From Eledone cirrhosa (taxonomy: Eukaryota), in NCBI GenBank assembly GCA_964016885.1, contig OZ024740.1:134292001-134356000 (forward strand): DNA of 64,000 bases. The letters run 5' to 3'. Both the position numbers and the translations under genes were made by a program. Positions 1 to 64,000 of this stretch are shown here, one piece after another. The stretch's first letter is position 1. Every line of letters starts with the position of its first letter. The notes beneath the pieces are model-generated. The model saw only the letters and a list, made by a program, of their open reading frames with translations. It was not told the origin of the DNA and searched no databases.

Positions 1-200
1 GACCCGCAGTCACCCATGCAATCCGATCTCCCCACTCCCCGCCACCAATGTTGGGGGAAAGGCAATGGCCGATACAGCTTGGCACCAGTGATGTCGCAGC
101 TAATTTCTACAGATGAGTAAACTGGAGCAACATGAAATAATGTGTCTTGTTCTATGACAAAACGCATTACACGGTTCGGGAATCGAAATCCCAACCTTCC
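1..200 (-). mobile_element. SINE family 2, cut by the window edge
   Basis: ggccgatacagcttggcaccagtg..tgagtaaactggagcaacatgaaataa is the reverse complement of 53550-53625. Confidence 0.8.
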
Positions 201-998
201 AAGGTACCACCTACTATTTCAGAAATATGATCAAATTGCTTAGTTGCAATTTATCAGTCACACCTATTTTACCGACACAGTGTATTTAAATCGATTTCTT
301 CTGAAATTTTAATGAATTAAGAGAGACGAACATAGTATCTATAAAGCATGTAGTTCGGTGCTCTAAAGTTGCTGGCAATTCAACGCCCTCATTCTAAATT
401 CTAATGAAAAATATCTTCAGGACAAGCAGAAAATTTTAAGACGGAATGATTACAAAGAAGCAGCTAAAATAAATACAAACCTCAAATTGTTGCTTGCTAC
501 ATTCTGATCAAAATTATAAAATCGATGATGACAGTCTAAGAAAGAAAATAGTTCGGCCATTCTCTTTTTATTTATAGTTATTTTATTATATTTCGTTTCT
601 GCCTTGTCTGTTTGTTGTTTGTTTATTCTTTTTATTTTTGCTAACAAAAGATAAAAATTAAACTGGCAAAGATTCATTTTGGTTCGTTAAAGGAAAAAGT
701 GTGTCAGCCTGTTACTCGCAATATATATGATTTGCCTACATTAAATTTAACATCTCAATTGATGCAACAATAATAACAGTTTACTATGTTGCAGACATAG
801 CTTGTTAATACCTAATATTACGTTCCCGATGAAACCTACGTTAGAAATGGTATTAATTAAGCAAAAGCAAATGTTAAAAAACGAGCATCAGTATACGAAA
901 AAAACCCATATAAAATCAATGTTTTCCTAAATGATATTACTGAGTACAAAATAGTCTCTATATGTGTAGTATGTATTAATGTGTTTATGCTTCTTTGT

Positions 999-2233
<1,235 letters not shown>

Positions 2234-3088
2234 GCGATCATAGGTCAATAAATTGATGGTTAGTTGAATCGATAAATAGATGAGTATATGTATGAATATG
2301 ATAAGTACGACTGGAATTTGTATAAATTAGGAAACACTTATTTGAATACAATGTGTGCAGTTTAAAGATTAAAATACAATCTAACAGACAGAAAGACGGA
2401 TACCTATCCTACAACTATCGATTATCATTCGTGCAACTAATAATTTTAATTTTCCAGGTTGTTAACCTCAGCTTTTCAGTTTTTATATTTAACAATATGT
2501 TTTGATCAATTCAATCTCCGTCACGTGTTCCACTCCCACACGTATAAATGTTGCTAGACTTGGTAAATTTTAAACAAAATCCTATTTTCTATCACAGATT
2601 CTCAGATATCTTAACCTTTATTTCGTGATGATGAAATTGCAGAGATGTTAGATTTTCAGATTAAAATACTTTGTTGTACTTGTCCCGGTTCCCTATATTC
2701 TTGAGTTCAAATCTCAAGATCAACTTTGCCTTTCATTCTTTCCAGATCGCTATATAAAGTACCAGTCGACTACTGGAGTCGATTGTTTTCTATTTATCTC
2801 TCTCTCCCTCACTCCCTCCCTCCCTCCCTCTCTCCTTCTCCCTCTCTCTCTCTCTTCCTTTCTTTCTTTCCTCTCTCTCGCTCTCTCTTCCTTTCTTTAT
2901 TTCCTCTCTCTCGCTCTCTCTTCCTATGTATGTACGTACCCTTTTCCTTGTTGCATTTTTGTAATATATTTTGACCGATTACCTGCTCGTTAGCAACTCT
3001 TTAGATAAACGATATTGCATGATGGTATTGCTGGACACTTAATTTTCGAAACACAAGCATGCACACACATACATATATATATCTATAA

Positions 3089-3183
<95 letters not shown>

Positions 3184-3187
<4 letters not shown>

Positions 3188-3312
3188 ATTATTAAGGTCA
3201 GTTACTACAACGGCGCCAGTTCATTTTCATCGGAACAAGTTAAACAAGTTACTCCTCAAGGCCAACGAAACGTGGTATGGCGCCGTTGTAGTAACTGGCC
3301 TTAATAATTATA
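3184..3312. repeat. 129-bp fold-back / MITE-like element
   Basis: 35-bp terminal inverted repeats TATAATTATTAAGG(T/C)CAGTTACTACAACGGCGCCA with one mismatch, 59-bp spacer. Confidence 0.75.
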
Positions 3313-3401
3313 TTCAAACTCGCTCTTCGGACTTGGGCTGCTCTATACTTTGTACTTTTTCACCTACCTATATATATATATATGTGTCTGTGTGTATATA
3401 T

Positions 3402-3522
3402 ATAGGAAAAGCGTCAGGACCCCGACGGCTGAGCTCAGCCGTCGGGGTCCTGACGCTTTTCCTATTACTCACTCTCTGGTGCGTTATGGTCCACCTGGTA
3501 TTTTACCACACCTTCTTTGTTA
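3402..3522 (+). mobile_element. TA-flanked fold-back mini-element, copy A (PLE pLTR terminus)
   Basis: Perfect 64-bp palindrome at 3402-3465 centred on GAGCTC, plus a tail (ggtgcgttatggtccacctggt..taccaca) shared with copies B and C. Confidence 0.8.
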
Positions 3523-3526
3523 TGTG

Positions 3527-3628
<102 letters not shown>

Positions 3629-4751
3629 GGTGAGAGAGAGAAAGGGGAGAGAATAGATAAGTAATAGTTAGATAGAGAGAGAGATAGTGGTGGGAATGAG
3701 TATATGTATGTGGGTATGTCATATCCAGTATACTAAATATGGTGAGAGGAAAACATCTCAAACAAATGAGACTGTTTTCACAATTTTCTAACTGAAACGC
3801 CTTTTATATTTTTGAGAGTTTTCAGATCATGATGTACGGGAGAGATCACCTATAGGTATAGTTGATCCAACGTTTTGGGGATATTTTAGACAATGTAGTA
3901 GGAGTGCTAATTTGGTAAAATCAACGGATATGTTTCTATCCTCACTCGCTCTGATCGATCGACAAGATCCCAAACCTCATTCGCTTGCCGAGTTAGGTGG
4001 ATATCGTCAAATCGGACAAAGGAAACCTTTGTTTCCATTGGTCTTGCCATTGCTGATACTATCTACCGCACCAAATTCCTTGGCAGAAGGAGCAACATGA
4101 AATAAAGTGTCTTACTCAAGGACACAACTCAACACCTGGTCCGAAAATTGAACTCACAACCTCGCTGTTGTGAATCCAACTCTCTAACCAATAAGCCACG
4201 CGGCTTCTATCCTACTAAATCTTTAAAAACTTTGAATCAGCACAGTTTACTCTGTTCTAATTAAAACTTGTTTAGTAAGAGATGGGATAGAACTAAATGG
4301 TGTAAGGTGTTTTTTCTGACGTTCTACTTGATATTCTTGCCAAAATGCTACCCACATTTAAATAAATGTTTTATTTCGCTCGTTAGCACTATACTACAAT
4401 ATATTGGTTTATTTTGGTGAAGTATACAGCTAATTTTTGAAAACCAAACAGATCACGGTACGAACCAAATGTTCCTATGTTTTATTAACTCCGAAAGAAT
4501 GGAAGACAAAGTTAACAGCTATGAGATTTGAACTCAGAAAATAAAAAATAATAGTAATATATTTAATCCAGTACTCTGCCGTTTCTACTACTTTACTGTA
4601 ATTCTTTAAATGAACAAAGATTAATACATTAGTACGTTACATGTTTCAGTGGAAGCGTCAAAGCAATTTAATCAGTCTCCGCGGTAAATACTTTTGAATA
4701 ATGAATAAATGTTTTCATGTATAGTAAGATATCACATGATCCACATGACAG

Positions 4752-4986
4752 GTGCAATGTATCCGAACACGGAAGAGTCGAACTCCCACTGTCATCGCCT
4801 CCATCTCTTCGCCCTCCCCATATCTCTGTATTAAGAGCAAATGGGGTTCCATGTGCTGGCCTGCCCACAGCCCCGGCGGACAGAATGGAGAAGACGTTTC
4901 CCCGGAGGGTGGTAAGGGAGATGCGCTGGAAGAGCCATTCCATCTCGCGAGGCTTACACCTGCGGCTGGCCAGCTCAGCGCCTATG
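4752..4986 (+). other. GC-rich segment, candidate exon of unknown gene
   Basis: Markedly GC-richer than its flanks, two open frames on +, bounded by CAG| and ATG|GTGAGT. The polypyrimidine tract is poor and no protein family was recognised. Confidence 0.3.
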
Positions 4987-5498
4987 GTGAGTTCTTGACT
5001 GGTTCTTTCTGATTTTATCGACTCAGATGGGCTAAAATATAAATTCGACTTCGTCAGAATTTGAACTAAATAGTGTAAATATGCGGGATTGAATACATGC
5101 ACTTTACCGATTCTGTTTTCCCTCACCCATCTTCATTTAAATTAATATTACCAATGTGACTTCATGTCAGACTGCTATATATAAAATGTTAAACATTTTA
5201 TAAGGTTTTATATTTTAAAAAAAAAAGAGAAAAGAATGCTTCATATTTCATAGGCAACACATTGAAATTTAATTAAACTTACTGTTTAGCAATTTTAAAT
5301 AACCGATTGTTAATAGAATGATTTGTTTATGTAAGAAAATCAATATTGGCTTTCGACAATTTATTTTAAACTGAAGTATGATAAATTTAACTTATAAAAA
5401 TCATTGTTATTGCTTTCATTAAAATAGTAATCATATAGAATTGTGGCTCTAGGTGTAATAAATGTTATTACAAACTACATGATATTTTTTCTGTGGCA

Positions 5499-5501
<3 letters not shown>

Positions 5502-5554
<53 letters not shown>

Positions 5555-5581
5555 CTCTTTCCCCCTCTCTTTCTCTATCTA

Positions 5582-5636
<55 letters not shown>

Positions 5637-5690
5637 ACAATTGTGTAACATATATATATATGATATATATATATATACATATAGATAAAT

Positions 5691-5721
<31 letters not shown>

Positions 5722-5729
5722 CTCATATA

Positions 5730-5805
<76 letters not shown>

Positions 5806-5806
5806 C

Positions 5807-5872
<66 letters not shown>
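5502..5872. repeat. Compound (TC)n/(TA)n/(TG)n microsatellite
   Basis: Directly visible. Similar tracts at 6900-7055, 7840-8170, 9690-9832, 10241-10306, 18202-18334, 21611-21675, 25510-25722, 41636-41724, 58585-58796 and 62260-64000. Confidence 0.95.
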
Positions 5873-5874
<2 letters not shown>

Positions 5875-5989
5875 CGTCTTTGTATTTGATTTGCAAGATT
5901 TTTTATTTGAAAACATGTTTTGAAACAGATATTGTTATATTTTGGGAGGGTCGTGCTGCCAAAAATATGAATAAAATTTTTATCTCTGG

Positions 5990-6137
5990 TGAGACCCAGA
6001 ACATCAAGATAAAAATTGTATCTAGACAAAGAACAGGTGCACAGCTCCGACAGATTACTGAAGCAACACACCTAAATGAATTCCGACCAAAACTAAATAG
6101 AAAGCACGAGTGGAATACCAACGATCTCACAACTTAG
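5990..6137 (+). pseudogene. Penelope-like GIY-YIG endonuclease C-terminal remnant (Poseidon-like)
   Basis: [35 protein letters not shown] matches the ILxxExxxxxRxIxEAxxIxxxxPxLNR pattern. Lies close to a long (TA)n. Confidence 0.55.
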
Positions 6138-6492
6138 TAAATTAAGGACACTATAAATACACACAAGAACAAAACTAATAAGATAAACACCATCCCCACC
6201 ACCAACCGTTACGTACGCACAGTGAAACACAGATAGAACAAGTAACCAACTAGTGAGAAGTAGGAACGAGAGAAAAGAAATGAATAAAGAGATGTATAAA
6301 TAAATAAAAAACATAATTTATAAATGTATGAGATTTTAGTAGTTTCTTTGTGCGTATGTGCACGTGCGTATATGTGTATGCATTTGTATCAGTGTGTGTG
6401 TGTGTGTGGTTATGTGTGAGTGTATGTATATGCATGTGTAAATTCTTTGTTTTTTGTACGTGGGTATGTGGATTCTTCAGACACACATACAC

Positions 6493-6526
<34 letters not shown>

Positions 6527-6540
6527 GTGTAATAAATAAT

Positions 6541-6720
6541 TGTTTCTATTTTAGGCACAAGGCCAGCAATTACCCAGTACATTACTGTTACTTTATCGAC
6601 CCCGTGAGGATGAAAGGCAAAGTTAACCTCGGCGGGATTTGAACTCAGGTCATAAAGGGACGTAACTCTATGCTTCAAAGCATGGTGTCCGACTCTCTAC
6701 CGATACTGCCAATCCACCGC
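6541..6720 (-). mobile_element. tRNA-derived SINE (Meta-domain-like core), family 1
   Basis: A/B-box-like head (tggcagtatcggtagag..gagttcaaatccc) and core aactttgcctttcatcct..ggggtcgataaa..taccag. TSD cgtgtaataaataat at 6526-6540 and 6721-6735. Confidence 0.9.
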
Positions 6721-6904
6721 CGTGTAATAAATAATGTCTACGTACTACTTTCATTAAAATATCGTGTACTGAGTTGATTAATGGCCTTACTAATCATTTA
6801 AGCGATTATATTATATATATAGAAATGGCTTCTACAGGACTAAAACTGTTTCATTCGAAGGAAAGCCATACACATACACACATATACACGTGCATATATA
6901 TATA

Positions 6905-7005
<101 letters not shown>

Positions 7006-7846
7006 ATGTATGTATGTATGTATGTATGTATGTATGTATGTATGTATGTATGTATGTGGGCATACAGGTAGATAGGTATATAGATAAATTAAGACGTTCT
7101 CTGAGTATACCCAACATCCGATAAAGTTAATATCCACCTGAATATTCGGCGTTAAACAATAGAATAGACGCAATTGTTTAGTTAATGTCATATCACACAC
7201 ACATAATTAATCTACAAGCACACTTGCCTGTGCATACTAAATGCTTTCGTGCATTTGCACATCATGCATACGTTATTTTTTATATAACCCTCGCAAAACA
7301 CTTTTCCAGTTAGTATTCAAATAATCTAATTTCGATTGTATCCTGCGTACATTCCCTGGTCCTCTCAACAATCGGATATGCTAGGACTAAAACAGTAATC
7401 ACTTCACAGTAGTTACTCTTAAAATTCGGAAAGTCGCGTGAAGATACTAGCAATGTAAACTATACAGAAATTTTGATAAGAGAACCGTTGGGGTTTATTA
7501 ATTCAGCAATCAATAGATTGGGCAATGGCTGTAGAAAAGTGTTGATGCTAGTTGCTTCAACAAAGAATTGCCTGCGGTGGAATAACACGTAAACTGCTTC
7601 ATCAACAGACGTAATAGAAGACAATTAAAGCGAAAGCATTCATATTTTCTATCGATTCTATACATATTTATATTTCCATTTTCTCTATTTCCCCCATGCT
7701 CCATTCCCGCATATGAAATGCGTTATGTGAAAAGCTTCTATAAATAACAAGCCGAAAAGCTCTATTCCATTAAATCAGACCGTTGCACCTTATTGTATAC
7801 GTACAAGCATATAATTGCATATACATACACACGTTATATATATATA

Positions 7847-7899
<53 letters not shown>

Positions 7900-7960
7900 A
7901 TATATACACATAGATATATATATATGAATATATTTACATACATGTATATATACAAATATA

Positions 7961-8003
<43 letters not shown>

Positions 8004-8130
8004 ATAATAATAAAATTGAAGACTAAAATCCATATAAACACATATATACATATATACATATATACATAGATACATATATATACATATGTATACATATATA
8101 TACATATATATTTATATACATATATATATA

Positions 8131-8172
<42 letters not shown>

Positions 8173-8481
8173 AGCACATGTATTCTCACGTTCGGGCAAA
8201 CAACCACTCGTAAATGCGCAAGTTAACATATACTTAATTCATTTCGTTCAAAATTCTGTTGTATGTTTTCCTTGTTTTCTTTATTATTTCTTCCTATTTA
8301 TGTATGTTTGTGTGCGTGTGCCTGTGGTGTGCGTGTGTTGTGCATAATGTGTGTGTGCGTGATATGTGTGTGTGCGTATCTGTATATATATATATGTGTG
8401 TGCAGTACATACATACCTACATACATCCATACATTGATACATGAAAACATGCATATGCACATATAAATACATACATGCATG

Positions 8482-9180
8482 ATGGCTGCAATTCGATTTC
8501 GAGTAATGCCATCGCTTGCTAGGGATTTGCACACTCTTACACAGATTCTGTAACAATGGGGGGTCTCTCGCTGTAGATGTTATTTTCTTGCTTTCGTGCA
8601 CTTTCAAATGACGTTTCAGTCCACAAACTGAGACACACTTTTTTCCACACTCCTCACAAACAAAAATGCCAAACAACGCACAATTGATAGTGTCCCTGTG
8701 TACGTGGCTTCTCTGATAACTTCAAAGGCCCGCCCTACTTAGATATAACCGGCCACATTTTTTACGGATTAAATCAACCTGAATGGCAAGATATTCAGGC
8801 AAACCAAATTCAATGCCCTTGCGAGCACACTGCTTGAGTTTGAACATGCTCAACATTTTTTTTTTTCAAATTCACCCCTCCAATTATGCACTGCCTTTCT
8901 CCAGGAAAGTCGATCTAGAGCAAGGTTCTCCCAATCATTCTCCAAAATTTTCATCTTCCTCAGTGTACTTTTAATGCAATTCCTGAACCTCAATTTTGGT
9001 TTGTGCGCCAGTCGTTTACCTTCGACCAGTTCACCATACAGGAACTGCCTAAGAGTGCGATCATCATCCATTCTCACTACATGACCACTCCATCTTAATC
9101 GAAGTTGAAATATGAGAGACTCTATACTGGAAGCTCGAGTGCGATCGAGGAATTCCGTGTCACTCACGTACATTTTCCGT
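8482..9180 (-). mobile_element. RTE-clade (BovB-like) LINE 3' fragment
   Basis: SIESLIFQLRLRWSGHVVRMDDDRTLRQFLYGEL..GKR..KPKLRF..WENLALDRLSWRKAV, followed by a C2H2 finger FVCEECGKKCVSVCGLKRHLKVH. Confidence 0.85.
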
Positions 9181-9688
9181 CAAAGGGCGGAGCAACTCAG
9201 GAGAGTCAACGGTCATCCAATAAAGTATGTACATATGTATATATGCTTTCATATAATTCATATTTTAATTTATAAACACATTTTAATCAATTTCGTCTTT
9301 TAACTTTTTTTCCAAACGTTTGTCTTAACTTTTTTAACATACATTCATACATACGTACCTATATATATGTGTATATATATATACATACATAGTAATAATA
9401 ATTATGAAGATTAAAATCCGAGGAGGGATCGATAAGGATTATATATATATACAAAACCCGTAGAGCAAAAATTCATTATTTGTACAGATTAAAGTTTAAG
9501 TTATATAGATATATATATATAGATATTATTCAAAATATTAACAAATGAAAAATATTCTCAGAATCAAAATATATACTTTATTATATATATTTCAGAGGTA
9601 CTGTGTTGTTTTTTCAGTACGTCTTCATTAGACAAAATATATGATTTGATATATGACATACGGCTACGGTCTTGATTGTTCAATTCCA

Positions 9689-9834
<146 letters not shown>

Positions 9835-10237
9835 CAATGTATTTCGTCTGTTTGCATACGTGTATATAATTCTGTTTTAAGGCAAAATGGACGGTAGATT
9901 TCGGAATAAATTGAAGGCAACAAAGATGTTGGTGCTTCACCTATTATTTTATTTACTTGTCCTGGCAGGTACCCTTCAAATAACATACTACTTTGCTCTA
10001 AGCAAACTGAAGCACCCTATATTTTAAGTTTTTAATTGTGATTTTTTTTTAACATTAGAAACTACTGTGGTTTGATACGAATTGTTATCACTGCAAAACA
10101 CATTTTTACGATCGCAACATACATTTAGATAGCTAAATTCACTGTGCTACATGTTAGTTAGTTGTCTCGCATTTAGACCTGACCGAGCTATCATTCAGGA
10201 CTACATTAACCTTTATTTTGCTGTCCTAGCTGTTTAT

Positions 10238-10310
<73 letters not shown>

Positions 10311-11069
10311 AACACAAACACACACACACTTAATTCTCACATTATTTTTCACAAAGTATTTTCTCTCGGAAGTTTCTTTTATTTGATTTCTTCTATCTAC
10401 GTAAACGTTTCACTGAGATATCACTTTTGTGACATGAAGTCGCCATACGCTTTTATATTTGAGACTAAAAGCTTTGTAAACAAATGTTGCAATTACAAGA
10501 CAAACAGTTGAGTATCAGAATAGCTGTAATACGGTGAGAATTCCTACATCAATCGTCACATTACTTGTATTCGAGATTTATTGTTATTTACACACTTATG
10601 CTGCCTCAGCGAATGATATTGACAAAAAAACACAGAAAATAAAAGACGCCTCATTTCTTAGCAGCACGAATAGTACTTTGTTATGGAAGAGAAAAGAAAT
10701 TATTTTCTATTGCAAAAGTAAAGACGCTGCTGGAAGGCGCAATATATCTTGCGATGGTTTTGTCAACAAACTCTGAAATTGATAACTGCATTAATATGAC
10801 TGTCATATTTATTCTCACACAAAGACAGAAAATCAAATTGGAGAAATGGTTTCACTTTGCATTCATATATTTGCAATTATTAATAGGAACTTCAAAAGAA
10901 AAGTTGTATTTTACAGACCAAATGTTACTGTTGAAAGATTCTGTTTTGTTTGTCTTAATTCAACTAATATATTCTATACAAAATTAGGTTATTTAGAAAA
11001 ATGTTTACCACATGTCTTCTTCAAGCTGCTCTTCTACATTTCTATTCACTGTCCACCTAGATACAACAT

Positions 11070-12752
11070 CTAGGCTAGGACCTGGTAACTTGAAACTGAA
11101 CAGGTCATTCCCGGCGCGTAAAACCTACAGACTGGACCACCGGGTTCGTCAACACCGGAGTAGTAATGAAGTAGTAAAGAAGTAGCGATAGAAAAAAATA
11201 AAAAGGAAGAGCCGGTAGTTAAATTAGATGAGGTGATTAGAAGTGACATTGTAACTAACGTGCTAACAGCGAAAATAGCATTAGACCATTTCTTCAATGA
11301 AAAACACGAAGCTTGCATTGTACTTTAAGAAACGAGAGAACGAAAGCTGTTCAATGGGCCCGAGTAGTAACAAAACCACGATTCGGTCTTTGTCAAACAA
11401 ATACGAACGATTCTAGTCAGATGTGTGCAGTATTTCGGCAAACATTTTGCTCGGATGTTCCGGTGGAGTGAGGGGGTGTCGAAGACGGTAGCGGACTTCA
11501 GTTCCTATCTCGACGGTCTGCCGCCACTCTCACCAGCCAAAACTGGGTGCTGCGAAAGGCCGATAACATCAGCAGAATTTCGGGATGCCCTAGTCGGCAT
11601 CAGGTCACGCGATTGGCCTGTCTAAAGGGGCCCTCTCTCTCCCTTTCTGTACGTATTAAATCCCGAGCCTTTACTGCGGTAGCTGAAGCTGTTGCAGGGC
11701 ATCCCAATCGAATCGGGACGTGGAAAGGCTGCATCGGCATATGCGGACATCACCGTGAAGGTGTCGAACACCAGGAAAATCGGGGTGGTTCTGCACCTTC
11801 TTTAAGGAATATGAAAGGTTGACCGTAGCAAAACTGATCCCGGAAAGGTCGGTGGGTTTGCAGCTCGGCACCTGGAGAGGCAAATCCAAGCCATTCAACA
11901 GCGTCGTTGGACTCTGGCCGGACAGACAGGTCAAGTTGCTGATGGAACTGTGACGAAGTAACTCTCACCCAGAAATGGACCCCTGGACGGTCGGGCGAGT
12001 TGGCTAATGCGTATATCTCGCCCGTCATCTATTACCACATGACCGTCGTGCCATGCCCCCCTTAGCACCTCACCAAATTGAAACGCCTGCTCTTCACCTT
12101 CTTGTGGAAGGGACAGGTTGCAAGTCAGACGAACCTGCCCGAGATACGCACAGAGCGATAAAACTGTTCTGCACGCACTCCTCCAGTCTCCGTGCATTAT
12201 TGGCTTGTGGAGTTATGTCTAACAGCTGTTAACGCGTGAGGGACATGTCTGGCTATCGACCGACTCCATTGTGAAGATTGCCCCGCTGCCTTCTTTTGGC
12301 GTGTAAGGGCAGTCAGTTTTTTTCTGCCTGGTGGTTGCAGCAAAAAGGATTGTGTGGCGGACGAGGCTGAGATGACTGAAGACACACACCCTTCTCTTCG
12401 GCCAATTCCTCATCAAATATTTCAAGCTTTACTTGGAAGGTGAGGGTGGAGAGTACATTTGCTAAAAGGTGAGTGAATGTTGTGAGGATAGCCCCATGTG
12501 AATGGGCCTACTTTGACCATGCACCTGTTGGGGGCGCCCTCCTCGGGTTTTCTTAGAGCGTCGGGTGGTTCAGGATTGGTGGGGTTCCTGAGATGCCCCT
12601 TCGTGGTCCTCCTCCATATTGGACAATTCGTATTGTTATTTTTATATTGTTTATTTTTATTGTTTTTGGTATTGTTTACTCGATTTTTCTGTAAAATCCC
12701 CACTGTCCCTGTTTTTCGCATTGTCCCTATATGTCGGCACTTGAAGCCAATA

Positions 12753-12760
<8 letters not shown>
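11070..12760 (+). mobile_element. Tx1/L1-clade LINE, internally deleted and decayed, with 3' UTR and (TTA)n tail
   Basis: RLGPGNLKLN (cf. GPGYWKLN), SYLDGLPPLS..CCERPITSAEFRDAL, ANAYISPVIYYHMTVVP..KRLLFTFLWKG. Ends aataaggaaatt(att)n. Confidence 0.75.
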
Positions 12761-12782
<22 letters not shown>

Positions 12783-12783
<1 letters not shown>

Positions 12784-12983
12784 TAGCAGTATCGGTAGAG
12801 GGTCTGACGCCATGCTTTGACGTATAGAGTTATGGCGCTTGCCATTCTGAGTTCAAATCCCACCGAGGTTAACTTTGCCTTTCATCCTTACGGGGGTCGA
12901 TAAAATAAAGTCCCAGTAATGCACTGAGATAATTGGCCTTGTGCCAATAGTAGAAACAATTATTATTATTATTATTATTATTA
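12783..12983 (+). mobile_element. SINE family 1 with (TTA)n tail
   Basis: Same head, core and 3' end (ggccttgtgcc..tagaaacaattatt). Confidence 0.9.
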
Positions 12984-15720
12984 TGTCATTTCGTTTAGCT
13001 CGGTTCTGTTTCTCTATTGCCGGGTTCAGGCCTTGAACCTAGAGCAATAGTTGTTTTCATTGTAGAGAGAGAACTCGTCTGAGAATGTGTGCTGTTCCCA
13101 GTAGCCCGATCTTCTGTAGCTCATATTTGCTGAGCTTGTAGGGAAGGACGCTAAGGTACAGGTCTGAGTAGTTGGATATTAATCCTAATGCTGCTATTAC
13201 CACAGGGATAGTGTTTGTAGTCATCCTCCACATGCAATTGATCTCTATTTCCAGGTCTTTTTATTTTGACAGTTTTTCCATTGTATTTATAGATGTATTC
13301 TTGTCAGCTGCTACGGAAATATTTATAAGGCTACATGTCCGATCTGTTCTGTTTTTTTATGATGATATCTAGTCTGTTGGCAGCGATTTCTCGATCAGTT
13401 ATCACAGGCATATCCCACAAGATGGATATGTTGCCCTTTTCCATGACTGTTTTTGGTTGATGTCCATACCATTTCTTAGAAGTATGGGCGTTATGAGAGC
13501 GGCAGAGCATCCAGTGCACATATTTGACAATGCGGCTGTGTCTTTCGTTTTTTACTAGTTTTGGACAACCGGAGATAACATGATCTTTGTGTTTGTAGGT
13601 AGCATATTCTGCATAGAGAGCTAGTCCCATCTTTCACTATCCTGTGTCTATAGGCCCGAGTATTTAGAGATTGGTCTTGTGCAGCAACTAAGAGTCCCTC
13701 AGTCTCTGAGCCAGGATAGTGAGCCAAGCTGATCGATATCATTGTCAGAAGGTCGTTCTGGGAATCTACCATGTAGTGGTTTTGCCTTCCATTCACGGTT
13801 TAGTTCGTCTGTTTGGAGTTTTTTTGCTTTTATCTTCACAGTCATAGCTAGCTGTGCAGCACTCTGTTATTGATTTTCTATGGGTATGTCTTGTTCTTGT
13901 TCCATGTTGCCTAATTGTAGCTTCTTAATTCGTTCATGCTTGAGTACAGACATAAGGAGTTCATCTCGGGTGTGGTGGAAGTGGCTACTCAATCCAATGG
14001 TTGCTGTTTTGTATGCAGCATCCAGTTGACGGAACCCCCTTCAAACTTCTCTCCTTGAGATATACAGCCTATGTGCATCGGCTTTAGGGTGGTGCATTTT
14101 TCCGTTCATAGTTTCCTTGTCTTAGTCCAACCTTTGTAGTTCTTGCGGGTTCCAGTTTATGATGTTAACGCTGTATGTTACCACTAGTACTGCTAGACTG
14201 TTAATGGCTTTGAACTTGTTGCAGGAGTTTTGCTCACTTTTTGTTACCAGTCTCACTCTCCTTATGTACTCCTACCGTGTCTTTTCCTTCATACTTGCAT
14301 GCTGGATTCTATATCCTTCATTAACTCAAATATATTGGTAGGACTCTTCGTTGTTAAGTTCCTTTATGGTAGTGTGTTGGTCTATGACAATATCTTTATG
14401 GTTAGAAAGCAACTCTCTCTTGAATCTGGCTTTTTCACACTTGTCCAATCCAAATTCCATATAGATGTCATCATTGAATTGTTTCACTGTGTGCAGTAAA
14501 CCTTCCAGCTGCCCATCATTGTTTCTAAATAGCTTGATATCATCCATATAAAGAAGGTGACTGTAATTTCTGTTGTCTATTTTATATCGATAGCCTGTCT
14601 TGTGCAGTAACTGACTTAACGAAGCAAGTGACATACAGAACAGCAAGGGGACAATGAGTTGCCTTGGAATATTCCACGATTAATCTTGATCTGTCTAGAT
14701 TCCAGTGGTCCGTTGTGGTGTTGAAGGACCATCGTAGTTTTCCAGTCTGTCATCATTGCCTTCAGGAAAGTTGTGATCTCGAGTGCTATGTGATAAATTT
14801 CTAGTGTCTTTATGATCCATGAATGAGGTACGATGTCGAATGCCTTCTTGCAGTCTATCCAGGCCATTGATAGGTTTTTCTTTTTTCTGTTTGCAGTTTT
14901 CCGTTATGAGTCTATTTAGCAGTAGCTGATCTTTGCACCCATAACTCTCTCGTTTACAGCCTTTTCGTTCAGATGGCAATGGATCTCCACAGACGAAGTA
15001 ATTGTATCTTGTTGGTAATCACTGATGTGAGGGATTTGTACATCGTTGAGATACATGTAATTGGTCTGCATTCATTCTTTTGTAGAAGATACGTTATGCC
15101 AGTTTTCATCCACTTTGGGACCTCTCTTGGGTTTGCTACAATCCTGGAGAATTCAGCAGACAAGGATTTATGGAATACATCCAGATGTTTCAGCCAGAAA
15201 TTCTGCACGCCATCTCTGCCCGGTGATTTCTGTTTTTATTTCTTGTGAGGTGATCTCATGGGTGTAAGCAGGGATTTCCAAATGTTCCAGCCATGTGACA
15301 TTGGAGTTGTGGTCTTGAACTTTTTCACAGATATTTTCCCAGAAGTGTTCAACCTCATCAAGCTCAGGTGGTTGCCTTATTTCAATGTTTCTTACCTAAC
15401 TCTCTGTAAGATCTTTTGGCATCTTCGGCAGAGATTTTGCTTTGTTTAAAGAAGTTAGCTCTTCTTTTGCATCTTCTTAGTCTCTGTGCCTTTGCCTGTA
15501 TCTTTTGCTTGATTGATTCGGCAATTTCTTTCCAGTCTGCTGTCCGGTTGGCCTTGTATTTCTTCCTCGGCCTAAAAAGCTTTTAGGGGTTGGTGTCAGT
15601 TCTTTTATCTATTTCGAATACGAGAGAGACATCTCTCCTCAACTCTATAATTTTGTTCTCCAGCTGTCTCTGCCATTTCGGTATTCCCTCTGTGTTTATT
15701 TTACAAACAAGTATTGCTTC
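12984..15720 (-). mobile_element. R4/Dong-clade non-LTR retrotransposon (RT + restriction-like endonuclease), decayed
   Basis: RPITCISTMYK, KGCKRESYGCKDQLL, AWIDCKKAFDIVPHSWI, RGIFQGNSLSP, SHLLYMDDIKLF, FGLDKC, ETEGLLVAAQDQSLNTR, CRIC..HVISGC, ILWD..ANRLDII, LGTAHILRRVLS. The 3' end abuts (TAA)n. Confidence 0.92.
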
Positions 15721-16019
15721 CATTACTTGTCTAATAAACATATATTGTTATAATTTTGCTATCTTTATTTAAGAGGGCCTCTCTCTTTATTTTGAAAAAA
15801 AGGCAATCCACTTCATTCGCAGGGCGGAGTAGCTAACATTGTTCGCTCATGGAAGACAACAACTAAACAGCATTTCTCACTGATAAGCATAATTTCTAAT
15901 ACATCTAAAACATGTAATTGACTGCAACAACAGAAATTGTACATTGTACTTTGAACAGCCAGAACAATACACAAAATATAACATAGCACTAAAATCAAAA
16001 GCAACATCAACAATAACTA

Positions 16020-16580
16020 CAAACATAAAAACACAAGGTCCCCACAAATTCCAGACGTCACCATCACTGAGGATCTTACCTGGCGAACGTACAGGCTCCA
16101 CTTAACAAATACTGAATTAGAGTTAGATAATGTTTCATCCCCAGTAACTATTAATCTTCTACAAAGCTCAATTGAGACACACAATGGAGTGCTGCTCCCA
16201 CATCTGGAACGGAGCTGCTGCAACACACAGACATTCTAGACTACATCAAAAAATGGCCATCCGAATAATTTACAGGAAGTTGATTGCCAACACACTCTAA
16301 CATTTGGTCTAAAGACTTGCTGCCTTCCCTCTCTGCGTTTCTACTGCTACTACACTAGCATTGAATCATCAGCGTTTGCTTGTTTCATGCCACCATTAGT
16401 CAGCACCCTCAATTTGTTCGCCTCATTTTCTCTTCTCATCCTCATTGTGTTCGTATCCATCCCCCATGCTAACCACAGCACCTATTAATAACAACGTTCC
16501 CCTATAATTCCTTCCATGTCCACGCATTTCATGTAGCTGTCAACTTTCACCAATTCAAGAGAACCATTACCTCAACGGTC
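16020..16580 (+). mobile_element. CR1-group LINE 3' fragment, decayed
   Basis: VTITEDLTWRTY and YKAQLRHTMECCSHIWNGA..HQKMAIRII resemble YKAQVRPxMEYCSHIWxGA..IQxRAxRII. Confidence 0.65.
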
Positions 16581-16814
16581 TCATAAAGTCAACGAAGGCA
16601 ATAGGCATAGTTAAAACGAAAGGGATCTAGCTAGAGTAAAATATTTAGTTCGGTATTCTACCATTTCTGCAAGTGCATCACCCATTTTACGATAACAATA
16701 AAAGATGTTGATCAGTGCATTTATGTATGTTCCTTTTGTTCTATATCTATCGCCTGTTTACATACATTACACAAAATAAATCACTTTTCCTACGTATGAT
16801 AGTTTGGTAATAAT

Positions 16815-16998
16815 TGTTTCTACTTTAGGCACAAGGCCAGCAATCACCCAGTGCATTACTGGTACTTTATTTTATCGACCCCGTAAGGATGAAAGGCAAA
16901 GTCAACCTCGGCGGGATTTGAACTCAGATCATAAAGGGACGTAACTATGCTGGAAAGCATGGCGTCCGACCCTCTACCGATACTGCCAATCCACCGCC
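16815..16998 (-). mobile_element. SINE family 1, full length
   Basis: Family consensus. 14-bp TSD agtttggtaataat at 16801-16814 and 16999-17012. Confidence 0.92.
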
Positions 16999-17352
16999 AG
17001 TTTGGTAATAATACATTGTAATAAAAGTTTTATGAGTAAAGTGTACTTGATACGAACAGAAAATCAGTTGTCTCTTTGGTTGATGTTATATATATATACA
17101 TATAAACAGCATTTCTCAAAATTGCAAACTTGACTGTCACCACACATTATGAACCTGAAGATTGCGAAAGCATGAAAGTACTTGTTCAATTAACACTTAA
17201 CAGTTAATATTCTACCATACTATTTCATTCTAATACCATTATAAATTTTAAAGGATTGTAAATAAAATGAGTAAATCAGACAAAGTTGGAATTCCTTTTA
17301 TTAATATAATCTTCTATACACAATCATACACACTCGTGTATATTTATCTATC

Positions 17353-17383
<31 letters not shown>

Positions 17384-17991
17384 ATGTGTTTGTATGCTCG
17401 TAATAATGGCGAAAAGAAAATATTTCTTTTGTGTCATAATATACTTTGCAGCATAATGAAGTATGAATATAATCATTGTCGTGATTGTATTACAGAATAG
17501 TATTTGTTTATTAACAAATACGTTTTTGAATATCATGCATTCGTCATGAGATTCACGAAAAATGCTAATTAATAAACGCTTAAACTTGACTCGGAACCAA
17601 CGAGAAGAAACTCCACGTGGTCGCTCTACCTGCTAGAAAAAAGTACCCAAATCTCAAAAGGTGGAGTAATTTGTAATAGTGTAGTCCAAATTGCACAATG
17701 CCGGGGAAAACCACAGAATAATCATGGGTGAAATGTCTACAACATTGTTGACAGCTGACCAAATAGCAATTATGTTAGCTATAATGAATAGAGAAACATA
17801 CCCGGGCTCACTCTACATGGAAACAATTTTGAAGCCGATGCTAACATAAGTAATGTATTAAGCTAAGAAAATTTGATTGACGAAACTTTCACCAGTGATG
17901 AGGAGAAATAACCACTGGCTTAATGACGATTAAGAAAGGTAAGCCAATTTTTTGCAATGCAGTGATGAGTAAATTTAATGATATATATATG

Positions 17992-18052
<61 letters not shown>

Positions 18053-18207
18053 GCTGACAAACTAAGCAGCAATAACCTATGCTTGCTTTGGGAATCTCCG
18101 TGTACCTAGGAAGGCATATGCCAGATGACATGTATTTTACGTAATATAATATATACACACATATATATATTTCCTAATATTGTTTTATACATACATGCAC
18201 ATGTGTG

Positions 18208-18338
<131 letters not shown>

Positions 18339-21300
18339 CAATACTAGGAAATGCATCATGCGTAACTTTCGGGATGAAATTTTTTTTTTATGGTGGGGTG
18401 GATAATTATATGAAAATGTGTTGCTGATTTAGAGTAATGAAAACGAAATCGAAATTTAATTTGATTTAAAAGCAATAAATATTAATGTTTTTTTTTTTTA
18501 GTTTTATATTGCTTAATATCTAAGAATTAATATCAAGTTATTGTTTACAGACTAGATATATTTAACGATTTTAAATTGATAGCTAAAAATAAACTAATGA
18601 CATTTATTGATTTACAAAATACTTCTATAAATATATCGATCCGGCGAAGAGTTAACAGAATCGTAGAGTTTTGAACTGTTAAAATTTTAGCCACCTTCTC
18701 AATAAACCGAATTCAAATTTTCCTTTCTTCCCTCTGGGGATAGATACATTTGTAAGAAATTATATACTTATATTCAGTCCGTAAGCAAACATTATGAACC
18801 TTGTCAAAAGAAATCATTTTATCAAACATATATTTTCGTATTGTTATTTAACAATGATAGTATATAAATGTTCGTGGAAGATCTTTGGATTCGTGGATTT
18901 TTTCCTATGCGAATATAAAGTTTTTAGTTTGTATCCTTGATTAAAATTCACAATTACGATGTTTACACTAAATTAAACATTAAGATTTCATTTTAGTATT
19001 GGTGTACGAAGTGATACGAAAATAGATGCCCAAGTCAACATAGAACCAAATAAGCTAGCATTCAATTAAATCCGTTGTTCAGACATTGAAAGCTCTGTAA
19101 GCTCTGAGACACCAGTCTAAAATACTGAGTTTAAATATACCTGTGGATACAGCTTGAAATACACTGACTAAAAACAAAATATTCAATGGAGACATAAAAT
19201 GGAATTTTTCATTTACAAAGCTTTCGTTCTTAAACCTATTACAATTAGTTCACCTTGTTCGTATTTTTTTTCCTGTACTTCAATAGTCTCTGCTTCTCTG
19301 AGCTTAATAATGTTTGTGTTAACTATACCAAAAGTGACAAGGAGTACTCTCATCTCACTATTTCTAGATCCAATGTTTACTACCGGGCTGACTTCCTGTT
19401 CATAACGTCGAACCATCAACCTCCATAAACTGAAGTAGATCTACCACATCTTCACTAATCTCAATGTCGTAAGCAGTGCCAAGTTTTCGAACTAACAAAA
19501 TAAATGAAAATATCGACTTACATTTCGTACAAACATGTATTTTTCTACTAAAAATAAGTATTTAAGAATTCATTTATTAACATTTCTCCCTTTGAAACCG
19601 AATTTAACCATAAAAAAGGATATAGGTAGTATTTCTTCCTCAATAGGTACGATTTATAAATTTTAGAGAAAGTTAATAGGTTATTATGTTTATGTTATTT
19701 AACTTATCGAAGTAAGTAAAATGAGTAGACGCACACTGAGAATTGTAAATGGATGGCAAATACATTTCACTGGGAACTTATTTCAATTCCACAAAGCTCT
19801 CTACTCAATAACCACTAATTAAAAACTATATTACATGGCTTCGAATTTGTTGTAGTAGTTGGTGAATTCAAAACAGAAGATAAGAACCTTTTTTCATAAA
19901 GATTAATAAAACACTTTTGTTTCTTGATCCTTTCAATACAAAAGTCCATTGGCTAACCTCAGACTTCAATAAATAATTTACTTTATGTGTTCATAATAAT
20001 TTTAGTATTGTTGTTGCTGTTTTTTCATCAGTGATTAATTTATTGATTCTTATATTCTATCAACTACTCTGTGAAAACATTCCCTCTGTAACAAAACAAA
20101 ACGGCAGTTTTATACAAATTTTCTTAAAATTCTATAGTATCTATTTTTATGTGTCTGTTTGTTTTGTTTTTGTTTTTTGTTTTTTTTTGTTTAGAATGTT
20201 TTGTACGTGTGTGTGTATTTGTTTGTGTGTATGTGTGTGTGTAAGAGAGAAAGTGTGTGTTTTCTTTTTCTTTTTTTTTGCAGATAAACGTATCTGAGAC
20301 ATCTTCAAAACATAATATAATATAGTCTGATGGGAGAAAGTACACATTGCGTTTTCAGGCAACTCGATGTTTTCTTTGAGAGGCATGTTATTCATTGACT
20401 GTCTAATCAATAGCTGCTAATAACCTCAAAGTTTAATCCCAATTGGCGTCGAAGTAGAAACTTTGATGTTAAAAGCAGGGAATATCTTGATAGTCCTATT
20501 TTCTTGTTAAAAAAATAACCTCTTTTCTGTTTATATTGATGGCAAATCTGCTCGTCTAAAAATGTCTAAGTGACTTTAAAGGAAATATTTATATTGATTC
20601 TAAAATTAGACACAGATGTTTGTAGACCTAAAATGAATCATTAACCTGAAGTAGTTTCGACAGCACAACAATTGACAGTACAGAAATACTTTGTTTCTCT
20701 AGAAGGTTCTAACAATAAAGTTTCATGTCTATTAATCAGTGCATTTGCTATGTGGGCAAAGACATTTGGTTAGTGCATTGCTCCATCGAGTTTATTTACA
20801 AACGTCGGTTTACATTAATGAAAGCTGTTTTGTTTGTAGGTGTAAGTAAGAAGGATTATTTCATTAACTTATACAGCATGATGAATTAGATTGTTTGAGA
20901 ATGCTAGTCGCTTGAATAGTTTTTGAAAGTCAGTTCTAGAAAGAAGCTGGACAAATATACAAATGTTTGAATGTAACAATAGAGAATATTTATTGTGGAA
21001 TATAAATTTTATAACTTACATATGTATAGCAAAAGAAACAATGTATATTAGTGCCATCTATGTAAAAATGCATTATACATAAACATTTTGGTTGAGCGGA
21101 GAAAATATGACGCTATAGATTCAATGTATATAGTTATAGCAGATAAATTATGCATAGCTATATACTGTAGAAATATAAAATGTTGCAGACGTTATATGTA
21201 TAGCATTATAATGAAAGGTGAATAGAGATTAATATCATAAATCATTATACCTAGAAACTAGACTTCCAGCTGGTATAGATCGTAACAAACCATCTTAATG

Positions 21301-21604
21301 CATTTCATCCCGTTGTGCTACGTGTCAGCTTTCAGTTGACTTTGTCGTTGCTTATATTACAATTAATGTTACAAACTAGTCACCTCAGCTATATCAATTC
21401 CGTAATACATATAAATGTTTTATGTCTTAAGTGATTAAAAGGGACCAATCAATAGACTAACATTTTCTGCAACCCTATTTGAGAAATACGGAGCTGTTAA
21501 GAATTTATGACATTCTAAAATATTACAAAACGTTTGAGAAAGTAAAGCTAATTATTAAAATGTATTTTCTGTGTATGTGCATGTGTGCACGTGTGTGTGT
21601 ACAT

Positions 21605-21676
<72 letters not shown>

Positions 21677-22289
21677 TACGCATGTAATTTTTTCACTGGG
21701 TATCAGTAATTGTGCGTGTATGTATATTTATGTATGCCACCAACATTGTAACTACATATTTGCTAATCGGTAAGTAAACAATTTCATAAAAACTATCTAT
21801 ATATAAAGTTAAGTTCAACAAAGAAAAAGCTTTTTATACATATCCAGTACACAATCATCATAGGAAAACACAGCTAATAAATCAGTAAAAGTGGCAGTTA
21901 AAAATATACAGGTGATTACGATTAACAATAAAAGGTAAAAGGTGAAATTGAATAACAATAGAATGAGATGAATAATCAAATGAATAAAATATAGTAAAAT
22001 ATAGTAAAATAAGTGAAAATGAATGGAATTATATGAGAAATGTATAAAGACATAGATAAAGATGTATAAATAACAGAAGTATACTTTGTATGAAAATGAT
22101 ACATTATTATGATATGCGTCTTTGAGTTTAGCAGGAAACCGCTTGGAAAATGTCAATTGTCTGGAAAATATTATGTTTAGCATTTCATTGGAGGCTTAAT
22201 TAGTTTATTTAGTTAGGCTATAACTTACTCCTACTTGCTTTTTTTTTTTGTTTAATTATCATGACGATGATGTACAGTGTTAACGTATC

Positions 22290-22503
22290 ATTTCTTGACA
22301 AAATCGATAGAGCATCGGAGACCATGCTTCGCGACATAGTTACGTTCCTTTACGTTCTGAATTCAAATCCCACCGAGGTTAGCTTTGCCTTTCATCCTTA
22401 CAGGGTCAATAAAATAAAGCGCCAGTAATGCACTGGAGTCGATTTAATCGACTTTCCCCTCCCTCAAAATTGCTGACCTTGTGCCTAAAGTAGAAACAAT
22501 TAT
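22290..22503 (+). mobile_element. SINE family 1 (longer subfamily with gatttaatcgactttcccc segment)
   Basis: Family core and 3' end present. Confidence 0.85.
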
Positions 22504-22909
22504 TTCGAAGTCACTGAGCGTATTGTGTGTCAGGGGCGAGGTTTTAGAATATATATTCAAAACAGATAAAGTTAAGATTGAGAGTTGAAAATTAATAATG
22601 GGTGCCACTCATGAACATTTTTTTTTTTAGTTTGGTCTTTTCGTCGTATGAATTATACACTACGGTTTCTCTATATTTTCAAGGCGATATATCTTAAAAT
22701 AAACTACAATAAAAATATACACTAAAATAACTGAAGTTATGAGTGAGAATGTCATCATGTTACCATAAAATTGCTGTGGGGCGTGTGTTTGGTGTGTATA
22801 TGGCCAACCGTTAGGAAATTTTCAATTTAGTCCCATATATTACGAAGGTCAAATATTCTTTGAGTCTATAAATTATGAAGCCAAATATTCTTGTGACTAT
22901 GCATTATGT

Positions 22910-23089
22910 GAATTGGCAGTATCGGTAGAGGGTCGGACATGCTTTCCAGCATAGTTACGTCCCTTTACGATCTGAGTTCAAATCCTGCCGAGGTTAACTT
23001 TGCCTTTCATCCTTACGGGGTCGATAAAATAAAGTACCAGTAATGTACTGGGTATTTGCTGGCTTTGTGCCTAAAATAGAAACAATTAT
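22910..23089 (+). mobile_element. SINE family 1
   Basis: Family consensus. Confidence 0.9.
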
Positions 23090-23396
23090 ATATTATGTGT
23101 CGTATAACAAGTAGTAAGGCAAGAAACGTTATGTTTGGTATTGCATTCGCTTAGTTGAATTCGATGTAAATCATGTAGGTTCAAAACCGACACGTTAAAT
23201 TAAAATGACTGTGCATGATGTAATTATAATGCAGTGATAATGCATCACATTTAAATTTGAGATTTTTCTGGAAAATAAACTTCCGACCTAATCATAGATA
23301 ATTAAAATTGACTAATGGGTTCAAATTCTGACCTCATGTTTTAACCAAATGGATTATGCTACGGTGTATAAATATTTTTCATATATATATAATGTT

Positions 23397-23580
23397 ATAA
23401 TTGTTTCTACTTTTGGCACAAGGCCAGCAATTATCCCAGTGCATTACTGGTACTTTATTTTATCGACCCCGTAAGGATGAAAGGCAAAGTTAACCTCGGC
23501 GGGATTTGAACTCAAATCATAAAGGTAACTCTATGCTTCAAAGCATGGCGCCCGACTCTCTACCGATACTGCCAATCCAC
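23397..23580 (-). mobile_element. SINE family 1
   Basis: Reverse-complement family consensus. Confidence 0.9.
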
Positions 23581-24299
23581 AATGTAGGATTAGAATTAAT
23601 GGACGCTTGAATGAAATATTGGTTGCTTTAAAATAAAGTAAATTAAAATGAAATGAAATACAGAAAATTAAAATTGAGTTACATTAAATTTAGCATGCCT
23701 TAGCATGCCTTTAGCATGCCTTAAAATTATGTTGAGAAATGTGTGTATGTTTTGAATTCTGTCAGATTAGATAAATACATTACATTTAAGGCAAAAAGCT
23801 ATAGTTTTGATACTAGATTCAATAGTTTATAATATATATCATTTCAATAATATGTATACATATTGGCATATGCTCGCCGTATGGAAGACCATAATTAGTC
23901 TTAGAGAAGTATTTTTCACGAACGGTACTGCACAAATATTCATTGAATTATGCATTATTTGTGACTGCGACAAATATCTAAAGAGTAAAAGAGCAAACGA
24001 GATACACAGTACAAAGGAAACATGCGTGTCCTTTCCTTGTAGCAAGTTTTCTGCTACAGAATACTGTTTTCGAGATCTGATTTATATCTTTCATCGAACG
24101 ATCGTCCTGTGGCCAGTGGTCACGTGGCTTGAATTATCGATTACTCGGAACGGATAAACATATTGTATATATTAATTTCAGGCCTCCTTACATCTTGAGA
24201 CAGCGGTGACATGCGATGAGAACTCCGATACAGTCGGATGATACACTACTAACTGAATATTGTATTGCTGACTGATTTCCGATGGGCTACAGTTGTTAG

Positions 24300-25030
24300 T
24301 TGTTTAACTTCCGGCAAGGTGACGATCTACATCTATGTTAATCTGTTTAGAGCTTTCTATCCTAAAGGTGGCTGGAATTTCTGTCGATATGTGTAGGTTT
24401 TCATTGCATTTTCTAGGAATGTTATAATTGTCTGTATCTAAATCTAAGAGGGCATCTAAATGATTGACTATGCTTATATTTGTGGTCATAGCAATGTTGA
24501 GTCCTAGCTCTTTAAAACTACTAATTAAGTGTTACAATAGTATTTCTATCATCTTTAAAAATTTAGTTCAAATTATATGAAATGGACAAAACTTCATTTC
24601 ACAGTACCGTTTCTTACTATAATAGGTCTTTAGAGAGTAATGGTTTCAAATATTAGCCAAATGTTCATATAGCCAAATATTTTCTCCGTTTAATTTTAAA
24701 ACATTTCTCCGTCGGCAACACACTAGATAAGCTATTTAATCAGCGAAATATCGAGGTAGATTTTAGTTGCGCCGGCAATATCATTTCAAGTCGTGTTCAC
24801 GTGAAAGATTCTATAAACAATGCAACAAATAATCTACATTTCGCAACCAAAGACTGGGAAACAACTATCAAGATAACTATCGATCTAACTGTGTAATTGG
24901 GGAGTTGGGTATCTTTGATTGTAAATGTAACACTGAACCGATATAGTACTAAGCTTATATGTAATCCCACCACCAAGGCTTGAAATGTACAAAATCCTAC
25001 ATAGGTATGGTAAGATCCCAATTAAGAAAT
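24300..25030 (-). pseudogene. Decayed Penelope-like (Nematis-like) RT C-terminal fragment
   Basis: FKELGLNIAMTTNISIVNHLDALLDLDTDNYNIPRKCN resembles FKxxGLxITxxxNxxxVNFLDVTLDL..YxPYRKPN. A weak GSY..GL..LYR remnant lies near 25020. Confidence 0.6.
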
Positions 25031-25512
25031 GTTACGTGCATTTAAATTTTTAAAAAATACATGATTCTAGTTATGCTAACTGAAAGAAAGACACGTTACT
25101 TTTAAACTTTTATGAAAATAAATATCAAATGTCAACTGAAGCAACAAACATTTTCAATGGGAGATAATTAGCAAATACTGTCAGAAGAATAAAATTTATC
25201 TTACCAACCATATTAAAAGGCACAAATCGGATTAAGAGGTCGGAATTTAGCTAATCTACAACCTAAATGTAATCAACTGGAATCTCACTACACGATATCC
25301 AATTACTGTTGTATCATCGAACTGTATCACCGTTCTTACCCACAGCTACATCCGTATGGAGGTGGCGCCCAGGCATGAAACTCGAGGTATATCATTGTAA
25401 GATAACCTGATGTAGTAAATGCAATAAATTTACTCTCCCTAAGGTTCTCTTTACTTATTTAACTTGTTTTGTAAATAATAATAGCTGCAAATGTAAAATC
25501 GTGATTGTGAGT

Positions 25513-25668
<156 letters not shown>

Positions 25669-28600
25669 GCGTGTGCGTGTGCGTGTGTGTGTGCGTGTGT
25701 GCGTGCGTGCGTGCGTGTGTGTGAAGTTCTAATCTAGTTTAATTGAATTGTTGCAAAAGTGAGATAAATCTAACACGCTTAACCATTCAATAAGTAGAGA
25801 TCGATAGCATGGGTACCTGTTGGGATTGATAAGTTACTCAAAGCCATTCAAGTGTTTGTGCACCTAGTATGGCCGCAGTCTAATACTTGAAATCAATACA
25901 ACTATTTTTTACTTGTGACATTTTTTTATTTGCTTAGAGATATTGGTTATTCACTTGAAACAATATCTTATTCATGGCGACTCTACAAAAACTGTAGAGC
26001 TCCGAGCTGCATAGTTTACAATACTTGCTTTCGTCCATATGCCTTATATATCTCATCTAGCGAAATCAGCTTTACTTTCGATGATTTAAATACTAATAAT
26101 ATATAAGTGTTGATTCAATTGACTGTGGCTCTTCTTCAATAAAAACAAACTGGCTCTGAGTGTTGATTGTTTTTTACTGTTTAGGCAGGGGGGGGGGAGG
26201 ATAATACCCATTACCCTTTTAAGGAGTGGAGAATGAGGAAAGGTGTCTTCAACATGGAGATCTAATCTGGATGTCTGCAAAAGAGTTGAGTCCGCTAAAA
26301 GCACCGAATAGCCATGTGGCTGTGTTAAAGTAAGTGTCGGATTCAATCTATTACCCACGTTTTTCACAGCGTATTAGAACTCAAAACACAAAATGTCGGA
26401 ATAAATATTACATCTCACGTCCAACGTTGTAGCGATTCCACTAATCTACTGCCCTGGATAGTACTTTAGTTTATCGACCCAGAAATGATGACAGGCAGGG
26501 TTGATTTCCTTGGGATTTGCACTCAAAGTGTAGTCAGTCGGGATAAGTACTGCGAGGTGTGTTAACCTTCACTTTAACGAATCTGCCAATTCACCGATTT
26601 TAGTTTAAAAGAAAATATGTTATCATGTAGTCTTTTATGGGGATGCATGGTGAAATCATGTAGGTAAATATATATTCATCTTAATGTTTTGGTCAATAGA
26701 GTCAGTAGTTAACATTTCTTCTTCAAAGAAAGAATCATTAACTCTATGGTCCACGCCAATGAGAGATTAGTGCATTTACTCTATTATAAATACTTTAAAA
26801 GTGCTAGAAAATGGTTTCGATTTGTAGCTAATGGCAATTCATATTTTCTTATACTGCTAATGTTCCTTTACAGTATACTATCTGCTCAATATTCAAAATT
26901 AGTGTTAATCAAAAGAAAATTGTATAATTTATGTGTAAAAGGCCAAGGGATATTTTAGTTTAACTACCACTTGGAAATGGTTAGCTGATCTTCTAGGAGT
27001 AACACCATAGCTAGACCTATGATCTATGCATAAGGAAGATTTATCTCTCTACTTAACGCCAAGTAACTGAAACTAAGCACCAATCCTTAAAAGTAACTCA
27101 GAATTTAATGACATTCCCAATTTTCCAATATATATATTTATGTAGACATAAGTCAATGAATGCTTAGATACCTAGAGTGTTCAGATATTGGCGTTTGTTC
27201 AATTCAAGGCTGTAAAATTTTAGTACAATTTATTTATTGTTTCACTTTTCTGAGTTCAAATGCAGCTGGTGTCTAATAAATTATGTGTCCGGTAAAAACA
27301 AAAATAAATAAATAAGCATTTAGCCTTGTATTTGATACAGGAATAAATGCTTATTTCAAAACTGTGACACGCTTTCAATTCTGTTAGTGTTCGTTTTGCA
27401 TTTCCTTTCTGCGAATTTAATAGAACAAATATCTGGACTTTTTTAATCGATAACACCCAATCTACTACAAAATCCTATCTTCTTTGTTATACAAGTACGA
27501 ACGTTTTTATTGTTACTCCTGCCAAACAAGACACCTAATTCTGACAATGTTCTTTCTAGCACATATAAATAGTGTTATCCCAAGCCTACTTCGACATCAA
27601 CACTCTCCACGATTTGTCTCTTTAAAGCGGAAGTTTCCAAATTGTGTATCATTGCACTTGAATTTATCACTGATAATCTCTAGATGTGTCGCAAAATTAT
27701 GTCAAGTCTGTTCAATTTTTGCAATTATTTCATTGCGAAATGTGCTTGGAATCTGACAACTTTTCGTATAATTTGATTCCTGACTGTTGACATGTGATAT
27801 AATATTTAATTGTTTATTTAATTCCCTGTGTCGTTTACAAAAGCTTAATGTGTTACGTATGTGTTATGTTTTGAAAGCTCTGTTGTAAAGGGAAACTATT
27901 CTATTTTGTCGAAACATGCAACAGCGTCTACTAATTTCAAATTGAACAATTTTTTGAGGCTGTCAAGTACTAGACTGTCACCTTTATTTCCAATGTCTCA
28001 ATGAGGATAAAGACACTCGCAAACGACTACTGAATTTATTATCTTCAGGCCTTTTTTCAGTTATCAACAATTTATATTCTGTAATACCAGTCCCCAAAAG
28101 ACCCGATTTCATGCGTTAATAATGGATGATCTTGTGTTGATGAAAGAAACGTTGTTGACTTTGATGTACTCTTCCAGAAATTCCTGGCAATTACTCGCCT
28201 GCGTGTTTTCATTTATCTCTTCTTCTTTTCCTATTAGAGCGATTCGTTACATCATGTGTCGATGCGCTCTTTCTGATTTATATATTCCAACTGCGGTGTG
28301 CTTTAATGTACAGTTATGATATCCACAGCTTTCTGTAGAATTTGAGATGCTGTATCCGCTTCCGTTATTGCGCCTAATTGCTGAGCTCTTTAGACTTGCT
28401 GTCGCTATTGTTATTGTTATTGTAAATATTATTGTTACTGTTGTTGGTGATGTTCTTGCCGCTTCTAATATCATCGTTGTTGTTGTTGCTGTTACCGCTC
28501 CTAATGTGGTTGTTACTGCCGATCTTAATGTTTTTGCCTTTATCACAGTCGTTATTCGTGGTGGTGGCGGTGGCTTAGGAGGAAGTGGCGCTGTTAAAGC

Positions 28601-28879
28601 TGTTGCCATTGCTGTTTAAATTGTTATCGTTTTTAAACATTTTCTTTGAAGCATTCTCACCAACGCTACAATGTGAAGCAATGTTAACGTTTGTTCTCTC
28701 TTTCTCCCTCTTTCTAACTCAAAGCAGCTCCCGCCAAACATCATAATTGTTGGAATAAAATCATATCTCTTCTTTTTTATTTGAAAACAAAATGAGTTTA
28801 AATACTTCAACACCCAAAATAGGTGAAAAATACCATAATTATCAAAAGCATTACGCAACTCCCAAGACCGTGTCTTTCT

Positions 28880-29250
28880 CCCGGTAGAACGTCGGACAAT
28901 GTGATTTGTGGTATAGAGTTACATCCCTTTTTGAATTCAAATCCTGCCGAGCTTAGCTTTGCCTTTCATCCTTACGGAGTCTGTAAAATAAGGTACCAGT
29001 AATGTACAGGGTTTGATTTAAACGACCTTACCCTCTTCCAAAATTGTTGGCCTTCTGCCTGTGGATTGGCAGTATCGGTAGAGGGTCGGAGGCCATGCTT
29101 TGACGTATAGAGTTACGGGCCTTGTCATTCTGAGTTCAAATCCCGCCGAGGTTAATTTTGCCTTACATCCTTACGGGGTCGATAAGATAAAGTACCAGTA
29201 ATACACTGAGTAATACTGGCCTTGTGCCAAAAGTAGAAACAATTATTATT
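28880..29250 (+). mobile_element. Two tandem SINE family 1 copies (junction ~29060)
   Basis: Core tttgcctt.catccttacgg occurs twice. An older long-subfamily copy is followed by a younger copy. Confidence 0.88.
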
Positions 29251-29269
29251 GCTCTTGTTCTTATTGATA

Positions 29270-29500
29270 TTATTATTTCGGCCACTAGGGCCGAAACATA
29301 AAGGACATTACAAAAGCTGGGGCAGTTGGGTTTTACATAAAACGTGTAAAAAAAGAAGATAACAGGAAACAATTAAAAATATATTAATAGCAATAACATT
29401 TCCCAATCATGGTTGTACCACCCAGGGGTAATTTAGGAACCACCATAGATCTTAAACCACCCTAATCTCTAAGATTACCATCAGTTGGTGTCCCTCTCCT
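29270..29500 (-). mobile_element. Tx1-like LINE 3' UTR fragment
   Basis: tgtaaaacccaactgccccagc..tgtcctttatgtttcggccc..aataat resembles 12690-12760. Confidence 0.55.
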
Positions 29501-29507
29501 CTCTAAA

Positions 29508-30058
29508 ATGGGACAGGGAGAAGAAAACATGCACAGTAGTGGAAATTAGCTGCCCAGCAGATGACAATATAATATCAAAGATTAACGAAAAGGAGAATAT
29601 TTATGCAGAACTGATGAGAAATCTGCAGATACTCCACCCTGATTACACCTTCAGATTTATGCCTGTGATTATTGGAGCACTGGGGTATGTTAGTAACTGC
29701 CTCAATACAAATCTTGAGAAGCTAGGCTTCACAGGGACAGAAAGAACACAACTAGTTAGGAAACTACAAGTACAATCCATTAATGGAACAGTAAAAATAT
29801 GTAAAACATTCCAAAAATGTTGCATCTAATAACTGCATATACACATGTACAGATACAAAGCATATACACATGCACACATACAACTCAAAACATACACATC
29901 CACACATACAATAACATCCATATCTACACATGCAGACATGCAGACATAATCTACCTAGTTGATGTTGTGTAAATTCCAATGAGAGAGTCTTGTGTCTATG
30001 TTAGAAACCGACTCTCTCTCTATTGGTAAAACTTTGTGAAATTATAAAACCAGAAGAA
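29508..30058 (+). mobile_element. 5'-truncated RLE-bearing (R4-like) non-LTR element ending at (CATA)n
   Basis: WDREKKTCTVVEISCPADDNIISKINEKENIYAELMRNLQ..FMPVIIGALG (PD-D/ExK endonuclease C-terminus), stop at 29829, 3' UTR, then (TACA)n. Confidence 0.8.
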
Positions 30059-30246
30059 CATACATACATACAAACATACATACATACATACATACATACA
30101 TACATACATACATACATACATACATGCATACATGCATACATACATACATACATACATACATACATACATACATACATACATACATACATACATACTCGAA
30201 ATTAAGAGAAAGAGAAAACATACATACATACATACATACATACATA
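30058..30246. repeat. (CATA)n microsatellite containing a ~25-bp retroelement 3' stub
   Basis: The stub atactcgaaattaagagaaagagaaaac at ~30192-30219 is identical to 30819-30846. Confidence 0.9.
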
Positions 30247-30846
30247 GAAAGAATGTCATCTCGCTACTACCTCCCATGAGACACGATGGGATAGCTAGAA
30301 CCATCTGGAACGCACTTTGGAAAACAAAATTAACAACAAACGAGGAAGAATATATTGAGACAGATGGCACTAAGGAATACTGGTGGAACCTGAAAATAAA
30401 AACTGCCACCAAATTAAAGCACAACCTGCCTGATATTGTAGTTTGGGACCACACATTGAAAACGTGTTCTGTTGTGGAGATCAGCTGCCCACTTGATGTA
30501 AACGTTGTCAGAAAAATACAGGAGAAGGAGGACATCTACGGACCATTGATGAGGAGTTTACAAATCCAGTATCCAAGATACACCTTTAGCTTCATACCCA
30601 TCATTATTGGTGCTACGGGTTATATACCAACCCGCTTGGACCAAAGTATGACTGAACTTGGATTTGCGGACAAAAAGCGCAGCTCCCTAATTCATAGTCT
30701 ACAAATGGCTGCGATAGCTGGCACCTTCAAAATTTGCAAAACATTCTTGCGATTCAAGGGATGACAATTTCTTTTCTTTTACAACCTTGCCACCAGGAAG
30801 GTGGCCGGTCAAAAAAATATACTCGAAATTAAGAGAAAGAGAAAAC
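30247..30846 (+). mobile_element. Second 5'-truncated RLE-bearing (R4-like) element within (CATA)n
   Basis: RHDGIARTIW..WWN..KHNLPDIVVWD..VEISCPLDVNV..EKEDIY..IPIIIGATG is open to 30764. Flanked by CATA repeats. Confidence 0.85.
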
Positions 30847-32117
30847 ATACATACATACATACGCCCACATACAAGTATTCGCGCAAGTATCTATATTTTT
30901 CTGGAAACCATATATTGAGCTTTGTCATCTTTACAATTATACATATATGATTTACATTATACACATATATGATTATACACATATGTGATTTACATTGCAC
31001 AAAAGAGTAATATCAGAATACGCACATGTATAACTTTGCAGCTCTCATCTTATAACATATTAAAGTAAGTGTGCACACAGACATGCATGTATGTGCGTAC
31101 GTATATGTATATAGGTTCATACAGATGTGGGTGCTCTTGAACCATCGCAAGCATATTAATATCTACTCAGCGCATCTTTTACTGACTAGCCTGAATTGAA
31201 TTATGGCTTCTCACCTCGCTAACCATGCCTGTTACAAGTAACCATCTCTTAGATTGCACAATCTCCCTTCTACCCTATTCACCTTTATTCACTTAGATTA
31301 AATGCACCGGAATCTACATGTAGTTCTGCACATCTCTACCACACTCAACAACCTGTAAACCCTGTACCATTCGGAAGAATATCATCAAGTAAGTTATACA
31401 TAAATGCAAAGTTTCACTTTACAGAAGAACATCAGGATATGTAAGAATGTACACGAATACGCACTCGTATACTGTCATAACTTCCACATAACATATTCAA
31501 TTAAATATTTGTACAAATGTGGATGACTGCGTGACCTTGTGTGTGTAATGTGATCGATACATGTGTATATATGCGCTACTTAAATTGTATATGCATAAAA
31601 ATAGATGTGTTATATATATTTTATCTATATATATATATTTATTTGCGTACGACAATGCATTTGTTTTTATACCATCGCTATTCTACAATCTGTAAACACG
31701 CATTTATGAATAACCATGTTTATAAACGTTTAGTAGTCTCATTCTGCTTTCATCTCATTTTTCTTTCCTCGTGCCCTAACATGTCTAACCCCTGTTAACA
31801 ACCCCTTTCCTTCCCGTGCTATTACAAACCTAGTTGTTCATACCTTGTAACTGTTTGCACCACTCTACATCATATAGGTATACTTCTCTCCGGATTATGT
31901 CTATTCCATGCCTATATTATTTAAATATTTATCTTTGCGTTTGTATATTCAAATTTTATTTTATATATTTCATATTATATTTCTTGCAATGCATTTAAGT
32001 ATTTATAAATATTTATTCTTATTCTTAGTTCTATGTGTGTATTGTTATATAATTGAGTGGTTGTGTGTATATTTGTGTGTGTATGTCGTTAAAATGTATC
32101 TCGTTTGAGTGTATAAG

Positions 32118-32153
<36 letters not shown>

Positions 32154-32589
32154 TGTGTGTGTGTGTGTGTATTTATTTTTAAGTGTATATGAACTCGCCT
32201 GTAGGCATATGCATATGATTGCATTTATGTATATATTATTAGATAGATAGATAGGTGCGTGTATGTATTTGTGTGTACTTGATTAGGTACGTGTGCATGC
32301 GTTTATCCACATACGTAAATGTGTATAAATATTCATTTTTCATTTCTTTGGGGTTTTTTTTATTTCAATAAGTTTCTTTCTACCTTTATGCTTTGGGTAC
32401 GTGTGTGCACGTGATGTATGTGTGCCTCTGTGTACGTATGTGTATGTATGGTCTCGTAACTCCTGATAGAGTAGTAGGGGGTGCCGAATTGAAATACGAG
32501 CCCATCCTCTCCAGGCCTGAGTACAGCAGATTTCTTTCAGAGAACGCTAGAAAATGAGAAAGATATATAGAGGAAGAATCGACCCTAGT

Positions 32590-32735
32590 ACTAGACTGGT
32601 ACATTTTTATCAACCTCTGAAGTTTGAAAGGTAAAGTTGATCTCGACGGGATTTGAACTCAAAGAGCAGAGAGCCGGAATAAATACCGTAAAGCATTCTA
32701 TTCGACGTTCTAACGACTCTGCCAATTCGCCGCCT
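32590..32735 (-). mobile_element. Diverged SINE related to family 1
   Basis: ggcggcgaattggcagagtcgttagaacg..gagttcaaatcccgtcgagatcaactttacctttca. Confidence 0.75.
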
Positions 32736-32979
32736 ACGTATGAGTAGATATATTAGTACATGTAGATATATTAGTACATCCCATACATTCCATTATAAGT
32801 ACACCCATTATATTATACCGGTGAATGTGAAAGTCTATGTAATATAATCACGTGACATTAACTATGAATAGAAAATAAGAATTCAGCATATCTCTACCAT
32901 AGAACATGTCACTGGAAGTATTTGAAGTATATTTTCTTAACATAACCAGAAAGGTATAATGTAAATTCTATTCTAATGA

Positions 32980-33480
32980 CTTTTAAAATACGTTGCATAA
33001 AGATCTGAAGCACTTCAGTAACTCTAGAACAATATATATCACCTGTAACAAAACAAAAGAAAATTCATGAGGTCGATAAACGCACGTATACAAGATTTCC
33101 CTCCAACAACAGCACAAAACAATATAAGAAAACGTACCTCAACCACACAGAAATTAATTACCAAATTACCGAACGATTTAACCTACGCCTACAAAACAGA
33201 AGATAGAGTAGAATATCTGACAAGCCTTCAATCTTACATTACATTAAGTGTCCATCGAGGGAGATATGATCAGTTTAAAATGTACTAGTTTCGAATGACA
33301 ATAGTATTATGCGAGCCACTAGCCATACTCTTTTTAAATAATAAGATTACTGTCATAAATTTGATCAGCAACTTACTTGAAAAACTTAAACACCACTTTA
33401 CAGTTTGGCATGCTGAATTCTATCCGTCAATAACCAAGCTTCTTTTGTAAAAAGCGTTGGTTTAAAACCTACATCGCTGT
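32980..33480 (+). pseudogene. Decayed Penelope-like (Nematis-like) RT N-terminal fragment
   Basis: Frameshifted motifs ITCNKT..VDKRTYTRFPSNNSTKQYKK, EDRVEYLTSLQSYITLSVHR and QF..AEFYPSITKLLL*KAL resemble the PLE consensus ADKT..NITKxYKK / AFITLKDHK / QFDIxEFYPSI. Confidence 0.65.
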
Positions 33481-33556
33481 ACATATATTTAAATATGATA
33501 CCAAACGCATGTTTGAAAAGTGCATTAGGCACGAACCCTTGAGTCTTATATATATA

Positions 33557-33630
<74 letters not shown>

Positions 33631-33633
<3 letters not shown>

Positions 33634-33819
33634 CGGAGGAAATGTGGTAAGGAACCAGGTGGACCATAACGCACCAAAGTACTCAATACTTAGGGTAGTA
33701 GAGTGGGTAATAGGAACGAGTAGGACCCCGACGGCTGAGCTCAAGCCGTTTCGACGGCTAATTATGGACTGATTAGCCGTCGAAACGGCTTGAGCTCAGC
33801 CGTCGGGGTCCTACTCGTT

Positions 33820-33824
<5 letters not shown>
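33631..33824 (-). mobile_element. TA-flanked fold-back mini-element, copy B
   Basis: 53-bp perfect arms (33710-33762 / 33772-33824) with a 9-nt loop, ~80 bp tail, (TA)n on both sides. Confidence 0.85.
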
Positions 33825-33867
<43 letters not shown>

Positions 33868-33910
33868 GAGAAAACACAGGTAAGCATTAAGAGAAGGATT
33901 TTTATCCAGG

Positions 33911-34012
33911 TATTTACGACCGTTTCATTGGTAAGTGCAACCTTATATTGCTATACTGCAAATAGCAGCCACTCAATTATACTTGTTGTTCACAGTCCAA
34001 ATTTTCAAAATA
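33911..34012 (-). ncRNA. Type I hammerhead ribozyme (U3-A8 variant), inverted twin of 34853-34954
   Basis: Near-identical reverse-complement copy in the other pLTR arm, with the same core, GAAA and stems. Confidence 0.7.
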
Positions 34013-34852
34013 GTGAGTAAGTTACTCTTGAAATAGTTCTTAATATATAGAGAAAAACATTTATTTGGAATTGTATTTACTAGTATAGAGAGAGGAATTA
34101 GAAGGTGAGGGGACAAACGGAATAGTATAGAGAGAGAGGAAGGGGGAAGAGTTAGGAAGTAGAGTGACAAACTGAGATGGAGGGGGGGGTAGAGGTGGAA
34201 GGATTCCTTGATCAGTTTTGATATATAGACTTCATGTCGTAGAATGTAGTGAGTTAAAAAGAATTAAATTGATCATAATGGGAGGGATGGATAGAGAGAG
34301 AGAGAGGGGGGAGATATAAAGAGATAAATATATATATAAAAAATAAAGATAAAGATAATAATGACAAAAATAAAAGCAAAGAGGGGGGGAGAAAGAAGAA
34401 AAGAAAAGATAGCCAAAAAGGGGAGGGAAGGAAGGAAGAAAACGAAGAAATAGAAGAGGAATGAAGGAGAATGGAGGGATATAGGTATTGGTTTTTGTGG
34501 GTAATTAAAAGGGTTTAGATACAACAAGAGGGTATAAAGTCTAAGTATATACAGTTTGTCAGGTTAAGGGTTCGATTTGCACTTGTAGTGCGAAAACTTC
34601 TCTTTGAGTCTATGGTTACAATAAATTGATCTTTCGATTTTATTGTTGAGTAACTTATTCTTCGAACTCAAAATGTGGAACAGCTCAAGGTTACATAATC
34701 GACAGCTTCTCATACGACTCCGATATGGGGCGCGTTCGATAATTTTTTTCACTTCAGGATGTATTGGCGGTTACTTTCCTTCAGTTGCCAGGTCTTGTTT
34801 GCAAGAGTAGTTACATATATATTAACAACTATTTCAAAAGTAACTTACTCAC

Positions 34853-34954
34853 TATTTTGAAAATTTGGACTGTGAACAACAATTATAATTGAGTGGCTGC
34901 TATTTGCAGTATAGCAATATAAGGTTGCACATACCAATGAAACGGTCGTAAATA
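34853..34954 (+). ncRNA. Type I hammerhead ribozyme (U3-A8 core variant) in PLE pLTR
   Basis: Stem I TATT/AATA, core TTGAAAA (34857-34863), long stem II opened by TTGG/CCAA, GAAA at 34939, short near-palindromic stem III ACGGTCGT, predicted cleavage after GTA (34950). The first stem II pair is a T-T mismatch. Confidence 0.7.
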
Positions 34955-35169
34955 CCTGGATAAAATCCTTCTCTTAATGCTTACCTGTGTTTTCTCTTTT
35001 ATATTTTATACTTTATACTCCAAGATTGAACGGAATTCTTACAAACTTGTGGAGTTACCCCTAACCGTACATTGAAACCATCCAGGAAACTGGCTTTCTT
35101 AACCACGAACTGGATCGCAATAAGCAATTTTCTGCTTCCCTAACTATATATATATATATATATATAATA

Positions 35170-35379
35170 TAACGAAGGAAATGTGGTAAGGAACCAGGTG
35201 GACCATAATGCACCAAAGTACTCAATACTTAGGGTATTAGAGTGGGTAATAGGAACGAGTAGGACCCCGACGACTGAGCTCAAGCCGTTTCGACGGCTAA
35301 TTCTGGACTAAAATTTTTAGTCCAGAATTAGCCGTCGAAACGGCTTGAGCTCAGCCGTCGGGGTCCTACACGTTCCTAT
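35170..35379 (-). mobile_element. TA-flanked fold-back mini-element, copy C
   Basis: About 65-bp arms centred on 35314 (2 mismatches), tail almost identical to copy B, (TA)n on both sides. Confidence 0.85.
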
Positions 35380-35385
35380 ATATAT

Positions 35386-35466
<81 letters not shown>

Positions 35467-35470
<4 letters not shown>

Positions 35471-36610
35471 AATGAATAATAACAGGTAGACATCATAAAA
35501 AGGTAATTTATTCCGTGTGCTTAGAATTGTTTCTACGGTGGTACTGCAGCCTAGTTACGCTACGTGCAAATTCACAAGTACTTGCAGAACTCGAATATCC
35601 AATGCTGTGACCACTGTTTCCTCAGAGCAGAATGGTAAATGTACAATGTAAATACCCTTAAGTGGGGTTGTTGGGGAAGATAGAGTAGAAAAGGAAGAGA
35701 GAAAGGTAGGGAAGAGGGAGAGAAAAAGAAAGATATGCAGGGGTTGGAGAAGTAGGAGAGAGTGGCTTGTAGATATCTTAATCAAAATGTTATGGTAGGG
35801 GTTTTATTATACTGGTTACTTTTGGAGAGATGCGTTGATAGTTAAGGTCGGAATTATTTATTTCCCCAGAGGGCAGGTTCATAGATGTTGAGAGGGAGGT
35901 AGGTCAAAGGTGAGAGAGAGAGAGTGTAATGGATGTAGAGAGAGATAGGTAGAGAGGGGACAGACAAAGTATGTGTGATGTGTGAACTTTGGGTTTGTAG
36001 TAGTAATCTAGGAATTGCACTGAGTTACCATGTATAGTGATAAGCAGTGTATTGTCTTGTAGTGTGGGGGGAAGAGAAGGTTGTTAGCTAGAAAGTGGTG
36101 TTATAGTTACGGGTTCGAATGTTAAGTTATTTTATTGTGAGAGAATTTAGCTTTTAGTTTGTGGTTGCAGTATAATGATCGTTCAATTCTATCGTTAAGT
36201 AGTTTGTTTTTGGATTTTAATATGTAAAATAGCTCAAGGTTACATAATCTGAAGTACTTCAATCCACTCCGATATGCACTTGCGCTGGAAAGTATATCCC
36301 ATTTTAAGGTGAACTGTTGGTTGTGTTCATGGAGTTGCCAGATCTTGTTGGCGAGCGTGGTCACAAAACGGTGATTCGGATGTTTGATTGAGAATCGATG
36401 ACGGTACCAGCGAGATTTAAACGATGTGGTGGTAGATCCGATATAATACCATTTCTGGTCGTTCGATTCAACCGTGCATTGGTAAACAATGTTGGACTTT
36501 AGGCATTCATTCTTCAATGGACATCTTTCAGGTAGATGGCAGTTACATTCTTTGTTGTGGGTAGCGGGTATACCATGGATAGGTTGTGATAGCGGTACCT
36601 ATCCTATACC
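35467..36610 (-). mobile_element. 5'-truncated Penelope-like element (Nematis-like endonuclease), GIY-YIG remnant at 36122-36598 plus 3' UTR/pLTR
   Basis: Minus-strand translation CNCHLPERCPLKNECLKSNIVYQCTV..YYIGSTTTSFKSRWYRH..TTLANKIWQL..LCNLELFYIL..LLNDRIE..CNHK. Flanked by TA runs on both sides. Clade name is tentative. Confidence 0.88.
35510..35633 (-). ncRNA. Type I hammerhead ribozyme (canonical CUGAGGA core), slightly decayed
   Basis: Minus strand reads TGCT-CTGAGGA-aACAGTGGT...ACCACCGTa-GAAACAATTCTA-AGCA. Stem I is TGCT/AGCA. Stem III is one substitution from the palindrome ACAATTGT. Confidence 0.68.
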
Positions 36611-36626
36611 TAATATATATATATAC

Positions 36627-38213
36627 ATTGAACTAACACCACCAGCAGACCTAAAACTCAGGCCAATTATAGCAGGCCCTACATGTGAAACCCACAGACT
36701 TAGCAACTTTCTGGACATCCTACTGAAACCCTTTCTACAACATATACAGAGCTACATACGAGATGACCTTGACATGCTGAAACACCTCCCTAAAACAGTA
36801 AGTGCAAATACAATTCTTGTCTCCTTTGACGTAATAAACCTCTACACAAACATACCTCACAACTATGGAATAACAGCAGTCCAATACTGGCTTAACACAC
36901 ACCCATCAGAAATACCGACACGCATCAACACAGATTTTATCACTGACGGACTCCGCTTTATCCTACAAAATAACTACTTCACATTCAATGGTTCAACATA
37001 CAGACAAGTATCAGGTACGGCAATGGGCACGAAAGTAGCACCCACATATGCCAACCTAGTCATGGGATTCCATGAACAACAAATATACAGTCAGTCTCTT
37101 CTCTTATTTGGAGACTCTTTCCACACACACCTCAAAGCCAATTGGAAAAGATATCTAGACGACTGCTTTATCCTATGGCAAGAAGACATGAACTCACTTA
37201 CTACGTTTAAAAACATGATAAACAACATAGATAATAACATACAATTCACAATGGAATCCAATCCTAAGGAATTAGCCTTCTTGGATATTCTCATCTTTGT
37301 AATAGACGGGAAATTAGATACAGATATATTCTATAAACCCACAGATTCCAAACAATACCTCTTTTTCACATCAAGTCACCCAAAACATACAAAACTTAAC
37401 ATTCCTTACAATTTGGCCAAACGTATATGTACCATAGTATCAGATCCACCTAAACGGGAGCAAAGACTAAAGGAACTAAAAGACACCCTTATCTTAAGAG
37501 CCTTTCCACTTGAAATAATCAACAATGGAATAGACAGGGCAAAACACCTAAATCCCCATCAACTTAACAATCCAAAACAGAAAACCACACTAAACACCCT
37601 GCCATATGTATCCACTTTCAACCCCAGAAATACCGAAATGTTTGATCACCTACACAAAAACCTCCCCATCCTACTTAAAGATGTAAAAATGAAGTCTATT
37701 CTTGAAACACACAAGATCCTTAAAAGTAAAAGACAACCCAAATCACTTAAACGCATTCTCACTGGACCAAATATACCCAAACCAATCCTCAACCCTACAG
37801 TTACCAAATGTGGTAGAACAAACTGTGGAACGTGCCTCTACCTCACTGAAGGACAAACATTTACATTCAAAGATGGCCAAACATTTACAGTAAAAAACAA
37901 TTTCACCTGCAACTCGGAGAACTTGATTTACGCAATAACTTGCGGTGGGTGCAAACACAACTACATAGGACAGACGGGCACCTTATTACGCAAAAGAATG
38001 ACCATCCACCGCCAACAAATCCGGGACGCTAACACAAGAAAAATCCCCTTGAGCAGCCATATTGCGAACTGCGCAGGAATGACACTACCCAACTTTAAAA
38101 TCTTCCCCTTCTACAAGTGCTCAGATTCGTTCACACAGCAACAAAGAATAAACAAAGAAAATCTATTCCTTAACAAATTTAAACCAAAACTAAACGGGTT
38201 ATCACCCCAATAG
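36627..38213 (+). CDS. Penelope-like element (Neptune-type) reverse transcriptase + C-terminal GIY-YIG endonuclease, 5'-truncated, open for 528 codons
   Basis: RT motifs LRPIIAG, FDVINLYTNIPH, GTAMGTKVAPTYANLVM, WKRYLDDCFIL, LAFLDILI, SSHPKHTK. Cys-rich linker CGRTNCGTC. GIY-YIG region NLIYAITCGGCKHNYIGQTG..RKRMTIHR..E..KPKLN. The first 46 codons of the listed 574-aa ORF (36489-36626) are not part of it. Confidence 0.95.
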   Translation: MELTPPADLKLRPIIAGPTCETHRLSNFLDILLKPFLQHIQSYIRDDLDMLKHLPKTVSANTILVSFDVINLYTNIPHNYGITAVQYWLNTHPSEIPTRINTDFITDGLRFILQNNYFTFNGSTYRQVSGTAMGTKVAPTYANLVMGFHEQQIYSQSLLLFGDSFHTHLKANWKRYLDDCFILWQEDMNSLTTFKNMINNIDNNIQFTMESNPKELAFLDILIFVIDGKLDTDIFYKPTDSKQYLFFTSSHPKHTKLNIPYNLAKRICTIVSDPPKREQRLKELKDTLILRAFPLEIINNGIDRAKHLNPHQLNNPKQKTTLNTLPYVSTFNPRNTEMFDHLHKNLPILLKDVKMKSILETHKILKSKRQPKSLKRILTGPNIPKPILNPTVTKCGRTNCGTCLYLTEGQTFTFKDGQTFTVKNNFTCNSENLIYAITCGGCKHNYIGQTGTLLRKRMTIHRQQIRDANTRKIPLSSHIANCAGMTLPNFKIFPFYKCSDSFTQQQRINKENLFLNKFKPKLNGLSPQ

Positions 38214-38795
38214 AATTGTCATAAAATATAAACACACATACGCACGGAATCACTACTATTAAAGACCAGAGACCAATTCTGTAGAATCAGGTTTATTCGT
38301 TGACAGATCATGCCTTTGTGTGACCAACACATCCATGTTAAACCCTGCACGTGCACACACATATATCTATATATATATGCGCACACAGAATTCACCACTG
38401 TCGGTTGCGGGGCCCAATCTACATGAAGAACTCAATGTGATCAGAATGACTTGTATTTTAATTTCACTGTCCCAACTTCTTATATTATGGAAAAAATATA
38501 TGTGTCTGTATGTATATATATATATATATTTGGAGGCCATTTCTCTGTGTGTGGGTGTATGTATGTGTATATGTGTGTGTGTGTGTGTGTATATATATGT
38601 GTGTGTATGTGTATATATGTGTGTGTGTGTATGTTTATATGTGTGTATGTATATATATATGTGTGTGTGTGTGTATGTATGTGTGGGTGTGTGTGTGTGT
38701 GTATATATATATGTATATATATATATATGTGTGTATATATATATGTGTGTGTGTGTATGTATGTGTGTATCTGGATGTATGTGTATGTATATATA

Positions 38796-38840
<45 letters not shown>

Positions 38841-39301
38841 ATGTGTATATATGTGTGTGTATGTGTGTATGTATATGTATGTGTGTGTGTATGTATGTGT
38901 GTATATGTATATATATATATATATATATGTATATGTATATGTATATGTATGTATGTGTGGGTGAAGGTATGTGTGTATATATAGGTGTAAGTGCACTAAA
39001 TCCCTTTCTATCACGCTCCACTCTCCTACCCATCACAGGAAGATATGTGTATGTATATTGCTTCCACCCCCTCACTGACCAGCAGCTGGCCAGTTGACGA
39101 TTGCTATGCTAAATCTGACCTTTATAAAATAACCCACACCCCAAATAACTTCTCATTCACTACCAGAATGGGACACAGCAGTCAACCTGTTGTTGCTACC
39201 TAGATGAAAACTGCTATGAAATCCCACAATGAATTTTATACTTGAATTTTCAAATCTCAAGTTTTAACTCTTCGTATTATTAATTTTTCTTAATATTAAT
39301 C

Positions 39302-39349
39302 AACATTTGAAAAGATGGCTTTTGCAGACCCATCGAAACCGGTCATTTT
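39302..39349 (+). ncRNA. Minimal type I hammerhead ribozyme (U3-A8 variant) in the Neptune-type PLE 3' region
   Basis: aacat-TTGAAAA-GATGG(cttttgcagac)CCATC-GAAACCGGTC-atttt. Perfect 5-bp stem II, palindromic stem III ACCGGT, GUC site at 39342-39344, weak stem I. Confidence 0.75.
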
Positions 39350-39485
39350 TTATACCCTTTATTATTTCCTTACCTTATAAAATTATGTTTTTTCACAAAA
39401 AAGTATTCTGTCTCTTATATATTCCATGTGCCATTACCAACCTCAATTTTCTCTATAACCTTCGTTTTGTGTAGAAAATTACACT

Positions 39486-39542
<57 letters not shown>

Positions 39543-41634
39543 AGAGCGAGAGGAGCGGCGGGTCGAGTGTGCGTTGCTTTAAAACGACTGTTGGGAATTG
39601 CAATTTTGACATAGTTAGATCTCACTAAATTGCGTTACTGTCATAACAGCGAGTTGTTCTCTTCTAATGATTATATGTGTTGAAATCGGGAATAATTTTC
39701 TGGTTGCGTAATCTTTTAAAATAAATTTACGACAAACATTATACGATACATGATATATGAACTAAGCCTACGCGAGGATATATTTTTAGACTGGTTCTAA
39801 AATATTTCAGTGGTTCAACCATCCTCTAAGGTTTTTAATCCAAAACTTATTTTAGGCCAAGACTGAATATAAATTCTTATAGAGAAAAATCAATATGTTT
39901 AATGATAGTTTCCAGTACTGAAGTAAATTCGTCTCACACATCAGTGAATCATCTTAGTTTCAGATCAGAAATAGAATATTGGTATGCAATTGTTTACATG
40001 TTTGTATTTTTAAAAAGTAATTGGTGGTAGTAAAGAAAGAAAACACCCCTATTGTCAACAACCTCAAATCGAATCAGTAAAAATGTAAAGAAAATAATTT
40101 TTAAGACATTAGCGTTTTCAGGTAGAAAATGAAAATATCGGTTTCTTTTCACCAAGCAGAAATATGCTGAAATTTATGAGAAGAATAATCGGAAGTTTTT
40201 ATATTTATTATTTTCTCGAAGTTATAAGCAGATTACGAAGCGAAATGGCCTTGAGTGAGAGATTGAAATTACACCATGTGAGCTTTATTCTTGCTCCACA
40301 GTTCCTGCCAGAAAATCAAGTATCGATTTCTTAAGTACAGAGTCACGACTGACATTGTGTAACATTCATTTTTGCTTAAAGTCTTTTTGAAGGAATTTTC
40401 CTTTGATCGGGGGTCGAAATCAAATCCTAGACTCTCTTACAGCTTGCTTTTTGAAGTAGCTTGCATGTTTACCACTACAATATAATACAAATGAGACCTT
40501 TTAAAATACCCTCGATGTTATAAACAGCCTTGATGTTTTATAAAAGTTGTGAATTGATATTTATAAAGGAGTCGTTAGGGTGTCGTATAGAATATTTTTT
40601 GGTTTCTGTATCCTCAGTTGAAATCCTGCCGGTAAAATAAAGTAGCAGTCAATGGCTGTGGTTTAGTGGAATTGTTAGAACATCAAACGAAAGTAGTATC
40701 TATTCCGTTACTTTACGTTTGGTGATCGAATTCCTCCAACGAATTCAAATCTCACTGATGGCCAGAACTAGTCCTCAACCACGGAACCACATTTATATTT
40801 ATAGCAATTCTGGGATACTTAGGGAAACAACACATCCTTAGGGATACAATACATCCTTTTTTTATCTGGAGGAAGATGATGATAATATTGTCCAAACGTC
40901 ATTTTCAATAAATCTGACTTCAAATTTATTATGGTCACCTGAGAAAAGGTATATCTCTGCCCGCATTCTTCCTTGCTACGTCCATTTTGTTTATCAACTA
41001 AAATATAACAGACAAGTCATATATTGAATGTTGTCAAACATCTGTTCCTTTTCTATTCTTCTTTGTTTCTTAAAAAAGGACTATATCGCTATTTTCTTCC
41101 TATCTATCGTTTTTTGTTTTATTCTTTCTTTCTCTTCTTGCTTTCTGGCCTGTTGCCCAAAAGTAGATCTGTTGCTATGACAACTGCTGTTATCGTTATA
41201 ATTAATATTGTTGCTATCACACTCTTATCTTTCTTTTTCACTCCCTCTCACTCCCCGTCACTCACTCCCTCTTTCTGTCATGACAGCTACTATTATTTTA
41301 TATTTAAAAACATTATTTGCTCTTAATGAAGTCATTTCCGTTTGTTCTATGAAGTGGTTTATGTTTGAAGTCATTTTTATTTGAAATGTAAGAGAAAAGA
41401 AAAAAATGCCTATTCCTTACTAACGTGTGTGGTTCTTGCTCTGTAAGAATTGGGTAGTATGTTCTTTCATAGTGTGAGATTATATTGAAAAGCACACATG
41501 AGTTGAGACATTCTAATAATAATAATTACTTTTTGTTTTGTTTTATTTTTGTTTATACTTGTTTATTTGTCTTTTTAGACACGACACAAGGTTAGTTTTA
41601 TATTGGAATTATTTAATTAACTGAGTAAACTCCA

Positions 41635-41724
<90 letters not shown>

Positions 41725-41726
<2 letters not shown>

Positions 41727-43758
41727 TTGTACTTGTACTTGTGGCAGCGTTCATATGGCGTCGGTTGAGCCGGCTTTATCGAAGGAATTCATCGTGCCCC
41801 TCACGAACGCAGATCAAGCACGGCGATCGGAGGCAATTTAATCAGTGAAGGCCGACCAATCACAACTCCAGCAAGGTGTACCGAACACACTTGGGCTCAT
41901 GTGGACTTTGATGTAACTTTTCACGTTGTACAACCACGTTTTTAGCTGTCCACTGCTTCGTTTGCGCCATCCTTGAAGTGATTGTGGATCAACTGCTTCA
42001 CAGACGAATTCACCCGGTTGACGCCGAAGTGCGTTGCCAAACCATCTTAGTCGACGTACGCGAAGGACGTTCCCGATCGGTTTGAAGTTGCAGCGCGAGC
42101 GAAACTCTGCATTCGATAGGAACACGATAGGAACACGATAGGAACACGAATGATGTGGCGACGAAAGAAATGATCAAATACTTCCAGTTAGTGCAGATCG
42201 CTTACTCTCCTGGGCCATGACTCATAAAAATAGAAGAGGATTGTATGAACAAGAGCTTGGTAGATTCGGATTTTCGTCCTCAACCTGATCTTTTGCGCAG
42301 ACCACAACTGAGATACAAGGAAAGGTATACGCCGTCAATGCGGACATTGATATCCTATTTTCCCTGTCCGAGGTTTTCCTCGTTGATAGTGATCGGCAGC
42401 TTTTAGGAGGGCGCAAAACTCACGGCCAATCTAGGAGGCGAACATTGGACATCGACAAAATTGTCTCCGAGGATGATGATGTCATCGGGATAATCCAGAC
42501 TCGGTTCAGTGAAGTTATGATCCACCGCGACGCCGGGAAAGCCAGCAACATCCTGATTTGTAATCCAGTCAACCGCATAGTTGAACAGCGTCGGGAACAG
42601 TACACAACCTTGCTGGACTCCAGACTTAATGTTGAAGAAGTCTGAATCTTAATCATATGTAGGAATCTTCGTTTGAGTGGAGCGATAATACGCCTCCAGA
42701 AGATTAAGCAGCTTTAGGGATATCCATCTCCTTTCATAACCTTTCAAAGTGCACTTCATTCAACGGAGTCAAAAGCTGCGGCAAAATCGCCGAAGCACAC
42801 AATTGTGCGCTGTTGGTAACACCAACGATGCTCAAGTGTTCTCATCAATGTGAAATTTGGTCTATGCATCCACGACCAGGGTGAAATCCGCACTGGTTTG
42901 GCCTTGTCCGGCGGTTGTACTCGTTGTGAAACCTTTTCAAAAAGACCTTCGCAGTGACGTCAATAAGACCTACACCTCGGTAGTTCTTGCAACATCGTCT
43001 ACCTCCGTTCTTGAAAAAAGGTAAGAGGACTGCATCACTCCAGTCATGGGGGAGAGATTCGGTATCCCAGACATGGGTGATGATTCGGTGGAACACAAGA
43101 ACAAACATCACAGCAGTGTTTAAAGATCTCTGAAGGTAAGCCCTCTTCTACAGTGGCCTTATTGTTCCTCAGCTTCAGGACTTCCTTTCGGACCTCCTCA
43201 GTAGTTGGGGCAGAATGAAGCAGCCATACGGCGTCAAAAGCTCATGGACGGTAGGAGGAGCTGATTGAAGACTTGCGTAGCTGAGTAGTTCAGCCAACGT
43301 TGCATGTGATCATTGATATCCGGGATGACATCACCAGTTTGACTCACGATGATCTCGCTTGAGGCTGCGGCAGACCTTGTACTGGAATGGAGAAGGCTGT
43401 GAAGCTTTCGTGAGTCACCAACCGATGCGACGAGTTACATGTCTTCTGTGACGCTGCGCCTGTAGGCGGTACGATCAGCACTAGCAGACGTAACCGTTTC
43501 TGGACGGAGACGTCGGGAATCACCATCACTACTGCAACGAACCTGTTTGGTTTTATCCGTTAGTGCGATAGTCTGGGCTGAGATCCAGTTTTTTCTGCAT
43601 CTTTTTGTAGTTCGAATCATTTTGGTTGTAGCTTCTTTAACGTTCTACTTGAAACATTCCCAAATGTCTTCAATGGAGAGATCTGTCGATTTGGAGAGTT
43701 TCACAACCACTGAACTGGCTGGACAGTTTGAGTCGGAAGCTATCCACAGTCTCGCTGG
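41725..43758 (-). mobile_element. RTE-clade LINE, 5'-truncated and decayed, with (ACAAGT)3 tail
   Basis: NYRGVGLIDVTAKVF, RTRPNQCGFHPGRGCIDQI, FGDFAAAFDSV, QGCVLFPTLFNYAVDWI, LDYPDDI, RRLRWFGNALRR. TA runs at both ends. Confidence 0.9.
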
Positions 43759-46416
43759 ATACATATATATAGTAGAATGGTATTCATTTAAAGAACAGAA
43801 AGGAATCACAACTAAAGTAAAGCACACAATGCATTAAGTACTTTATTATTTGTCATGCCAGGTGATTTATATAAGCCTACTTCTATTTCATTCGGTAATG
43901 AAACGGAACTACTCCTGTAAAAGTCACTGGCAATAACACGTACAATGGAGAGGAAAACTTATCTTATTTTCGAATTAAGTATTTGAGATATAAACTATAG
44001 ACTACAGAAGAAAATGTTAAACACTTGATGACTATTAGTGGTCTGCGTTGGCAAAAATCAGTCTAAATATTTGATAGTGTTTAGTCTCCTAAGAGGAGAA
44101 CAGAATTAATGTTTCTGACAGAGCTTTTCTTCGGAAACCGGGGAGGTTGTCTCTAACAGAAAAGAGAATAATGGATAATGGGTAGAAATACAAAGGAGAA
44201 CAAAGAGGAGAGGAAGAGAAAATGTAATAACGCTGGCAGAAGAAAGAAGGCAAAGAAAAAAATAGAGAGATGAGAACAGAAAAGAATTAAACGTGTGTGA
44301 ATAAGTGTAGAATGTCGGCAAATGGCCAGGGATAAAACTTAAAGATAAAATACAAATATAATTGGAGGAGAAAAGGTAGAGATAAAATGAAAAGATAAAA
44401 GAGAAGAAAGAAATGTATTTCCACTATGTTACTTTCTCTTAGAAACTGCCTCCACTCGTTATCCGAAGAAGTGATTTACCCAAAATATTACATATCCCCC
44501 TCCCTGCATGAACACATTAACATTATCTATTTTTAACTTTATATACCATAAAATCTCTCTCCCCTATTCTCTTTCCCTCTCCTGTATCGGTATCAAAAAT
44601 ATACTAAGATTTCCAAACATAGGAAAAATCAACCGTGTTTTTCAGATCTCGAAGGTGAGAGAAATAGATGCAAGTCAAGTACTGGGATGGATTAATGGCT
44701 ACCCACCTCCCTCAAAATCTGTGCTATTGTTTATACCCAAGTCAGAAAGTATTAATATTGCTGTCAGAATGAAATCAAAATTAGTAAAGAAGGGGAGAAA
44801 ATGTTAAAGGGGAAATAATGAAGGTGGTGGTATCAGAATAAGTAGAAGTATGAGGACACAATAGTGACATACGGATGAGTTCCGGGTGAATAGAATAGTG
44901 AATATCGTGGTAGTACAATGAGTAGAAATGTGGTAGAAAATGCCTTGCAGTGTTTAATTACGTCTCTTTACGTTGTAAAGCAAAAGGCATGGTTGGTTTT
45001 GCTCTTCATCCTTCCAATGTTGAGAAAATGAAATTCGGGTGAAATACTAGGCTAGATATAATTAACTCAACCGTTAACCCAAAATGTGTTGTCGTGTGCC
45101 ATCAAATCATTATTGATTATAATTATTGTTGTTTCGCACAAATAAATTGGATTTTTATTTTAAGTTCGAATCACAACTTCTTTCTTTAAAGTTGAAGGAC
45201 CTGAATAATGATTCTTGCTCTACCCAGTAAGGCAGACTTTTGGATCAATGCTATAATTATTACTCTTATGTCTTTCAGGAATTATTATCATTCGACTCTG
45301 TTTGTAATAGTCCCTAACGCACCGCTAATAATGCGGAGACAATCCACAATCTCCTTATCTTTCTAGCAAGATTCTGGTAGTTTTCAATCTTTTTCTGTTC
45401 CTTGTTGGTCCTATTCGTGTCAGCAGAAATGGCTATGTCAAAAATTATACACTCCTTTCGCATTTTGTCTATAATAACTATGTCGAGTATTCTAGCCTGT
45501 ATTTGGTGGTCTATCTGGATTATGAAATCCGAAAATACCTTCAATATGTCATTTTCTACAACACTATCTGTTTGGTGTTAATACCATTTGCCACTCACTT
45601 CAAACTGTCATTGATGCAAGATATCTCATTGATGCAAGATATGCAGAGCCTTAACTACATAATGATGGCGGTGCTGATACTGTTTCTGTACCAAACAACT
45701 ACAACCACTTTGAACGTGGGTTACGAACTTGTCTAGCTCGCTGGAAATTTGGTATTTTCACTAATTTTGTCTATTTTTGCTTCAATAAGATTAGTCCGTA
45801 AGGCTTGGTTTCTTTCTTCAACTTACCATTTTTCGACCATAACCAGGATTTCTCTGCTACCGATTATTTTATTTGTCTAAAATACTGTCCATAAAGGTCT
45901 TTTCTCCAAATATTTATTTCTCTTTCCCCTTTTTTTTCTCCTTTTCTATGCGTTTACACTTTCATCTTCCACTTCGTTAAACTGCAGATATAACTCTTTC
46001 TGAACTTTTCATCACATTCTTCCTGGTTATGTTCTGTCATATCAACAATTTTCTAAGGAAATTAACCCTCACCCTATTTTTCTTGGTAGATATAATTTAT
46101 CCATACCGTCTCTTTGGTGATATGCCCTGTACATTGTTATAATCTTTATTGACTTTCTATCAATATGTTTGACTTATTTAAGAATGCAATAGAGTAGCTC
46201 AATAGAGATACTGACCAGATGTTTATTGCTGTGATACTTTGTCCTCCACTCAGTTTAGAAGTTAATACGTTCTTTACTCTCCTGAAGAATTCTTTCGTAA
46301 CCTTTACATTCATCTTTTACACAATATTTTATTCGCCTCTGAACACCTCCCATCGCTTTGATCACTGTGTCATCGGGTAAGGTCATACCTTCAGATGTTG
46401 TTATTTTCCCTCTCTT

Positions 46417-46522
46417 AAGTGAGGAATGATGTAGGAATGCAATTTGGAATAAACAAATGTGCAATGGTAGTCCATTGCACATTTGTTTATTCCAAATTGC
46501 ATTCCTACATCATTCCTCACTT
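46417..46522. repeat. Perfect inverted duplication (51-bp arms, 4-nt loop) within an R4-like LINE
   Basis: 46417-46467 is the exact reverse complement of 46472-46522. Confidence 0.95.
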
Positions 46523-47620
46523 TTCTTACGCTTTAAACTAATGAGTCTAGTGCATTCTCACTTTTGGCAAACCATTTCATATTTTCCTAATCTCATAGTA
46601 AGACTTTACCTTTATGAAAACTAAAATCAGTGGTATCAAAGCCACAAAAAATAGCGATGGTGAGAGCATGTCCCTTGAAACATCCCTCTTTTGATATTAA
46701 CTCCTAGTGCCACATTCTCTAATGTCAACTGTTTTTTCGAATGCGTCATACTATTTCTTAGTAATCTTGAATGTTGTCAGCAACTCTAAATATTTAGATT
46801 CCTGGATCCAGGAGTGGGGGGACACTATCATAAGCTTTGTTATAGTCTATTCACCCCGTTGCTATTTTTGTTTTCGTTTTTCTCACTTTCCACAGAACTT
46901 GTTGATCAATATAAACAAATCATGTGTCCCTCTTTTTTGTTATGCATCCCTGTTGCTCTTCTGTCGTTTAAGATGTTCGTAAGCCTCATTTGCAACTGTA
47001 CATGTCAATAACATGTTTACCAATAATGGTAAACATGTTATAGGCCAGTAATTACTTGGGATATTTTCCTTGGGTTGGTCTTTTAGTATCAGGACGATTC
47101 TTTCTCTCGTTAACCATGTAGGGACTTCAACCACCATCTAAACACATGTTTAGCTGATCGAGGAATCTGTCATACAATGATTTGAAATTATTAAGCCAAA
47201 TCCCTGCATTAGGTCAGGTCGTGGTGATGTCCAATGTAGCATAATTTTAAGGAAATTTTTCATCTTTTCTGGTGTTATTGTAATGTTGCTCTGATTTGGG
47301 ATATCTTTTATTTCATCTCTGGGTTTCTGCCACCATTCATCTACGTATGTTATGCGAAATTTGCATACTGCAAACTTTATTCCAAATTTTCTTTTCTTCT
47401 TCTTTGTGGCCAATGACTTTTCTCAATTCAGTTATTGATAGTGGTCTCTCTCATGTAACCTCTTTTGTCGAAACTATTGTTATGTCTTTTAATATTTGTG
47501 GCTTTTGCTTTGGTTCTTTGCTTTAGTTCTTCAATAAATTTCTTGTATCAACCAGTATTTCTTCGGTAAAGCATGTCTAAATCTAGTTTTTATCTTCCCA
47601 TTATTCCTGAAAATCTTAAT

Positions 47621-48203
47621 CAGGGGTCCCAAATTCAAGGACTCAATAGGGGTTAGGCAGAGCGGGCCAAAAGTGAAATGAGTTGGGAGAGGGCATGATT
47701 TCTGAAATACTAATCTGAAATAAAGCTGATAGGCTGGTAATACATGTTTTCATCAAATTTAATACGCATATGACAGTAAGTGGGATACGGTAATTAATAC
47801 AAAATTTAGGAGTACAAATTTTCCATTTCAAATCTTCTTTAATTCTATTCTTACTTTTGGTAAATTGTCTTTTTTCCGCTTTCACTTTTAATAGATTCCG
47901 TTTTGTTTTTTTTTTTCTTTCGTATTATTGTATTTCATGTATGAATTGAAATAGATTGTAAAATAAATATTATCAAAACAGTGAAAAATAAAATCAAAAT
48001 TCAAAGTTTTATCACATTTAAGAAATAGCAGATATCTTTAATAAAAATTAAAAAAAAACATTTTTAACATAAATCAAGATGAAAATTACATACAAGAGTA
48101 TGGAAGGGACAAATAACCAAGTTTTAAGAAAATATTAGACACGAAAATTATCCTGGCACGGGCCACACAAAATAATGTGCAGGTCGCGCGTTTGAGACCC
48201 CTG
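47621..48203. mobile_element. Non-autonomous hAT (Charlie-like) DNA transposon / MITE
   Basis: TIRs CAGGGGTCCCAAA and TTTGAGACCCCTG (12/13 match). Perfect 8-bp TSD ATCTTAAT at 47613-47620 and 48204-48211. Confidence 0.9.
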
Positions 48204-48599
48204 ATCTTAATCCTAACAATTCCCTACTTTAAGTGGCCAAGCCGTCCTTACAAGCGTCTCTTCTACCATCATTCCTTTAGCCGTTTTTCCGTATGATTTC
48301 TTCAAAGCAAGTATTTCTTTGACAACTACTGCTGCTTTTACAAGGTTATTTGTCTATGTGATGTCAGCACTTATAACTTATTCATTATGTGGATTTCCGC
48401 GCAAATTTTCTCTCTCTTAATCTTTCTTACTGGTGGTAATTGCTCACGTTCTTTTGACTGAATAAGATCCTGACTCTTTCCTAAACTGTCTTTTTTTTTT
48501 AAGCATTGTTTTGTTCTGACTGCATAATAGTGTTGAGGCAACAAAACAACAACCAGCAGAAAAAGCAAAAGGTGAATATTTCAGAAAACACAAAGGTGA

Positions 48600-49935
48600 G
48601 AAATTTATTTATGTCTGTTTTGGAGTCGAACGTAAAGTTTTCAGAAGAGGCAATTTATTGAATGTTTCTAATATCCAGCTCAGTAACAATATCAACATTA
48701 ATAAACTCAGAAACACATGTCATCAGGCAAGGAGTGTACTAGTGGTGTAATATTTTCTTGCAGAGCCTCCAGTTTTCAACAATTGAATCTGGAGAAGTAA
48801 CAATCCAAAACAGAATAAAATTAGCCTTGTGTTGAAAAGAACTGTATTTCGCTACTTGAAGAATATGTTCAGAAATGAACAATGAGAGAGTTAACCTGAC
48901 ATTGCGTCTTAGAAAAAGGGAAATGGATTTTCTGTATCTTCAAAAACCGGACCTAAATAAAACTCACGCAGATGGTTATGTATCGTGAAGAGAAAAGTTA
49001 AAAGCGCTATCAACATAAATTTCGGAACCGATAACAGAACATGACGAATCAAAGGTAATAAGATTGACAGTGCAGCGCAGAAAACTTATGTGTTAGCTTG
49101 TGATGGCAAAAACTCTTTGAGAGCTTTCTGTCCTAAAGAGCTAAGGAAACGGAAGATATTGCTTCGGTAGCACGGCCAGCCGTAATACACGTTACAGCTC
49201 CGAAGATAACATATAAATCCACCTGGTACTCGGTCGCAGAGGAAAATGATGCTAAGGTTCCGCCTCAAAGATTGTATATGGCAGACGAAGTCATGTGTGC
49301 TTGGTCCTAGAGGTAGATGATGTACAAGTCCTTCTCATAACAATACCATCCCATCTAATGACGTAGAATGGGGTCATATGGAGCTTGGAGAGATTAGCAA
49401 ACTGGTACAACATTAAAGAAGAAAGAAATCAAACAAAAGATAAGCCCTTCAAAAGACAGGCAAAAGACTGGGAACTGTTTAAATAAGTGGTTGTCGGCAC
49501 CTTCAGTAGTGGCCTACTTACTTTACGCTTTGATTTGGATGAGACAAACCCACCCAATATTTGCATACACCGAGAGGCAGATCCGACGAAAAGTATATGA
49601 AAGAATAAAGTATTTTTTGTCCAGAATATGTGGACTCTGTCATCAATAAACACGCCGAAAAAAGCTTACGGGTGATTTCAATGAAGCCTGTTTATAATAT
49701 GTGGTGGTTAAGCATAAATATGGGGTGCTCTGCTTTCACTTAGCTAGTATGTTCAGATCGGTGTGTGAATGGATAACTTTTTCATTATGATATATCTTGT
49801 TTTATCCATTTATAATTGTCTATTATATAATAGCCTTGCTCCAAGTTTCGCTTTTTTTTTGTCGAGTCCCGTATGTTTATAACGTATTTTGTATTTTACG
49901 TGCGCGTCCTTGAGGCTAATCAATGAAGTAATCAT
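48600..49935 (+). mobile_element. Highly decayed Tx1-like LINE
   Basis: VIRQG remnant near 48720. The 3' end (gtccttgaggctaatcaatgaagtaatcattatt) resembles that of the 12.7 kb element. Confidence 0.4.
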
Positions 49936-49962
49936 TATTCTTATTATCGTCCTCATCATGGA

Positions 49963-50660
49963 CGCTGGATTATCAGTATCGATTGGGTGTCGAAAAACAT
50001 GCTTCGTGGCATAGAGTTACGGTCCTTTACGTTCTGAGTTCAAATCCCGCCGAGGCTAACTTTGCCTTTCATCCTTATGGGGTCGATAAAATAAAGCACC
50101 AGTAACGTAGTGGGTTGATTTAATCGACTTTCCCTTTCTCCCAAATTACTGGCCTTGTGCCTTGTGCCTATACTAGAAACCATTATTATCATCATTATTA
50201 TCATACGGCCCTTTACGATCTGAGTTCAAATCCCGTCGAGGTTGACTTTGCCTTTCATCCTTACGGGGTCGATAAAATAAAGTACCAGTAATGTACTGGG
50301 TAATTGCTGGCTTTGTGCCTAAAGTATAAACAATTATTATCATCATCATTGGCGGTGGTTTGGCAGTATCGGTAGAGGGTCAGACGCCATGCTTTGACGC
50401 ATAGAGTTACGGTCCTTGCCATTCTGAGTTCAAAACCCGCCGAGGTTTACTTTGCCTTTCATCCTTACGGGGTCGATAAAATAAAGTACCAGTAATGCAC
50501 TGGGTAATTGCTGGCCTTGTGCCAAAAGTAGAAACAATTATTATCATTATCATTAGTCAAGTTAGGGTGGTGACGTCATTGATAGAATGCCGAACAAAAT
50601 TCCTTGCAGGATTCAGATACGTCCTTTTGTGTTTCGTCTTCAAATCTCGTAGAGATCGTT
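49963..50660 (+). mobile_element. Tandem array of 3 SINE family 1 copies plus a decayed fourth
   Basis: Core repeated at ~50058, ~50245 and ~50448, separated by (ATT/ATC)n tails. Confidence 0.9.
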
Positions 50661-51117
50661 ATTGATGGAAATCATTATTAGTAGTAGTATTTAGACGAAA
50701 AACTTCAAAGTCAATTGTTCTGGGTTAGGAAAGTGGAATATTGGTTCAGTCTTATTACATCATATATACTGTATATTTTAATGCTACATGAAATAAAAGT
50801 AGAAGTCAGCGGGTTTTGAACTAAGAACTGTATGAATGCCATATGGCGTAAGGTTGTTCTGCTTATGTGGAAATATTTAGTATTAAGAAACATTCAATCA
50901 TATTCAGTGTAAATGAAGAAAGCATCTAAACTCCAAAATCAGTTCTACATTTCTGACCTTAGTGTATATGTATATTTTATGTTAATAGTAATCTGCGTAC
51001 CCATACCTAATTGTATATTCGTATTCACATATGTGTGTGTATTTGTCTCTGTGTATGCACACATATATATACATACATAAGGAACATATGTGTGTGGGCT
51101 TAATTTGCACACACATA

Positions 51118-51186
<69 letters not shown>

Positions 51187-51339
51187 ATAACGAAAATATA
51201 TAAACGTATATGAGCATACGAAAACATACATTTATCTGTGTGTCTGTGAGTTTGCGTATACACATATTCATATATGCGAACTTGCAAACATATGAAAGAG
51301 AGGTTGTGTTGAGGGGGAATATGTGTGTACATTAGTGAA

Positions 51340-51640
51340 CTTGTTACAGTATTTGATTTTTATACTCTGCTTGTTCCACCACGGGAAGCTATAAAATATC
51401 CAACCAAGTTTGTTTCCTATGGGAAGACAACTTTTAATTAGAAAATCCGATTTACCTTGATGTGAATCACATATAAATCCTTGGCAATCACTTGTAGAAT
51501 ATGTCAGAGCAGAGATAATGGTCGTAATTGGTCTTTTTACTGCTGTAGACAGGCACGCTCCGTTGGCAACCACCGTCAGAAAATGTTGTTGAAGATTCGG
51601 AGATGTTAGATATCCCAGGAAAGTCTAATCACATGTAATT
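51340..51640 (-). pseudogene. Possible very old LINE RT remnant
   Basis: LRPLSLL*..VIAK resembles RPISLL..YKIIAK. Little else is recognisable. Confidence 0.3.
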
Positions 51641-53454
51641 ATTACTAATGCTAACGTATATATCGAAGACACGTTGTAAACGTTAAACCAGCTTGTAGCC
51701 TAGCCAACTCCAACTGTGCTGTACATATTCTTGCTTGAATCAGACACAACTTCTGCTTCAATGAGCAAATGATTGTAATTCGTAGGAATGAAATTTATTC
51801 TATAACCAGTAAAATCTTATATGAGGGAATACACTTAGAAGCCACCGTCCCCTCTCATCCTCACATGCAGTGTAAACCATTCCTTAACGATGCATTGTAT
51901 AAATAAATACACATCGCGGGCTTATTAAAATATCGATAATACTACAAGTATTGGAATAAGCATTTAATGGTCTTTATATTCTAAAAACAATTCTTTCTGG
52001 CTTATCATTAGTAACCATGGGATACGACAATAAGTTTACAGAAACGATAAAACGTCAGACCATAGATCTTGCAATATTTCGGGTCTTCGCTATACGTTCA
52101 AATTTCAAATCTTGCTCACAGCATTTTTGCATGTCGCTTCCAGGAAGATCGATAAAACAATTACTATTGAGATTTCTGGTGTCCTCTCCTCCCGGGATAC
52201 CGTTTTCCTCCTCCAAATTGAGATGGTGGCATCATGCCTGAAGAAGTTAACAAATGTATATTATAAAAGTGCTGTTAGTGGCAGAATCAATAGATTTGCG
52301 AAATAAATGACTTGTTATATTTAGTAAATAGGCAACAAATCAGTAGTGTCGTTGGAGCATCGGATTAAATTGGTATTTGTTCTGGTTCACTATGATATAT
52401 GTTCAATTTCTGCCAAGGGGAAGTTTGCCTTTTTTTCTTTCAAGGCCGATAAATAAATTACCAATCTAGTACTGGGGTCAATTCTTCTTTTATCTTTCTT
52501 TGCCACTTTCTCTCGCCCACTCTCTTTCTCTGAAAGAAATTGGCTGTGTTAAGACGTGAGAGGGATGAGGTCCGTCATGTTTAAATACCCACGAGGAATC
52601 ATATTTCAGGACTGTACGTCTAGGACTCCATCAGGAGTTAAGGCGCCTTTCATATCTTTCCTTTTCCTTTATTTAGTTAAGTCTCTTTGTGTTCTGCATC
52701 CACATTCGGAGAAGATTGATTTTATCCTCCTTTTAGAATTGATAAGATGATTATTATAAAAGTACTGCAGTTGATATAATCAACTATATTTACCATAGTG
52801 TATGTATGTTTAGGTGAGAGAGATGTTATTTAGCATTCAATGGACAATGAGTGTTTATCGTATCGGGTTTTCCTTGTTTTGTGGGTGCAGGTGTATCTTT
52901 TTTAATTTGTTTGTATTTTGTTTTTATTTTGTACTGATTATTGATAATTGATTTTTGGCATCGGTGCATTGTCACGCATCGTAGATGTGTGTAAACGATT
53001 AAACTGTCCACAGTGCATTACCCGGTGTCTGTTTTATTGAGAGTGATGACAGTAACGTTAACCACGGCGGGTTTGGAACTAAGAATATAAATGGATGTAG
53101 TTAAATTCCATAAGGCATTATGTCTATTGATGTTAAAAAGTAATAATTTTTAATAATTAATTACTAATTTCAGAATGTACTCTTTATATCACGATATCTG
53201 GACGCCTTCCAGTTCCTCCAAGTACTTATCTGTTTCTGGACATGATGAAACAGACACATGTTGCTAGTTCCGTTGTGTTCGAGATATATATTCCAATTTT
53301 AGTTATCCTATCGGTTCTGTAAGTCACTGTGGTACATTTTAGAATGTCAGACTTCTTCATGTATATATTGAATATTTAGAGTGCGTGAAATATTTTTTCA
53401 AATCGATAGCTTGAATTTTGTTTTCCAAATAACTGCGACCGTCCATGTAAAAGT

Positions 53455-53772
53455 GCATGGCTTTGGGGTTAGAGTGCTGGGCTTGCAATCGGGAAATTGT
53501 GAGTTCCATTCTCGGACCAGGTGATGCGTTGTGTTCTTGAGCAAGACACTTTATTTTACGTTGTTCCAGTTTACTCAACTGGTGAAATGAGTTGCCACGT
53601 CACTGGTGCCAAGCTGTATCGGCCTTTGCCTTTCCCTTGGACAACATCGTGGAGGCGAGAAGGGAGACTGGTATGTTTGGGTGACTGCTTGTCTTCCACA
53701 AACGCACTTTGTCCGGACTTCTTCCTCGAAGGGGAACTTTCTAGGAGAAAATCCATGGTCATTTGTGACCGT
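53455..53772 (+). mobile_element. tRNA-derived SINE family 2 (CORE-like central segment)
   Basis: tRNA-like head, then gcgttgtgttcttgagcaagacactttatt..ccagtttactca..cactggtgccaagctgtatcggcc. Homologous reverse copies at 1-200 and ~4090-4200. Confidence 0.82.
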
Positions 53773-54304
53773 CCATATAGATCTGTTTCCTTGGTGCGAC
53801 TCCATTCATCTTGTAACCACGTTATTGATGTTGTTGTTGTTGCTGCTGGTGATAATAATTCCTTTTATTATTGTTGTTGTTGAGTATGCTTTCGGTGTTT
53901 TATTTTGGTGTAGTCACATGTCAACACTAATCATCCAGATCTCTTTTCAGTGTGTAAATTTTAACATGCTGCATTTCTTCTACTGTCCATATTAGTTTCA
54001 GCAGACCTATAATGTTAGAGAATTCAGTCGTAATTATTCTGTTGTGGGTGGGGCAGTTTCTAAAACTACATTATTTAATCCTTTTTAACTTAAGACGGTA
54101 GGGTGTGATTTGAGAGGGATTTGAATGCTATTTCTAGTAAATCAAACGACTTAATTCGTTGGACTATATATGGCTGTTGCTTCTTACAGGACGGGCAACT
54201 ATGTAGGCACAAATCAGTTCACTTGAAAATTCAATACGTCAAAATTGCAATTCTGACAATATATGTTATTTCAAACTCGTCAAGTGAATTGTGACCATTA
54301 TTAA

Positions 54305-54755
54305 ATGGATTGGCGGAATCGGTAGAGCGTCGGACACCATGCTTCGCGGCATAGTTATATCTCTTTACGTTCTGAGTTCAAATCCCGCCGAGGATTGCTT
54401 TGTCTTTCATCCTTACGGGGTCGATAAAATAAAGCACGAGCAATGCAATGGGGTCTATTTAATCGACTTTCCCCTCTCTAAAAATTTGCTGGCCTTGTGC
54501 CTATAATAGAAATTATTAGTCAGATTTAAGACTGTGGATTGGCAGAATCGGTAGAGCGTCGGACAACATGCTTCACAGCATAGAGTTGTGGCCCCTTACG
54601 TTCTGAGTTCAAAACCCGCCGAGGTTAGATTTGCCGTTCATCCTCCTGCGGTCGATAAAAATAAAGTACCAGTAATGCACTGGTGTCCATTTAATCGACT
54701 TTCACTTTCCCAAAAAAATTATTGGCCTTGTGCCTAACTTAGAAACCATTATTAG
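54305..54755 (+). mobile_element. Two tandem SINE family 1 copies (long subfamily)
   Basis: Heads tggattggc.gaatcggtagagcgtcggac at ~54306 and ~54535. Confidence 0.88.
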
Positions 54756-56142
54756 TCAAGTGTGATCAGCAAGTTCCGAGAACTATTCAAGTATTTGTAA
54801 AAGCAGTAGAGGATACGTCTGAGAGTCAAGGTTTTCTGCTAGCATGTGTAGTGTGCATATTGATATTATAAGCAAATATATATGCATGTAGATATGATAC
54901 GTCAAATAAAATCGTAATTGACAATATACACAGAAGACTGTAAAGTAATCCATGATACATTAAAAAAAGACGATATTGTATATAAACTCCATTAGGAGAA
55001 AATTAGTAACGGAAATATATGAATGTTTATTTAAGCAATCGGTAACCGGAAGTGTTGACATTTGAAAATTTTAAAGAAGTGAATCTTAAAATAAGCAACA
55101 AAATTATTTACATTTAATCAAGAATAACGAAATTTAGTAGATAAATTATGTAATATTCATTCATTATTTATTCAAAGTAATCCAACTTATTTTACAAACG
55201 AGATAAAAAATATATATTCTGGACGCAGTCCCGCACTCCTTACTTTATTGTAGTTTAGATTTAATATACTGCTATAGATTCTCTGCTATAAAAAGTGGCC
55301 TTGTACATAAAATATATCCACATATCGTAGATCGCTCCAAGTGTATTTCTTCTCGGCTTCCGTTTTTTGTTTCGTTCTCTCACAGAACCATATATTTCTA
55401 CAAATTCTTTTACACATCAACTATTACACCTATCACCACTTCACATAGTCTATTCGTTTGTTTGTGTGTGTGTAGTTGTTTTTTTTACGTAGATTCAATA
55501 ATTCAAAAGTATGTTGAGAGATTCATGTCTTCAATTCTTGCTTTACGTTCTTCCACCTTACTTACGATTCTAATTGCTTTAGGAAACGCATGGGAAGCTG
55601 CAATATCTCCTTTCCACTCCTGTTTGAATTCAATAGTGTATGTTGCCTATTGCTGAAATATGTTGATTACAAAGAATACTTCTACTATTAATCATTTCAA
55701 ATCACTGAGCTTTTGTTTAATGATTAAGTGAATCAGAGGTTTTCAAGGAAGGAGTGTCCAGAACTAAAACTTAACGTCAATTATATAGTAACCCTACCAC
55801 TTACCAAAGTGAAGTCGAGTTAACGAACAAGTATCTATACAAACAACCTACTCTGCCATTTTGAAAAGATTAGATGGTCAAGCCGGGGACGCCTTTGATC
55901 ATAGATCTGCACTGGTTATGGGGTAAATAACAATAATAGTGAGAGGTCCATTCAGTGTTTCGAATTGAAAGTTTATCGTTTTAATCTGCCATGCTCCTAT
56001 AACTTCTAATGAAGTCGTAGGAGTACCATCGTGACATTTTGAACTTGGTGGAGGCCATCTCTCAGCTGTTTTGACTACAGTCGATTTGTTGTTGTTATGT
56101 GTGCTTGTGTCAGTATGTATGTATGTGTGCGTGCGAAAGATT

Positions 56143-56240
56143 CGGGACCCGACGGCTAAGTTCTTGTCGTTTCAAAAACTAGTTCCAGACTAATTGCCAA
56201 AGGGTTTGACAGTTTTCTGGCTTTATCCTCAGAGATGGGG
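56143..56240 (-). ncRNA. Degenerate full-length hammerhead related to the TA-flanked fold-back family
   Basis: Minus strand CTGAGGA..aactgtcaaa-ccc-tttggcaatt..agtctggaactagttttt-GAAACGACAAGAACTTAGCCGTC-gggtccc aligns with agtccagaattagccgtc-GAAACGGCTTGAGCTCAGCCGTC-ggggtcc of the young copies. Confidence 0.55.
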
Positions 56241-58579
56241 TTTGTCCAAATAAGGGCATACATTATTTATGCAATTGTAAATCCTCTTTATGTAAGAGTT
56301 AATTGATATATTTGAAGGATTTACACCAGTCCAGCCTCCTGTTATTTTATAATAATTAACTCCGTACTCGCACCACCAACTACACAAACGAAGACGGGTT
56401 GAGTGCTCTCCCTAATATTACATCGAGGTTGACCATACGGAATGACCAGTTCTATCCAGTGGTGAACCAACAGACCTAAATAAATAAATATATATATATG
56501 TGTGTGTGTGTGTTTAGGGAGTGTTTGTGTGTGCGAGTCTATCTGCCTGTTCAACTTGAGATAGAATAATCGTGAAGGGTGGGGGGAATTATATTTATCG
56601 AAAAATTTATATTAGTGTGTGTGTGTGTGTGCGTGTGCGTGTGTGTTTAGCGAATTGCAAAGTTCAGCGAATGACTAATTAAATATATCTGTCAACAAAG
56701 TGACGACTTATTTGTTAGTTATCTAAAACAAAACAAGGAACAGCCAGCCGGTTCACCAACGACACAATCACTTGATAAGACAACGATAGATGTTCTTGTG
56801 ACAAGGTTGCAAAGTTGAGGATATTGAATATTATTTAAATAAGCTTGTCCTGAACTGTCTTAATAATCCGTATTTAAAAACGAAACTTTGCACAGATATA
56901 TTTTTAAAAGATAACGTTGTAATATATATGTGGCTGTGTGTGTTTGTGTGTATTTATATATATATATATACGTTTAAATTTGGTGGTTCACCACTGGGTA
57001 GAATTGGTCATTCTGCAATGTTAACCTTGATGTAATAGGAGGAAAGTTCTCAACGTTACGCAACTCATCCATCTTTTAAGGGGAGGTATAAAGTGTTGGT
57101 GTATTAATATAAATCTTTGATAGTCATAATCAGTGTGTTAGTAATGCGATGAAAAAAGTGTGGTATGTACTAACAGGGATAATGGTCCTAGGGCCTATCA
57201 ACCCTTCCGAGTCTAATCTCATAGTGAAATGGGGAATTTTTTATTATTTCCAAGCACACCAGGAAGCGTCGATATGGCCACGCTTCCCACCTGTAAACAG
57301 TTGAGTCCGTACAGTTGGCTGGTGAAGTACCGTATGCTAGGCAATCACCAATTACATATACCAGTCATGTTAATGATTCTAATGATAGAGTTGTGTAAAG
57401 CTGAGACCTAATAAACAAATAACAAACAACATGTTAGTTAAGCTAAACTAAGTCACTATCCGTCTTGGGTTCTTCTCATAGTTCAATGTTATATTCCTAT
57501 GAAGTGTGAAATAGTCCCTCACTATACTATATAAAGAGTGTGGTTTGGCGGTCAACAACAACTGAAATAACGACCCCCCAATACACCCAGGGCCCAAAGG
57601 GTCACCAACCATTGCGAGTATTACGGTATACCGAAGAAAAGGGAAATTTAATTTTTTCAAAGCACTCAAGAGGGTGGACAGACTTTAATTTATATGTATG
57701 TATATAGATAGGAAGCATTTGCTTATTTTGTAACGATTGTTTCAACAACGATCAAGCTCATCACCGCTGATGAGGTGTCAATAAGGCTGGATTCTTTGGA
57801 TCATGCCTTCTTGCAATGTAGACAAACGTAGATGGGTTCAAATCCATTCTGTCGCCAAGATGAATGATGTGTCCTTTATACATCCGTTCAACAATTTCAA
57901 AAACAAAAACAAAATTTAAATCAAAGAAAAAGTAGAAAAATGAAACTGATATCCAACAAGCGCGAAGAGTATGTGCGCACGTGTGTGTGCGTGCGCTGGT
58001 GGGTGTTTCTGTGTATGTGTGTGTGTAATTTTAAACGAGGGAGTGATTATAAACTGGTTGACGTAATAAAACAAAACCAACGTCTTAACGAGTTTTATTA
58101 ATCCGTTGGTTACCGTAGTAACTAGTAATGCTCATTATGCATGCGTTGAAACATTGCTGATAGCTTTATTCTTCCTAATTTGTCATCATAAATTTGTTCT
58201 AGTTTCTTCAAAAACGACTTCTGAAGAAAAGCATTATAGCAGTCAGTCTAAATAATATCTTATGTAAACGTAGATTGCAAAATTCCTACATGTTATCTGC
58301 ATTATCGATTTTCTTGGCGATATGTCTAAAACACCAACACTACTTTAGTTTATTGAAGAGAAAAGTTGGAAATTATTTGTATAATATCTTAAGAGCTGCC
58401 GCCAGTTTTGTTTATCACCTAATTATAGAAAGCTAATGGACATATTTCGAGTTGAAATAATAGCATTAGGTTTAGTGCTACTTCTCGCCAGAAATCGGGT
58501 CGTGATGTCTTTGTTCTCTAGTTTAAATTAATGTTCTCGTAGAGGTTATAATTTTGAGCTCTGTATGAATGCATAGACT

Positions 58580-58669
<90 letters not shown>

Positions 58670-58701
58670 TGTGTGTGTGTGTAAATATATATACATATAA
58701 T

Positions 58702-58799
<98 letters not shown>

Positions 58800-61700
58800 C
58801 GGGTGTAAATGATCTTGTCAAACTTAATCGATCATCACTTACAGAAAGTAGTGTATAGAGAACAAGTCAACCTGGTGAAATTACCTTTATGATAATACAA
58901 TTATATATTGATATTTGTATGTGTATCTATAGACCGAAGACTAAAAGCCAGAGTGTGTGTGTGATGAGGCTACATTTGGTTATATGGAAAGAACATGTTC
59001 ATAATTGCCAAACACGCGAAGAATATTCGAGTGAGCTTTTTATGAATGTATACATATGTATATATGTATATATGTATATATACATATAAATAAATATGAA
59101 ACATTGGCTGTGAATTCTCGTTTGCATAAAGTGCAAAAAAGCATATGAGCTATAAGCTTATTGTCTTAGTACTGAGAAAGTAAATGCCACCGATGGCGAA
59201 CAAAATCCAGAAATGCCTGCCTAACATTTTCATACGGTAACTGAGATACCTGTGACATGATCAGAATTAAAACATTCATGGCGAGAATTTTGTATATTTA
59301 CTATATATAAACATATTCTATATACCTTTTTAGACACCATGCTGTCTTAGTGCTACTTCTAATTAATCCTAGCCGGTCGCGTTCACACTATATGCAAATG
59401 AGCAACTCCAGTCGATGTTTCATACATGAAAAAAAGCATTTAAACGATAAGCTTATTTTTTTCCTCAGTTCCGGGTGAATAAATGTCACGTGCTTGACAT
59501 TCTCGTGCGGCTGCTGCGATAACTGTAAAATGAGCATAGCTTGAAATACTTACAGCGTGACTATACACATATTCTATATGCCTTCATATAGACCTCTATT
59601 ATGAACCACCCTATGTTAGTGCTACTTCTAATTAGTCTTAGCCAATCACGTTCCCACTATATAATTTTTCCTATTATGCACTGAATTGCTGACCTTTTTG
59701 TCGAATGAGAATCATAGTAATTCTACTGGATAGTCACTATTGGAACACTTAAAATTGCCCGATGTCACATTTGAAAAAAAAGGACTATCAAAGAAAATGT
59801 GTATGTATTATATTATATTTATATGAACAGAGGCAAAGATATGTTTGTATACCTGTGTGATTCTGTGGTGATAATTGTAAAGTATCTTCAAGCACCAGGC
59901 TTGAAAATATATGTACTAGAGTTGATATAATCTTTTAAAACTCTTGAAAGCGGTATTTAAGTATGACTCCTTTCTAATGAGTGAAGCCAGTAAAACAATA
60001 AAAGAACACAAGAATGTTAGGTATGTTTTATATATATATATATATATATTTAACATAAATTCAGTTTTACATTATACAGTGGTCTTCTTTCGCATTCCTT
60101 TTCATGTATTACTCCTCTAATTAAAATGTTTTCTAAATTAGTGGAATTTGTAAATTACTTTGCAGTTGTAGTTGTATGTTTTGATAGATGTTTGGGTTTT
60201 GCTCACTGTGTACATCCATCGGAAAAAAGGATTTATTCTATGCGAGTTAGTAAACATGAATACATATAAACCCACACGCACCCTCACGTGGCGGCACGCG
60301 CACACACATATACACATACAGACACAAGTACACATCGATACACATAAACATACATACACTCAGAGAGACACATATATGTGTGTGTGTGTGCGTGTGTATG
60401 TATGTGTATGTATAAATATAATTTAGTTAAACTCACATTTTCATCTGTCGAAAGCGCGCGCTTCACCGATGAAGTTATTCCTTCGGCAGCTCACCATTTC
60501 GACATATTTGTTAAAACAATGTTGTAGTTTATAACTGGTCCCTCGGACTAAGTGCTCTACCAACGATAGATATAATTCTTTTACAAAATCCACATCAACT
60601 ATTATAAATAAATATCATTTTGCCTCTAGAAACAATAATTTTTCCTAAATTCACTGCATGTGCTTCACCAACCTCTAAATCAAGTATGTATATATATATA
60701 TTTAGTCCTCAGATATTTTACTCCATTTTAAAATGACGGAACACTGTTCCTTCAGAAGTGAATGAACTCTTTGGAGAGAGGATAAATGAATTTGGGATAG
60801 AGAGAAGGGTGTGTTGATAGATAAGTTAAATTAGGTGATGTAACTTGGTAAAAGTGTAAGTAAAATTACACGTGAATTTCTCTTTGAGAAGTTAAAGGGA
60901 GTTAACTATCCGTTAAAGGCTACGCAACTCTGTTTTAATATGATATCCGATTTCATCAATCATTGTCCACACAAAACAAAAACGAATATTCAAACAGCTG
61001 AAGATCTCACCGTCACTGGAATAAGAATTATGGATACAACCGGCTCCACAAACCACTGGAAATCCACTATTTCCACACGGACTCTCTTCTGAAACCCAGA
61101 TTGCACTGCGGTAGCCTTTTTGACTCAATCCATCTTATTCTTGTCACCTTCATTCTTGACAACAGAATTATATAGTTCAATTAAGCTATCCACCTACTTA
61201 GCATTAGTTATAGACTTCTACATCCAACAGGCATTTGACATTTTATCATGTATACATTTTTACGCTCTTGATACCTTTAAACTTTTAAAGAGAAATCCAC
61301 CTACAAATTTACACCTCTACAAAATTACTCTTCTCTCTCTCTCCTTGTATATATATATATATATATATCCCAATGTGAATCGGAGGGGGACCACTGTCCA
61401 AAAAGATACTCAATACGTTAGTAGAGTTAGGTATATCCATTGTATTATAGAGATAACTTCTACAAGACTAGAAAGGTTTCACTCATACGAAGAAAGTTCT
61501 AGCCCTGTAGAAGTAATTTCTATAATAAAATGAATGAATATATATATATGTGTGTGAGAGAGAGAGAGAAAGTATCCCTTATTTCTTTTTTTTTTTACCC
61601 ATCCTTTCAAGAACGTTGAAGGAAATGTGTTCCGTTATTCCTTATTCCAAAAATGGCTTTAAAAAAACTGAAGATCTGAGGTCTTACACTAAGTGAAACA

Positions 61701-62274
61701 GATGTAGGTAATGATACCATGACTTAGAGTAATAAATCTATATATTAAAACTCTTTCCACAGACTAGTTTTGGATATAATTTACCAAATTGCTCTACATA
61801 TATATGTATGGTTGTGTTAGTGTAATTCTGTGTGAACATCTATCTGTGTGTGTGTGTGTATTTGTGTATGTAGTGTGTGTGTTTGGATGAATTTGTTTCC
61901 GTATCATTTTCAATACAATACGCAAGACGAAATCTGATACGAACTGCTTTCGATATTTCAATGATAATGTTCGAAATCATCACACTCAATATCTTCTTAC
62001 TTAAGCCAGTACAAAGTATAACTAAATTCAATAACTATAACCTGTGAGTATGTAGTGTATAAGGTTGAAGAGAATTATAGATTTATAGTATAGAGTAATA
62101 GAATAGAATCATAAATGTAACGTTATGATATACTTAATCGTCTATCAAAACACTTCAAATATCACCACTAAAAATAGTATTTATATGCCTGTATATGGAA
62201 GTATGACGGCCTGTGTGGGTATATATAGGTGTGTGCGTATATATACATGCACGCACACGCACACATATATATAT

Positions 62275-62324
<50 letters not shown>

Positions 62325-62476
62325 TATATATATATACTTATTAAAACATACGCACATATGCATATATATATATATATACATATATATTCACATATATATA
62401 TATATACACATATATGCATGTATATACACATATATATATATATCTAATGACTTGATTTTTTATTTCATTGTTTTAA

Positions 62477-62516
<40 letters not shown>

Positions 62517-62518
62517 CT

Positions 62519-62558
<40 letters not shown>

Positions 62559-62938
62559 TTTGTGTGCGTCTGTGTGTGTTTGTGTATTCATATAGATATA
62601 AGTATTGAGTATTTCTATGCATGTATACATTACTGTTATCTTTTTTGTTTGCTTTTTGTATACGTATGTAGATATACTCGGTGAGAGTGTGTGTATGTGT
62701 GTGTACGTAATTTCACATGTAAATACATTTTTTTAAATGTAAATCTAAAAGTATATGAAAAAATCCTTATTCATAGTTGGAGCTATTTTTTTTTTACTTT
62801 GTGTATGTTGGTAGATTGTCTTTTTTTGGTTTTATTTGTTTTTTGTTATTCTTTTTTTTTGTTTTTTTTTCAGTTTGCAAAACATGTTTACATGTGTCTC
62901 TTCGTTCTTTTTGTATGTATAATTATGTCTGAATATAT

Positions 62939-62972
<34 letters not shown>

Positions 62973-63100
62973 ATATGTGTTTCTGCAATGTTTTACGTGA
63001 CTGCATGTATACACAAGTTCATTGAATATATATTTTATACATTTTATACCTATTTTTTCCATTATTTTTTTATTTATTTATTCCTAAGTGTATGCATGTG

Positions 63101-63192
<92 letters not shown>

Positions 63193-63267
63193 CATATGCA
63201 TACACTTAGGAATAAATAAATAAATAATAATGAAAAAAATAGGTATAAAATATATGTAATGCATATA

Positions 63268-63321
<54 letters not shown>

Positions 63322-63727
63322 TATATACATATGTATATATATATATATATATGCATTTTTATATGTATATAAAGAGAGAGAAAGAGAGAGAGATACATAC
63401 ATACAAACATACATACATACGCACATACATACATACTCTTTATTCTGTGCCTTATCGATCGACGGTGAACTTTTTAAAACATATTGTCTTAACTGTAGGG
63501 TTACGTCAACAAGATCAGGATGAAAGCAGAGAGAAATCGATACAAGGTAATCAATAAATAGGGTTATTCATATAAATCAATCTTCTCAGTGCGTAGATCG
63601 AATAAAATATTCTACGTTAAAGACGCAGAACAGTAAAGGTTATAAACATGAATTATAGTCTTGATATTTCGGAGGTTATATATATGCGTGTGTGTGCATC
63701 TATGTATTTGTGTGTTTGTTTATATAA

Positions 63728-63761
<34 letters not shown>

Positions 63762-63911
63762 CTGTGTATGTGTGTGTGTGTGTGTGTACATATATATTAT
63801 ATTATATATAATACATGGCAAACTGGCGTACACCTTCCTAGATACTCCGAGTTTCCTGATGTCTGTTGGTCTTACTTCGTTCGTCAGCTGTCGTGAAGTC
63901 ACCATATATAT

Positions 63912-64000
<89 letters not shown>

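Follow-up and report, generated by a model that had tools for sequence, protein, structure and literature searches.

Hammerhead motifs of three Penelope-like element families in Eledone cirrhosa, with covariation of the 3-8 core pair and a lineage that appears to have amplified with a C3·A8 mismatch

The pair between core positions 3 and 8 matters for the hammerhead active site. Natural U3-A8 hammerheads were reported in 2011 by Perreault et al., among core variants in which C3-G8 covaries to U3-A8 and a U10.1-U11.1 mismatch is tolerated (PMC3088659), and U3-A8 was reported in Penelope-like elements (PLEs) in 2014 by Cervera and De la Pena (PMC4209133). The Cercyon element of Schistosoma mansoni described in the latter study resembles the elements reported here in having a type I motif in the pLTR with U3-A8 in place of C3-G8 (~1,300 matches there), a short palindromic stem III, inverted motif pairs 100-700 bp apart and truncated copies. 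A second close system is the Hydra clade of Craig et al. (2021), which is defined by DKT in place of DKG, RWK, a CxCx5C linker, CxxC/CxH around E and N of the endonuclease, and (TA)n targets; its elements are shorter than ~3.5 kb and carry a 3' hammerhead in which 10.1·11.1 is often unpaired (U·U, for instance) and which has GUA/GUU triplets (PMC8557442), all of which has parallels in Eledone. In the Poseidon element PAc of Anolis, hammerhead cutting needs the 3-8 pair and requires the element protein (PMC11167929).

The locus lies in a 64,000-nucleotide stretch of the Eledone cirrhosa genome (the window; positions are counted from its first letter), in which an earlier note had recognised four hammerheads. 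All four motifs were found again with the cores that it gave, far above the chance level of 0.003 matches per region, but they are the hammerhead motifs of three PLE families, not four, and one copy has a damaged stem III. Family A is represented by a 5'-truncated element (33854..34817, minus strand; 91% identical to the longer copy L285) with a broken endonuclease remnant (~34583-34817), a 3' UTR and a pLTR end, and a first-look search gave 1421 candidate copies of the family in the genome. Its motif S1 (33911..34012, minus strand; core UUGAAAA at 34008-34002, A17 at 33915) is sense to the ORF. The family A end recurs in inverted orientation (34816..35004, plus strand), and this copy holds S2 (34853..34954, plus strand; core at 34857, A17 at 34950). 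A single 150-nt inverted repeat with 97% identity has S1 as one arm and S2 as the other; both thus belong to one family, so the window provides one comparison and not three. The cuts proposed 3' of 34950 and 39344 are correct on the model, but S2 is antisense to the element ORF and its cut 3' of A 34950 is predicted in a plus-strand transcript only, while the sense cut would fall 3' of A 33915. In a read-through transcript, S1 and S2 would also base-pair with each other.

The 5'-truncated family B element (35462..36598, minus strand; 95% identical to L287) retains an open linker and GIY-YIG endonuclease frame (36598-36122; Pfam GIY-YIG E 3.6e-05), followed by a 3' UTR and a pLTR end with S3 (35510..35633, minus strand; core CUGAGGA at 35625-35619, A17 at 35522); the predicted cut site of the family is the equivalent of 3' of A 35522. 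Family C (36624..39489, plus strand, 5'-truncated; 92% identical to L280) has an RT and GIY-YIG frame ending at 38213 (Pfam RVT_1 E 3.2e-07, GIY-YIG E 2e-05), a microsatellite-rich 3' UTR and a pLTR end with the minimal motif S4 (39302..39349, plus strand; core UUGAAAA at 39307, C17 at 39344; predicted cut 3' of C 39344). A further family, D, contributes a 5'-truncated end with a short inverted copy at 33628..33822 (no strand assigned), flanked by (TA)n and sharing 94-95% identity with the termini of a long copy whose open frame spans 786 codons. Each strand there holds the 3' half of a hammerhead only (on the plus strand GAAA from 33782, a stem III hairpin, C17 at 33804 and the 3' arm of stem I), and a second truncated and inverted family D end with half hammerheads lies at 35167..35379 (no strand assigned); the complete family D hammerhead is present in other genome copies. 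A single ORF with RT and, at the C terminus, a GIY-YIG domain was found in B (L287, 784 codons), D (L278, 786 codons) and the window copy of C, and the families share the PLE traits of a pLTR with hammerhead, 5' truncation and an inverted 5' copy.

The core Y3 U4 G5 A6 N7 R8 A9 ... G12 A13 A14, with A15.1-U16.1 and H17, is matched at all four sites. The descriptor search proposed as a check recovered S1, S2 and S4 in the window, against a mean of 0.003 matches per shuffled 6.1-kb region (300 shuffles), but it missed S3 on account of C15.2·C16.2, which damages stem III in the window copy; 33/36 aligned family B copies have G16.2. Judged from its sequence, this copy is probably inactive. Rfam hammerhead models gave no match to the sites at E<=10, and scans at E<=1 (window) and E<=10 (region) returned microsatellite and hairpin noise only. 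Stems I-III can be drawn for A, the majority type of B, C, D and E, and A and B have distinct stem I and III sequences that preserve pairing. S1 has a U3-A8 core, U10.1·U11.1, a 4-bp stem II and a self-complementary stem III; S4 has U3-A8, G10.1-C11.1, a 5-bp stem II and a palindromic ACCGGU stem III. The 10.1·11.1 position is unconventional in family A (U·U) and in family B (A·G, U·G or C·G, depending on the subfamily), and canonical G10.1-C11.1 occurs in C and D; since U·U is found in published motifs, the canonical pair is no strict requirement. In A and B, a stem II insert of 60-70 nt together with the non-canonical 10.1·11.1 distinguishes the motifs from Cercyon with its single bulge (PMC4209133), and the long loop II inserts of A, B, E and F contrast with the short loop II of the Hydra elements in File S2 (PMC8557442).

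At none of the four window sites is the hammerhead the minimum-energy monomer fold (z -1.13 to 0.21), and imposing it carries a penalty of 5.0-5.8 kcal/mol at S1-S3 and 9.7 kcal/mol at S4, where the competing fold pairs the core with the region of the cleavage site. Self-duplexes of stem III reach -5.8 (A), -8.3 (C) and -6.4 (E) kcal/mol, and such self-complementarity fits the dimer model of PMC4209133. By analogy with the C3-G17 pairing proposed to trap a hammerhead site (PMC3884650), U3 of family A could pair with A17 and trap the site. Some window motifs, S4 foremost, might be degenerate relics or fortuitous resemblances, with no copy still able to cut. The weak stem I of S4 (2 bp, a C·U mismatch common to the fetched family C copies, 2 bp) and its more stable competing fold agree with this, as do the mutated S3 copy and the mutual pairing of S1 and S2, but we consider it quite unlikely, given the low chance level and the state of family C. 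This family is young and abundant, its core is complete and its stem III palindromic; it has 995 candidate copies, 15 among the 43 matches listed are 100% identical at full score, and a paired 3-8 core is present in 45/45 similarity-picked matches.

By the motif definition of PMC8557442, families A, B and D would be Hydra-clade PLEs. All Hydra motifs are present in family B (L286, L287), with RWK, DKT, YRDD, CxCx5C, CxxC and CxH in the open frame of L287; L278 of family D has DKT, RWR, CxCx5C, CxxC and CxH, and L275 of family A has DKT, CxCx5C, CxxC and CxH, the family A ORF being known from interrupted pieces only (L275, L285), in which the N-terminal region with RWK was not found. An assignment of A and B to Nematis on the basis of the linker was dropped, as the motifs match the Hydra definition. 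For family C, the earlier label of Neptune-type is compatible with DKG and YLDD in L280, the Cx4CxxC linker at 37809 and the CxxC..H..H endonuclease motif, but DKG, a Cx2-5CxxC linker and CCHH-type traits are shared with Nematis (PMC8557442). The hosts of the motifs differ from Cercyon, being Hydra-clade and Neptune- or Nematis-type elements (PMC4209133). No associated hammerhead was found for most other Hydra-like endonuclease remnants.

That homologous endonucleases accompany different cores, CUGAGGA and UUGAAAA, was confirmed: those of A and B share ~68-70% amino-acid identity in intact copies (72% at the DNA level in the window), and the cores are family-wide, with U3-A8 in 96 among the first 100 of 668 family A genome matches listed and C3-G8 in 99 among the first 100 of 1279 listed for family B, in which positions 7 and 10.1 differ between subfamilies. 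In an RT tree built from the families of this genome only, A, B, E and F form one starred clade (support 100/99), within which A and F group at 87/81 only; a separate RT tree rooted on family C gave no resolution. Both E and F carry C3 with G8, although the F copies are old and three of the four having the 5' core carry C at position 4. Since these relatives carry C3-G8, the U3-A8 of family A is taken as derived, and the A/B difference is probably a C3-G8 to U3-A8 change on the A branch, as expected if the active-site pair is under selection. The switch can thus be placed on a tree, in contrast to Cercyon (PMC4209133).

Covariation of the 3-8 pair extends to the genome. A descriptor with free N3, N7 and N8, which excludes G at position 17 by design, gave 123 matches in 120 stretches of 10 kb spaced evenly over the genome (1.2 Mb), comprising 92 C3-G8, 20 U3-A8 and 11 others, so that 112/123 are paired; ten shuffles gave 9.9 matches in all, 0.2 of them C-G and 0.8 U-A. 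The 14 families present at two or more loci divide by majority into 10 C-G, 4 U-A and none mixed, a split expected once in 1001 if dealt at random, although the families are kin. This descriptor also missed the cores of family D, which number at least 6,693. From these sequence counts, the covariation that the earlier note had seen is real at the scale of both family and genome, but it was already published (PMC3088659, PMC4209133), and the core swap by itself is another example of a known change.

The newer result, as read from genomic copies, is the amplification of family D with a mismatched pair and its later return to pairing. Among the first 100 listed of the 6,693 genome cores of this family, which all lie within a 63-Mb segment of a single chromosome, 27 have the C3·A8 mismatch. 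A reading of the CUGAGGA copies as a compensatory subfamily was dropped, because G8 occurs in only 27/6693 cores (6 with C3, 21 with U3), no more than point mutation would give. In a tree of family D copies with positions 3 and 8 masked, the C3 copies branch as a grade flanked by older U3 copies on one side and younger ones on the other, namely three successive C3·A8 subfamilies with U3-A8 subfamilies before and after. A single C3 clade is rejected (lnL 99.9 lower, p-AU 2e-68; 58/81 copies used), several trunk branches are starred, and subfamily divergence falls along the ladder from 5.4 through 3.4, 2.8, 2.1 and 1.9 to 0.8%. Core and stems accumulated 3 changes against 15 expected, and 1 against 9.6 in the steps touching C3·A8 (P 1e-4 and 4e-4 with pattern-fixed columns removed; P 3e-3 and 2e-3 against loop II and the 3' flank only). 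In the youngest subfamily the hammerhead is the minimum-energy fold, and its hairpin stem III means that on the fold model family D should work as a monomer.

A strict view would hold that every productive lineage needs the 3-8 pair and that family D copies with C3·A8 were carried along, being copied in trans or by way of hybrid dimers with an intact partner, or result artefactually from recombination among subfamilies. We judge this very unlikely. Families A, B and C are indeed nearly fixed for a paired core, the C3·A8 copies L233 and L236 are single mutants within U3 groups, and dimer cleavage would in principle permit complementation (PMC4209133); but the C3·A8 subfamilies sit on the trunk leading to the youngest U3-A8 subfamilies, across several starred branches, long C3·A8 copies (L239, L241) bear the RT-endonuclease frame, though interrupted, and the hairpin stem III should allow monomer action. 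With moderate confidence, we favour a joint reading in which family D passed through three C3·A8 waves (~1,200-2,500 copies) while purifying selection maintained its stems and the other bases of the core, and afterwards returned to U3-A8; in which either C·A supports useful cleavage, monomeric and protein-assisted, or PLEs keep the fold for another job; and in which family D displays the single-mutant bridge by which lineages like A would cross between C3-G8 and U3-A8. Given that the C3·A8 grade kept the remaining ribozyme conserved, 3-8 pairing appears favoured and not obligatory. The earlier inference that compensatory change means selected self-cleavage fits selection on the pair, but it is too strong as a rule, as family D amplified with C3·A8 and hammerhead mutants of PAc insert unimpaired in vitro (PMC11167929). 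PAc belongs to another clade and offers a biochemical result, insertion in vitro without cleavage, whereas family D offers a genomic record (PMC11167929). The Hydra rows of File S2 are all C3-G8, unlike A and D with U3-A8 or C3·A8 (PMC8557442), and the variants available in PMC3088659 are scattered and mostly microbial, with no high-copy uncompensated 3·8 mismatch lineage found among them. No mention of an amplified C3·A8 lineage was found in the available text of PMC4209133, nor was one reported in the accessible parts of the other literature searched, where this absence is not proof and an earlier mention is possible.

The motif lies downstream of the endonuclease, with its stems and family-wide cores, and 3-8 pairing holds in nearly all sampled families. 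The overall explanation that we consider probable, with fairly good confidence, is that three high-copy PLE families, stacked here in (TA)n, carry type I hammerhead motifs at their 3' ends, to which all four sites belong. These motifs likely cleave the RNA of the element at a low rate, either dimerised or assisted by the element protein, and such cutting would trim or release unit-length transcripts. Selection would favour a Watson-Crick 3-8 pair, so that lineages sit at C3-G8 or U3-A8; family A would have moved from the former to the latter, and the source elements of family D would have kept C3·A8 through three subfamilies before regaining U3-A8, a history in which weak residual cleavage most likely sufficed for retrotransposition. 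Alternatively, the fold may be retained for a non-cutting job such as protein binding, positioning of the RT template or RNA stability, with cleavage dispensable and 3-8 pairing a structural preference or relic. This is unlikely in our view, since the pair is known to matter for the active site and is kept in 112/123 sampled motifs, and since family D regained U3-A8 and its youngest subfamily folds as a hammerhead at minimum energy, but it would account for the multiplication of family D with a mismatched pair and conserved stems. It would also agree with PAc, in which insertion is unaffected by hammerhead mutants and reads ending at the cut site are absent (PMC11167929), with Naiads, which thrive without canonical hammerheads (PMC8557442), and with the finding that PLE motifs show little activity in vitro (PMC4209133).

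The U3-A8 pair is common in the Eledone cirrhosa genome, with 20/112 paired sampled motifs and, in family D, at least 6,693 cores, while the published Hydra-clade table holds C3-G8 only (PMC8557442); standard descriptors thus undercount such motifs. Family D bears on whether PLE hammerheads must cut for mobility, since its nearly identical RNAs make up a natural series with relative dates (U3-A8, C3·A8, U3-A8) in which cleavage rates can be compared directly.

The region 33628-39489 of the window, from an animal genome of 3.0 Gb, contains five insertions stacked among (TA)n tracts, all of them 5'-truncated Penelope-like elements. Two family D ends (33628-33822 and 35167-35379) are long perfect hairpins, each composed of a truncated pLTR and an inverted copy of it; of a hammerhead they retain just the 3' half. 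They flank the family A element (33854-34817, minus strand), whose end is repeated in inverted orientation at 34816-35004, and are followed by a family B element (35462-36598, minus) and a family C element (36624-39489, plus). Rfam microRNA-precursor matches at the family D ends are spurious and caused by these hairpins. Older pieces related to the ends occur at 3425-3523 and near 56100-56200 (minus), and other retrotransposon frame remnants (LINE-like RT and restriction-like endonuclease pieces) were read by eye from the ORF list at 8850-9179, 13331-15018, 29473-30764 and 41838-43147. Among longer copies from the same genome, the open frame reaches 784 codons in B and 786 in D and is in pieces in A; DKT, YRDD, a CxCx5C linker and CxxC/CxH flanking endonuclease E and N were found in A, B and D, and RWK in B. 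On these motifs, which define the Hydra clade in PMC8557442, A, B and D are Hydra-clade elements. Family C shows DKG and YLDD motifs together with a Cx4CxxC linker, a combination that fits Nematis as well as the Neptune type named in the earlier note. An unrelated non-LTR-like frame flanked by two inverted family A ends was seen in another genomic stretch (L284, 2275-4384).

The four hammerhead motifs S1 (33911-34012, minus), S2 (34853-34954, plus), S3 (35510-35633, minus) and S4 (39302-39349, plus) were confirmed with the positions and cores read in the earlier note. Positions 3, 8, 10.1, 17 etc. follow the hammerhead numbering; an A8G change in a U3-A8 core leaves a U·G wobble. A type I descriptor search recovered S1, S2 and S4 (shuffled controls of the region averaged 0.003 matches, 300 shuffles) and missed S3, because this copy departs from its family majority at three positions and one of these changes disrupts the 15.2-16.2 pair; G16.2 is present in 33 of 36 aligned family B copies and in 26 of the 27 parsed sites (of 28) of other B subfamilies. 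S1 and S2 belong to one family, being arms of the same inverted repeat (150 nt, 97%), and only S1 is in sense orientation to the ORF. The hammerhead was the monomer minimum-energy fold at none of the four sites (penalty 5.0-5.8 kcal/mol for S1-S3, 9.7 kcal/mol for S4), and the Rfam search gave no hammerhead match to them. The self-complementary stem III of A (-5.8 kcal/mol) and C (-8.3 kcal/mol) resembles that of dimer-type motifs in PMC4209133. As individual copies, those in the window are probably dead ends: a read-through transcript would let S1 pair with S2, S3 carries a mutation, and each of the three elements is truncated.

Genome-wide family patterns with positions 3, 7, 8 and 10.1 unconstrained were tallied by eye. 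Among the first 100 matches listed for each family, U3-A8 occurred in 96 and U10.1 in 99 for family A (668 matches), and C3-G8 in 99 for family B (1279 matches), where positions 7 and 10.1 varied by subfamily; the family C core was identical in 45/45 matches at loci chosen by similarity. When N3 and N8 were left free in the descriptor, 120 evenly placed 10-kb stretches (1.2 Mb) yielded 123 motifs (92 C-G, 20 U-A, 11 other) against 9.9 in shuffled controls (ten shuffles); in the first 80 stretches the counts were 68, 14 and 5 (n=87). The majority core of the 14 families with at least two loci was C-G in 10 and U-A in 4, and since these families are related they are not 14 independent events. 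With family D excluded, motif density in the sample was about one per 10 kb; the motifs fall into 43 clusters, and at 10.1·11.1 many are non-canonical, with C·A, U·U or A·G. One minus-strand tandem array of 11 identical C3-G8 hammerheads at ~310-nt spacing (L140, G000:C3:190000001-190010000) is of the non-LTR retrozyme type. The C3-G8/U3-A8 covariation proposed earlier is thus real at family and genome scale, but it is already published: PMC3088659 reports U3-A8 cores in nature and finds a U10.1-U11.1 mismatch tolerated, and PMC4209133 reports ~1,300 Schistosoma matches of Penelope-like elements with U3-A8, so the swap is a further example. Hydra-clade hosts are the new detail. The Hydra-clade hammerheads in File S2 of PMC8557442 are all C3-G8, many with unpaired 10.1·11.1, whereas family A carries U3-A8.

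In a tree of 17 RT fragments from families of this genome, A, B and their relatives E and F form one starred clade with A sister to F (87/81). The core is C3-G8 in E and in all four F copies with a 5' core (C at position 4 in three), and F and A have part of loop II in common; the simplest reading is one C3-G8 to U3-A8 change on the A branch. A second switch is possible in a group of motifs that share one palindromic stem III and have a stem II region of 101-105 nt (L137, plus, 5598; L151, minus, 8461; L153, minus, 5808; L329), with three C3-G8 cores and a single sighting of U3-A8; no endonuclease linked to this group was found. A hammerhead-like motif 3' of a Hydra-like endonuclease (L079, about 950-1000, plus; L032) has a 5' core reading C-A-G-A-A-G-A, with A at position 4, in both copies. 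Because several U3-A8 motifs (family A, the L306/L113 family, L137, L141) are predicted to cleave after A17, U3 could pair with A17 in them, by analogy with the proposed C3-G17 trap.

In the complete family D motif, stem III is a hairpin, and the minimum-energy state of a young U3-A8 copy is the hammerhead. The core pattern has 6693 genome matches, and U3-A8 accounts for 73, C3·A8 for 27, of the first 100 on the list; since only 27/6693 carry G8, the mismatch is far above mutation noise, with an estimated ~1,200-2,500 C3·A8 copies (95% interval, assuming the first 100 matches typical). Of 81 collected copies, many of them fetched by core type, the 58 with enough upstream sequence were used for a tree with positions 3 and 8 masked; it is a ladder from older U3-A8 groups through three C3·A8 subfamilies to younger U3-A8 groups, a shape recurring in two other family D trees. 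Two C3 copies are strays outside these subfamilies; a constraint uniting the other 21, a set defined by base from which the strays were dropped after earlier trees had been inspected, was rejected (lnL 99.9 lower, p-AU 2e-68). The root was assumed at the most divergent group, and a root inside the C3 grade would still leave C3·A8 sources productive. Mean within-group divergence declines along the ladder (5.4, 3.4, 2.8, 2.1, 1.9, 0.8%). Between successive subfamily majorities, core and stems changed 3 times, flanks and loop II 115 times; with pattern-fixed columns removed, core and stems showed 3 changes against 15 expected (P 1e-4), and steps touching C3·A8 showed 1 against 9.6 (P 4e-4). With loop II and the 3' flank as sole control, P was 3e-3 for all steps and 2e-3 for those touching C3·A8. 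The two D copies in the window lack the core, and in their 3' portions they match subfamilies that stand at the transition from C3·A8 to U3-A8.

Most likely, each family's hammerhead would cut the transcript slowly, close to the unit's 3' end, as a dimer in A, B and C and as a monomer in D, perhaps assisted by the element's protein as reported for PAc (the Poseidon element of Anolis) in PMC11167929. The main rival is that the fold serves a non-catalytic role, which stays in play because the same paper reports that hammerhead mutants did not impair PAc insertion in vitro; slow cutting remains our preferred reading. The earlier observation was largely right, and its interpretation, that compensatory change means selected cleavage, holds in part and is already published: the 3-8 pair is favoured, but C3·A8 survived in family D. 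Selection probably favours a paired 3-8, and the family D series, which contributes most of the value of our analysis, suggests that a mismatch was survivable.
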